From contig JAGIQG010000020.1 of NCBI GenBank assembly GCA_024679065.1, forward strand, positions 35,898,001-35,962,000: DNA of 64,000 bases. Reading direction: 5' to 3'. The DNA is from Sphyrna mokarran. Its lineage: Eukaryota. The notes beneath the pieces are model-generated. The model was not told the origin of the DNA. It did not search any database and saw only the letters and a program-made list of their open reading frames with translations. Shown here in pieces: positions 1 through 64,000 of this stretch. The position numbers and the translations under genes were made by a program. How positions within the stretch are numbered: position 1 is the first letter of the stretch; the number at the start of each line of letters is the position of its first letter.

Positions 1-1723
1 TCTAAACATTATATCTTTACCCTGACCTCAGCATCAAGCAAGAGACAGAACTCCACAGAAAGGCAGCAAATATGAATAAATTTTGGTTTTGTTAACCAAC
101 AAGGGTATCCTTAATAAAATTATCCAAATAAACATCTACTGCACAGAAGAATGCAGTCTATAAACATTAGCCACAGTTTGCAAATCAGGTCATGCCAACG
201 AACAATACATAGTTTCTCTTTGAAGGTTACTAACAGAGGATGGGAAATTAGGATGAATTCTGAGGCTTGTTTGATCAGCATTAGTTGTGGAAATGATTGC
301 ATAAAATATCATGAGTAACAGTAGCTTTGAGAAACTTGAACAATACTATATATATATATAGTGTTACAGAATGAGAAAAAAATTGATGTTGTAATGCATG
401 ACATGGGGGACAAAACATACACCTGAACTAAAGAAAGGATAATTTCAAACAAGGTATTGGGAAAGAAAAGGGATACAAGTCATACTTTAATTGATTAGCT
501 GTTGTTATTTATATGTTCAATCACTCTGCCAGTGGCAATGGATTACTCTTCAATAGAAGGCCTCTTATTTTCAAAGTTTATCCACTTGCAGACGCAAAGT
601 GCTTGCACTCTGCCCAGTTTAACATGTTGCTGTCCTTGTTTTAAATGCTGCAAGACTTTATCAACCGCACTGGACTAATGACCAGAAAGTTGCAGCTGCA
701 ACTCAAGACAGACAAGAACTTACTGAAAAAACAGCATGTACAGTGAGTGTAAAAAAAATTTCCTAAAGTATTCAAATGAGAGCTGGATGAGTTACTGTTA
801 ATACCAAACATCTCAACCTAAAGGTAGGTAATTGTATGGGGAACCTTATGTGGGCCACAACCAAACTTATTCTTCAGCTCTAATGTTAATTTTCCTCACA
901 CATCTCTCACTTTCCTGATTTAATTAATTCACATCTTTTAGCTTTCCCTTTGTTTGTGTCTATGGCACAATTTATATTATGATGACGGATTTTTAAAAAA
1001 TTTTTTTGAATGATGGTATATATTTTAAAAAAGTGTCCATAACTGAATAATCTGGGGGAGGTTAATAGAGATCTGTTCTTTGTGAGAACAGATAAAAGGG
1101 CAACAGTGTTAGTTCATGCATTTGTAATGACAGATTATGGTGTGGTTAAGTTACAACTAAGTAGGTACAATCAAAAATTTGCATTATAAATTAAATGGGG
1201 AATTGGATTTCCAGCTGTTAAACTTCAAAGAGAATTTCTGAACTGACAAGGAGTTTTTATGACTTGCATGGGAAGGTTTATTGAATTATGTTGACCTGGA
1301 AGCAGATGCAATCAGAAAACATAACAGATTTTATATTTGCAAAGATTAGTCAAAGATGTGTTTAAGTATAATGGAATCTGAAATGAAGAGAAAAAAGATA
1401 TTTAAGGAAAGTGTTGGTGAGTGGCTGTGAGCAAAATGTCCTGAAGATTAGATCTGTGAAAAGTAAAAATTTTGAATTTGAAGCAGTGATCCAGTTTCAA
1501 GCCAGAAAAATGTTTTTGTTTTGTTTTTCAGAAAGCAATTTGTTTCTGAATCTTTTTGGATTTCAACATCCAAGTGCTAAAGTTAAATGATCAACAAGTT
1601 TCCCTCTGGGATCTGGCTTATTCAGCAATGATGTAGAGATGCCGGCATTGGACTGGGGTAGTAAGAACTCAGTAAGAATCTAGCAACATCAATTTTAAAT
1701 CCAACCGATTTATTTGACAGTAA

Positions 1724-1758
1724 ATTTGCAAGCTTTCGACAGTCTTCGTCAGACAAAT
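1724..1758 (-). ncRNA. Minimal type I hammerhead ribozyme (left arm)
   Basis: Minus strand reads ATTTGT-CTGACGA-AGACTGTC-GAAA-GC-TT-GCAAAT: CUGANGA and GAAA cores, stem I with one G-U pair, vestigial palindromic stem III. Confidence 0.65.
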
Positions 1759-1860
1759 GCAGTGTTCTGGTCTGCAATAGCACACATATCAACACAGTCA
1801 CAGATTGCTGATTATTAGACTGTGTGTTGATATGTGTGCTATTGCAGACCAGAACACTGC

Positions 1861-1895
1861 ATTTGCCTGACGAAGAGTGTCGAAAGCTTGCAAAT
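1861..1895 (+). ncRNA. Minimal type I hammerhead ribozyme (right arm)
   Basis: ATTTGC-CTGACGA-AGAGTGTC-GAAA-GC-TT-GCAAAT. Stem I is 6 bp (ATTTGC/GCAAAT). Architecture matches PLE-associated minimal hammerheads. Confidence 0.7.
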
Positions 1896-2823
1896 TTACT
1901 ATCAAATAAAATCAGTTGGATTTAAAATTGGTGTTACTAGATTCTTACTGAGTTATTCAGCAATATCAGCTGTAATCATAACACTGGGTAATCCTATATT
2001 TTCTACAGAATTATTTATAACTTTTTTAATTTGATGCCATAGCCCTATCTTTCCTGCCCAATCTGGAAACATCAGCATTTCTTCATCATTATTAAATCAA
2101 ATTATTGAATTCAACCTATTATTGTTGGAGTCAGCACAATTGCCACAGGTTTGTCCCAACGCTGCTCAAGAAAGTAGTCTTCTCAGGAGCTAACCAGGAA
2201 CAAATATACAAAGTAACTCATTAGCCACAGTAATCTAAAAGATGTTTCTTCAATATTTAGTTCTAAAAATGTGCCAATTAAGTAATCAAATTGACCATGA
2301 AACAAGGGGGTATTGTTAACAGGAGGTTGACTTCTGTTGTAAAATTTAATGAACAAATGTACTTGTACAAAGCTTCCTAAATATATTTTAAAATAATTAC
2401 TTTGCTACAATTCATTTTTCATGAATCCTTATCTAAAACTAACTACTGAATATAGGGTATCATAGTTAAATTCAAGCTAAGTCTCATTCAACAGTACAAA
2501 TGAAAATTTCATTGGATTCCTGTTTGAAGAAACATGGATGATTTTATCAAGCCTAGCCAAGGTGAATAGGACTTGCACTTTCTCTCCATCTTAAATGTTA
2601 TCTCCTCAAAGCATATATTATGACAATTGCATTAGCATTAGTTAACCTTTGTCACCTCACCAAGTGCATTATACCTATGGCTGAGGCTGAACCTTTGAGC
2701 CTCTGCATCCCTTGTCCATGGAAATGGGGTGGCTGCTCAAATCTGGAAAATGACACTCATGCTGGGAAGTTTCCAAATTCTGATCTTCCCACCCTTGTCA
2801 GCAGAGCGGCATGAAACATTGCA

Positions 2824-5800
2824 GGACTGATTTTAACACATTAGCGAGCACTCTCCCAAACTTACCCTCTCACTGAATATTTAACAGATGCTGGTATGAG
2901 CAGCCAGCACCATAGGGTGTTCGCTGCCTATGGAGCAAAGACACAGATGGGTGACACAAGCGCTGGGGCACCCATAATCACCATATTGAAACTACAGCTC
3001 CAACAAGCCTTTCGGCCCACAAGTTGCACCAAACATGTCCCTATCTACTAGGCATACCTATAAACCCTCCATCTTACTAGGTTCCATGTACTTATCCAAA
3101 AGTTTCTTAAAGAAACATTATCTGCTTCCTCCATCACCGCTGGCAGACGACTCCACTCACTCACCACCCTCAGTGAAAAATTTACGTCTGACATCTGTGC
3201 TTACTCCCCAGCAGCCTAAACCTGTGTCCTGTTGTGGCAACCATTTCAGCCCTGGGGAAAAAGTGTCTGAGAATCCACTTGATCAATACCAAATCATTGT
3301 ATCCACCCCAAGCCCCAATGCAAGATGTGATGGTCTGTCATCATGCAACATACTCAAGGTCATGACAGGGTGTATTGGCAGCATCCCTTTTCAGGATGCA
3401 AACATTGGTCACCATTCGACTGCCCTCTGACATGTCAGGTTTCTTTTTGAGTGACTGGGTGGGGTGGGGGGTGGGCCTGGGCCTCAAACCCTTTAGCTCA
3501 TTGTGGTTTTCTCCTCTTTGAAGTGTGGGGTCTGGAAGATCATGGAGCCTGTTAAGTTGTCTATCCTAATTATTGGCATAAAGCAGTGGCAGTGACACCA
3601 ATACGTTGCAGCACCTCGCCAGGACTAGTGCCCTGCCAAGGAGGAAGGAGTTGGTCCTTTTGCTGTTCAAGGAGCAGCAAGACAGATACATAGTTAATTG
3701 GCCAAAGGTATTCCAATAATCAATCATACTAGCATATGTCAGATGCACTCCTGTAGAAGGTTGCATCTGTCCTAGGAGGAATGGTGGACCACTTTTATCA
3801 GACCCTGCAAGAACTAGCACCACATGGAATAGAAGGACCCACTCCGGTGGCCCAAACTCTCAGCAACTCTGAATTTCTATGTGACTGGCTCATTCCAGGG
3901 CAGCACGGGTGACCTGAATGCTTCTGGGAAGTCTCAGCTGCTCTTTTTGCAAGGGGTTAGATGTATATCAACTTGGACCAGGCTAGATAAGATGCCAGGG
4001 CTATGGGCTTCATCTTCAAGTCAGATTGCCCCAGGTGCAAAGACTGACTTCACCTCCATGGCCCTGTACGCTCCATGGCATCAGATTGCACAAGGGATAC
4101 TCATCTCAATTTGTAGCTCATCTGTGACCACACAATGCACATCATGCAAGTGTGTGCCATTTCCTCAGGAGCATTCATGACAGCTACATCATGGGGTGCT
4201 CTCAGATTCCAGCCATCTTTTGAGGGAGAGGGACAGCTGGAGGGATAACTAGTGCAGAGGCCACAAACACTAGTTGAGACCGAGGTTCACATTTCAACAC
4301 ACATCCTGGTCCAGGAGGCGATTGGCCTGCCAATGATAAGGTTCTGATAACTGGATCAGTCAGGGTGTGCCCTACGATTTCCTCCCCTTACTTCTGAGGG
4401 TCTTCCACATCATTGTTGTCTGCTGTGCTCTCCTCAACGTAGCTGCTTCAGAAGTGAGACCACCTGTATGTGATGGAAATGTTGAGGGTGAGGCAGAAGC
4501 CCAGCAGTGCTCGGGTGCTGATTGGGCTGATGTGCTGGAGATAGCTACGTAGGTCTTGCTTTGGGGAAGCAGAATTAGGAGCAACTTGCTTGCCCACCAA
4601 TTATGTGGTGCCAGCATTAGCCTAATAGGCTCCTATTCTGTTGCCAGGCATCATGATCAGGACACTGATTCCATGAATGGAACTCTGTAGAGAGTAACAG
4701 TAGTTTGCATTGAGAACAGAGCAATTCTCTTCCTCAGGTGATATGTCTGAGGCCTGTGTGACAGAGGCCTTAACATGTCCTGTCAATGAATGGGTTTATC
4801 ATAGGACTTAGAAATGCAGATTGTGTAGCATCAGTTACTACAGGCTCTACTCAGGGGTCCTGGTGCTCACATTCATCCTGCAGCCAGATGCAGCAATGAG
4901 GACTTGTCATATGGTCTTGTTAGTAAAACCAGAGTCAGAGGGTGCATCCTGGCACAATTCACTGGTCACCCTAGTGCTGCTCACCAGGCATTGGGCACTG
5001 CCAAGGAGTGAGGCCCAGATGGAAGTGCCGCCTGTGTGGTGGCAACATAGTACTGTCATTCTCACACTTCACAGGGTGATACCACAGACAAGGTGGAAGC
5101 TCTGTAGGTGAACAAAGTGAAATTTAATGCCAAATATTCAATACAAAATTATCTACTCTGGTGCCTATATTTACCCATGCACACTAAGTATCTACAATTT
5201 TTTTTAAACCTTCTTCACCCTCATGTTACACCTAGGTCTATCCCCAGGATCCAAAGCACACCCTATGCCAAGGTCTCCAATGCAGATGCCATCCTCACTG
5301 TGCTGCAGTGACAACACTATCTCCTTGGGTTGATGGCAATGGGATTCTTCCTTGCAATCTAAGGAGGGATGCTTCATCCCTTTCTGCCTTTGCAGCTGTG
5401 GCAAGGGGTCAGTAGTCCTAGCTCTACATCCTTCCAAGTTTCAGTTCCCTGGAACATCACTGTCTTCAAATGCTGTGGATTTTTAGTTGTAGGTTCACAC
5501 CAGTGAGTGTTCCAGAAGCCTGTCTACTTAGTAATCCCAGCTAAGTGAGTATCTGCACCAGGTGCCAGGTGTGGGTGACAGCTGTGATGCCTCAATGATG
5601 GAGTTGGCAAAGTCCCTCTGGCTGGAATCTGTGGGACCAGTGGCCCAAGGATGATGCAGTTTGTTCTTCTGGCCAATCTACAAGAGAAGGAACATGGGGG
5701 ATATGGAGAAGTACTGATTACATACTTGAGGAAGAATAGTATGTGTTCTAAATTTTCATGTTCTTCTGCTATCCACTTCTAGCACAGCAGGTACAGTCTT

Positions 5801-6265
5801 CCTCCTCCCCAGCCAGCTTGCGGAATTGCTTGGATTTTCAGGCTCAGGTATGACTCTAGCTCACTGTGCCTACCCATGCCTGTCGTGGTTAGCTGGTTCT
5901 GCAGTGACAGATCGGGAGAGTGTTGACATTTAAGATGGTGATAGGGCATCTTCAGAAGGTGTAGCATCATCCAGAGGGTCCCTTCTTGGATGCCACATGA
6001 TGCATCCAGCTGAGGTTTACAATGCTGTCATTGTAAAATAAGTACTGGGAGCCATTGATAGGAAGCTCTCCAGTGGTTGCACCAGTTCAGTCATTGAGAC
6101 GTAGGTGAATCAGATGAAATACATGCAAGTTTGGTGTGATGCTTGAGCACACAAGTCACCTCTAGTGAGGTGTAAGACTTGACCTGAAACACCAGCATCA
6201 TTGTGGGAAGCCTCATTTTTGTGCCAGGATCAATGCTCTGCAAATCTATGGTAAGATTTTAACCC
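2824..6265. mobile_element. Degenerate Harbinger/PIF DNA transposon
   Basis: Contains a decayed HARBI1-like transposase. Ends GGACTGATTTTAAC and GTAAGATTTTAACCC resemble degenerate terminal inverted repeats. A CR1-like fragment is nested at ~3005-3290. Confidence 0.6.
3740..4450 (+). pseudogene. Harbinger (HARBI1-like) DDE transposase relic
   Basis: Frameshifted peptides LICDHTMHIMQVCA, QEAIGLPMIRF..LDQSG and RVFHIIVVCCALLNVA match the Harbinger motifs VCDH, IEQTIG.LK.RFRCLD.SGG and IIVVCC.LHN. Confidence 0.8.
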
Positions 6266-8801
6266 TATTTTGTACGAAAGCTAAATGTTAGGGTGGTGTC
6301 ATAAAGAGTTCCAGTGATACAATGATGTGAGCTTCTGCACAACAACTGGGATGGGAGGGTGATTAGAATAATGTTTTTTATTTTGTATTCAGTAAATCCA
6401 ATATATACATGGAATTCACATATTTAAGTTTGCTGAAATACATGTTATCCATATAATATTTATCTAATCATTTGATAAACTTTACCCTTCTCATGCAAAA
6501 TAACATCCTGAATAGAACTCAATCATGTCACACATTTCCCCATGGCAGGAGTGTGGCAATGTTTAATGATAAAATCTGAATCAGCAGCCAATAATTGAGC
6601 AACTATATAAATGTGAGGATTATCTAATCTAAATAATGGTGATACATTTGAACCAAAAATCACATTCTGGATGAAATTTTTTTTTTTTTTTTAAAAACAA
6701 CCAGTATCCAAATCAAGAACTTGAGTGCATCAGTGTCCATTCTTCATTCAAGGAATGAGAAAACCCACAGATGACAACAATTGTCAACTATTAGAATTGT
6801 TTGAGGTGGATGGTAATGGAAGGAGTCAAGAAAAATTGAGTTTCACTTGTATTCCAATCAGAATATATTCCATAACATGGAGATTATTAATTTCTGCTTC
6901 ACTCTATGGTGCCCTCTTGAAGTTATATACAGGAAAGGCTCATTTTTAATACTCAAGGCACTCATTATTTCCAGTTGCTAGACAAAAAAGTTAGTGATTT
7001 TTTTCATAGTTTTAAAATGTAAGCAGTGATTATAAATAGTTTCAATTTGGGCAGTCAACATCAGAACTGGGAAATACTGGTTAATGAAACCTCTAGTGAC
7101 AGATGTGTTGTCTTTTTGACCTCATTCTCATACATAACAAAACTGTTGATATTGGCAAGTGTTCCATGTGACAAAGAAAACAATCTTTTGAATATGTCAC
7201 TCAAATTAGACCATGGGTTTACTATTGTTGAATTTGGTTTTAAATCTGCTTGATCCTTCAGTCCTTTTTTTTTAAATTGAACCATGATACCTTACTGTGT
7301 GCCAGCAAAACAGAATCTTGGGCAGCATTTCAATAGCTACCAAGACATTTGTAATTTTATACCTTCTATCATTGTTATTAAAGTTGAACAGCTGCAATAT
7401 TATCCCTTACTTCAGTGCAAGCCATTAAATCACATCATGGCACACTTCAGAAATGTTAAAAATTTAAAACGCTGCTAGAATTTTCTCTTCTGCAGAATCA
7501 AATGAGAATATTACAAGCATTTATATTAAGGTGCTGTTATTTCAATTCATGGTTATTTATAATATACACCAAATGAACCATTGCTCAGAATCCAGCTTTG
7601 TCAGTCATCGATAAAGATCCTTTCAGCTGTACCTGCAGCTTCATTTTTTGTGCAGATCATTAAAACAGGAGGAGAGAATGTAACAGTAGCATATTAGCAT
7701 AATGCTAAGTAATGCAAATTCAGATCATTCCCTCATTTCACTCCCCTTAGAGTTGTGGAAGGAGGTTTTGAATCAGCTAGCAGTTCCACAGGCAGATTTT
7801 TAGTTTTTAGCAATAGCTTGGAGGGAAAGGGTCAAGGTCATTTTTACCGAACAAGATAATGTTAACAATTTGCTCATGTGAATGCAACAACAAAACTAAA
7901 ATGATTTTAATTAACTATTCATGGGTTAAACTACGTCACAAAAATATACATTTAAATATTATTTGTTTGCCTCAGTTAAAACACGAGCACTGCAGAAATA
8001 ATGATAGGAGTTCAAATACTTAATAGCTAAAATCTTAGTCAGCAGAATATACATCATAGTTGAGTCCCAGACAATTATTGAAATAGCTTTGAAATAATAA
8101 AGCTTCCAGGTATCTTTTCATGGGCCGAGAAGAGTTTCTTTATCAGATTTTTTTTTTTTGGAAATGTGTCTTTGGGAATGTATTAGGATAGAGGCATCTT
8201 TAGCAACAAAGAAATTAGTCTTGTCAAACGGAAGAAATCCTGTATCAAGATAGACAAATGAAATATCATTAAAGTAACACTGGCTGAGCTGGTCTGTTTT
8301 TGGATTGAATGTTAATATGAAATGAAATTTTCTCTCACCTAATTAGGAGTATCCTAGATAGTGGAAGGTATAACTGTACTGTAACTTGGCTCAATGCCTT
8401 AAATCTTGAGTGTTCTTGTAGCATTGACTCAGAGCTTTTCCACTACTCAAAGGCCTCCCGACAGCCAGTTAATGTTTTGTTTGTCTTATGATTTTCATGT
8501 TTTTAACTAAAATTTAGTTACATCTCAAGCAGAGAACCTTGCATTTGAATTTAAGTTTTAAGTTTTAACTAACTAAGTTTAAGAAAATCATGCCAAAGAG
8601 TTCCCCCATTTACAAGCATGCTTTCAGAGAATATCACAATCGCAGTGCAGAAGAACTCTGGCCTACCAAGTCTGCACCAATCACAGCACACTCCCAATCC
8701 TCTCATTCCCACCAACTGCCACCCCCATTATCCAACCCCTGCCAGTTGCAGTCTCCATTCCCCCCACCCCATGATCCATTGCCACCTGTGATCCACAATT
8801 A

Positions 8802-8929
8802 GGGCCTCACTCCTTGGCAGTGCCCAATGCCTGGTGAGCAACACTAGGGTGACCAGTGAATGATGCCAGGATGTGCCCTCAATGACTCTGGTCTGACTAA
8901 CAAGACCATATGACAAGTCCCCATTGCTG
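8802..8929 (-). repeat. Inverted copy of 4891-5016
   Basis: Reverse complement aligns to 4891-5016 with few differences. Both ORF-track peptides contain SLVTLVLLTRHWALPRSEA. Confidence 0.9.
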
Positions 8930-9240
8930 GGACCAAATGTGATGAGGACCATACATTATATTCACCATGAAGGCAAGTGAACCCAGATGAGTCTGCTGGA
9001 CGATTCCACCCAGGCTCACTAATACTTTCATTAAGATTTAAATATTATCAGCTTTGCCACCAGGGCTTGTACTGGCTTCATTACACCAGTAGTATTATGA
9101 GAGGCATGAAACAGGCTGAAAGCCAGTTTTTCACCTCTTTCAAGATCTTACTAGCTCGTGGATTGACCAGTGGGACAAGATGGTAAGATCACCTCCATCA
9201 TCTCTCCTTACTGCAGGTAACTGACGAACTAATAATCGCA

Positions 9241-9530
9241 AAATCCTACAACGCAGGAGACCATTCAGCCCATCGAGTCTGCACCAACCATAATCCCTAT
9301 CTCCATAACCCCATCTATTTACCCTAGCTAGTTCCCCTGACATTAAAGGAATAATTTAGCATAGCCAATCCACCTAACCTGCACATCTTTGAACTGAGGG
9401 GGGAAACCAGGGCACCCCAAGGAAATCCATGCAGACATGGGTGACTGAGACACAGAGGGACACAGGCCAGAACTGAACCCAGATCTCTGCTGCTGTGAGG
9501 CAGCAGTGCTAACCACTGTGCCACCATACT
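9241..9530 (-). mobile_element. HE1-like tRNA-derived V-SINE
   Basis: Minus strand has head GGTGGCACAGTGGTTAGCACTGCTGCCTCACAGC, a V-domain and GGTTAGGTGGATTGGCTATGCTAAATT, then a LINE-like tail. Confidence 0.9.
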
Positions 9531-9539
9531 ACTCAGTAA

Positions 9540-10600
9540 TAAGGCAGTATCTCCTCATCATACCCCCTCACATGTCTCATTCTGTACCCTGGAATGTTGA
9601 GCTACCAATCCTATCGCTCCCACAAGCGCATCTCTATGATGGCTACGATATCTCAATTCCATGTGTCAATCCTTGCCTTTATCTCTAATACCCTGAGCAT
9701 TAATGTAACCTTGCCTTACTCCTTTGAAACCCAATATTCCCTCATTCTTGATTGTTTTACTGTATTATGCTATGACCCTATTCTGTGAACAGTTTATGTC
9801 CCCTCCCCCTAACAAATTACTTTAAATTCCCTCCAACAACACTAGCAAACCTGCCCACAAAAATTAGTCCCCTTCTGGTTCAAATGTAGACTGTCCCGCT
9901 TGGATAGGTCCCACCTTCCCCAGAAATTCTCTCTGATCCAGGAATTTATAAACATCTCTCCTGCACCAATTCTTAATCTATGCATTCAGCTGTTCTATTC
10001 TCCTATTACTATGCTCGCAACATTGGATTACTCCCAGTGTCAGAGGTTATAACCGAAGATGTCCCACTTTTTATATCGACTGCCTAGTCCCTTGCATTCT
10101 CGATTGCAAGATCTCATCCCACTTTCTACCAATGTACCTTTGACAAAGTCATCCAGATTTAAAATATTGGCTCTACAGCCTCTGCCTTCCTCTTCAGGAT
10201 ACCCTACAGCCAGTGACATCCCTGATGCCTGGCAGCAGCAAGGCAACACTGTCCTGGAATCACATTTGTGGCCACAGTGAATCCTCCATTACAATGGTTC
10301 TTCCTTCCCTCATGTAAAGATGGGCTGCACGTTGTCCCAGAAATTTTGTACACTATGGAAATAGGACCTTGAGGGACTCTAATGACCTGCCTGTATTCTT
10401 GGACTGTCTAGTGGTCACCCATTCCCTTCCTTCTCCAAGTCAAATCAGCTGTGGTTGACTCCTCTTTAAAAGTGCTATCCACATTACTCTCAGACTTGTG
10501 GATGGTCTTCAAAGTCCCCACCTGTCTTTCCAGCTCTGAAACCAGAGCTCCAAGGAGTTGCAGCTGGAACATGCTGCAAGGTGTTTCTGGAGTCATCCAA
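9540..10600 (-). mobile_element. Decayed CR1 LINE fragment (ORF1 to start of ORF2)
   Basis: Peptide remnant LVSELERQVGTLKTIH and an esterase-like region typical of CR1 ORF1; multiple disruptions. Confidence 0.55.
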
Positions 10601-11379
10601 TTCGTGTTTTACAGCTGTGAAATGAAGTCCTGGTATCAGTCTTAAAGTTTTGAAGATCATGAAAACTTATTCAAGTACTTGATTTTACATGTATTCACTC
10701 AAGATTCTGCCCAAATTGCAACATAGTGCATTACTCGTAAATTTTTTATGCCACTTCAATGGAAATCTTTTTAGTCTTAAGTGAAATTATTATTTCATCA
10801 GCTTAAGGCAGGATTTTTGCTTCTGAGTAGGGAATGCCGAGTCAGGAAAATTCCAGATTCCACAAACCCAACTTGGGAAAGGAGTACCAAGATGTTCTAA
10901 TTTTCATTTGGGGGTTCATTGTCTGCCTGCCACCCCTGGAAACAGTGCAGAGGCAAGCTCGCAGGATGCACCAGTTGCAGTGAGAGAGATCAGCCTTGGT
11001 TCAATACGACTTGTAAGAAAGAGAATAAAGCCCTCAGCTGTCCCATGTCCCATCCATGCCAGCTCAAGCCACTGTATGACCCCCCCCACCTCTATGGAGT
11101 CTCATCTTCCATGCCAGTTTATTTCTCACCATGACACTTAATAGCCTCTATGCCAACTTGGCACCAAATCATGTGCTTACACCAGTATTCACCATGGGCA
11201 GACCTCCAGAACCATGCATAGATGAAATTAAGTTCTAATTATCTTTTGATGACTTTATTTAAAAATAGTGCTTGATATAAAAAAATTCAGTAATTTAAAT
11301 TCCTTCAATGATTCAATCCTTCATAATGTTTTCAAGTATTGAATCCCTTTATAAAAGGACCTTTTGCACTTGTTGCCAC

Positions 11380-12482
11380 AAAGAACAGATTAGCACAAGA
11401 ACAGACCCTTTGCCTCTCCAAGTCTGTGCTGATCATGATGTCCTAACCAAACTAAAAAAACCTTCTGCCTACATTCCAGTCTGTATCCTCCTTTCATGTA
11501 CCTATCCAGTTGCCTTAAATGTTGCCACCATGCCTACTTCTCCCACATCCTCTAACAGCGGGTTTCAAGCACCCAGCACACACTTCATGAAAAACTTCCC
11601 CTATGCATCTTCCTTAAAACTTTTCCCCTCTTACCTTGAACCTGTGCCCCCTTATAATTGACACTCCTTTCCCCTTCCCAAGCAGAAGCCTTTGACTATC
11701 TACCAGCCTATGTCTCCCATAATTTTGTAGAACTATCAGATCTTCCCTCAGCCTCTATCTTTCTAGTGAAAAGAAATCTTCATTTATTCAACCTCTCTTC
11801 ATAGTTCACCAAGTGTTGCCTGTCTTTGCACACTCTCCAAAGCTTCTACATCCTTCTGGTGACCAGAACTGCACACAATATTCCAAATATGGCCTAAATC
11901 AGGTTTTAAAGTAGCTGCAACATGATTTCCCAATTCTTCCACTCAATGCCTCGTAAATGCTTGAAGGCAGGCATGCCATATGCCTTCTTAATCATCTTAG
12001 CCACCTGTGTTGCCATTTTTGAGAATCATGAACCTGCATGCGCAGATCCCTCTGCATGTTAATGTTCCCTTCACACCTAAACTTGACTCTCCAAAATACA
12101 TCAACTCGTATTTCTCCAGATTAAATTTAATGTACCATTCTGTGCACTGAAGACTCCAATCAATCTATCTTTATCTGTTGTATCCTGTGACAATCCCTGG
12201 CACTAAAAACTCCACCAGTCTGTGTTGCCTGCAAACTGACTAGTCAGACTGCCCACATCTTTCTCCAGATCATTTATGTATGCTACAAACAAGAGCCCAG
12301 CACAGATCTCTGCTGAAACCACTAGTTAGATTTCTATTCTGAAAAATACCCTTCCACCACCACTCATATAACCAAGCCAGTGCAGTATTTATCTAGCCAG
12401 CTGACACCAAATCCCACATGATTAGTTTTTGTTTCAGTCTGCCATGTGGGAGACTGTCAAGTGCTTTACTGAAGTCCATACA
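11380..12482 (-). mobile_element. Decayed CR1 LINE, 3' part
   Basis: Minus strand carries YMDFSKALD (DFSKAFD), FAGNT (FADDT remnant) and YCVQFW remnants. Confidence 0.8.
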
Positions 12483-14039
12483 AACTTTTACTGATCCCAA
12501 ATAACCTGGCTTATTTCATTATTTTAGAAATTAGTTGTAAACCAACAGCAGGCTGGATGCACTTTACAGGTTAAGCATTATTTTGTTTCCTTTGGGGGTA
12601 GATTTGGAATTTGAAATGGTTAGAGCATCTATTCAAACAATAGAGAGAAAAGAGTCACTTTGTTAGCACAATTGTCAGTCAGTACCCACCATAAAAGATT
12701 TTGGCTGTGAAAGGAAAGCAATCTCAAATCCTAATTCTAATATCACCCCATAAGCAATTTATTCAGACTTTACATATTATAGTTTTATATCAGCTAATAA
12801 AACTGAAATGCTTAATACCTCACTTTAGTCAAATACATTTACTCAGTGAAGCAGCTGAGCCAGTTTACTAAGAATTCTGTTATCTGTAATCGTGTACAGA
12901 TTGCAATCAACTAAATTTAGGCCATACCTCTGCACTTGATGGCTATAGTTATAACCATGTTCAAGCATTTTCTTTGCTTTAATCTAAGATTTTGTATAAT
13001 CCCAAAAATCATTTTCAAAACAGAAAAGTAAATTTGTCTCATTCTCAACAAGGCTGTTAAAGATGGCACATAATATAATAGCTCATTTCTTTGAAAATCT
13101 AACTGGAATGGCAATCCCCATGATCATACAGTTACTTGTTGACCCATACACTAGGTTGAATTTAATAAAGCCAACATGGCCTTTGTTGTTGGAAAGTTGG
13201 GCTTTCCAACTGGAAAACTGGTGTGAGCCCTGCATTCTTCTTTGAGAAGGCTTGCAATCAGGCATATGATTGGACAATGGCAGGCCATCACAAAGATAAG
13301 GGGCAGAAATCCTACCTGCTGAGAGCTGCCAGCCTAACGGTAGTAGTATTAACTGGTCCTAATTATTTCTCCGAAACAAATCTTACTGCAAAAAAAAAAA
13401 GTTGAGGAAAATTCTCCAGCTCCCATGGCATTTTTTTTCCTGTGGCAGAGGTGGTTTGCTAGTAGCCGCTAGTGGGATCTTCCAGTCCTACTGAAGTACC
13501 CCAGTTCTAAACATCCATCCAAGGCCAAAGATCTCACTGGATCCCAGAACACAAGTTAATGGTAGCAACAGAGGGAAAAATAGGAAATAGGGTGGGTAGC
13601 AAGATCATGGAGGGGATTTTCAGCCACCCCTTCTTGCTAATGTTCAGTCCCATCAGGCACTAAGTATCTTGGAAAGAGCAACCCCTCTTGAGAGCTCATG
13701 TGCAAACATGTCAGGGTTTACTTCATGTTTTCTAGAGTTAATACTCCTGCAGAAGTGGGAATTATTTAGCCAAACACAGGGATGTAAGTAAATATGGAAG
13801 TTAAGAAAGCAAAATGATAGGATTTTTTTTTGTCCTAAAATACTTTACCAATAGATTCAAACAAAGAATAACTAAGGAAAGAACAACATTTCAGAGATCT
13901 ATGTGGTAGATCTCTGAAATGGGTTGATCCAGAAGACATGGTTAGGAGTCTCATTGAAGACACAGCTCATTAATGAGGTATAATTCTGAGATTCTAGTTA
14001 AGAGGAGTGTGAAATATTTGATTCAATAAACAAAGCAAG

Positions 14040-14480
14040 AAAACAAATGAGAATACAAAAGCTTAGCAGGTCTGCCAGTAGAAGTTACACAGAAGTCTAA
14101 CACAAGCTGGAGGAGCAGCATCTTCTGGCTGGACATGTTGCAGCCTGGAGTTCAATGTTGAGGTCAACAACTTTAGATGTTGATTTTTCACCTTCAATTT
14201 AAATGCCTCTTAAAAAAATAGCCTTTGTATATTTTTTTGCCTCAATGCAAACAAATTCTCCTTTCACACCAGGCCACCTGTATTTTGTTCTTAAAATTGT
14301 TACTTTTGCTGCTATTTCAACAGCTCTAAACACTTTTCTCCCTCCCCACAGTTCTTACAAAGAGTTAAAGCACTTGTAACATTATTTCTCTTCTAATACA
14401 TGCTGGAAAACCTAAGTTTTTTCCAGGGTCCTCTGTTCTGGTTACAGATTCCAGCATCCACAGTATTTTGCTTATTTCAG
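14040..14480. mobile_element. Penelope-like terminal fragment (second family)
   Basis: CTTAGCAGGTCTGCCAG at the start and AGATTCCAGCATCCACAGTATTTTGC at the end; similar motifs recur at ~50140-50250 and ~58970. Confidence 0.5.
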
Positions 14481-14929
14481 GTGAAAAGAGTGATACTGAA
14501 AGAGCTAGCATTCTTGAAGATGGATAACCCTCTAGGGTGAGATTGATTGTATCCCTGGCTATTGAGATGCAGAGGATAATTTTACAATCCTCACTAGTGT
14601 TTCCAGATCCTCACAGGTGGGGTTCCAGATGACATTAGGGTTGTGCAATGTTTCAGGTTTGTTAGTTTTTTTTACTAGTTTGAATCCTTAAATTTAAAAA
14701 TTGGGGAGGGGGTATAATTTCAGTACCCTATACTTTTTAAAAAAAAATTAAATAGAGCCACACCAAGATGAGGAGTGCGTGGTTTCGTATGGAGATAGAT
14801 GAAATGGCCACATGTGCTGTGAATGAGAAAAGTCCCAGGTTAGAAACATTGTCCCAAAATGCAACCAATGGACTCCTTGTTTATTTCCTGAGAAAGTACT
14901 TTTTGATTTCTCATGTATTAGTAAATAGC

Positions 14930-15835
14930 AAAAGGTTGTTTGTGTGCATTACAGACAAAACATACCATTCATAGGAAAGGAAACAAGAGTGCAGAATGTA
15001 ATGTTACAGTCATAGATAGGATGTAGAGGAAGATCAATTTAGTGTGAAGTAGGTCCATTCAAAAATCTGATGATAGCAGGGAAGAAGCTGTCCTTGAGTC
15101 AGTTGGTACGTGATGTTAGACTTTCATTTTTTTCCTACGGAAGAGGGTGGAAGACCATACGTCCAAGGGATCCTTGATTATGTTGGCTGCTTTTCCGAGG
15201 CAGCAGAAAGCATAGATAGAGTCAGTGAATGGGAGGCTGGTTTTTGTGATGAATTGGGCCACATTTGTGACCTTTTACAGTTTCTTGCAATCCTGAGCAA
15301 AGCAGATTGAAAGCTGCAACACAACCAGGAAAAATGCTTTGTGGTGCATCTGTAGAAGTTAGAGAGCTGAAGGGATATGCCCAATTTCCTTAGTCTTAAG
15401 TAGAGATGTTGATGGGCTTACTTAACTATTGTGTTGGCATGGGGGAAGGAACCAGGACAGATGCTAAAAACTTGAAGCCCTTGACCATTTCTACTTTGTC
15501 CCCACAGATGTCGACAGGGGAATGTTCTCCATTATGGTTCCTGAAGTTGATGACTATCTCCTTTGTTCTGGTGACACTGAAGGAGAGTTTATTGTTGTTA
15601 CACCAATTTCTCTCTCATTCCTGTACTCGGTCTCATTATTTAAGATGGTGGATCCACTATGGTGGTATCAGAAAACTTGAAAATCAAGCTGGAGGGGAAT
15701 TTGGCTGCATGTTCATAGATGCATAAGGAATATACTGAGGGGCTGAGAACATAACTGTGGGAGTATCATGTTGCTGATAATTGAGGAGATATTGTTACCT
15801 ATCCTTACTGATTGTGGTCTGTGGGTTCAGAAGTG
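14930..15835 (-). mobile_element. Decayed Rex1/Babar-type LINE fragment
   Basis: ORF 15178-15384 contains SNFYRCTT, resembling the TNFYRCTIESIL (DUF1891) motif. A FSDTT remnant (FADDT) lies near 15665. Confidence 0.7.
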
Positions 15836-18800
15836 TGTAGTAGTATGATAATTCTCAAACAAAACAAATTAAGTGGAGTAAGTTAATGATACGGTTCAAA
15901 GATTCACAATGTGGTCAATGAAATAGTGACTAACTTTACACGTATCTGTGTGTCAAAGTTCCTGATGGCTGGAATTGAGAAAAATTCAAAGTTTCCAGCT
16001 ACTGTGAAAATACCAAAGTTGCAGATTTTTTTTGCATATTTGTGTACATAATAGCCTAGACCATTTCTAGATATTGTAGGCAGGACTTAAATTTGCCAGC
16101 CTGCAACAAAGGGAGCTATTATGCACATGTGCAATAGCAGAGGCCTGACAGATGAGAGAGATCCCTGTTAGCCCCACCTGCAATTGCAGGCCCTTGACGA
16201 ATAAGCCCCACACCACCTGAAATTGTGACCTCTGCTACCCAGACAGATTGCCCTAAGCTCCTCCTCAGTCAGAACTGCAGAGTGGCAACAATGCCCCCTC
16301 CCTCACCCACTGCTGAGTGCTTCAGAGTGGCAGATGTCTGCCCAGGTCCCACCTGGTGTGTAGTACCAGGGTACCAACTGGCACTGCCTAAGGGGTGTTT
16401 GCTGAGGCTCTGAATAGCCTCCAATTCTACTGGAAGGCCAACTGGGCAGTTCCCATTCATGAGGAGAGAACCTCTTCCTGTGGGGCAAGAGAGCCCAAAT
16501 GATTGAGCACTGGGCTCACTAAACACGTGAATAAACTTTTCACTAATGTATTCAGAAATAATGTATTTCTATAATGCTAGAAATGGGCTAGAAGGGACTG
16601 TGTCTGAAATCCAGCTCTGGCAAGATCATGAGCTGAGAAATCAGATGGAATCCTAGGGGCTTGCTCTGTCCATTGATGAGCAGAGCAAACCAGTAAAATT
16701 CCACCTGATAACCTGAAGCAAAATGAACAGTATATAGCTATGGGTTGGCACATACATGATTAACTCTTTAGTATAATACCTTTCTAGTAGGTCCCACAAT
16801 CACAAAACTTTGCTAAAGTTACAGGTGCTATTATTTTTGGATGTCTTGCCTGGTACTGTCTTAACATTAGTGAACCATGCAGGAGAGCAACTGAAGAACT
16901 GATCTTGTTTGGCTGTCTGGAAGAATTTAGACAAAGGTATGATTGTTTGTGGCAATGAGAAGCATGCCTTGTCTCAGTATTACTGTTTGTTGAGTTTAGC
17001 AAAAAGGCGACAGGTGATCTAGGATAAGTTCAGAACTCATTTATGCCTAAGAACTTAGTTGTATGGATGAGGATATGCACTCATGGTAGGACTTGCTGAC
17101 TGATTATTTTAGTGCACTAATAATTTTCACTAACATTTCAAGTTAAAACTTGGATTTTTTTTAATGACTATTCATTTACAGCTACCATTTTAATAAGCAG
17201 CAACAAATCTGAATTTCTTTTTGGACAAGTGAAAATGGAACGTTTTTATTCAAATTAAAATTTGAATAAACAGATATGTCAAAACAGAGCTGGTTTCTTT
17301 CATTGTGACCAATAAACTCAAACCTGATGTAAATTTACATCATATAGGCAAAAACATGGATTATAAATTCAATAGTATTCAACTATAGTGTTCGTAATAT
17401 ACATGGAAAAGTCAATCACAAAACAACATTTACAAACCACCTAAAATTAGCACTGATGTCTGTGGGATGGCATGGTGGTGCAGGGGCTGATGTTGCTGCC
17501 TCAACTCCAGGGACCAAATTCAGTTTTGGCCTTGAGCCCACTGACCTTGGAGGCAAAAAGGTGGTCACAAGGCAGCTCAGTATTGAGGCAAACTGGCAAG
17601 AAAATCCACTTTTGTTCTCTGGGACTTGGTTCCAGTTGCTTCACAAGCAATTAGGCCCTCCAACCCATAGCTCTCCAGTGCCTTATACCACCTCCCAAAC
17701 CAACTTATGCCTGGTCCAGGACTGAAGCCAGAGGTACTGCTTTCCTACCTTGATTTTTTTTGACCTGAGAGGATTCCTTGCCTGGGCTGTTTTTTGCTTC
17801 TTCCCAAACAGTGGGAAGTTATTCTATCAGCAATCTGCTGACAGCTGAAAGTGGCCTTTATGTAAATTGGGTATCCATTTCACCAGGGAAGGTAGCATAT
17901 CCACTTCCAAGAGGCAAGATAACACTGGCAATCAATCTAAACCAGCCCTCCACAATGTTAAATCAACACCCCCCCCCCCCCCCAAAAAATCACAGCTTCC
18001 TGTTTCCTAAGGCCATTAAACACCCAGTCACAGAATTAGGAAGGAAAATTGGACAAGGACCATAAAATTGGCACAGGGATCACCAAATGTAATGGACATG
18101 AACTTTATGCTGCCTTGTCAACTGAAGAACAGCAGTATTGAATAGTATTCAGCAAGACACCTGAGCTCACACAAGGCTACCATCACCTGGCCATGCTGCT
18201 TGTTAAACTTAGACTCCATTTCTATGAGGTGTATTTTGATTGCAGCAGCATTGTTCCAGGCTCTAATACAACACTGCAAAACAGTTTGAGATGGTCAGGA
18301 GAAGAGATCCTCCAGCCAAGGACACCAGACATACAAGGAGCCAGCAGGAGCAGATAGCCATCAGTCAATGCCAGCAGTGTTGCCCCAAGGACCAAGCTGC
18401 AGCACTGCAAAAAATTTCAACCTCATACAAATGATCAAGGTCACTGAATTCATCTGCCATAGATGGCTTCAACAGGTCAGTATACAGAAAAGGGCTGATC
18501 CAAAAATGAAATGTGTGATGGCTCTGGCAGGTCTGCTAGAGAGTTTGACATCACCAACTTGGCATCTCTTTCCAGTGAGAAAATGGATGAAGATCTTTTA
18601 AAAGCTGAAGATTAAGAGCTTACCTGTTGATTCAAAATCTCAAATTGCTGAACAGTTACTAGTGCTCACCTGGGAGTACACAGCCCAACTTAAGGGGAGC
18701 TGCATTCAGGTCTTTTTGTATTTGATAACCCAGGTTTGCTAGCAGAGACAGAATATCCACTAAAGCACTCCTTTTAACTCAACAGCAGTCTTGAAACCAA

Positions 18801-21131
18801 CCAGAATTACAGATCCTGAATAAACATCCTTTGAAGATCTTGCCATGAAGTGATGTCATGTGACTTGAGCTGCATAATTCAGTCTGTTTGATTAGAAAAC
18901 TAGGCTACACTAAAGAACTCTGATCCAGGTTGGACAAATGGACTCACGTACCCTGCTTCTGTTTGAAGTTCTGTCCATTGCCGAAGACTGATTCATACTA
19001 GTGATTTATCCAGCTTCTGTTTTGATTTTACCAATCCCCTTGATACTAAACTTTGGAAAGTACATGCAACAATATTTCTTTGTTCTGTAGATCCTCTGTC
19101 TGCAAAGGAGAGGTTGCAAAACTTTTTTTTACATTTTGCAGGTATGCAAACAAACTAACCCTTTGATTTCACCCTATTGAATTTGCAATGGGGTTATTCA
19201 TAGAAATGATTGCATCAAAAGGGCCTGGAAAATACACTTGTTTATAAGAGGGAAAAAAATCAAAGCACTCTTGTTTATGAACAGATGAGAAGCAATTAGT
19301 GCTGCTCAAAATTAAATTTGTCCATAACAATGCTCAACTCCATGAGAATTCTTGCACACCCAAACACGTGGCTAATGGCTGACATCTCAATTCCCAATGC
19401 AACACAAGCAGTAGTCACAATTGCTCAAATGCTGCTGTGGAAGCACAGACTAAGTCAGCTCATTACACAATTGCCGACTGCTGCCATCATAACTGCAGGT
19501 ATCAGTGATCAAAAGAGGTTAGCAGGGTCTCACTGAAGTCAGCAATGTTCCTAGAGTGGATTTCCAAGGTGCTGGGGAGTGACAGTGGCTCCCTTGAACA
19601 CAAACCTGCTGTGCTCTCTCATGACAATCTTCCTCCTCCTGTCACTTCACCAATGCTCCTGTTGCCTGTCAGCAACCAATCCAAGTTATCATCTATGCAG
19701 GTGATATAGTCCGAAACTGAACCTTCAGACCAAAGCCACTCAAGGTTGTCCTGTAGGGCCATCAGCATCTTTTCACCAACCACGTGACACAATCACTCAA
19801 ACAGGGTTGCACAAGAGCACTTGATCAGGCAAAGGTTAAAAAAGGGAATGAAAGTTAAGTGCTAAAAATTAATTGGATGTTTTTTTTTAAAAAAGTTGTT
19901 TTGAAATTGTTAGAGTCCAAAATGATGCCTAATCCTAACTGAACAAAATTATAGAATAACTTTTTTGCACAAATAACATACAAAACAGCTGGCAAATTGA
20001 AACTGGATAATTTATATTCCTGTAATTTATACAGGAATGATTTGATTTTCAATCTGCACTGAATTAGTCAATGTGACCACAGCACTTGAGCTTAGTATGG
20101 AAGAAGGTATTCCATTGCAATTAAATCACTCACCAGTGACTTGTACTGATATCTATTTCAATAGGAGTCAAGGACAAAACAGATGCAAGTTCTCACTTTA
20201 AGTTGCCCCATTTTAAGTCATTTTGATTTCATATGTCTGTTTTAAATGGAGCCAGTACTTATGGTTTTGCAAAAACTCATGCTTGTGCTATGTGTGACAG
20301 AATCCTGTGAACAACCAGCTCTATTTGAGAAGCCTTTCCCATTCCCCACTATGCAACAAGGATTCAAGGAAAAGCAGCAGCAAGTGGAAGGAACAACCAG
20401 TGGGAGGGTTGACAAGTAGGAAGTGGTTCAGCATAATGAGCATAATCAGTAGCAGGAAAAGGCAGTGAATAAGAAGAAAAAAGCAGGAGTAAAAAAATTG
20501 TTTATGAATGCTGTAATTTGGCAATGCAGAGTACAGTGTTGTTTTTCCTGAAAGAAAAGAGTCCTATAGAACTGAACAAAAGAGTTTTTACATTTAAAGG
20601 GAAAATCTGATTCACTGAATGGGTTTTATTTAAAGCTGCATTTTTCAGGAACACATCTTTCCTAGTAGACTAGCTGCCAAAATATATCAAAATTCATGCA
20701 TGAAGATTTGTCATTTTGATAAGGCACTGGAGGATGGCTAACACCAATAAAATTGTATCACAGGAACTAAGGTCTAAAAAGGAAATAGGTAGAAAAAATT
20801 CAATCCAAAAAAGTCATATCCACCCAGTTTCAATCTTAAATCAGATGCACACCATTCGATTGTATGTTGGGAGTGCATTACAATACCAGGGACTCATTGA
20901 ATGGATAGAGCAGGTTTTTTTTTAAATCTTGTACATTTCCAGGGAGAAGAAAACACTTCATTTGTATGATGGTGCATGCTGAAACACCAGAAATTAAAAG
21001 GCTGTGTAATGCAAATTCAACTCACCACACTATGATGGGAAATGGCTAGCAACAGAGCGATATAAGAGCCAACATTCTCAGATGCAGAAGAACCGAATGG
21101 TGTCAGAACCATCAAAATCAGAATTTAAATT

Positions 21132-21404
21132 GGGACAGCACAGGAGTTAGTACTACTGCCTCAGCACCAGGGATGAGATTAATTCTAGCCTCAAATGGCT
21201 GTGTGGAGATTGTATGTTCCAGTGGTTTGTGCAGGTTTTTGCTGGTTGTTCCAGTTTCCTCCCACAGTCCCAAGGTGCATAGGTTAGGTGGATTAGCTGT
21301 GGCAAATGCATAGAGTTACAGGGATGGGGTGAGGGGAAGCTCTTTTGGAAAGCTGGAGTTTGATGGGCTAAATGGCCTTCTTCTGGAACGTAAGAATTCT
21401 ATGA
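21132..21404 (+). mobile_element. HE1-like V-SINE, diverged
   Basis: GGGACAGCAC head; CCAGTTTCCTCCCACAGTCC and GGTTAGGTGGATTAGC. Confidence 0.8.
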
Positions 21405-21619
21405 AAAAAAAAGGGAGTTTTTTTTAAGAGGAAAGCAGTAAAGAAGGGAGGATTAAAAAAACAATGACTCTTCTTTGGAACTGTAGAGTCTATCAACTTG
21501 AAACATTGATTCTCTGAATACTGCCAGACAGGCTTGGTTTTTTCCAGCATTGTTTTGTTTCAGATTTCCAGCAACTGCACTAGTTTGCTTCAGGAGAAAA
21601 ATATTGCCATCTTTATAAA

Positions 21620-21970
21620 AAGTAAACAAAAGTGCAGTGATAGAGTATGATTTATTCCAAAACATTCAAAAACACTTCACTATGCATTATTTTCAAGTGT
21701 GTAAGGAAATGGTCTAGTTACTAGCTCCATGAGATAAATAGTAATCAAATCTATTTTTGTTGTGATGAAGAAAGGAATGTTGGTCAGAATTCCAATCTTT
21801 GAACATCTAAATTTTAATAAACACAAACTGCCCTTGGTTTATTGCAGCTCATCTAAAGCAATGCATTTATGTCATCCATTCATTTGAGCGTCAGCATTGA
21901 TTACACACGCATAGAGTTTGAACTGAACTTGGCCTTCCAACAAAAAGGAGACCAACTGAGCCAAGCTGAC
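21620..21970 (-). mobile_element. Old Deu-domain SINE remnant
   Basis: CCTTGGTTTATTGCAGCTCATCTAAAG and ACCAACTGAGCCAAGCTGAC resemble the reverse of a Deu-SINE; weaker than the 49815 copy. Confidence 0.5.
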
Positions 21971-22359
21971 AAATACTGAGAATTTGATAATGGTAATGGA
22001 ATTCTACATTTGGCAGTAGAGATTCTTTCAACAAGATAGGATGTTATTTTGGTGTAGTTCAAAGCAGCACAGGATCTCACTATCACCATACTTTTGTGAA
22101 TGCAATCTAGATTGCTGCATTGGATCGTGAGCCTTTTATTCAATAATAAAAGAAAGGCCACATTTATTTGGCCAGAAGCAATGACTTGCTCCAGAATCAC
22201 TAAACAACTCATCCCACCCCTCCCTTCAATTCCTATTGACTCCAGTTTCATTAGACAACTTGATACCACATCTCAATCAAATGCAACCTTAGTATCAAGG
22301 GCTGTCACTCACTTCAATCCTGGAGTTTAGATCTTCCTAATCCAAGTTTCTCAATTTCC

Positions 22360-22452
22360 TTCTTGGGATTGAGCATCGCTGTCAAAGCCAGCACTTATTA
22401 CTCATCCCCAATTATTTTTGAAGGGACTTGTCAGCCACCTCTCAGACTGCTA
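22360..22452. mobile_element. Old LINE fragment, left half of the R2 target (continues at 25865)
   Basis: 22360-22452 joined to 25865-25955 aligns collinearly with the uninterrupted related copy at ~50302-50428. Confidence 0.7.
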
Positions 22453-25400
22453 TTTTAAATACACTCAGACGAGTGCCTAGTTCGAGTCTTTACGTCGCTC
22501 GTCGACGTTTTTGCCAACCTCTAGCGAAACCCCAGTCAGGGGGGCTCACTTGATCTTGATTGAGGTACGTGTGTTGGAGTCACCTCTAAGATGTTACTAG
22601 CTAGAGAACGTGAGTTGGGGTCACAGCTAAGGTGTTATAGCTAGGTCGTGTTGTCATCCCAGGTGTGTATGGGCTTACTGGTGAGCCAATTTTGTCGGTC
22701 CTTGGTACTCGGGTCTCTGTACCCGCGTGCATGGGGTGTCAATTTAGAGGGAATCATGCCGAATTAAGGGGGTTCATTTCATTGACACTTTAGTTTCGCC
22801 AATCAGCCTGTTATAGCACGTTTTTGGCCATGTGGGAGGAAACCGGAGTGCCCGGGGAAACCCCACGCAAGCACAGGGAGAATGTGCAAACTCCCGCAGA
22901 CATTGACCTTGGCCGGTAATCCGCCCTTGATCTCCGTAACTGCCCAGCCGACAGTGCTAGTCACCGGGCTGACGTGCTGCCCACAGTCAGTCCATGTCAG
23001 CTCACACTACCGGCAGTGAAGTTCTGGATCACTCTCAGATCTCCACCCAAGAACCATCCATGCACCACCCGCCGAGTGCATGCCCCTTGTCATAGACAAG
23101 GTGGACTGTGACACCTGTAGGTGTAATAGGTGTTAGTATACATATTTACACATCACACGCTGTACAGTATATACAAACACACAGTCCGACAAACACCAAA
23201 GAGTCCTCCATATTGACATATGGGCTCTGCAGAGGGCAGTTTGCCATGATGTCTGACAAGTGGCCAGCTTGTCCTCCGGTTGTGATCGCCTCTCACCTGT
23301 CGTTGAAGATCCCCAATATCTCCAACGGGAGTGACAAGGTGAGCCTTGAAATTTGTTGGGCGAATGAACGGAATCTCTTTATTCCCAGGAAGGCCATGAG
23401 GCTGTTATTCTTTTCCAACCATTTGCCCCTGGCGCCGACAACAAATCCAAAGTATTTGGGGTTCGGGCATCCCGTCAATTCCTCAATTTCTGGTCCCAGA
23501 TGTTGGTACTTCTGGCACTTCTCCTGCCACGCCTTCTCCAGACTGTCATAGTTGTCTTCAAACCGGACTGTCACATCCACCACCGCTACCTGCTGATCTT
23601 TTTCCCTCTTGAAGACGATGTCCGGCTTCCAGAGGCTGCCGTCCTTGGCAATGAGCCTTGGCTCCAGGTATGATGTCCAGCCGTATTTTCCAACATACTT
23701 ATGAAGTTGGTCCAGGATCTTATTATGGCGTTTGATCCGGCAGTTTTTCACGAATGGGCAAAAGCCTGAAATGTGACCGAGTGTTTCAAGACCTGTCCCG
23801 CACCTTCGACAGGTCTTTGTGGCAGAGGGGTTCCCTCTTGACAGGGTCACCCTCGTCGGGTATAGGTTGCACCGGAGTAGCATGTTATATACCAGGCGAT
23901 GGGACTTCAGCTGGTATGCAGCCTTCATCCAACTGTTTGAAATTCTGTCATCGTGGTAGTAGTGAACTCCCACTCCTTGTGATGTGAGCTGTCTCCACTT
24001 GTGGAATTCCCATTCCCTCCACCCAGCATATCTATTCAGTGGTTTGCTGGGTCCTGTCTCCTCGGCCGCCAGTATCGGCAGTGCGGCTCTGATCATGGCT
24101 GTTTCGTCATTGCCACCGAATTCCCTTGTAGGCATGAAGTCTTCGATGTCCCTCAGAGCCTTGAGGGATCTCAGATCTTCGATGTTTCTGCCAACGTCCT
24201 GTTCACAGAACTGGAATGAGGCGCGAATGACTTGATCTGTGGAGGCAGACAGTGCTTCCCATTTTCGGATCACCGCAGATGGTATCTGGATCTCGAGCTT
24301 AGGAATGCCCAGACCTCCATTTCGCGCCCGCGAATAGAGGATTCCATCTGTAGTATGAGGTGGAAGGTGCAGGAACTGCTTGACAGCATGGCGTATTAAT
24401 TGGTCCAGTTTTACCAGCGTGTTCTGTGACGCTTCAGTTAGGATCAGGTGATAGTACAGCCTTGGTATGACATGGACAGTTAGCAGCTCGACGCGTTGCC
24501 TTGGGCGAAGAGCTGCTGCTTGTAGACTGGAGATCCAAGTCTTCAGCCTGTCTTCCCATGCTCCTTCTTCCACACCAGCCCACGGGTCTATCCGGGCTCC
24601 CAGGTATTTCTCTGTCTCACCTGGTGGGATGTATGCAATCTCTTCCTTCTGAATCCTCCAGTTTTTGCATTGATAAATAAAGGTCTTCCTCTTACAGGTG
24701 AAGTGGAATCCTTTGGTCTTGTTGATGTTGACAGTAAGACCAGTCATTTCGCAAAAAGTCTGAAGAACCTTCAGGTTCCGTACCATCCCGGTGTGCGAGT
24801 CACTGAGTAGGGCAATGTCATCAGCGAACGCAAGGGCGGAGCAGTTGATTCTCACTCCATCTAGCATCATACTGACACCAGACTTAGCCGCTTCCAGACT
24901 GCACAGCAGCGGATCCAAAGCAATATTGAATAGTACCGGTGAGAGCGGGTCTCCCTGCTTGACACCCCTCTCGATTGTTATTGGGGTGGTTTTCGACTTG
25001 TCGCCCTCCACCACCGTTGTGTTGCCAGTGTAGAGATTCTGAATGAGCTCCACAAAGGCGTCTGGTAGTTTGACCCTCTGTAATGCTTTAATGAGTAGTT
25101 TGTGACCAACTGAGTCGAACGCTTTCGCCAAATCAACAAAGACGACTGCGAGGTCCTTGTGGTTTTTCTTAGCTCCCCTCATTATATTTTGCAACACTGC
25201 AATGTTCTCATTGCACCCGGGAGTAGCTGCCAAAAACCCTTTCTGCCTTGGGTTTATGTCGACTGTCTCACTCAGTCGTTTCGCCATGATCTTTGTAAAT
25301 AGGCGCGGCAGCATTGGACCGATGGTAATTGGTCGCCAGTTGTCAATGTTTTTAAGGCGTTCCCTGTCCTCGCATTTTGGGATCAGGACCGTTCGACTCT

Positions 25401-25864
25401 GTTTCATACAGAGAGGGATCGTCTTTGAAGCCAGCCACAAGGAGAAGAGACGAGGTATGCGGGTTTCGTAGGCCTCGTGTATCTTCCGGATGTCCTCCAA
25501 TTTCTTCCCATCCGGTCCAGGCGCGCTATCCTCCTTTATGCCCTTGATGGCCTGGGTGACCTCCTCTTCGGTGATTGGCTTCATCAACTCACCGTTATCT
25601 GTATTCCCATTGTACGCTTGGAATTTATTGATATTTGCCTTATTGTTCTGACTGGAGAGTTTCTCCCGAAAGCTTGCCTCCAGTTCCTCAGTCGTAAGTG
25701 GACATTTCATTTGTGTAGGCGCGCCCATGATCTGCCAGGCTAGTTGACGCCTATTGTTCTTATAGAGCATCTGTGTTGCTCTAAAGACGGATTTCTGTTT
25801 TGCCCATCGTTTCTTTGCTCCACTATTAACCTCGTGCCGAGGCCCTCGCATGAATTTCATGAAT
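22453..25864 (-). mobile_element. 5'-truncated R2-clade non-LTR retrotransposon inserted outside rDNA
   Basis: CpG-rich block with sharp boundaries. Contains the RT-RLE ORF and a ~840-nt 3' UTR ending ATTTAAAA. Both flanks belong to one interrupted host repeat and no rRNA sequence is nearby. Confidence 0.9.
22784..22982 (-). mobile_element. tRNA-head plus V-domain SINE core embedded in the R2 3' UTR
   Basis: Minus strand GGGCAGCACG..ACTAGCACTG..GGAGTTTGCACATTCTCCCTGTG..CTCCGGTTTCCTCCCACA..GATTGGCGAAACTAAAGTGTC is collinear with the HE1 copies in this window. A and B boxes are degenerate and the HE1 tail is absent. Confidence 0.85.
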
Positions 25865-25875
25865 TGTAGGTACAT
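23293..25875 (-). CDS. R2 retrotransposon protein (RT, zinc knuckle, restriction-like endonuclease), lacking N-terminal zinc-finger/Myb domains
   Basis: 860 aa with no stops. RT motifs PGPDG, NWRPITIG, QKGF, FVDLAKAFDSV, GVKQGDPLSP, LAFADD, KYLG, GGLGIP. CCHC knuckle CRRC..ETLGHISGFC, then RIKRHN, KPDI..VDVTV..K..KY and GARGKW. Confidence 0.95.
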   Translation of the reverse strand: MYLQFMKFMRGPRHEVNSGAKKRWAKQKSVFRATQMLYKNNRRQLAWQIMGAPTQMKCPLTTEELEASFREKLSSQNNKANINKFQAYNGNTDNGELMKPITEEEVTQAIKGIKEDSAPGPDGKKLEDIRKIHEAYETRIPRLFSLWLASKTIPLCMKQSRTVLIPKCEDRERLKNIDNWRPITIGPMLPRLFTKIMAKRLSETVDINPRQKGFLAATPGCNENIAVLQNIMRGAKKNHKDLAVVFVDLAKAFDSVGHKLLIKALQRVKLPDAFVELIQNLYTGNTTVVEGDKSKTTPITIERGVKQGDPLSPVLFNIALDPLLCSLEAAKSGVSMMLDGVRINCSALAFADDIALLSDSHTGMVRNLKVLQTFCEMTGLTVNINKTKGFHFTCKRKTFIYQCKNWRIQKEEIAYIPPGETEKYLGARIDPWAGVEEGAWEDRLKTWISSLQAAALRPRQRVELLTVHVIPRLYYHLILTEASQNTLVKLDQLIRHAVKQFLHLPPHTTDGILYSRARNGGLGIPKLEIQIPSAVIRKWEALSASTDQVIRASFQFCEQDVGRNIEDLRSLKALRDIEDFMPTREFGGNDETAMIRAALPILAAEETGPSKPLNRYAGWREWEFHKWRQLTSQGVGVHYYHDDRISNSWMKAAYQLKSHRLVYNMLLRCNLYPTRVTLSRGNPSATKTCRRCGTGLETLGHISGFCPFVKNCRIKRHNKILDQLHKYVGKYGWTSYLEPRLIAKDGSLWKPDIVFKREKDQQVAVVDVTVRFEDNYDSLEKAWQEKCQKYQHLGPEIEELTGCPNPKYFGFVVGARGKWLEKNNSLMAFLGIKRFRSFAQQISRLTLSLPLEILGIFNDR

Positions 25876-26613
25876 CCCATATGGTGCTGTTAAGTAGCAA
25901 GTTCAGGATTTTGATCCTGTAAAAGGAACAGCAATGTAACTCCAAGTCTGAGTGCAATTTTTTCAAATGTACACAATGCTGACCAAGATGAGAAAACCAG
26001 TGCGAAGCCTTGTAGGCAGCACAGCAAGCTTTTCTTGCTACATTGAGCAACACTAATTTCAAAGGGGAAGCAGGAATCAATCAGCTGGAGATGAGGGCCT
26101 AATAAGTCAAAGAACACCCTGATCTCAGATTTTAAAAAGCACCCCTCTTCCCAAAATGGGGCCATACACAGGGCACCAACTGGGCATTATGCTAACTTGC
26201 CCCCAGTGTAGGTCTTCATTTCTAAAATACAACTACAGATAGATTTTACCTTGAAGTTTTTGTGATGATGTCCTGGGAGTGATATGATTGACCTTCAATA
26301 AGCACAACCATCTTTTATGCTAGTTTTATACTACCCCCTGATTTCTCTTCAGTCCAGTTTTGCAAGGCCAGACTAGGTCAAGTTCTATCTTGATGGTATG
26401 GGCGATCTCTGCCTCACCCTCTCTAGAATTCTATTCTTCTGTTCATATTTGGACCAAGGCTATAATTAGATCATGAATTTTGCCTTGGCAAAACACAAAC
26501 TGAGCATGTTATTGTTGCACAAGTGCTGCTTGATAACACATCTGATGACACTTTTTTTGCTGATGATTAAGCAGAGATTAATAGGCCAGGTTAGATTTGT
26601 CCTTGTGTACCAT

Positions 26614-27710
26614 CATGATGCAGAGATGCCAGTGTTGGATTGGGGTAAACACTGCAAGTAGTATCTCAACACCAAATAAAATCTAATGGATTTATTTGGT
26701 AGCAAAAGCCACTAGCATTTTGAGCACTGCTCCTTTGTCAGGTAGTGGGAGCTCTGTTCACAAACAGGGCATACAAGGAAACTTAATTTACAAAATGGTT
26801 GGAATGCAAGTCTTTACAAGTAATCAAGTTTTTTTAAAAAGTACAGACAAGTTGAGTGGAAAGGCAGCTAGCACAAGTGGAAGAGATCTTATTGTCCCTA
26901 GCTCAGCAGTTAGTGAGATTTTGTAAAGTCAAGGCTTCAAACGTGTCATTGATGATGAAGACAAACATCTCACTAAGACCATCCCTACACCCCTACTTCT
27001 TGCCTTCAAACAACTGCATAACCTCAGACCATTGTCCACAGCAAACTACCCATCCTTAGGGAGAATAGTGACCACAACACCACACAGCAACCTCTGCAAG
27101 ACATACTGGATCACTGACATGGATGCCATGCAAGAACACCATCTGCTAGATACATGGTGCATATGCCTGCAACTTGGCCAACATTGTCTACTGATACCTC
27201 AGTATTCTTTGCTCAGTGTATGGTACATTGAGGAGGCCATGCAGGCATATGACAACAGATGAATGAACACCACTCGACAATTACCTGGCAGGGTGTTCTC
27301 TTTGTTAATGAATACTTCAGCAGTCACAGGCATTCAGCCTTTGACCTCTGGCTGAGCTGAGCTTTCTCCAAAGTGGCCTTTACAACAGAGTCACTAAACA
27401 GAGACTGAGCCAAATTCCTCACACGAGGATGTCCTGAACCAGGATCTAGGCCATATCACACTAAACTTGGTGGGATTTCGCAAGCCCAAACAACTGTCCT
27501 GGCTGGAAACAATACACATCTTTAACTTGTGCTTAACCTTCTCTTCACTTATCTTCTGTACCTTTAAGACTTAACTAACTCTAAAGAGTTGGATTCCAAC
27601 CTCTATTTTGTAAATTGAGTTTGTGAACATAACTTCCACTTACCTGATAAAAAAGCAGCACTCTGAAAGCTAATAAGTCTGTTGGACTTTAACAGAGTGC
27701 TGAGACATTT
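26614..27710 (+). mobile_element. Penelope-like element remnant: GIY-YIG 3' part flanked by inverted pseudo-LTRs
   Basis: Frameshifted peptides PTPLLLAFKQLHNLR, HSNLCKT, ACNLANIVY and WYIEEAMQ..QQMNEH. Decayed hammerhead CCTGATAAAAAAGCAGCACTCTGAAAGCT at ~27643-27671. The left end carries the inverted terminal copy. Confidence 0.8.
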
Positions 27711-29424
27711 GTGAATAGGATATAAGTGGTCAATTTTATACTGTCAGTTAAATGCCTGTGTTGTAAGCATACTGGAGGCACAGCTAGTTCTGGAGCACAA
27801 GTCTTTCATACTATTGTCTACATAGTTAGGGCCATAGCTTTTGCAATAGCCAGTGCCTACAGCTGTCTCTTGATATTACTTGGAATGGATTAAATTGGCT
27901 GAACATTACTGCAGTAACCACTGAACTTGCAGCATAAAATCTATAAAGCCCAACTCGTCTGGGACTATTCATACTGCAGACAACCCTATTACCACTCCCT
28001 CTTCCCAACCTGTCCCCCATCTTCCTACCACCTGCTCTGTCAGGTGCACCAAGCCCCCACCTAAACAGTCTGCTTCAACCACTTCTGGCATCAATTTCAC
28101 ATTTTTTAATCACGTAAAATGAAGTCCTCATTCTCTAGATGGTCTTAGTGACCATCCTCTGCTTATTTTGAGTGTTTTGGATTCAGTGGAACAGTTGTTC
28201 CACATCAAACCCCTTCATAATGTACAAAAATTTAATTAAGTCTTCTTGTGGTAATCATTTTTCCAGAGAGCCACAACCCACACAATTTTTCCTCCCCATA
28301 AGAAGAGTTTTATTACTACACTCATTTTCCATTTACTTTATTAAAGTGCCATTGATACTTAAACTTATGCAACTTGACTTGAAACACAAGAAAAAAACCA
28401 ATCACACTTAAGCAGACACACTGGCAGCCAAACTAACTCATTTGTTGCAGTAGCAACAGAGAGCTCTCAAACAGACTAAGAGCACAACTGGAATTTTCTA
28501 AATGTGTAAAGGCAGTAAAATCTGTGGGCCTTCTATCAGAAGAAGAACATTAACATCGTCAATTGACATCAGGGCCCTCCCAATGGGTCCCCTGGTGGTC
28601 CACACGTAAGACCAAACCCCAGGGATGAAGTGGTGCACACCATTAAAAAGGGGGCCAGGAAGATTTCACATCAGGTGTGAATAAGACTTAACATTGCACA
28701 CTATTTTCCCAACTCACCAAGCTAATCACTGGGTGTGGCAAGGTAGTAAAATCCCAATCATCTCCAGAGACAGGTGCCAGAAGGCCTACTATTGTTTACC
28801 AGGATTTTGGGCTATGGTTTGGTACTCATGGTTTGTTAGGCCCTCACTCCTCATATACCTTCACTGCCCCCCCTCCAAACAAGCAACAAAAATACCCCCC
28901 CTCCATATTCTGACATCCCCCAATTAGGCCATTTGGCAATCATACAACAGAAGCAGGTTGAACATCTGGTCAGACATTTTCAGATGAGTTCATTATGAAT
29001 GCATAACTGCAAGAATAGGTAAACTGAGGCCATTAGACACATACATGGGGAGTGAAAGGTCTGTTTCATTGACATTTATTACTTTGCAAGAGCCCGATCC
29101 TTCAAACACTGGAAAGTTGGCAAGAACAGCTACACATGTGCACTCAGCATGATCAGCACTGAGTCTCAGGCCCTGGAATTACAGGATAGATACAAGACTG
29201 AAAACAATCCAAGGGTAGATGCAAGTGCAGGTGAAGAATAACCCAGGAATACAGCAAGACTGAGCCAAAGACCTGCTGAAATGAACAGCATGATCAATGA
29301 TTTTTAGCTCCATTCCCAATTCAAAGACAGCAAAATTAATGGCCTAGTCAGCAGCAAGAAGGGAACACACCAAGAGGATGAGCAAACAAATGCCAGCAAC
29401 CCTTACAGAAAGCCAAGAATCAGT

Positions 29425-29625
29425 TGGTAGCATGTCAGAAGCTGAAGAGCTCAGGTTCCAGTCCCACTCTGGTACTTGGGCATAAGGATCAAGACAGAGC
29501 AGTGCTCTGCTCTGTCTTTTGAATGAGACATTAAACAAATTTGCACCTGCCTCCTCAACAGGATGCAAAGATTCCATGTCACTGTTTTAAATTATCTGGT
29601 CATTATCTCAATGTTAATGACATTT
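29425..29625 (+). mobile_element. Deu-domain SINE remnant
   Basis: GGTTCCAGTCCCACTC B-box-like motif; GTCTTTTGAATGAGACATTAAAC and GGATGCAAAGATTCCATGTCACTGTTT. Confidence 0.6.
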
Positions 29626-31854
29626 AGATTTTTAAAGTGGCACTGGCATACAGATGTTTGTCTGTGATATTGATATTGTCACAAGCAGAAGGCCCTGGCA
29701 ATCTGGAGGAGCAAGGGACTGATAAAAGGTGTTGGGTGCTTGCACAGCAATCTCAGGATTGTTCCCTATATTTAAAACCATTAACCTTATCCCCTGCTCA
29801 TGAGGTAGGGGAGGCAGATTAAAACTATAGAATTTGAATTCAACTTCCTCCTCAACAATTTGAGGTCAAATGTGTTGACAAATTGAGAATTTGGTCATCC
29901 TTTTTCTTTATGTACTATACCTTAAAACTTTGAATGTTACTCATCTTTGTTCCATCTCCTTACATATTGACAGTGTCACAACTTGATTCAGAATTACTAA
30001 TGTAAAAGGATAGCAACGTCAAAAATTTGACCATTTGGCTGTCCCAGGAGTACAGACAGCAAACATCTGCACAAGATCCTGAGCCATCAGTCTTTCAGTC
30101 AATGACCTTATATGGATAAACATTTTTATACAAGACACCAAATTTAAGCCAAGCCAGTCATCAAGTAGCTGTAGTGCCAAGTTGTGGATTGAGCAAAGCC
30201 AGTGAAAGCATTACTAATTCTATATTTTCTTGTTGGCTGAGGTGGATTCCCAAGTCACATGAAGGGATTAGTAAATTATACCCCTTCAGAAGTATTTACT
30301 ACTCTTTCCAGTGTTCCAGCCTTCCAGGAAAAATGATTCCCTCTGGAATAAACCAAGATAGCCTTCCAGCAATGTTAAAATATTGCAGAAATGTACAAAT
30401 TAAGTGCCTCAAATTAGTGGAATTTGTTTTAGAACAGTTCACTAAACAGCATTTAATGTAATAAAATTTGCTCACAATGCTTCAAAGCAGTCAAATATCA
30501 TACTAGCAGGTATTGAGGTTTTTGTGCTCAGACCAAAAAGTACCACAGTAAATTATGCAAGGATAAACTAAATTGGGCAATTGTTTTAAAATTAAATCTT
30601 TAAATCTGCAAATAGCCAAGAAAATGTACAATTTTAGCAAACTTTATATAAAGTCATGGAATTATTAGTTACACCTCAAAGATAGCAGCAGTTATTAGGA
30701 GAGAGTGTCCAGTATGGAGTAACATTTAACATTAAAATCAAGCTTTCACTATTGCAAGGCAGCTCTTGATAAGTGTCTTTTTCAGCATTCCTTGTGGATT
30801 AGGAGTAGTACTGTCCCCCAGACCCTCAGGGAAGCAATTGCTCCTGTCCCAAAACAACTTTCAACAAACTTAACAGAATGCAATCAACTCTTCGCTGCAT
30901 TTGTTAACTGCCCACCTCCCATTAAATTTTGATAGCCAAGCAAAGAGAAACCAATAAAAGGATGAGATCCTGTCATTAATTTCTTTGGTCATTTTGGGCT
31001 CCCCTTAACTCTCCTATAAACACTGGTGGCAGTGTCTTCCATAACAGAAGAAAAATTGTTGAGGGAGAAAGAGAAAGAGGTGCTTTTTATCATGCAATTG
31101 CAGGTAGAAGATCTGACATGAATGGACAAACATTCATATGCAACATTTTCACTTGCCCTTGTCAGTAACAAGAGCTTGGGTTAAGATAATCATAATAAAC
31201 AATGGAGGCAATTGAGCCCATGCTCTGCCTGTAGAATGATAGCATGTGCTCACAATCCAGAGAGCATGTGCAGAGAGCTTCCAGTCTTACCAGCCCCTTG
31301 CTGGAGGAGTGATGTGAAGCACACTACAGGAACACAAAACTCATTTTAATACATCAAGTACTTGTCTCGGACTCAGTCAGCATTCTCTGCACATGCAGTG
31401 CTCTGAAGTGGATTCCAGCAACACATGTTCAACTCTGGGCAGGGGTTCCAGAATCAACATTTCAGTGAGTTGTCAGGGGTTATTTGCAGGCCTTACTTTG
31501 ATGCCATGGTGCCCTTTGTTTTAAAGGGTTTGTGAAGGCAGGTATTGCTTTCTATGCCCATCTTCCTGAGTTCTTGTCCATATTGTAGCTTAGAGAGTGC
31601 CCTTCCTTAGTGGGGTCAAGCAAGAGGGTAGGAGAGGTATAGCACTGCTGTTCTCAAAGGGGATGAGGCACTTAGTGATTCCTCAAACTTGGGTCAAAAA
31701 CAGATAGGGTGGTGGGTGAACAAGGTGACATTTACTTCCAAACATTCAAATCAAAATGGTGATTCAACATTGGCACCAATATGCACCCATACTCATGGTA
31801 TTTTTGTGATCCTCCAAGTATATCAAGATGTTCCCCAGCTGAGGTTGAGGTGAC

Positions 31855-32155
31855 ATTGTCTGTACCTTTAAGGCTTGATTACCTGTGAAGACTTGCATTC
31901 CAACCATTTTGTAAATTGATGATGCCTTACTTAAATGCCCTGGGCATTTAAATGGTCATTGGATAAATGGATGATTTTGGAATAGTGTAGGGCTTTTGGT
32001 TTTACAGGTCAGCACAACATCGAAGGCTAAAGGCACTGTAATGTTCTATGTTTGTGAACAGAACTCCCACTTACCTGATGAAATAACAGTACTCCAATAG
32101 TGGCTTTTCCAACCAGATAAACCTGTTGCATTTTAACCTGGTGTTGAGACTTTTT
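31855..32155 (+). mobile_element. Penelope terminal fragment interrupted by a CR1-type tail
   Basis: Similar to 27550-27710 (CTGTACCTTTAAG..GCATTCCAACC..GAACTCCCACTTACCTGATGAA), with ~31930-32050 of different origin. Confidence 0.65.
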
Positions 32156-32655
32156 ACGGTGTTTCCTTCATGGGTGTCGAGACATTGAGTCCCTTGCCTG
32201 TATTCTTATCAATCCTTTTCTCTTCAGGTTCCTGGGGTGCCTCTGTGCTTCTAATAGGGATGGAAAGGCAGTTGGAGTGTAACAAAGAAGTCTCACCATC
32301 CTCTGATGATAATACTTCTGGATTTCCACCAGTGCCTGCCCCATGCAGTCAATATCTTGCACCATAATCCAGCCATCTTCTGCTATGAGCACACGTCCTG
32401 TACAAAAGATATCCACTGCAGACAATGCAGTGTTGGTCTCTATGCACTGCAGTGATGGCACCATCTCCTCAGATAGAACGCAATGCAATTCCTCAACAAG
32501 TTTTGCATTCAGGAGGAATTGCTGTCATCCTTCCCAAATACTGTGACTCTGCCTTTGCAGCTGTGGCACAACTGGACCCTGGGACATATCAGCAAGGGAC
32601 TCAGTCCTGGCCTATGGTATTCCTACATATGCTGGGTTCTGGGACATCCTGAAAA

Positions 32656-33457
32656 TGTGACAGTACTATGCCTTTAAGAAATATATTTTAATCATGTCTC
32701 AGGTGGAGAATGTTTTAGTCTGTGGGATTTTTCCAGAGCTGTGGTATCAGTAGCCAGTGTCCTTTATTGTTACTGAAGCAGTATAATTGACATGTTGGTT
32801 TTAATCTGAACGAATGCAGTATTCTGTTGCTTCAGCACTTCTGATGGTAGTGGAGCTCAATGGGGGGGGGCATTGGAGGGTGGGAATTGTGGCAATTGGA
32901 AAGTCAGTTCAGGTAGCTGGGGACACTTGTGTTTACAGAAGTGTCGTTTTAGTTTCATTTTTTCAGAAGCTGATAAAGATAGCAGTTCCTTCCATCCACC
33001 CCCCCGCCCTCCTCCAGAGTTAGAGGTTGAGATTCTATTATCTAGAGATGACAGTTTTTGGAAGCTGCCAGAGACTGGATTTATTTGAGGTTTTATGGAT
33101 TGGAGGATATGCCTTTCTCTGAAGACTCAGATTTGCTGTTCAGAAGTGTTAAAAAGCTGGAAATCCAGCATCATGAGCATACTTGTTTTTGTGCTAAAAA
33201 TGCTAAAGAATGGTGCATGTCTCTGGAATATTGCTTCATGTTGGAAGATACAAGCTGTTAAGAGTTATACTGTGCCATGTTTAAGTCTTATTTTTGTTAT
33301 ATTCTGTTTTGACTTCATTTGATGAAAGCTTTCTAGCAGATCACTTGAATTATACTTGGAATGAAATACTTATGCCAATGCCAAAATCAGATGCAAAAAA
33401 CTTGGGGTATAGGCCAGCTTCACAAAACATCTGGAGTTTCTGGCCCGAGTCTCAATA
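32656..33457. mobile_element. Possible solo LTR relic
   Basis: Begins TGTGACAG; composition and end motifs resemble other LTR-like blocks (~980-1620, ~18200-19300, ~39000-39600 ending TGTAACA). Weak support. Confidence 0.3.
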
Positions 33458-35599
33458 GGGGAGGTGGTCTGGTGGGGAACTGGGAGTGGCTCACTTATGC
33501 TGTCTTAGCAAAGAAGGTCATTCATCATCTTCTGACACTGCCCCATCCTCCTGAAATGTGCTTGCATTGATCATGACTGCCACTGCATCCCAAGTGTGGG
33601 TGAAGACTCTGCTAGAAGGCAGTCTCCTGGAGCAGGCATGGAATGTGTCCCACTTCTGCTCCACTCCATCCACATCCTCGAGAACTTCCTCCAAACAAAG
33701 CTGGTGCTGCCTCCTTGTCTGCTACCTCCTTTAAACTGTTGTGAAACAAGTGCTGGGAAGCCATTTATATGATTTCCCTAGTACTTGCAAAAGTTAAGTC
33801 ATTGTGTGGCAGGCACAGAGTTAACACATTGAAGCAGCATGAAACTAGCAATCATTTTTATGCTCCAAATGAGGTATAAGATTTCACTAAGTGCACCTTT
33901 TTTGGTGCCAGAGCCAATACTTCCATTTTTGGAAATTTTTCACCCGAATTATTTTGATGTGGATTGCTGCTGGAAATGCCTACTAGAAAAAAATGAAGCA
34001 CAAAGAATAAATTCTTAAATTAAAGGATATGGAAAAGGGATTGAGAACTGGAAACCAAATGGAAAACTAAGTGTACAAGCACAATGGCTTAAGCAGTCTC
34101 TGGAAAATACTTGCATGAAGTAGTTAAAAATAGTACACCACCCATAATTTTCATTCCAATTGCAGTATACAAAACATCTAGCAATACTAAATTGTTTGGA
34201 ATGCAAAGCAGCAAACAAGAGTCATGAAATGGGTATTGTTAATTTGAGAAGTGGGGGAGGGGCTGGGAGGAAGTAGGACACTCTTAGAATTATCCTTCTA
34301 AATTTCCCTTGTGACAAACAGTATTTAACCGTGGCTTAGTGTCCCTTCCAATGGCACATCCCAGATCTTGAATTTCTTGTTTAGTCAATCCAGCATTATG
34401 TAGTCTTCAAAAAGTTGTTTATAGTAAATTTTTATGTCAGAAAACAGAAATACAAATAAAATACTAGAGATAAAAGAAAAAAAAGCAGATATTGGACTCT
34501 AGTTAGTGAAAAAAGGTTGAGATTAAATTAATCTTTACACTGCTAAATGACAATTCTTCAAATGCAATTAATTGGATGTGAAGCATTAGAGTATCCTGTG
34601 GATGTTAAAAAGGTGCAATACAAACAAGGTCAAACTTAGTCAAAGAGTGAAAGTTAATGTAGGCAACAAGGGTCTACCATCAGTTGGAGTGCTAGCAAAA
34701 GCCCTGCATTAGGTCTCAAAGGCCTGCCACATTAAGTGCTAATGTGGCTAGCAACAGGCCTTACCTGGGATCAAGGACCACAGGGGGCAGAAGGCCAGCC
34801 TACCAAAAGCTGCCAGAGCTCAGCAGTTCTTAATTATTCAGCAATGCAACTAGTGAAGGGTAGCAGTTATCAGTAATGCACTCACCCAAGGTTCAGGATC
34901 ACTAACTGATGGCAGGAGAGAAAACTGCAGGGAAGGTCTTCAAGGGCACAGGGAATGGCTCACAGCAGACTTAATCTACTTTTCATGTCAAATTCTTTAG
35001 TCAGATACAGAGTGCTTTTGAAAGAGGAAACCCCACCACTCCCCCCTCCACAGTCCCATCCCTTCCCAGAAACCCAGATGCAACTAGAGCATCATTAGCT
35101 GATGAGCTGTCCACATGGCAAGTCAATGCCTTCCCACTACATATTTAACTGGGGCAGAGGCAGTAAGGCAGCAGAACCAACCTCTCTGATTAATGAAGTT
35201 ATCCCCTGCCACCAAACTTGCTGCAGGGAAGGTGTTAAATTCTGTCCAAATATAAACAGCTCAAATTTGTAAAATTTGTGAACCAAGTTAGATCTCAAAT
35301 TGGCTGAGTGACAAGAAATCAGAGTAGTGGTTAATAGTTGTTTTTCAAACTACTACCATGTGCCCTAACGAACACATGTCAAAATTGAAATTCTTCAGCC
35401 AATTGGCAGCCTATTCAGCCAGATGTAGAGCAGAGAGATTCAAACCTTCTGACTTAATGCAGCATGTTTTACAGTTTGCACAATTGCAAAGGATGAATCA
35501 GTGTCACCAACAGAAGATGATTGGGCTGGAGAGAAGCCAGCAATCAGGGCTGAGGGTGCCTGGTCTTCATAGTAGAAAATAAAGATTTTTCAAAAACTA

Positions 35600-36860
35600 G
35601 TTAATGCTGCAATAACCATCAGGGAGAAATTATTGAATAAAGTCAGATAAGCCTCCAGGACCTAATGGCCTATGCCCGAGGGTATTAAATGGACGTGGCA
35701 GCAAAGGTAGTGAATATATTTGTTGTGATACTTCAAAATCACATGAATTTTGGTAAGGCCCCACTGTATTGGAAATATCCTGATGTGATGACCCATTCAA
35801 AAAAGGGAGACAGGCAAAAAGTGGGAAACTATAGGCTAGTTAGCTTGACCTCTGTCCTGAGGAAGTTGCTAGAATCAGATGATTGAACATTTGGAAAGAC
35901 AAGCTCAATCCATCATTGTTAGCATGGTTTTATGAAGAGCAAGACTTGCTTGAGTATTTGGGATATAACTAGCAAGACAGATAGCAGGGAGCCTATGATT
36001 GTGATATATCTGGACTTCCAGACAGCATTTGATAAGGTGCCACAAGGGACTGATCCAAGTGGTGAGATCACAGCAGATTGGGTGTAGAGTACAAGATTGA
36101 TTGACTGAGTGACAGTTGCCATTTATTGCAAAAGGAATAGAGTACAAAAGGAGTGGAGTAGAGTACTGTGCTAATTGTATAGAACGTACAGAGTTAGGTG
36201 AGACCACATCAAGGGTATTGTGTCCAGTTCTGGTCTCTATTTAGAGATAGAATCCCTACAGTGAAAGAAGTCATTCAGTCCATCAAATCTGCAACAATCA
36301 CAATCCCACATAGACCTTGTCACTATAAATTTATCCTGCCAAATCCCTGACACTAAGGAACAATTTAGCATGGCCAATCCATCTGAGAAAGGATATGATG
36401 GCATTGGAGGTGGTTCATTTGAGGTTTGCCAGATTGATTCTGGAGATGAAAAGGTTAACTTATGAGGAGAGATTTAACAGTTTGGGCTTGTACTTGCTCA
36501 AATTTAGAATGAGGGGATCTGATATGGTATATAAAAAAGTAATGGATTGATGAAGCAAATACAGGCCAAATATTTCCTCTTATGGGGAAACCTAGAAGAG
36601 GTTGTCACAAGTATAGAAGAGTTAGATTTAAAACTATAATGGAGGAATAACTTCAGTGGGGGATAAATTTGTGAAACTCACTGCCCCATAGTACAGTGGG
36701 ATCTGAATCAAATGGTTGAGGAAGAGATATATTCTGGATTTAAAAATAAGTTAAGAGGATATGGGGAACAGGTAAAGAGGTGGGTGAGACCAGGGAGAGA
36801 TCAACCATGATCTGACTGAATGACAGAACAGGCTTGAAGGGCTGAATTTACCTACTTTTG
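35600..36860 (+). mobile_element. Decayed CR1 LINE ORF2 with a nested SINE tail (~36250-36380)
   Basis: KKGDRQKVGNYRLVSLTS, IYLDFQTAFDKVP and YCVQFWS remnants; CR1-type tail. Confidence 0.85.
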
Positions 36861-37149
36861 CAGTGTGTGGAGTTTGCATGTTCTGCGATCCAACTCCAAG
36901 TTCCAGAGGAATCAAGCTAAATGTCAAACGTCATCTTGATCAAACCTTAAAAGTACAAAGACAAAAAAAGTAACACTGAACAGAATTTTCCAACTGTTCA
37001 TGCCAGTGGGGTTTCTGGTCCCACTGCAGTGAATGGAGATTTGGCTCAATGCTGAATCTCCAGCAGTGGCAGGGCTTGAACAGCCAGAAAATCCCAGTTA
37101 CTAAGCTAGAATCAGAAGTGTTATTTGGACAAGAAAGCCCATGTAGGTC

Positions 37150-37710
37150 TGAACTTCGTCAGAGATACACAGCATTAAAACAGGCCTTTTGGCTCAACTT
37201 ATCCATGCCAACCAGGTTTCCTAAACTCCCACATCCCTCTAAACCTTCCCCATCCACATACCTGGTCAAATGCATTTTAAATATTGTAATAATTGTACTC
37301 ATCTCTACCACCTCCATCTGTATACACAGAACAGGCTTGAAGGGCTGAATTTGCCTGGGGAAAAAATTGTCCCTCAGGCACCTTTTAAAAACTTTCCCCT
37401 ATCATCTTAAACATACATCCTTTAATGTTGGACTCCCAAGCCAAGGAGAAAAGCTTCAGCTATTCAACTTGTTCATGCCACTCGTAATTTTATAAACTTC
37501 TGTTATGTCACCCCTCATCCTCCTACAATCTAGGAATTTGGACTCTATCATTCAAACCTTCTAGTCCTAGTAAAATCCATAGAAAACTTTTTTGCACCTT
37601 CCAAGTTTAAGAACATTCTTTAGAGCAACTAGAATTGTATGCAGTACTCCAAATGTGGCCTTACCAATGTCTTGTACAGTTATAACACATTAACTTCTGT
37701 ACTCAATGTT
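37150..37710 (-). mobile_element. CR1 3' fragment
   Basis: Minus strand encodes LYKTLVRPHLEYCIQF. Confidence 0.8.
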
Positions 37711-40094
37711 TAATCACTGAAGTTTGTGAAGTCAGTGGATAAGAACATGAGTTCATAAGAGAATCTGAAACAGAGGTGTAGGAAAATTGAAAGCTGTCTG
37801 TCATATCACACATACACACTTAGAAGTGTAGGTGTGACCAGAAAGGTGCTACATAAGTGATATCAGTTAGACAGAAGCACAAAGAGTTGCAGCTAATATT
37901 ATGTTGAATAACCTTGTAAAACATTAAAATATTTTGAAGGAAACATCTTGATCTATTGCCAACCTTTAAGTAGTTCTTGTCTGCTGAGATAACAAAACAA
38001 TTAAGAATCAACCACATTATGTTAAGTCTGGGGTCAGATGTAGGCCAGACTTGGTAAGGGTGGCAGATCTCCTTCTTGGAAAGATGTTAATGAAACAGAT
38101 GGGTTTTTATAACAGGTCAGGGCCTCTGGATCACTAATCCAATAACATTAGAATGATGCTATCATCTCCCTGCCAAGAGTAAATAATTACAACTATTAAA
38201 AACTGAATTTTGTTTTAAAATGTGACTGAGGTACAACTCAAAACAAAATGTCATTTGCTTACAAACGATTTACTATCGTGGGCATTCTGGCCAACCACAG
38301 ATGTCAGCAACACTTCCTCAGGGCTGACAGCTTCAGTTTTGTGGGACAAGTCAGCTTTTTATGGTAATGCTAAACATCTTAAAATTACTTCTTTCAATAT
38401 GTTCCTTGAAGATACTTGGAAGGAAAGGGCAATCTTGTCATTTGCATTCTATTGGAGTCATTTGCAAATAATTGACATTCACAGTGCAACATATTCAAAA
38501 ATTCATTGTCTACTTAAAGTCTTTTCCTCTGAACAGTAATATATTTGCATGGAAGGATAGTACAAGACTGACAACAGCTGCAGAATCCAGCTGCATGAGG
38601 TAGAATTCATGCCAAACTTATTAACAGCTTGTACTAAATAGACAGCCTACCTCAGGAGGTGGACTTGCAGTTCATGGAACTGCGTGCTCACCTTGACCAC
38701 TACCACAAAAAACCAAAGGCAGAAGCCACAAAAATACATGTGATCACTTGTGAAAACATGTCTATACAAATAATTGATTCACTGAAATCAAAGCTGGGCT
38801 AAAATCCAATGTGCACACAAGTGCCTGGTGCTTGCTATGACCACCTCTCCCTAGCCATAGTGCTTTTCCTCTGCTGGATGCTCAGTATCAGGTAGTCTGA
38901 ATAAGCAGTTTGCAATATTTGCTTGGATTTCAACGAAGCAATTATTCACACAGGCATGTTTTTACAAGCAAAGCTAAGAAATGGATTTTGTGGCTTCCAC
39001 CTTTGCTAAATATATAGATTTAAGTGAGTTTAATTGAAAATGGGACAGCTGACTTCAGAAATAAATCAAAAGTTTGATGATATTTTAAGTGTCCAGGAAT
39101 GAAGAGTTAAAGCAAATGTGTACAGTTCATACAGTAGTCAAAACAAAGAAATCCTAACAGGGCTGGTGTAAAATCCAGATATTGGATTTACTGTTAAAAG
39201 TGCAGTGGAATTTTTGCTCAAGTCATGTAGAAAATTTGGACTGGAAACCATCAATAGCAAGCATTATTGTGAAAGATTTTAAAGTGCATTTTTGGGGGCA
39301 GAGTTCAGAAACTCACATGACAATCGGGGGGGAGATTGAGAAATCCAGACACTTCGGTTCAGTGTATTTGTGTGCTTAAAGAGACTGGAGTGTATTCTGT
39401 AATCTATGTTAATTGTTAAACTAAGGGAGGATTAAGAGAATGTTGGATCATAATCCAATTTTCTTCATGTTTCTTGTGTTGAAAACTAGTTAGCAGTCTT
39501 GTGACTCTTCCTCCACCTTTCACTAAAAAGGTTAGGATCTTTTAAGCTAGTGTTCCATTCTAGAATCCTCATGTTCAGTTCATCAACTAGAATTGTAACA
39601 GTTTGCTGAAGGGGGTCAAGGGAGCAGGAAGCATGTGTCATGGGCAAGAGAAGTTTTGGCAGATGCCCAAGAAGAAATAGGAAACAAAATGAAACATGAG
39701 AAACAATAGGGAGTGTTAAAGTAACAGGAGTATGAGGCAGCTTGGTAATTGGAGAAAAAAGTATGGAAGGGGGATGAACAAAAGGGGTTTAAGTTGACAT
39801 AGTGCAAGGAGGGTAGGGTTATTTGCTTTCCAGGATGATCTAGAATATAGTGAACAGTTTTGGCAAGACAAGAACTTATTTGGTATTTCATGTTATCCAT
39901 CTAGATTTGACAACTGATGCATCCATTTTTGTCATTCCACATTTACAATTCAAATCCCAAATGTATAATGGAGTATCCTATTAGCCTTGTACCTCAAATT
40001 AAAATCTGTTCAATACAAATTCAAAATTCCAAACTAATACAAATAATTTAGAATTTAAGGGTTTACTTTGAAATCAGCAGTATTAAATTAAGTA

Positions 40095-41418
40095 CTTCAT
40101 GATAGTATTCACCAAGGAGAAGGACATTGAGGGTACTGAGATTAGTGTGAAGCATGCTAATAATATTAGGACTTTGAGATCAAAGAAGTGATGCTGGGTT
40201 TCTTGACAAGCATCAAGGTGGATATGTCCTCAGGGCCCAATGGGATCTAGCCTGAATGATCTTTATATTCATGTTAGTCATTAGAAGGGTACCAGAGGAC
40301 TGGTGAGTAGCTAATGTTGTTTCTCTGTTCAAGAAAGGAAAAAGGATAATCCAGAAAATTATAGACTGATGAGTCTCAGTGGTCAGAAATTATTGGAGGA
40401 GACTTAGGGATAGATTTACTCACACTTGGAAAAGCATGGCCTAATCACAAAAAGTCAGGATACCTTTGTGCTGTGTAGGTCATGTCTTGCTAACTCAATT
40501 GGATTTTTTGGGAGATGACAAAGGTGATCAATGAGGACAGCAGTGGATGCTGTCTACACAGATTTAGATATTTCAGCTTTGGAAGGGAAAAAAGCTTTTG
40601 ATGTCAATCCTATCCATGCCTCAATTTTATAGACTTCTATCAGGTCATCACTCAACCTCCAGACAAAACAATCCTTGTTTGTTCATCCTCTCCTTATAGC
40701 TGGTACTCTAATTTTTACTCTAAGTATTCATGTTGAAAACTGCAAACAAGGCTTTAGACAAGGTCCTTCATGATAAACTCATTCAGAAGATTAAGATGCA
40801 TGGGATCCATGGTGACTTGGCTGCTTGGATTCAGGTTTGGCATTTAGCCTGCTTGCCTTCATTAAGTACAAGAGTAAAGGTGCCATGTTGCAGTGTTATA
40901 AAAAGATCTTTGGTTAGGCTGCACTGGAGTATTGCATTCAATTCTGGTCACCATATTACAGGAAGGACACAGAGGCTTGAGGTGCAGAAAAGGTTTACCA
41001 GAATGCTGCTTGGATTAAAGAGTACAAACTATAAAGGAGAGGATGGACAAACAAGGGTTGTTTTCTCTGGAGTGCTGAAGGTTGAGTGAAGACCTGATAA
41101 GTCGACAAAATTGAGGGGATAGATAGGGTTGACCATCAAAATCTTTTTCCTCTCCAAAGCTGAAGTGTCTAATACTAAGGGGCATGCACTTCAGGTGAGA
41201 ATGGGAAATTTCAAAGGGTATGTGAAGGATAGTTTTGTTTTTAAGCAGCATGGTAAGTGTTTGGAACACTGTCGTCAGGTGTGGTGGTGGAGACAGTATA
41301 ATGGAGGCTTATAGATAAACGTATGAATATGCATCAAGGGATTAGTTTAATTTGGTGCATGTTTGGTATAACATGGGCCGAAGGGCCTGTCCTTGAGCTG
41401 TACTATTCTATATTCTAA
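40095..41418 (+). mobile_element. Decayed CR1 LINE ORF2 with an internal inverted duplication
   Basis: PENYRLMSL, KALDKVLH and EVQKRFTRML remnants; tail TACTATTCTATATTCTA. Confidence 0.85.
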
Positions 41419-41964
41419 GTAACCATGTTGAAACCTGCAAACCGAACTTAGCTTAAAATCAAGTCAATTCCTGCAGACAAGATGTTTTCTATACATGTTT
41501 CTGTAGCCCAACTAAGTCGCATAGCTGTTCTATTTAATGTTGTACCACATCCCAAGCACATTACCTTTAAGGAGCCCCACTTAGCCTGCTGTGTTGTGTA
41601 TCTAGCAAACTAATCCCCAATTGTCAATTTGCACTCAAATTGTACCACACACTTGTGACATGGAACATGTACTCAACTGTATATTCTTTAAAATTTGCTG
41701 CTGTATGGAACTCTACATCAAGTAGAAGTGCATCTTTAAAATCACCAACCCTCTTACTTCAATTCTCTTCCCTTGAAGCAAACCTTTACAAAAATGATTC
41801 TACATGCAATATCAAACTTCTAGTACTTCATTCAAGCAGCAATCCTTCAGATGTGATTAAAATGTTCAAGCTATTCCATGTTTGGGTGGTGAACAGGGAA
41901 CAAGCTGGACAAATATTATTCCCATCCAAGATGCACAAACTGTACTTCCCAGCTGGAGTCACTG

Positions 41965-42199
41965 GATAGTGGCCGAGGCAGTAAAAAGTCTAAACACCAG
42001 GTTGAAGTCCAACAGGTTTATTTGGCAGTAAATGCCACTAGTTTTTGCAACACTGTTCTTTTGTCAGGTGAACTCTCCATTCATCTGGAAAAGGAACAGT
42101 GTTCCAAAAGCTAGTGGTGTTTACTACCAAATAAACCTGTTGGACTAGCCTGGCATTGAGACAACTGTGTTTACCCCAGTCCAATGCTGGCATCTCCAT
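41965..42199. mobile_element. Second, older foldback Penelope-derived element (opposite orientation)
   Basis: Inverted arms (AGTCCAACAGGTTTATTTGG vs CCAAATAAACCTGTTGGACT). Ends with the reverse of the GGAGATGCCAGCATTGGACTGGGGTAAAC head. An 8-bp AGTCACTG flanks both sides (41957-41964, 42200-42207). Confidence 0.8.
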
Positions 42200-43444
42200 A
42201 GTCACTGAGAGCCAGAATAAATGTATGTTTTTCCTTTTCCTAAGCTAGACATACTGCAGATATTAACAACATCCTTACTGGCAGCACTTCCTCACCTAGA
42301 ATCAAATGTAATGGTCAGACCTGACAATAGAGAAAACTCTTGAAACCTCCAGTTAGTTACTTCTACTGATATGGTTCAATTTACAGGATGTTGAACTGAA
42401 ATATTTTCCCAATCATTTACTGCATCTTAGATAAACCCACAAATAATTTGCACCAACTTTGAATGTTAAAAATGATTACATCCCACATATTTCATTTACA
42501 AGTTGAAATGTTTGCAAAATGACAATTCAAAATTCATTGATCTGAACTGAAGGTAACTTTGGAAACTAATCTCACATGACACTATGGATGGAGCTAATTC
42601 TGTATTTAGTGTAAAATTTACATTGTCACATTTTAATATTCCAAACTTGTTTTTAAAAACAGTGAATTTCTGTACACAAGACCAGAGTTTTGTTCTCAAA
42701 CAAGCATTTTATAGTGGAGTTCCAGATCCAAATAAGCAGATGACAGTTGAATTTATAACAGCAACATACACTCAACAATTCAAACAAGAGTATTATTGAA
42801 TTCATTTCAGTTTCCAAAACAAGTGAAGCAAAATTCAAAGATATTTCAAAACCACTGGTAAAAGGGCATAATGGGACATTTTGTTTGTATCCAAATAGAT
42901 AACAATTTCCTTGTATCACGCAAACTCAAGTAGGCCAAAGTGACCAATTTCAGACTAGAAAACAGCCCTATATATTTGAAATTAACCTGAAAAGGCAAAG
43001 ATTTGAAAAACAGGTTAAGCAAGCCATTTCATGGCAATTGAGTATTTTTCATTAATGGCTTGCAGCCAGCTGTAAAAAACATACTGACAAGTCTAAGCAA
43101 TTGGTACAGTACTGGATACATCCTAATTGGCTAACAAGTGTTCCTCCAACTGTTCATATTACACAAAATTCAGGCCATACTCAACCATCCTATACTTGCA
43201 CAACCTAAGCTAAACATGCGATTCTGCACATGGATTTTTCAGCAAATGCTATCCATAGGGTTAATAGCTATGCTAACCACCAATTTAATATAATCAGCCA
43301 ACTCAATGGTTCATTTACACTTACTAGAACAAACAGGAATCATTTCATGCAAATGGAGTGTTAAAGCCTTGTGCCTTTTCTGAATTGACCAAAAGCATGG
43401 GGAGCCTAAGGCTCACCATCCCCTCTCCCCACCCACTTTTGCCA

Positions 43445-45120
43445 AAGAACAAACAGGAACAGGCCCTTCAGCCCTCCAAGCCAGCACTATTCATGATGCC
43501 TGCCTAAATTAAAACTATGCGCTTATGGCGTCTGTATCCTTCCACTCCCATCCTATTCATGTATTGTCTAGCTGCCCTTTAAATGCCACGATTATATCTA
43601 CTCCCACCACCTCCCCAAGCAGTATGCTCCAGATATTCACCACTGTCAAAAAACTTTACCCCACACATCTTAAACTTTGTCCCCTACTTCTTGACTTTTC
43701 TATCCTTCAACTATCCACACCGATCAATCTTGAAAACCTCTTAGGTTATCCTTCAAACTCCATTGTTGCAGTGAGAACAAATTGAATTTATCAATCATCT
43801 CCTCATAGCCAATACCCTCCTGACCAGACAACATCCAGTAAACTTCTGTACCGAGTCCAAATCTTTCTGGTAGTGTGGCGAACAGAATTGTACACGATAT
43901 TTTAAACGAATCCTAAGATTCCAACATGACCTACTAGTTTTTATACTTAATGCCCCTATAGGTAAAGGCAAGCATGCTGTATGCCTTCTTGACTAACTTA
44001 TCCACCAGCATTGCCACTTTGTGATAGGTGAACACCCAAATCTCTCCTGTCAATACTCCTAAGGGTTCTAGCATTTACTGAAAAATTCCTACATGCATTG
44101 GACTTTACAAAATACATTACTTCACCTGTTTGGATTAAACTCTGCCATTTCCCTGCTGAAGTCTCCAACAGGTCAATATCTTGCTGTATCCTCAATCTCT
44201 GACCATTCTCTTCACCATCTGCAACTCTACCAACTTATGTCATTTCAAACTTCAGACCAGTTATATTTTCCTCCAAAGTCATTTATACTACAAATGATCA
44301 AGGTCCCAGAACTGATCCCCATGTAAGACCACTAGTCATAGCCTTCTATTCAGAAAAGCATCCCTCTACTGCTAACCTCTGTCTTGTGGCCAAGCCAGTT
44401 TTGTATTCATCTTGCCAGCTCTTGTCCAATCTTGTGGCTTCACCTTTTATACCAGTCTACCACAAGGTACTTGGTCAAAAGCTTTAATGAAGTCCATATA
44501 TACAATATCCAACACTTTCATCTAACATCTTCATCATCATTTTCTTGATTAAAAAGGAAATTAACAAGCACAACCTCCCCTTCACAAAACTGTGCTACCA
44601 CAAGTTCATTTGTTTTCAAGTGTGAGCAAGTCCTGTCCAAGATTCTTTTCCAATAATTTCCCTACGACTGACAAGGCTCACTGCCTAGAATTTCCTGGGT
44701 TATCCTCACTGCCCTTCTTAAGCAATGAAGAACACAGGCTACCTCCAATCCTCTGGAACTTCACTTGTAGGCAATAAGGATACAAAGATTTCTGTCAATG
44801 CCTCTAATTTTCATCCTTGCCTCCCTTGCTATTGTGGGATAGGTTTCATCAGACCCTGGGGACTTGTCTACTTTGATGCTTTTAAGATGCCTAGCACCAC
44901 CTCCTTTTTGATATCAAAATGACCCAGAATATCTACATACTGTAGATCTACTTGGACCAATGCATAGCACAGGCTTGGAGGCTGAAGGACCTGTTTCCTA
45001 TGCTGTACTGTTTTGTTCCTGAGGCTCCTCATCCATCAAGTCCCTCTTTGTAGACTATTGAGGCAAAGTATTCATTTACTGTCTCACCCATTTCCTCTGG
45101 TTCCAAGCATAGATTCCCAG
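43445..45120 (-). mobile_element. Decayed CR1 LINE
   Basis: IQQDIDLLE, YMDFIKAFDQVP and KSPGSDETYP remnants on the minus strand. Confidence 0.8.
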
Positions 45121-45189
45121 TCAAACAATCCAATGACACACCATCTAAGTCCACATTTAGGCATTGTAACAGGTCCTTTGGTGAAAGTT

Positions 45190-46980
45190 ACTATAAAACA
45201 GTGTCAGAGTTTTGTAATACAGGAGCCCCATCAGCTTGTCATGCCTGCCCCAGTTGTCAAGCACCTACTTGCTCTAATCCCATTTTCCAGCACTTGGTCC
45301 ATAGCCTTGTATGCTATGGCATTAAAAGTATTCATCCTTTAAATTCATTTGTGAAATGTGGTTGTCACTAGTTAGATCAGGATTTATTGTCCATGTAAAT
45401 ACTTTCCACATGAGGGTTTCTTCCTCATTCCTTTTTAGACAGTAAAATCCAATTCCCATCAACTTCTGGTGGAAAAGTTTTTCCTCAAATCTCCTGTTCC
45501 TTACCTTGCATTCATGTCCCCTGGTTAGTGAGCCCTCTATCAAGGGAGAAAAAAGTTTCTTACCATCTACATCCCTCAACTTTGTACACCTCAATCAAGT
45601 CTGCCCTTAGCCTTCTCTGCCATAAGGGGAGCAACCCTAGTTTAACTAGCCTCTTAGCTGAAATGATTCAGTCCAAGCAACAGCCTGATGAACCTCTGCT
45701 GCACCTTTTGTAGTGCAATCACATTTTATACTGTTCCATTGTAACCTCCTTGCACTCATTCTACACCTAAACTAATAAAGGCAGGCATCCCATATGCCTT
45801 CCTAACCACCTTATCTAATGTCCTGCTGCCTTCAGAGATCTTTGGACATGCATCCCAAGGTCACTCTGATCCTCCAGAGTCTTACTACTCATTGTGTATT
45901 CCCTTGCCTTGTTAGTTCTCCTAAAATGCATCACTCATTTTTCAATGTTAAATTCCAGATGGACAACAGAGTGGCAAATGATTGACAGAATCTTGTAATC
46001 TCACTATTTTCCATTCCAATTTTTATGTCATCCGCCAACTTGCTGATCATATCCCGAGATTCACATCTAAGTCATTAACACACACTACAAAACAGCAAGG
46101 GACCAAACACCAATCTTTGTGTTACGCCACCACACACAGGCTTCCAATCACAAAATCAAGCTTTGTGCATCGCCCTCTGCCTCCTGCCACTAAGCCAATT
46201 TCAGATCCAAGTTGGCTGGGATTCCCTGGGCTCTTTGCGATCAGTCTCCTATGAGAACTTGTCAAGAGCCCACCTCAAATCTATGTAGACTACATAACTA
46301 CACTACCCTCATCTACACACCTTGTCATCTAGATAAATTCATTCTATGATTTCCCTCAACAAAGCTATGCTTGATTAATCCTTACTTCTCCCAAGGAGAA
46401 TGAATTCTGTCCCCCCCCTCTGAATATTTTCCAATCATTTCACAAGCAGATGTTAAACTCATTGGCCTATAATTACTGTTTTTCCCCTACTTCCCTCCTT
46501 AAATAATGGTACCACACGTTAGCTGTCATTTACCATCTCACCTGAGGAGAGAGAAGATTTGAAAAAAAAAAAAAATCAGCATCCTTGCTTCACAAAGCAG
46601 CCTTGGATACATCCCATCTGGACCTGGGTTTTTAATCCACCTTTAAGCCCAGTAAAACCCCTAACATCACTTCCATCTCAAAAGTGGTATGTTCAATTTT
46701 AATCACAATTTTCCACTCGCCCCAGGCTTTCTATATTTAAATTGTCATTCTCCAGAGTGAACACATGCAAAAGTGTTCATTTAATACTTCATTTATGTCT
46801 TTTGGTTCCATACATAGATTGCCACTTTAGTCTTAATGGGCCCTACACAACAGCTTGCCCTTAATATACTTAAAATATATTAGTATTATCCTTTATTGCC
46901 CATCCCCTGACTTTTTAAACTCTTCAGGCACTGTTTTGCATCCCCTATATTCACTGGAATTTTTGGTCTCAGCCTTCCTA
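45190..46980 (-). mobile_element. Decayed CR1 LINE
   Basis: TRGH..KV, KLADDI, YIDLR and KTQVQMGCIQ remnants on the minus strand. Confidence 0.75.
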
Positions 46981-47051
46981 CCTTGGTCATTGATAACAAT
47001 CTGACAGCTCACCCTTCAAAGAATGTTTTTCAGCCCAGAGTAACAAAGTTA

Positions 47052-47278
47052 AATTTATTAGTGTCACAAGTTGGCTTACATTAATACTGCAATGAAGTTA
47101 CTGTGAAAAGCCCCTAGTCAGACTCCAGCCCCTGTTCAGGTACATGGAGATTTTAGCATGGCCAATCAGAATGTCTTTGGTACTGGGAGGAAACCCACAC
47201 AGACAGAACATACAGGCAATGACCAAGTGGGAATTGAACTCAGGTCCCTGGCACAGTGCTAATCACTGTGCCACCCGT
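47052..47278 (-). mobile_element. HE1-like V-SINE with a Rex-type tail
   Basis: Minus strand GGTGGCACAGTGATTAGCACTG..GGGACCTGAGTTCAATTCCC. Tail TTTATTAGTGTCACAAGT..GAAGTTACTGTGAAAA is shared with the 55645 copy. Confidence 0.85.
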
Positions 47279-48966
47279 TAAAAGAAAATTATGAGCAATA
47301 GGAAGTCTGATTTAAAATTGGCAGATTGCACTTAAAAGCACGCTAGTTCACCAGCCATTCAACATACATTCATGAAATGCAGGCAAAGTGCAGGTCACAT
47401 GAAGGCAAAAATATTTCTGATTTGGCAGTTCAATTTCCTGCAATAACTTACAAGACTAAGATTGTCTGCATCCAGTATCTGACAGCTTTAAGGGACAACG
47501 CAAGATGAACACATTGCCTAAACAAAATAATCCATTAGTTCCATGTCCAAAATGGCAAATGATACCATCTATACCAACTTGTTTTTATATAGCAACTTGA
47601 ACATAAATTTCCTAACATGCTTCGCAGGAACATTCTAAAGCAAAATTAGACACCAAGCGATATTTGAGCAGATGACCATTGGTTTAAATTCATGGATGTT
47701 CAAGGGACCAGTATTAGAAGGGTACTGACATCTTGGAAGGTTGGCTAGTGAGCAGCTAAACAATGATTAGAGATCAAACGGAATTTGAAAATAGTGATGA
47801 GATTTTTTTTTTAAAATCGAGACAGTGTGTAGTCAGGAGATATCGCAAGTCGGCAAGCACTGATAGGTGCCTGTGCAGGATAGAAATAGTAAGGTTTTGG
47901 ACAACTCAATTTATTGACGTAGGTGGAAGGCTGGCAGCAAGTGCACTGTAACAGTCTTTCCAATTTCAAAAAAAAGTCTTCATCCAAGAAGCTAATAATC
48001 TTTACTTTCAGATGCGATCCGAACATATTTCCACAATTTGCGTTTTTATTGCAGCATTTTCTTTAAGCGAAAAAGGCGGTCAGTACATTTGGAGATTCTC
48101 AACTTATGGGTATTTCTTAGTCTCTGGATTTTGCTGGACGATTTTTGCATTAACAACATCGTTAACACCATTATTTCTCCAGCAAGATTCACTCAAATCA
48201 GAAAACCAACAAAATCTGGACAAGTTCACCACAGATCGACTTACGACAGGCAAATTTGAAGGTAAATACTGGAGCGAGATTTGAAATATAAATCTCCAAT
48301 CTTATCTTTTTAGAAAGAAATCTAAAAGATGTATAGTCAATCATGCTTTCACAATTAACCTCGGTTGGTACATTTCGACGGGGTTCTGGACTTCAGATCA
48401 ACTGAGCATTAGACATCACTGATGCCACAACTATTACCCTCACCCAGCTCATTTCAAATATCGGACTGCATGTCTTAACAGGTCAGACTAATTGTTTAAC
48501 ATAGAAGATAGACTCAGAATAATTCCAATAATATTTAAATGCTCCTTAGGATTTACTGTAAAAACAATTGCGTACCATGTGTTAAAGACCAGTTGAAGAT
48601 AGTGAGAATGCAACAAGATTCGTGACCAGTTGCCCATTGAAAGGTTATTTATACATATGCTTTATAAAAAGTGACAGTCGGCATGCGAACATTGGAGGCC
48701 CAAATATGATTTAATCCCACACCAAAAAAAGTCAAAATCACAACAGGTAAATTCCCATTTTAAAAAGTGTTTTGTGCATCTTGCTGGAGAATATATGTAC
48801 TGGCGTGGGACAACCGTCGGGTCGCATAGACTGCGGCCAAGTACATATCGAGATTTAGCAATAATAGCCAGCATTCATCAACGTGGAGGTGCCGGCGTTG
48901 CAATAGCAGAAGACATCGGATTAGGACAACATTTTAATCCCAGATCAGTGGCTCATTCTTTCTCAC

Positions 48967-49017
48967 CAATTTCCTGAGGGCCGTTTCGTCCAAAGCGGAG
49001 TAGCGGTCTGCGGACAT
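48967..49017 (-). CDS. SMTN: Smoothelin first coding exon (MSADRYSALDETALRKL)
   Basis: AAC ATG start and 17 codons resembling the human smoothelin N-terminus MADEALAGLDEGALRKL. Immediately followed by a phase-0 donor TTG|GTGAGA. Lies in a CpG island and is too short for the ORF track. Confidence 0.85.
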
Positions 49018-49439
49018 GTTCTGACTAGGCTGTTGTTGCTGGCTCAGTATCCCCGAGAAGGATGACCTGATCAGAGGAATTTTTTGTTGCGGAAGTTGGG
49101 CTGTAGCTCGAGTCAGACTGGATGCTCTTTGCGGGTATAGATCTGAAATTGGATACGGAGTCCAGGTAAAGTTCGACTATCACTCCAGTGACAGAGAGCA
49201 GCAACTGGTAGTCTGATTGCTGCAGGTGTGGCACACGTTCTTTACTCCGGTAAACAATCGCGGCGACGAACAAAATGGCTTGTCTTCTCTTAAATATAAG
49301 AAGCAGGAAAAACGGGGGTGTAAGGCACTCTAGATAAAATCTACACGTCAACACCGAATTCCTGCCGTCGTCGTCGTTATTGTTCCTCCTCCCCTGTTTT
49401 TCAAATTCCAACCTCACGATCCTAAGTACGTTCCATTTG

Positions 49440-49640
49440 CAACCGTTTACCTCAGCGCGAGCTTCAAATAACGACCATCCCCGCCAGGCCCCGCCCGACG
49501 GCACCGATTCTGCCCAATCGCGGCCTGACGTCTCCGCCAGCCGCTTGATGATTGGAGCGTGGCGGCCAACCGTCGCTCTGGCGCCGCGAGGACTCGGCCC
49601 ACTCTGATCCGCGCACCTTCGGCAGACGTCATCTCACCAT
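49440..49640 (-). promoter_or_regulatory. CpG-island promoter of SMTN, with a possible short non-coding exon 1
   Basis: Very CpG-dense. GC box GGCCCCGCCC 49487-49496, CCAAT 49514-49518, ATTGG 49551-49555, CRE-like TGACGTC at 49526-49532 and 49625-49631 (minus). Candidate donor GAG|GTAAAC at 49450. Confidence 0.75.
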
Positions 49641-49814
49641 CAATCTCCCTCTTATTGTTTTAATCAGGTTATAGTGCAGCCGTTTAGAGAGAGAGAGACG
49701 ACTATATATTTAAAAAAGCAGCAAATATTAAAAACATTCAACGGCTCCGGCAGCAGTTTTGGCCAGAGAAACAAAGTTAAAAATTTCATGTCGACGTGCT
49801 TCATTTAGAATCAC

Positions 49815-50116
49815 CAAACTTGCACTTATCTAACAGCTTTTCAGAGTTTGGAGTGTCGCATTGTTTTACAGCCGATGGATTAATTTTTAACTATAGTCAC
49901 TGCGGTGATGTCGGCAATGCAGCAGCCAATTTCCACGCAGCAAGTTCCCCTCGTCTGGGCGTTTTAGTGATCTAGGTTGAGGGATGACTATCTATGAGAA
50001 CATAATAAGTTTCTTCAAAATAGTGGCAAGGAATCTTTTATTTCCACTTGGGAGAGCAGATGGGACCTACGTTTTAATGCCTCAACAGAAAGGCAGTAGC
50101 TCCAGAGCTGCGGCAA
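49815..50116 (-). mobile_element. Deu-domain SINE (SacSINE1/AmnSINE-related)
   Basis: TTCTTCAAAATAGTGGCAAGGAATCTTTTATTTCCACTTGGGAGAGCAGATGGGACCTACGTTTTAATGCCTCA matches the reverse Deu domain; L2-like tail AACTTGCACTTAT. Confidence 0.8.
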
Positions 50117-50129
50117 AAAAATCAACAGG

Positions 50130-50250
50130 TTAGAAACAAAAACAGAAAATGCTGTAAGTTCTCAGCAGGTCTGGCAGCATCTGATAACATACTGAGATTT
50201 TCCAGCATTTTCTGTTTCAGATTCCAGCATCCACAGTACTTTGCCTTTAG
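50130..50250. mobile_element. Short foldback Penelope-like terminal fragment
   Basis: AAACAGAAAATGCTG ... CAGCATTTTCTGTTT inverted pair, followed by AGATTCCAGCATCCACAGTA. Confidence 0.6.
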
Positions 50251-50294
50251 TTTAGCAAGCTGAAAAACGTTCTACCCTGCTCTCATTGTTTCTT

Positions 50295-50430
50295 ATTCAG
50301 TCTTGGGATGTGATATTATTCACGAGACCTGCATTTATTGCTCATCATGTGATGGTGATCTGCCTTGAACCCTTGCAGTCCATATGGTGAAGGTACACCC
50401 ATAGTACTGTTAGGGAGGGAGTTCCAGGTT
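50295..50430. mobile_element. LINE fragment of the family interrupted by the R2 insertion
   Basis: GCATTTATTGCTCATC..CCTTGAACCCTTGCAGTCCATATGGTGAAGGTACACCCATAGTACTGTTAGGGAGGGAGTTCCAGG aligns across both R2 flanks. Confidence 0.7.
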
Positions 50431-51780
50431 TATATTCACATATATTCACACCCATATCCAGAAAGATCCACTGTACAAGTCAGCAGTTTTGGCACGTTTT
50501 TATCAAAATCCATTTCTATCACAATCAGTTATAGTATCCTAATTGCTGCTTTTAGTGAGAGCATTAAAATCAATCAGGGGTGAATCCTCGTATTTTCTTA
50601 GCGTGTGTAGATCAATGATGAGGAACTGAGTACATACAAAGACTAGTTAGGCCTTAGGGCAGCTGGAAAAGGCTGGATCTGGAAAGCCATAGGGTCTTCT
50701 TAGCTCTTCATTTTAAAATTTTTAGATTCATTTCATCCAATTTATCTGACCATATCTTGAATCAGTCAAGTTAACCTCACCTAGAGACTGCTCTTTGTAT
50801 TGAGAAGTTCCTGGATCCATGAGACCTACATTCAGCTTTCATGAAATTTGGCCAATGCTACTCAGTCTAAAATCCTGGCTTACTTTGACTATCTATATAT
50901 ATAGATATATTTCATGTACATCTCTAAGTTCCTATCTAAATTATCTTCTTTCAAAGCTAAAGGGCCAGTTTTTTTCCCATCTTTACTCTCAATGTTGCGA
51001 TACCAGGGATTAGCCTTGAGATAACTTTCTGTTAAACTCTGGCTACAAAACTGCAACAACAGTAAAAGACGCAATATGAATAAGAACAGTTTTACTTGAT
51101 ATCTTCCAGCTGGTAATCAACAGATATAACAACATTGTTCCATTTTCATTTATTTATTGCTATACCTAATTATTTTACATGTTAAGTATTAACCCTAATT
51201 TTATTTAGACTTCAACTTTAGTCATTTCTATCCCATCCATATTTCTTCCATGTGCAATATATTTATCTATTCAAATTTTATAAAGCACTGTTCTTCACAT
51301 TTTCAAAAAGTATCTGCTCCTTTTGTAAGTTTATCTTTTCTAGGTCAAGTAACTGCTGAGTACTGCATACTTGAGAATGTTATTGGCCCATGATTGCAAT
51401 TATTACACATTTGACATATCAATTTTCCAACATGTTTTTCCACATTAAATATGTTGAAAAACTTAAGACACTGACTCCATCTAGTGGCCAATGTGAATTT
51501 AATAACTTCATTTCCATGCAATTATAACTGAATTTCAACTACCTATGGTTGTGTTTTCTAATCAGTGTTTTGATTATTTCCAGTGAAATTTTACTGAAGC
51601 AAATATATTTTAACAGCTGTCATAGGCTATGGCATGGTAATCATAGATAAATAAACAAGCCAAATGATGCACTCTATCACTCCTTTGCTCCTTAATTCGT
51701 ACAAATCAATTCCCAATTACCACAGGCATGCCAATGTCACCATTTATAAATCAGAAGACAAACTCTTAGAAGTTACTTAA

Positions 51781-52045
51781 GGGCGGCACAGTGTCACAGT
51801 GCTGCTTCACAGTGACAAGGACCTGGGTTCAATTCCGGCCTCAGGTCCCCATGTCTGCGTGGCTTTCTCTGATTGCTCTGGTTTTCTCCCATTGATTGAT
51901 CATGCTAAATCAATCCTAGTGTCAGTGGAATTAGTAGGGTAAATATATATGGGGTTACAGAAATAGGCCCTGCGTGGAATTGTGGTCGGTGCAGGTCAAT
52001 GGACTGAATGCCCTCCTTCTGCAGTGTAGGGATTCTACGATTCTA
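51781..52045 (+). mobile_element. HE1-like V-SINE with internal deletions
   Basis: GGGCGGCACAGTG head, B box GGTTCAATTCC, tail GTGTAGGGATTCTACGATTCTA. Confidence 0.9.
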
Positions 52046-53789
52046 AAAGTCAATAAAGATCAGCCATTGGTTTATAAGCCCAAAGACAGTCCGTGACAAT
52101 ATTTGCTGAGCCATGACAAAGCTCCATGATTTTTAATAGGATAGGATGAGGAGGCTGGCCCAAGTCCACCTCAGTCAGAATGTGATACAAGCCCTTCACG
52201 GCTGGTGTTAATCTAATCCTCACACTAACCATCTAGCCACCTGAGCAAACTGCCCTCAAACTTCATTACTGGATTATGAATTTTTGTAACAAATCAAAGG
52301 TTACTACAAAATATATATTTATTTCATTTGAAAGTGCTGTACAAAAACTTTTAAAAATCATATCCTTTATCATTACATTGCTATACATTATAGTTATTTT
52401 GCCAAAAAGTATTTCTCTGGTAAGAGTGCAATTGCGAGGCAATTAGAAAAAAGCATAACTAATTTATGTTTATTTAACACCTTTTATGACCTGAGAACAT
52501 GCAAATATTTATATAACTTGTTTACATTTTTCAAGGTATTTTGTGAAGACATTGCTATCTAGTAAGAAAAAAACTCTACCAAGACATATTAATGATATCC
52601 AAAAATTTGGGCAGTTTATTTCTCTAATTTCAAAAGATGTGCTTTGACCAGTTTCAAAGCTATTTTTTAAATTTTAAACTATTCGGTAGTACCAATATGA
52701 TAAAAGTGGAAGTGAGTGTAATTTTTGTTACATTGTCTAACATTGGCCTGCATCTATTGAATTTTCTCCAAGACAGGATCTGCTTTAAAAAGTATTCCTA
52801 TTTCTTTTAAAAAAGAGATATCAAACCAATTTTCTTGTAACTAGCCAATCCCAAAAAGCAATTCTGTTCATCAGTGCAATACCAAGTTGATTGACATTGC
52901 TCTGTCTCAGATCACTATACATGGACTGCCATGTTTATCAATGCCAATCACTTTGGCCCTATATTCATCATTTTACCTCAACATCTATTGATCTATTCAA
53001 CAATTCCCTCACATCCACTTTTGTTTCCAGCAAAACTTTTGCTCTCTCCCATTCCCCTTGATCTATTCTCTATCCTGCATTCCACTTCCCTCAGACCTCT
53101 CTGAACTTTCTGTCCTTAGCTTTCTGTTCCAGTGAAGCTCAGTACAAGCTCAAGAACAAAATCTTATCTTTCCAATAATCAATTCACGGACTTCCAACCT
53201 TAACAATGTACTCAACAAATTTTGATCTAAATTACAACTTCCATATTCTCTTGAACTTTCTGTCACCATTTACAGGTCTGCTAGATAATCTGTTTATATG
53301 TTCTTCCATTAAAAGAGCCTTTTGCCTTGTACCATCGTCCCTTTTGTCATGCAATCACTCCTGTCTTTTAGTCTATCACAAAGCTTTCACCGCCCCATCG
53401 CTCTACATCCTCCCCTTCTCCACCACCAGCTTTTCCTGGCTATGTATTTGCTTTAAATACATGGTTTATCACCAGTATTGCCAGGTGATGGTGATAGATC
53501 ATTGACCTGAAATATTAACCCTGACTTCCTGAGTGTTTTCAGGATTTTTAAAAAATCCGTATTTTCACTGCCTGAATTCTAAAGGAATCAGCTCAACTTG
53601 TTTATGTATGGCCATTCATCAACAGATCTATGACATATCTAGTGCAATTTTCCTCACTGCTGCTAAAACTATCTATTACTTCAGGATTGTGCTAAACTTA
53701 AAGGACAAACCCCAATTCTTTTCTACTATTATCATGATAAATCCCTCCACTCTTATTTCCAACAATTGAAAGTTTATAGATTGTGTTGC

Positions 53790-54665
53790 CACTAAGATTG
53801 AGACCATCTGTTCAACTGCTCAGTACTCTAATTCCTTTGTTCTAAATCGACAATTTTTCCTATTTTCCTTAAGTCAAGCTAATCTTAATAATGGCACCCC
53901 CTTCCTGGTCCTTGACTCCATTCCCACAACTACTGACCAAAAAGCCTTTGTGGTGCATATGACACCTGACATTGTAAATGATTCCATGTCAGCACTGTTC
54001 CTCTTTCCCTTTCTGAACTGCTGTCAATGTCTCAACCTCAGTAAGTTTTTGAACATGTATCTCTCAAATCTGTGCCTGTGACCATGATTTAGGCTTCTGC
54101 TCCATTTGCTATACATCTTGTAGGACAGTAGCATCAACCTGCATGACATGGCCCAACTCTGCCTCATCCCATGTCACTTACATCCTCAGCTTTGTCACCT
54201 TCAGACTCAAATTTTCCAATGCTTTTCTGGCTAAGCTCAAGCTAACCCAATCTCTTTACTCTGTTGCTCATATGCTATCATTGCTGATTTATATTGGTTC
54301 CAAACCCTCCAACATTTTCAATCTAAAATTCTCATTGTGTGTGTTTCCCTACATAACCTCAGTATTTCCTTTCTTTCTAACCTTCTCCACTTCCATAACA
54401 ATAACTATCCCATTTCATATCTCTTGTGAATTACCCTTTTGTGAACATTTGCTACAGTGGTTTCAGTTGCCTGGACCGTATGCTTTGGAGTTCCCTCCCG
54501 CACCCCACTGTTTCTCCACCTTCCTCCTCAAAATGAAACTCATCAAATTTTTGTTCATTCCTCCTACTATTTCTTTTCTTGGATCAGCATTCGTATTTCT
54601 CTGATTATGCCTTTGCAAAGCGTTTTGCAATGATTCTACATTAAGGATGCTGTATATATGTAAGT
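53790..54665 (+). mobile_element. Highly decayed L2-type LINE
   Basis: Remnant LADLYW (L2 L.SLHWLP region) and L2-like end CTACATTAAGGATGCTGTATATATGTAAGT. Confidence 0.5.
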
Positions 54666-55644
54666 ACTAGCAATGTGACTGATAAGATTTCTCAACTATA
54701 AATGAAATACGGAACGCAAAAATGGCTGATTTCATAACAATATTTTAAAAAGAATGTAGAAACACTGACATTTAATGTTGAATATTATTCATATATTAAT
54801 ACAGGGTATTTGTACAATCAGATAACTTATCAAGACTAAAACAAAGCTACCTGAACTGTGTATTTTGTTGTATGATTAAATATGCTTCAGACAGAAGTTG
54901 AATGAATGGATGAACTTGTAAAAAATTTTAAAGGCACACAATCAGATCTTCTTCTTCCCTATCCCTGCAAATTCTTTACATTTGAGCATAAATACTTGAG
55001 ATCCAGAGCCTGTAGTTCCTAAGAGCTAAAGAAATGATTTGTAAATTTTGCTAGTAGATCATCTTGAAAGTGCTATAGAGCCTTTGTGTCTGAGGGCAGA
55101 GGAGCAGTCAGATATTATAGTGGAAGGACGGGGAGGGGAAATATCAATGTTGAAATTATTGTGGGGTGGCTCAGGGTGAAACAGTCATTGTTGTGGGGAT
55201 AGAAAGTTAACTGACCATGAGAATCTGTATGCATTGAGGTAAGCTTGTTAGCACTGGAGGAAATATTCATCTTCTATCTGGCCTTCAAGCAGTACAATAA
55301 AGGCATTACACCAAAGATCCAGTTTCTCTCACCTTGTGAATTACCAATGCCCAAGAATCCCAAATTCCACGTGTGAAAATAAAAATGCAATTCAGGCACA
55401 AAACTTCATTAACTTATTTCAGTGACTAAACTGGGAGTAGTTTGGTTATCAGACCCAGGTTATCAGAGTTATTTGGTTATAGACTTGCTTCTATTAAAAT
55501 TCAAGTGTGCAGATTGGGGTTAGTTTTGGGAGTTTGAATTATTTTACTTCCCAACCCACCTCCATGCACTTCTCATTGGCAGGGGATTTAAAACTTCAAC
55601 TTCGCAGTATATATATAATATATTGTATATGTATTACAGAAAAG

Positions 55645-55925
55645 TTTATTTATTAGTCATAAGTAGGTTTACATCAATAATGCAATAAAGTTATCGTGAA
55701 AATCCCCTAGTCATCACACTTCAGCTCCTGTTAGGGTCTTCTGAGAGAGAATTTAGCATGGAAAAGCACCGAATTAGCCTTTCGGACTGTGGGATGAAAT
55801 CAAAGCACCTGGAAGAAACCCGTGCAGACACGGGAGAATGTGCAAACTCCACACAGCCAGTGACTCAAGCCAGGAACCAAACCCAGGTGCTGTGAGGCAG
55901 CAGTGCTAACCATTTTGCCATCCCA
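55645..55925 (-). mobile_element. HE1-like V-SINE
   Basis: GGAAGAAACCCGTGCAGACACGGGAGAATGTGCAAACTCCACACAG and GCTGTGAGGCAGCAGTGCTAACCA. Confidence 0.9.
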
Positions 55926-55989
55926 GAAAAGGGGCCATAATGTGACTTGTCAAATGCAGAACTAGCAAACAGAATTGTTGAGTCGGACC

Positions 55990-56250
55990 TCACATCAAGG
56001 ATAAACTTTTAAAACTGAGGTGAGAGTGATAAATGTGTGGAATTCACTACCACAGAAAGTAAGTGAGGCCAAAGTATATGATTTCAAGAAAAAAATAAAT
56101 ATAGCTCTTGGGGCTAAAGAGATCAAGGGATATTGAGGGAAAGAGAGCTCAGGATATTGAATTTGATGATCAGTCATGATCAAAATGAATGACAGAGCTG
56201 GCTCAGAGTTGGAACTGTCTACTTCTGCTTCTGATTTCTATGTTTCTATC
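55990..56250 (+). mobile_element. CR1 3' end fragment
   Basis: AGAGTGATAAATGTGTGGAATTCACTACCACAG (RV.NVWNSLP) and tail TTCTATGTTTCTA. Confidence 0.75.
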
Positions 56251-56583
56251 ACAGCAGACTTGCAACCTTCTTCCAAGTTTCCACACTGTGCTAGTCACAA
56301 AAGCACACAAAAGAACAGCCTAAAGCAAAGTTATTTACTTCTGAAGATTTGCAACCACATTAATTGGGGAAGTGTAGCCACAACCAAGTCTTCCATGCCA
56401 GATTACATTGGAGCATCAGTGACACATCACCAGGAAGACAGTTCAAGAGTAGTATTTTCAGAGACTCTGGAACTAGTTGATTAAAATGTTAATGTATGCA
56501 ATTTCTGGTTCTGGTTACATGTTAAAACAGTCAAATTAAAATGCAGGAAAGAGTGGAAAGGAAGTAAATTGATTACAAATCTA

Positions 56584-56920
56584 TCATAGAAACCTTATAG
56601 TGCAGAAGGAGGCCATTTGGCCCATTGAGTCTGCACCAACCACAATCCTACCCAGGTCCTACCTCCACATCCCTACATATTTACCTGATAATCCCTCTAA
56701 CCTATGCATCTCAGAACTCTAAAGGGCAATTTTTAGCATGGCCAATCAACCTAACCAGCACATCTTTGGACTGTGGGACGAAATCGAAGCACATGGAAGA
56801 AACCTATGCAGATGTGAGGAGAATGTGCAAACTCCACACAGACAGTGACCTGAGCCAGGAATCAAAGCCAGGTACCTGGAGCTGTGAAGCAGCAGTGCTA
56901 ACCACTGTGCTACTGTGCTA
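56584..56920 (-). mobile_element. HE1-like V-SINE, near full length
   Basis: Complete tRNA head, V-domain and LINE-like tail on the minus strand. Confidence 0.9.
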
Positions 56921-59077
56921 TCAAATTGTGAAACTGTGCAATCTCCAAAAATTGCTATCAGCTTAGGTAAGGCATTGATGGCAAATGCTGTCAGTTTTGC
57001 TATCATTATCATTGCAATAATGTGAACAATTTGTTTGCTTGATTTCCAACAAACTCCATAGCACTTGAGGCAGGTTTATTCCAATTGAAGAACTGTATTT
57101 GAAAGATGTATTTGAAAGTAACTGGCATGGAATCTGTCATCAGTTGTGATGTGACAGCAGTTTTTACTGACTTCAAAGTAAGTTGTCCAAAAGTATCTAG
57201 TAATATTTGTGATGCAGTTTTCCTTTTTCCTGAGGTTACTTTAATTCCAGCATCAATCAAATGGTACACCTAGCATCCAATAATAGTGATGCAGTGATGT
57301 TTTCAAGCTAGCTAAGCACCCAATCACATTGAAACATTCTCACAGACAGAAATATAAACCATCATTTTTTAAAATATTATACAGAAAGTAGAATAAAATC
57401 TTTGGACACACATGGGATGAAGGAAAAAGCTGAAGTATATTTAAAAATATTTTTAATCTATGGAATTTTTGTCATACATAAAGATTTGACATTCTGCATA
57501 TATAAAATTTATTTTTTAGAGTCACAGATATTGTTTAGCTTAAATTATACATTTAGTGCACACTAAAAATACAGTTATCCCTCATGCAGCTACAACTTAA
57601 TTTTTTCAAGGATTTTTACAATAAGACTAATAATGTAAAAAATGGAAGTTCACATCAAATCAGTGATTGCGAAAATAGAAGACTACAACAGCAAACCTCT
57701 GTGAGAAAGCACTGAATTATTGATAGTAGCTCTGGATTTTCACATTTAACTGCACAAGTACAGCCTCCAGAAATTGGAACAATGGCAGCAACTTCAAATA
57801 TCTGAAGTAGGATATCACAATTATTGCAAAATCTGGAAAAGATTAATGTTCAGCAAATTACAAAGCCAAGTTCTTATGGTTTCCTTATTAGGAGACCCAA
57901 TTTCTTTGTAGGTGGATGTGAATTTAGGCATCAGGCTGTTTTAAGATTTGACAGCCTCCATGTTCTGAAAAGCAAAACATGACATAGCATTTTCCTACAT
58001 CTATTGTTTCTTGTGGCGGTCCCTGATGCTGTGAGACAGCAATGCTTACCACGGAGCCACCCCAAAAGCTAAAAACCATTGCTCTATCATGGAGATAGAT
58101 GATGGCTCTTCACACCCGCTTGCAGATAATTAAATCCATTGATTCTGAGTTTTGTGTACACCAGAAAAATGAGAGTCGTTGAATTCTACAAAAGAGTGCT
58201 ACACAGCACATTCAAGTAGGAGTCTTCCTGCTCAGGATAGCTCAGTTAGGAATTTTCCAGAAGTTTGATATCGTCTGTTGAATTTGCAAAAGTTGCATGA
58301 CCCTTGGCAGCTATCTAAAGCATCTGGCTAGTGTCCATTTAAAAAAAACAACTGTTCCGGAAGCTTCCATACATGTACAGCGTCTGTTTAAACTGATGAC
58401 AACGACATGCCTTCATTGGGCATAATAGTGTAAAGTACAAACAAAATGGTGAGAAAGTATTGATTTACTGGTGGGAGAAAGTAAAGGAAGAAATTCATTT
58501 AACTTTTGAAATGACATTTCTATCATGACCTTGGCAAGGACATTAACAAGATGGACTTGTAGTTGTTTGTTTCTTAGTATTTCTATTCAAGGACAGCTGC
58601 CTCTTATCTGCAGTCTTAGTTGTCATTGTTGCAATTTCCGGATATCTTTCTTTGTGTCTGTTGTAAGATTTTGTGTATAGGTCTTATGAAAAGATCCTGA
58701 GACTTGTATAGTTTGGCAATAGATTTTTATTAACTACTTGTAACTATACACATATATACAATATAAAGTCTAAGCTAGGAGCTGTCTCCATGTCAGACCC
58801 TTATAAAACAATGTCCAGTGCAAAAGTACATGTTTATCGGCAAGTCCTTATTTCCTTTGAATCAAAATTTAACCCCATGTGCCAGCTATACTGGGAAACA
58901 GGTCACAAGCTATACAATTAACCCAAAAGTTCATGTTAAAATATTAAAAGTGAAGATTCTTAATAAAAAAAACTGCTGAAAATACTCAGCAGTTCTGGCA
59001 GCATGTGTGGAGAGTAAAAAGTTAACATTTCAGAGTTGATGACCTTTGATCAAAACTGAAGAAAGATAAAAATGTTA

Positions 59078-62000
59078 GCATAAATTTTTATCCTTGGAGT
59101 GCACCTGAAGTTGGTGAAGCCAGAAGTGGATGTAAAACCCCCTCGCAACCAAGATCGCATTGTTGATACGACATTACACTGAGTGGCCAATTAAGGCCAA
59201 CTCAACATGAATCTCTCTGCTGATTGGGTTTGCACTGCACTGGGGGATGGAAATGTGTTGGATGCCGAGTCCAAATCAGATCTGGTGAGGGAGGTTTAAA
59301 ATTAGAAGCAACCATGAATTTTGGAAAAGGCTGAGGGAGCTCCTGGAAGAATTTCAATAACTGCCCCTGTTCTGCCATGGCCTCAAACCCTGCTGCTCAT
59401 GGAAGACAGGAGGAGTGCCTGGAATACCTGGTTATTGTCAGGTGGCAAATTATTGTGAAATATCACGGGCTTCTATAATCAGAGAGTGAATGGCCACAGC
59501 CAGAGTGCCCATTGAAGCTTCAATGTAGATGGCACCATGCAGCCAGACCCCATTGTCTCCTCAGCCTCCCTAGCATGTATAGGCACTATGATAATTCGAT
59601 TTATTGATCTCTTCCATGCCTTCTGCAAATGTGCCATCTGCAGGAGATGCTGGCAAATCTGAAGACTCTGTTAAGCTCCCAGGAAGACATCACTCCGGTA
59701 CTAAGGTCACATCCTCTTTCAGAACCAGAACCACTGCAGATCATCACACATCAGTGGATGTTAGATGGTTAGGTCAATAAATAGGGAAAAGTGGTGAGGG
59801 AAACATGGCACTCTTGATAGAGGCAGAGCTTTCAGGATACCAACAGTGGACGCACTACTGGAGAAGAGACCATACTAGTCAGAGGCAAGTGACAAGCCTC
59901 TGGAGACAAACATCAGGCAGCAGATGCCTTAAGTCTAGCGAAATGTGCAGGGACAACATGAGAACTGCATTGACCCCGAGCACCAAGCGCACATAGTCTT
60001 TCATTGAGAAGTTGTGACTCTTGCAGAGAGGTTGGCTCAAGGGCACCCTCGGAGATTCCAAGAGTCTTGTTCTGACCTGAAAGATAGCGCAACAGCTGTG
60101 ACCTCTGGAGGTCACTGTTATTGTGAGAGATGAATGAGGCTCCAAGTCTCTCTGTTAGGTGCCTGGCCATCAATGATGAGCAGGGAGGTGTAGACACACC
60201 TCACACTAGCAAAAAAAGCTATCTGTCTCTGGATGAGTGCGGCAGCTCTTCCACCCCTTTGCCAGCAGCTGACAATATTGCAATATCTAAGGATTGCCCA
60301 GCTATGGGACTGGATGCTCCTTTCCAGCTAGTGGCCAGAAACCACCTGCCAAGGTCAAGACAGCTACCATGACAATAAAGTGAGCAGGCTATCAGATTGT
60401 CTCCAATGCCTTTGCCGGAGAGATGGAGGTACCAAGGCATAGCATCCATTGGCATAAATTTAAGGAACTTTAAGAGGACTGTCACAGGTGACATTACTTG
60501 TGTTCATTACTTTAAATTTTCTATTAGTTTGGCACATTTATAGGCTGTTCTTATGTTAAGTCACATAAATATTTTCCTGAATTCACCGAACTGAGTTGGC
60601 TGTGTGCATTGTAACTTGGCTAATTGTTTTACAAACTGATAAACTGAGAGCTTTGTGTAGTGCAACATTCATGGGCTTGGCTCTTAAAGGAAGTTTTGTT
60701 GTGAGTGGGACATTGTCATGGGATTGTATCAGCTTCCCTGCCTTGGATATCAAGTCAAAGTTCACTGAAACGATGCATCCCTCATGTCCCTGCCTGCCTG
60801 AATGTTCATATTGTACACCTCGAAATCTGCATATTGTGCAATTCCAGGCTCATCCTCACACTCTTCACTAGATTCATCTTTCCAGGCCTGTGATCCTACT
60901 GTGTTCTCCTCAGTCTCCATTGAGTCCCCACTTGTCAGAGCTAGATTGTGCAGAACATAAGGGAGGCATGTTTTGGAAGATACTGCAATGAGCCCCCAAA
61001 TTGGTCAAGGGATTGGAAGCACATCATGAACAGCCCAGTGGTCCTGTCTACCACCACTTTTGGATGCATAACTCCTGTTACATTTCTGCTCTGTCTCAGA
61101 TTTTAGGTGACGAAGTGGGGTGAACAGCCACATCCTTAAGAGAAAGTGCTGTCATCCAAGAGGCATCCATCCAGTCTTGCAGGAGACTCAGACAGCCTTG
61201 GTGTGAGGGAATGCCACAAGATGTATGAATCATGTGAGCTCCCTGGATAATGGGCATATACTTGCAGAATCTGTGTTCTGTGGTCACAACAACTTGTACC
61301 TTCACTGAGTGGTAAAATGTTGATAAAAGCCCCTGGCTCTTCTGCTGATGCCCTGATTGTCACATGTGTGCAATCTAAAGCACTCTTGATATGAGGAAAT
61401 CCAACAATTGCCTCAAACTCTCATGCCCAATTTGCCTGGCTGTCTTCATCTGTAGTTGATGAAATTGTAAGAATGTTCTGAAGATTACGTCAGTTATTAG
61501 TTTGACACAACTGTGTGTGGCTGATTGAGAGATGTACACCCAGATCCCCCACTGATCCTGAAATGAACTGGAGATGAAAAAGTTGACAGATGTTGTGAGC
61601 TTCAACTTCACCAGCATGGGATGACCCCCCCAGGTAGTTGGGGGCAATTGCAGGACCTATCATGTCACAAATTGATGTTACTGTGTCCATAGAAAAGCGG
61701 AGCCTTCTGCAGCACTGGACCTCAGACATCTGAAAGTAGTTGGTATGCTGTTTGTACATTCTAGCTGCTGACTAATGGTGACTTTGGCATCCTGTCCTAT
61801 CCTGTTGGTCCTGCATCAATTCAGCAGATGCCTCTCCTCTTAAAAATCTCTCTGCCTGGGATGCAGTGTGCACTCACCTTGTGCCATTACCCTCCTCTTC
61901 ATAGGAGGTCCCATCTGCAGAGTACACCATTCCTACTGGATTAGATGCAGAGGACCAGTGCCTTACAAATGATGGAACATTGTCCTCCAATCCTCAAGTA

Positions 62001-62428
62001 AACTTTCCAGGTCATTCTGAAATGATGAAAGTCATACCTTAGTGTTAAATAATAACCAGGAAATTCAAAATAAATTAAATACTCACACAGCTACAAAGAC
62101 TATCACAGAAAAACTGCTAATGATCTGAGAGCCTCTTATCTTGCCCTTGGGTAAGAAATGTTAAAAATCTAATGGACGTTTTCCCATTTTCTCCTTGTAA
62201 AAGCTCAAAATTGTATGGGCAGCATAAAATTAGAAGTTGATCGAACTTCTAATGGCTTAATTGGCCCTTTAATTGTCAACAAGCATGCTTCTGACTCACA
62301 CATATGCTTACCCAATCTCAAAATTGCATGTGTGTTGATGACATTGGGAAGTCTGATGTCTTCTCGGGAGATTTTACAGATGTCCAGGTCCAGCATGTGT
62401 CCAGCCCAGACAAGTAAAATATTGGCCC
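59078..62428. mobile_element. Degenerate Harbinger/PIF DNA transposon (second copy or family)
   Basis: Contains a transposase relic. Subterminal TGGCCAATTAAGGCCA (~59184) mirrors TGGCTTAATTGGCC (~62253). Right end GTAAAATATTGGCCC. Confidence 0.65.
60930..61765 (-). pseudogene. Harbinger (HARBI1-like) DDE transposase relic
   Basis: Peptides MSEVQCCRRLRFS, SSFQ..ISQSATHSCVK, DCTHVTIR, CDHRTQILQVYAHYPGSSHDSYIL and LLDDSTF, split over frameshifts. Confidence 0.9.
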
Positions 62429-64000
62429 ATAAAAATTTTGAGCCAATAGAAAGGGAATGAGAAGAACAGACAGGATGGTCTGTACTAGGGTGTGGAGACA
62501 GGAGAGATGACTAACAAAAGATTTCATGGTGCAAAAGGAAAAAAGAATGATAAGGGATATAGTAAAGAAAGAAAGGTTGTGTTCAGATGAAACATGGATA
62601 CAGTAACCATTTGAATGCAACCTGACGAGATAAAAAAAGAAACAAGCCAACAAAAACAAAAAAAAACAGAAGATGGAGGTAGAGATTATGATCTAAAGTT
62701 GTTGAGCTCCAGAAAACCGAAAAGTGCTGAAACGAAAGCTGAGGTTATGTTTCTTGACTTTACATTGACCTTCACTGGAACATATAGCAGGCAATGGACG
62801 GAAAGGTCAAAATGAGAGCAAAGTAAAGAATGAAAATTTAAAGATTCTGAAGATGTGAAATTGAACAGAACTCTCTTTTATTTCGTCAGATTGTAGGAAT
62901 CTGAGGGGTTGATTTTCATCCTATCTAGTTTACATCTAAAGATGGGATTGATTAAAATCACAGAAGAAGCTAATCAGGGGAGGTCCTACCAATCTAATTT
63001 TCACATAGATGTTAATTTAGCCAACCAGAGCTCTTGTGAGAAATAAGTAAAAAGATTTCTCTAAAATGTACAAATCGCTATGAAATGGCAGTTAGCTTTG
63101 AGGCATAATTTTAGTAGCTATTCACATTACTACCATTAGGTACACAATCCACTCATAAACCATGGACAATATCAGTTATGATTTAAAGGTCTCCTCTTTG
63201 GATCTCAGCTAAAATGATGCAAACGTCTAGAAAACTCTTTGCTAGTATCAGGTGATTTCTATTTTGGAATTAGACTGTATTGCTAAGAACCAATGGCAAC
63301 AAATAACCTTTTAAAAGAAATTTGAATGCCCAGTGACAACTGTAAAGAAATTGCGTGACAAGCTTTTTAAGTTTTACTGGAACAATCTAAAGGCAACATT
63401 GACTAAATGCAATTTCACAGGCAAAGTATAGTCTGAACTGCAGAAAAAATCCCTTGTTGTTTTAATGTAGTATGATGGAAATGTTCCTCCAAAGTTACAC
63501 TTCATTCTGACTTTATTCTCCTGAAACAAGTCCAAAGTGATTCTTAACTCCTCTTTCCTATTCTAGCCAAATAACTTCTTCTCCATTAATTGACTTTCAT
63601 GGCATGGATTATGCTGATGATTTCTTTTCCTAGCCGAAGATAGCTGAATCATCCAACTTCGTTTAAACACTCATGACCTTGATCTCTTCAATCTAAGCAT
63701 GAGATCCCACACATTCTTGCATGCTAAACTTTCTGCTTCTATCTCTTGGCTCTCACTCTTTCTCTCTGAAATTCTTGGAAATTAGCTTTGACGTTCAGTG
63801 ATAAATTTTGGAGAATCGATAACCCAATCTTACAATGGCTTCTTATGGCTTATTCCCCTTGCAAAGCTCATTTTCTGACAACTTGAGTGCATAGAATATA
63901 CCTGTAATAATTTCCTCGAACAGTAATGGAACCTACAAGAGAGCAAGTATCCCAGTTCTGTGTAATGAGACAGGAAAAATTAATAATCTCAAAGTTAGGG

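Follow-up and report, generated by a model that had tools for sequence, protein, structure and literature searches.

Genomic Context and Structure of the R2 Copy

The window (the whole stretch of 64,000 nucleotides analysed here) contains on its minus strand a likely first coding exon of SMTN (48967..49017) with 17 codons, an ATG and a GT donor. Immediately upstream of this start codon lies a CpG-rich stretch with a 202-codon open frame (49025-49633), likely the promoter or 5′ UTR of the gene. On the same strand, 93.6 kb downstream of the ATG exon, there is a phase-0 exon with a match to the Smoothelin domain. Provided that these two exons are spliced together, the retrotransposon copy which they flank likely sits in sense orientation within a 93.6-kb SMTN intron, as a preliminary description of this DNA had supposed.

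This copy (22453..25848, minus strand) is a 5′-truncated R2 element of subfamily A, corresponding to nucleotides ~1563-4959 of an element of 4.96 kb. It is 98.7% identical to the full-length copy L033, and its ends were set by comparison with 77 other copies. A naturally short element, suggested by the many matches that start at one position, was considered and rejected since longer copies run 1.56 kb further upstream, which also shows the copy to be truncated at 25848, not to extend to 25864 as first described. Without the first ~1560 nt, comprising the ribozyme, zinc fingers and Myb domain, the window copy is not autonomous. It has six private substitutions in 3393 nt (0.18%) and a one-codon deletion.

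A stop-free frame of 869 codons (25902..23293, minus strand) is the sole frame of more than 202 codons in the window, in agreement with its description as the only intact transposable element ORF there. The uninterrupted R2 reading frame reported previously is thus real, but only 851 codons derive from the element (23293..25848, minus strand), these encoding an N-terminal extension, reverse transcriptase (RT), thumb, CCHC knuckle and restriction-like endonuclease; zinc fingers and Myb are absent. The first 18 codons, with both in-frame ATGs, belong to the flank and to the 5′ junction (25849..25857, minus strand), an 8-nt duplicate of the neighbouring flank plus one base which provides a chance in-frame ATG and is missing from longer copies. 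The ORF possesses an RT domain (PF00078, E-value 2.8e-35) as well as CCHC knuckle and PD..D..K nuclease motifs. Its best matches among solved structures are the vertebrate R2 proteins 9nl3, 9dou (R2Tg) and 9nl2 (E-values 1e-176 to 1e-174), all spanning the whole ORF, followed by 8gh6, an R2 of Bombyx mori length (1114-aa insect-type chains; 1e-79), and L1 ORF2 (1e-30). The CpG observed/expected ratio is 0.66 for the element and 0.08 and 0.06 for its flanks, confirming CpG retention against a poor background, and an Rfam search of the window gave no match to rRNA or any other family, in line with the reported lack of rRNA flanks.

The 3′ UTR is composite. Its terminal 72-nt module (22453..22525, minus strand) is common to R2 and a non-coding partner element (94%), and a stem, a loop-pairing and a terminal hairpin, compared by eye with the description of R2Tg (PMC12222951), appear to fit a pseudoknot-hinge-stem arrangement. 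There is a 41-bp tandem duplication at 22567-22644. At 22683..22712 (plus strand, antisense to the R2 RNA) a 30-nt segment matches the junction of the 28S 3′ end and the 3′ spacer (30/33 columns, E-value ~1e-6, against contig C1614). Diverged versions of this piece occur in subfamily B and in the partner; it could pair with downstream pre-rRNA in a co-transcript or could be a capture scar. A high-copy SINE-like fragment, presumably a V-SINE, lies antisense at 22813..22982 (plus strand) and is fixed in the 3′ UTR of both R2 and the partner (78% identity to the partner version), with a read depth about tenfold higher.

At the insertion site, the post-nick target bases are TAGCA (22448..22452, minus strand), TAGCC being found in 28S. 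A putative upstream target motif resembling 28S positions -26 to -19 (25871..25878, minus strand) is recognised from its sequence and from its enrichment across the family. From comparison by eye with a homologous repeat near 50410-50370, the T of this motif would correspond to position -20, provided that five target bases were lost; an automated search for the window locus found no empty site. Read contigs from run X1, possibly the source sample, cross both junctions by only ~25 and 29 nt, short of the 31 nt taken as bridging. In a second sample, 6 reads were counted over eight rare-letter sites, where homozygosity of every carrier would have given 37 (or 20). This is compatible with heterozygosity of the window copy alone, and some of the letters are perhaps assembly errors; no empty-site junction appeared among these reads, whose depth is insufficient to reveal one.

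The Full-Length Element and Its Affinities

Full-length copies measure 4.96 kb and have a single ORF, which encodes RT, a CCHC knuckle and, at the C-terminus, a restriction-like endonuclease. Their protein has a Myb domain and three N-terminal zinc fingers (CCHH, CCHC, CCHH), with an E-value of 2.7e-38 for the alignment to ZnF3-Myb of R2Tg. The first 21 nt of these copies are the same as 28S from -28 onwards, a leader reached in 44 of the 78 copies examined, eight of these 44 having an intact ORF. Behind the leader, helices P1, P1.1, P3 and P4 of HDV type and the catalytic C are legible by eye, with two mismatches in P2. The region gave a minimum free energy fold with a z-score of -1.9 by a method that is not pseudoknot-aware, and no Rfam match to a ribozyme was obtained in the full-length copies. 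It is considered a candidate 5′ HDV-like ribozyme that would cut at 28S -28. Rearranged copies are also present (L002, L053, L105, L135, L144), showing 5′ inversion, internal deletions that join both ends, or internal duplication.

In an RT tree (FastTree, 91 of 153 usable RT regions, with no labelled NeSL, R4 or Utopia row) the window RT groups with shark proteins (support 1.0), and the sister group is a clade that includes 9nl2 (P0020) and a cuckoo protein (0.977). Among named database proteins the closest, at 60% identity, belongs to a catshark, which makes a shark the likely host. The presence of Myb excludes Utopia, by the criterion that Utopia elements lack this domain (PMC13188248). By every testable feature save confinement to rDNA, the family is a vertebrate-type R2 of lineage A, and its placement among cartilaginous fish elements holds; as 78 of 79 3′ ends lie outside 28S, it is filed as a variant and not as a typical lineage-A R2.

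The ZnF1 contacts Q312/R315 are conserved with respect to R2Tg. In the RT6a loop, K-R-K takes the place of T-K922-D923 of R2Tg, with no equivalent of the acidic D923; in R2Tg, K922-D923 is a base-contacting pair (PMC12222951). The RT6a lysine is visible by eye in two published shark R2 rows (PMC13188248). The loop is a candidate only for the determinant of any looseness in targeting.

Non-Coding Partner

The family is accompanied by a 1.6-kb protein-less element with 299 assembly matches and many subfamilies. In common with R2 it has a 28-nt 28S leader, the SINE-like fragment and the final 72 nt. A tblastn search for R2 protein in the partner returned no match. Of 30 loci fetched, with one locus entered twice, 28 had readable 3′ ends; none of these 28 lies in 28S and 21 have a TAGC-like start, and two further partner copies carry downstream 28S. 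The partner loci recorded were L146-L195, L085, L086, L088, L097 and L107. Some partner copies (L107, L163) are inserted in the leader of another copy, and the upstream half of the 28S target has 272 matches scattered alongside the partner. On contig C741 (L086/L145), a partner copy with ~370 nt of 28S lies in an array of a 47-bp satellite, with a degraded second copy 4 kb on, possibly a low-quality duplicate.

Dispersal and Target Sites

R2 elements as a rule target one site of the rRNA genes. Here, a 22-mer of the ORF matches the assembly 155 times, on chromosome-scale contigs (at most two mismatches; control 0), and 74 places agree exactly with the 3′-end pattern. After removal of three duplicate loci and of a copy whose end is not intact, 79 autonomous-type 3′ ends were examined, of which 78 are outside 28S and one runs into it. 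The single or rare off-target event offered as one explanation of the window copy can therefore be set aside.

The sites are not random. Following the nick, three or four positions agree with TAGC in 55/78 cases (background 5.7%) and all four in 23/78 (0.4%). For insertions in repeats, the post-junction bases match the empty repeat and are hence target-derived. Upstream, an offset-tolerant test, run on R2 and partner 5′ flanks after homologous ones had been merged, detected a GGGAGTA-like motif in 20 of the 68 independent flanks against 11.4% of control windows (p 5e-5), and in 7/22 truncated copies against 8.8%; a caveat is that two of eight control 7-mers were nominally enriched as well. Base counts in fixed register upstream of the 5′ junction gave no clear motif, and the signal is confined to the offset-tolerant test. 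The 5′ junctions are imprecise, mostly with 0-10 bp deleted in resolvable cases, along with some duplications, larger losses and truncation.

A single position in a repeat that we take to be ORF2 of CR1 type (the same ORF2 codons) was hit by 17/112 3′ flanks, examples being L044, L093, L101, L137 and L161, with one pair among the 17 being a likely duplication. More hot spots exist within this repeat (L095, L098, L129, L160, L168, L174). Copy L009 lies within an older R2-like relic (L089:6881-8815) with ~69% identity to the family, which places dispersal before the subfamilies studied.

Off-targets of R2Tg have a match of 4-5 nt after the nick and the 28S -25 to -19 motif (PMC12222951). As far as the site sequences indicate, the dispersed sites carry the same signature as these published rare off-targets, and targeting is leaky, not changed. 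The full pattern of no preference and no 28S use, as in R2NS elements, was not seen, given the TAGC bias, the upstream motif, the hot spots and the canonical junctions. The altered targeting put forward earlier finds no support, given the continued use of the canonical nick and the resemblance of off-target sites to the 28S site. Relaxed targeting, the other form of that proposal, is plausible, but an ordinary low leak in a slowly mutating genome could explain the positions too.

Canonical 28S Use and Selection

The post-nick 28S sequence has just four exact matches in the assembly, all four behind an R2-type 3′ end, which indicates that intact rDNA units are missing from it. Copy L031, sister of the window copy in the tree of copies, sits at the exact canonical nick with 106 nt and 125 nt of 28S on its two sides, and contig C1614 opens with 15 nt of R2-type 3′ end and continues through the rest of 28S into spacer-like repeats. 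Instead of a fresh insertion, L031 may represent an rDNA junction that was retroposed. Both L031 and the published R2-1_SCa carry just ~106-110 nt of 28S upstream, with sequence other than rDNA before it. The two begin close to one 28S position, where pre-rRNA templates may tend to break.

Comparison of subfamilies A and B gives dN/dS values of 0.19 for the zinc fingers, 0.13 for Myb, 0.07 for RT and 0.06 for the nuclease. Private changes show pN/pS of 0.47 and 0.61, with 8 and 30 stops. The DNA-binding domains are under purifying selection and the dispersed copies decay.

Age and Source of the Copies

In a tree of 66 copies the branching is ladder-like, the tips are long, and three or more waves can be distinguished. 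Of 26 pattern matches for subfamily A, two turned out to be older. The 24 subfamily-A copies examined have 0-1.0% private substitutions, and two of the 24 have none, which upholds the view of a recently active family. "Young", as the window copy had been called, applies in a relative sense only: at the epaulette shark mutation rate of 7e-10 per base per generation (PMC10587355), its 0.18% private divergence would represent up to ~2.5 million generations. For the youngest long copy (L002), the nearest full-length copy is at least 0.7% away.

Read depth was taken from three runs of one other sample (~3% of each). Total depth equals 139-165 copies at nominal coverage, against 155 assembled, and up to twice that number if calibrated on noisy flanks. 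These totals had pointed to almost no rDNA copies, a possibility dropped when site-by-site counts showed an excess of window-like reads. At five sites, 23-32% of reads lack the common letter, the window's letter being present in only 1-12 assembled copies, giving an excess of 20-38 copies, a count which includes third letters and rests on a coverage figure uncertain up to twofold. Sites 25042, 25075 and 23289 show no such excess. The ~20-40 unassembled near-identical copies probably form a homogeneous pool, slightly different from the assembled copies, in unassembled rDNA, a location that we infer, and could alternatively be dispersed insertions private to the sample read. Incompatible site pairs are rarer at short than at long distance (0.21 vs. 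0.29, p 0.0005), a mosaic signal among copies that fits recombination of sources in an array, and template switching would give the same. A search for 3′ transduction from one dispersed copy to another was negative; the flanks that copies share are accounted for by CR1 hot spots, 28S and one likely duplication.

Origin of the Dispersed Copies

Off-target insertion by the element's own protein is the core common to the readings and is held with high confidence. Movement of the copies by another agent, either CR1 machinery in trans or a DNA-level scatter of rDNA pieces, is very improbable: the 17/112 sites at one CR1 position and the placement of L031 inside a 28S fragment could be read in its favour, but the CR1 sites are internal, with collinear repeat sequence to either side of the insertion, the CR1 tail is absent, and the 3′ ends stop at the R2 end, 78/79 without 28S flank and with an R2-type target bias in the flanks.

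The reading we prefer, with a probability of a little under one half (roughly 0.47), is one of master copies in rDNA combined with a choice of sites looser than in avian R2s, leading to at least 155 insertions at partly matching sites elsewhere. The rDNA masters would be co-transcribed by Pol I and freed at 28S -28 by the 5′ ribozyme, giving the 21-nt 28S leader that is observed. From the site statistics and the behaviour of R2Tg, the protein would bind a partial match to -25 to -19, nick, and start priming at points where the 3′ end of the RNA has a few 28S bases able to pair with the target. The 5′ junctions would then be resolved imprecisely, as is observed, including truncation as in the window copy. 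Dispersed copies are seen to decay and source lineages to be under purifying selection, and the protein-less partner would use the same R2 enzyme. Looseness is likely in view of the scale of dispersal, the at least three waves, the 0/28 partner ends in 28S and the RT6a substitution. Against it, counts of genomic positions do not measure specificity per event, as a 2026 review warns (PMC13580325), and with an R2Tg-like off-target signature and conserved ZnF1 Q312/R315 no change in recognition is demonstrated.

The closest competitor, somewhat less probable, is that the enzyme is as specific as bird R2s (~0.1-1% off-target), and that a genome which mutates slowly retains off-target copies over millions of generations as the rDNA copies turn over. 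Off-target insertion amounts to ~1% for TaGu and ~0.1% for ZoAl, with primer-complementary bases after the nick (PMC11371274), and the signature here is identical to that of R2Tg off-targets, with conserved DNA-binding domains. Given the low shark rate of 7e-10 (PMC10587355), the 24 subfamily-A copies over at most 1% divergence would by our own arithmetic need no more than a few insertions per million generations, and a great white shark R2 entry without upstream 28S (PMC13188248, Table S2) indicates that dispersal may be common in sharks. Such a leak would have to account, however, for more than 450 dispersed copies including the partner and for the RT6a substitution; moreover, a Drosophila survey has many non-28S R1 copies and, in its available text, names none for R2 (PMC2718515), and very few R2s without canonical specificity are known according to the 2026 review (PMC13580325). 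A bolder form of the preferred reading, which we regard as doubtful, makes the element a semi-generalist, the first among vertebrate lineage-A R2s, that follows a minimal code of the -25 to -19 motif and a 4-5 base primer match, possibly through a shark-wide RT6a change; it would have colonised more than 450 sites with its partner, and some of these may by now act as sources outside rDNA. That the family is mostly out of rDNA, with dispersed full-length copies as sources that are read within host transcripts and freed by a self-contained ribozyme, appears unlikely. The leader in 44/78 copies (intact ORF in 8/44), the ribozyme helices P1, P1.1, P3 and P4 with catalytic C in leader-bearing copies, and a partner with many subfamilies and 0/28 ends in 28S are in keeping with such an escape, but no copy bears the unique 3′ flank of another dispersed copy, the youngest copies have no source among the assembled intact ones, and the excess of near-identical read copies, the mosaicism and the captured piece of 28S 3′ spacer all point to rDNA. 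The rDNA masters of the preferred reading are in agreement with these last features.

Implications

Lineage-A R2 proteins are under development as gene-insertion tools, and their value rests on near-exclusive 28S targeting. The at least 450 natural off-target insertions by a close relative, with an R2Tg-like signature, provide a data set on the failure of specificity, and allow tests of a question left open in the 2026 review, namely whether R2 specificity forms a continuum and is reflected in genomic positions (PMC13580325). If the RT6a loop explains the looseness, it would offer a handle to tighten or retarget R2 enzymes. The family also shows that, in a vertebrate genome, R2 can behave like any other insertional mutagen and sustain passenger elements that are themselves dispersed.

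Comparison with Known Systems

The chondrichthyan lineage-A elements R2-1_STig, R2-1_CCar, R2-1_CMax, R2-1_HSa, R2-1_SCa and R2-1_SAc (PMC13188248) agree, on inspection by eye, with the family described here in their three-finger, Myb and RT sequences. In the 13 of 15 Chondrichthyes table entries compared, as partial sequences, the shark R2s are reported as 28S-embedded, and the available part of that source mentions neither dispersal nor a non-autonomous partner, whereas both are present here. In the literature searched, no published dispersed R2 of sharks or of vertebrate lineage A was found.

R2Tg/TaGu and the 9nl2 protein (PMC12222951, PMC11371274) resemble the family in domain order, ~40% identity, a sister RT clade, the 28S leader from -28 and the off-target signature (+1 to +4, -25 to -19). 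However, these gene-insertion tools are more than 99% on target in cells, while most assembled copies here are off target. R2NS-1_SMed and R2NS-1_CSi (PMC5035012) are likewise R2 families outside 28S with young copies, but these come from flatworms, belong to clades D and C and have been described as non-specific, in contrast to a vertebrate lineage-A element with canonical junctions and partial site preference.

The targeting machinery of Drosophila R1 is unrelated to that of R2. The endonuclease of R1 is of the APE type. Leaky R1 of Drosophila ananassae and D. pseudoobscura is nevertheless the nearest analogue, with at least as many copies outside 28S as inside, sites of partial identity and bits of 28S flank (PMC2718515). 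Like the non-coding partner, the Drosophila R2 SIDEs have a 28S leader and an R2 3′ end with no R2 protein (PMC3414825); they are described inside 28S, whereas the partner here is dispersed at 299 or more sites.

Follow-up and report, generated by a model that had tools for sequence, protein, structure and literature searches.

As Ogiwara is said to have described in 1999 and 2002, sharks and rays harbor a pair formed by the V-SINE HE1 and the CR1-type LINE HER1, in which the SINE borrows the tail of the LINE. The locus described here resembles this pair in that a tRNA-derived head and a V-domain are collinear with a free SINE. However, the relationship is a different one, since here LINEs carry the SINE core, without the SINE tail or a working B box. 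HE1 is listed as the shark V-SINE (PMC3747384), and the V-domain is given a length of ~80 bp (PMC4824008). According to PMC4824008 and PMC5786205, it is not known why central domains of SINEs, V among them, have stayed conserved in animals.

Three features of the present system are already known from other elements. Capture of a V-SINE by another mobile element is illustrated by MER6/MER6A, a mammalian Tc1/Mariner MITE with a headless Ac1-like V-SINE (PMC6887750), which, like the R2 studied here, incorporated a V-SINE and disseminated the V-domain with its own copies. MER6 belongs to the DNA transposons and is non-autonomous, whereas the shark R2 carrier is autonomous and RNA-templated; in the latter, moreover, the head was kept, constraint on V has been measured along its master lineage, and two more families received the core. 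Foreign sequence fixed in an R2 3' UTR is known from a fish lineage that holds a 28S-derived piece (PMC5035012). That piece is rRNA and tied to a shifted insertion site, while the shark piece is a SINE core and its family is dispersed. Finally, the R2 SIDEs and R2/R1 hybrid SIDEs of Drosophila (PMC3414825) are non-coding, combine a 5' ribozyme of the R2 type with the 3' end of R2, and swap modules between non-LTR families. The shark passenger family described below is built alike, but it holds a SINE core derived from the R2 UTR and lies outside rDNA, and the element in the window is the autonomous helper.

The closest chondrichthyan lineage-A R2 that we have seen is R2-1_STig from zebra shark (PMC13188248), a 28S-targeting element. 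By eye, its N-terminus with zinc fingers and Myb is closely similar to that of the family studied here, and the last ~90 nt of its UTR are the same. In contrast, this UTR measures ~210 nt and carries no SINE core or accompanying module (PMC13188248, Table S2, by eye). The word "SINE" does not occur in the main text of that paper, and no V-SINE within the UTR of an R2 or CR1 turned up in a search of the literature other than the original V-SINE papers (1999, 2002) and Repbase/Dfam.

A SINE core within the 3' UTR of a shark R2 element

The window, i.e. the whole stretch of 64,000 nucleotides that we analyzed, contains a truncated R2 copy and a free SINE used for comparison. Their features are as follows (CR1-V, a CR1 family, and SIDE, the passenger family, are described in the next section):

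22453..25848, minus strand: 5'-truncated lineage-A R2 non-LTR retrotransposon, outside rDNA, with a TAGC 3' junction
23293..25848, minus strand: R2 ORF fragment with the reverse transcriptase (PF00078, E 2.8e-35) and the C-terminal endonuclease region
23293..23425, minus strand: end of the R2 ORF, a homologue of which persists in old CR1-V UTRs and marks R2 as the donor
22453..23292, minus strand: R2 3' UTR, 840 nt (~210 nt in the related zebra-shark R2)
22983..23115, minus strand: U, a non-SINE piece of 133 nt directly upstream of the SINE head, with a predicted closing stem, hairpin and long stem; found in CR1-V, deleted in younger SIDEs
22906..22982, minus strand: tRNA-derived SINE head, with a D-arm-like hairpin retained and a degenerate B box
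22828..22905, minus strand: V-domain, held by purifying selection in both R2 and CR1-V; also slow-changing in SIDE
22700..22827, minus strand: remaining SINE-derived sequence, as far as ~22784, and rapidly evolving UTR; shared in part with CR1-V
22453..22545, minus strand: native R2 3' core, also present in SIDE, zebra-shark R2 and the oldest CR1-V; likely the protein-binding end, judging from PMC12180492
56590..56926, minus strand: free tRNA-head V-type SINE copy, the comparison sequence

The R2 copy of the window begins at ~25848, not at the stop-to-stop ORF start, and its ORF stops at 23293 on the minus strand. Its assignment to R2 is based on a single ORF whose reverse transcriptase is nearest to R2 proteins: R2 proteins from birds and turtles are its best structural matches (E ~1e-176), L1 reaching only 1e-30. 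Searches of the same genome with the two halves of the UTR returned 474 and 593 first-look candidates, of which 40 each were scored, and a search with the C-terminus of the R2 protein returned 614, of which 150 were scored. Full-length relatives measure ~4.95 kb and encode a 1355-aa ORF. Three zinc fingers and a Myb motif were recognized by eye at the N-terminus of three of them (L224, L225 and L047) and are missing from the truncated window copy.

One full-length copy, L047, is flanked by 28S sequence at both junctions and lies at the 28S site AAGG^TAGCCAAA. Insertion at this site accounts for 1 of 124 distinct 3' ends, in a census that fuses copies with identical flanks and thus undercounts copies nested at one repeated site; most of the other ends begin with TAG or TAA outside rDNA. 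The 28S insertion specificity of the family is thus relaxed. The other two full-length copies (L224 and L225, on G000:C860 and C993) have unbroken 1355-aa frames and lie outside rDNA, at target sites that resemble the 28S upstream sequence. They open with a few 28S letters and represent naturally relaxed-specificity R2 elements. Three further copies on one contig (L031, L033 and L042, G000:C960) have identical 3' flanks, suggesting a local repeat or a segmental duplication as their target. Two more stop-to-stop frames were noted in the window, at 49025-49633 (minus strand, 202 aa) and 54053-54604 (plus strand, 183 aa).

The middle of the 840-nt UTR is occupied by a segment of 199 nt (22982-22784, minus strand). 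The original prediction had read it as collinear with HE1/V-SINE in the same orientation, and this reading held: identity to the free copy of the window is 70% along 134 nt (E 3e-9), and all 13 of the free copies taken from elsewhere align as well, at 78-88% local identity (scores 51-123, shuffled maxima 20-27). It shows the order of an HE1-type V-SINE, a tRNA-derived head followed by an ~80-bp V-domain. The names HE1 for the SINE and V-domain for the core are what we take these parts of the R2 UTR to be, and the limits of V (22905-22828) were drawn from a motif after one alignment had been viewed. Rfam and ARAGORN returned nothing at threshold. The losses that had been noted were found as well. 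The B box reads GGCGGATTACC and is degenerate across R2 subfamilies, so that the intact A and B boxes of an active, Pol III-transcribed V-SINE are not present. The CR1/HER1-derived 3' tail is missing too: the long tail of the free SINEs is absent, and homology to them ends ~45 nt past V. No TSD was seen by eye. CpGs are indeed retained, with 12 in the 199-nt segment against 1-7 per 200 nt in free copies. The conserved unit reaches past the SINE, with U (23115-22983) lying directly upstream of the head.

Fixation of the core in R2 and its spread to CR1 and SIDE elements

The capture had been predicted to be old, with the core travelling as part of the R2 RNA. This view is well supported: the core is found in every sampled subfamily, forms one clade apart from free SINEs and is missing from the zebra-shark R2 UTR. 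U, head and V are whole in 92 of the 94 distinct copies that keep the stop region, which answers the question of fixation among family copies; the two exceptions are L161, without U, and L156, with a damaged V. A first alignment contained the segment in 48/48 rows, with subfamilies ~89% alike, and the segment persists in older copies down to ~73% identity. An insertion into the window copy alone is rejected by this presence across family copies. A young free SINE subfamily was also sought as the source and was not found; the 13 matches to a pattern combining an intact B box with an R2-type V start group with ordinary free SINEs. One contig of a second species (organism C) spans 22876-23315 with 53 differences and shows the same arrangement, which is thus not limited to one genome. 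Three short motifs had 0 matches in Table S2 of PMC13188248, where cells show 400 letters at most, so that longer shark R2 UTRs are only partly visible, and where a UTR cell is lacking from several rows. Altogether, these data indicate that the SINE core was gained in the present R2 lineage and then fixed. In L156, the oldest-looking R2 copy, part of V is apparently inverted and 19 nt are deleted (L156:1980-2060), probably by damage after insertion.

The head, V and R2 3' end had also been proposed as the layout of an R2-mobilised SINE. This idea stood in part. No stand-alone family running from GGGCAGCACG to the R2 tail was found, but a non-autonomous R2 passenger does combine head, V and R2 3' end, behind a ribozyme-like 5' part of its own. 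An R2-specific head pattern had 53 matches. Thirty of these loci were read, 29 having R2 sequence upstream; among the remaining 23 matches, 22 lie at R2 places by coordinate and one is a truncated R2. Only one of the 53, L066, starts at the head, and the R2 tail is missing from it. Reads of organism A showed neither an excess of depth from head to tail nor a pile-up of read ends. L066/L228 (G000:C113:62308700-62309020) is a lone young R2 piece that starts 2 nt before the head, lacks the R2 tail and ends ~250 nt later with a short tandem duplication.

The passenger was found through a motif of the 3' core, which has 387 matches. Among 30 loci, 22 are elements of ~1.5 kb without a match to the R2 ORF, consisting of a 28S-like leader, ribozyme-like modules, head and V, and an R2 3' end. 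With no ORF, this leader, the ribozyme-like 5' part and the R2 3' end, the family belongs to the SIDEs; the window copy is not a SIDE. One copy (L273) keeps most of U, and the other 21 contain head and V without U. We had considered the SIDE junction as an independent break at the head; this was rejected, as it corresponds to a deletion of U that ends ~7 nt upstream of the head. We also discarded U as a fourth ribozyme-like SIDE module, since nhmmer found no match between U and 61 modules or the R2 5' end. In younger SIDEs (L262, L270 and others), a hairpin-like unit is repeated 2-4 times in tandem immediately before the R2 3' core. In the tree, the cores of R2, CR1-V and SIDE form one clade (100/100) against 19 free SINEs, and the SIDE cores nest within R2 on starred branches. 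This topology shows a single origin of the captured core in the three families.

The second carrier was recognized in the flanks of old R2 copies, which showed a 70% match to 23121-22790. The source of this match is the 3' UTR of one CR1 family, here called CR1-V, where the module lies between the ORF2 stop and the CR1 tail; the other CR1s of the genome have short UTRs without it. A motif of U has 26,790 exact matches genome-wide, and 30 of 30 loci examined are CR1-V. No T-arm was seen in ~59 younger CR1-V copies. A targeted search for the T-arm gave 45 matches, of which 36 were examined, and revealed it, whole or in part, in 8 older copies of CR1-V. The absence of the T-arm was thus dropped as a proof of direction. 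The tree by itself did not discriminate between the two directions, R2 to CR1 or the reverse (AU p 0.40).

The old CR1-V copies are informative in another way. In L322, the order is CR1 ORF2, the last ~110 nt of the R2 ORF, U, head, V, the R2 3' terminus and the CR1 tail. The R2 ORF end of this copy scores 120 against a shuffled maximum of 29 (tblastn E 2.3e-4), and its R2 terminus 64 against 32. Weaker R2 ORF ends are present in L198 and L203 (57 and 37, against ~30), the signal being absent from the four other copies tested, and the R2 terminus is found in L320, L319 and L314 (37, 37 and 34, against 28-30). In the young copy L174, neither is detectable. The terminus is native to R2, since zebra-shark R2 has the same one. 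Because old CR1-V copies hold an R2 ORF end and an R2 3' terminus around the core, the transfer went from R2 to CR1, a 5'-truncated R2 having inserted between the CR1 stop codon and the CR1 tail. Later deletions then trimmed the CR1-V UTR while sparing U, most of the head and V. The route of the core is thus from SINE to R2, and from R2 to CR1 and SIDE.

R2 and CR1 also meet at another place. An old R2 subfamily (3' flanks of L134-L164, G000) occupies one site in CR1 ORF2, TA^TAGGCCGG, within codons for RPVSL. Of its 21 copies, 17 lie at this site in CR1-V, ~1.4 kb upstream of V, and 3 more in other CR1s at the same codons; young R2 copies and SIDEs also insert at this site. Some of these R2 copies may be nested units moved by CR1. 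In addition, L142:2040-2330 is a recombinant in which an R2 body is joined to a CR1-V tail, with the switch inside V.

Constraint on the V-domain and its possible causes

The V-domain had been described as well preserved, and it proved to be the most constrained part of the R2 UTR. Between the majority rows of five R2 subfamilies, it shows 8/296 changes, compared with 100/700 at fourfold sites, 179/1614 in the other UTR and 17/343 in the 3' core. The head (27/280) and U (53/504) change no more slowly than the other UTR (p 0.53 and 0.75). All these chained subfamily comparisons have branches in common, which makes their p-values too small, and the oldest R2 group contributes two usable rows only. 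The single comparison G1-G6 gives 6/78 for V versus 59/197 (p 4e-5). After insertion, changes are not rarer in V (4.3% versus 3.6%), and low mutability thus does not explain its slow evolution.

The two other families behave similarly. In CR1-V, there are 4/82 changes in V and 3/58 in the head versus 52/132 at fourfold sites; the C1-C3 comparison (4/80 versus 11/98) is not significant (p 0.18). In SIDE, V versus the comparison sequence shows 4/83 against 95/799, 0/81 against 53/727, 7/82 against 116/809 and 4/82 against 83/805, as raw counts. Between R2 and young CR1-V, V differs at 12/77 sites, U at 50/132 and the post-V region at 23/66. Natural deletions removed the T-arm in CR1-V and U in SIDE and spared V. 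In these alignments, the V-domain changes slowly in R2, CR1-V and SIDE.

U is predicted to fold better than shuffles (z -3.07). In an alignment of 32 copies of R2 and CR1-V, 95.8% of the cells of a predicted structure of U and the D-arm are paired; it shows 11 two-sided changes, a count inflated by the relatedness of the copies. The SINE piece folds no better than shuffles (z -0.95) and two-sided covariation is almost nil in V, for which reasons V is conserved as sequence. U itself, a conserved predicted RNA fold, has no Rfam match, and neither the UTR of zebra-shark R2 nor the CR1s without the module contain it. Splice-like motifs were noted around it: a donor-like CAG|GTGAGA overlapping the stop codon (23296), a branch-like TACTAAC (23138-23132) and an acceptor-like CTACAG|G (23115) before U, the latter kept in most R2 and CR1-V copies. 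A spliced intron from the donor-like site at the stop codon to the acceptor-like site at 23115 was discarded, with 0 genomic copies showing the exact joined form.

We propose, as a fairly probable reading, that a V-type SINE core was fixed in the shark R2 3' UTR, that its B box was lost, and that V evolves slowly likely as a cis-acting RNA element that raises the chance of being copied. At the outset, a SINE would have inserted in the ordinary manner, on the sense strand, into a master copy of R2 with a UTR that was already enlarged or in the course of enlarging. V would then raise copying success in cis. Our best guess is that it would act through a host RNA-binding factor, by way of stability, export or delivery to the ribosome or RNP, and not through the R2 protein. 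Supporting this idea, the part known to be bound by R2 proteins of the A clade is the terminal ~65 nt (PMC12180492), from which V is 375-450 nt away on the upstream side; moreover, CR1-V kept V but lost the R2 3' core.

Alternatively, V could owe its retention to a role at the DNA level, as an enhancer, an insulator or a chromatin signal aiding transcription of dispersed copies. Such a role would matter to an R2 whose copies left rDNA and Pol I read-through, as the single 3' end in 124 at 28S indicates. Conservation of V in primary sequence with little covariation would agree with it, and transcriptional and epigenetic roles are among the proposals made for SINE central domains (PMC4824008). 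However, >4 kb separate V from the 5' end of the element, which measures 4.95 kb in all, the B box has degenerated in R2 and is deleted from younger CR1-V, and the conservation of the adjacent U as an RNA fold points to selection on an RNA region. We thus consider a DNA-level role unlikely.

Another hypothesis is that V is a passenger whose apparent conservation results from repeated recombination or conversion with the V copies of tens of thousands of CR1-V and free SINEs. The opportunity exists, as V-like reads are 30-60 times deeper than those of the remaining UTR, the old R2 subfamily at the RPVSL site mostly resides close to a CR1-V copy of V, and the R2/CR1-V recombinant L142 switches inside this very domain. 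Yet R2-specific V letters persist across R2 subfamilies, R2 and young CR1-V differ at 12 of 77 V sites, and trees group the cores of R2, CR1-V, SIDE and free SINEs by family, which makes this hypothesis quite improbable. Finally, the head could still start Pol III transcripts, or RNase P could cut the tRNA mimic, so that selection would act on a short head-to-tail RNA; 2 of 14 listed internal 5' junctions at the head start (L066/L228 at 22984, L161 at 22982; a weak hint at most, from a small sample partly selected by head pattern), the end of the SIDE deletion ~7 nt upstream of the head and the D-arm-like hairpin retained with two-sided change would fit, but the degenerate or deleted B box, the lone and tailless head-start match among 53 and the flat read profile of organism A make this very improbable.

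Coming back to a cis-acting RNA element, a broader version can be formulated, which we put forward tentatively, as possible rather than probable. V would be a portable RNA enhancer of retrotransposition, independent of promoter and LINE protein. Its capture by R2 would have been selected, an off-target R2 insertion would have carried it into a CR1 UTR, where it would have helped to produce tens of thousands of copies, and the R2 passenger would have inherited it. If this is true, a relaxed-specificity R2 would ferry functional RNA modules from one LINE clade to another, unrelated one.

One and the same V is near-constant in three families that depend on two different enzymes, with a B box that is decayed or deleted. 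In view of the natural deletions, the T-arm, U and the R2 3' core can be ruled out as partners that V requires, and its function is narrowed to ~80 nt located inside R2. Since TPRT and cell insertion assays exist for R2 (PMC12180492, PMC13188248), this position makes the function of V testable. If V proves functional, it would be a template element useful for R2-based gene insertion. For the elements themselves, the passage of the core from R2 to CR1-V provides a concrete route for the exchange of UTR modules between unrelated LINE clades.
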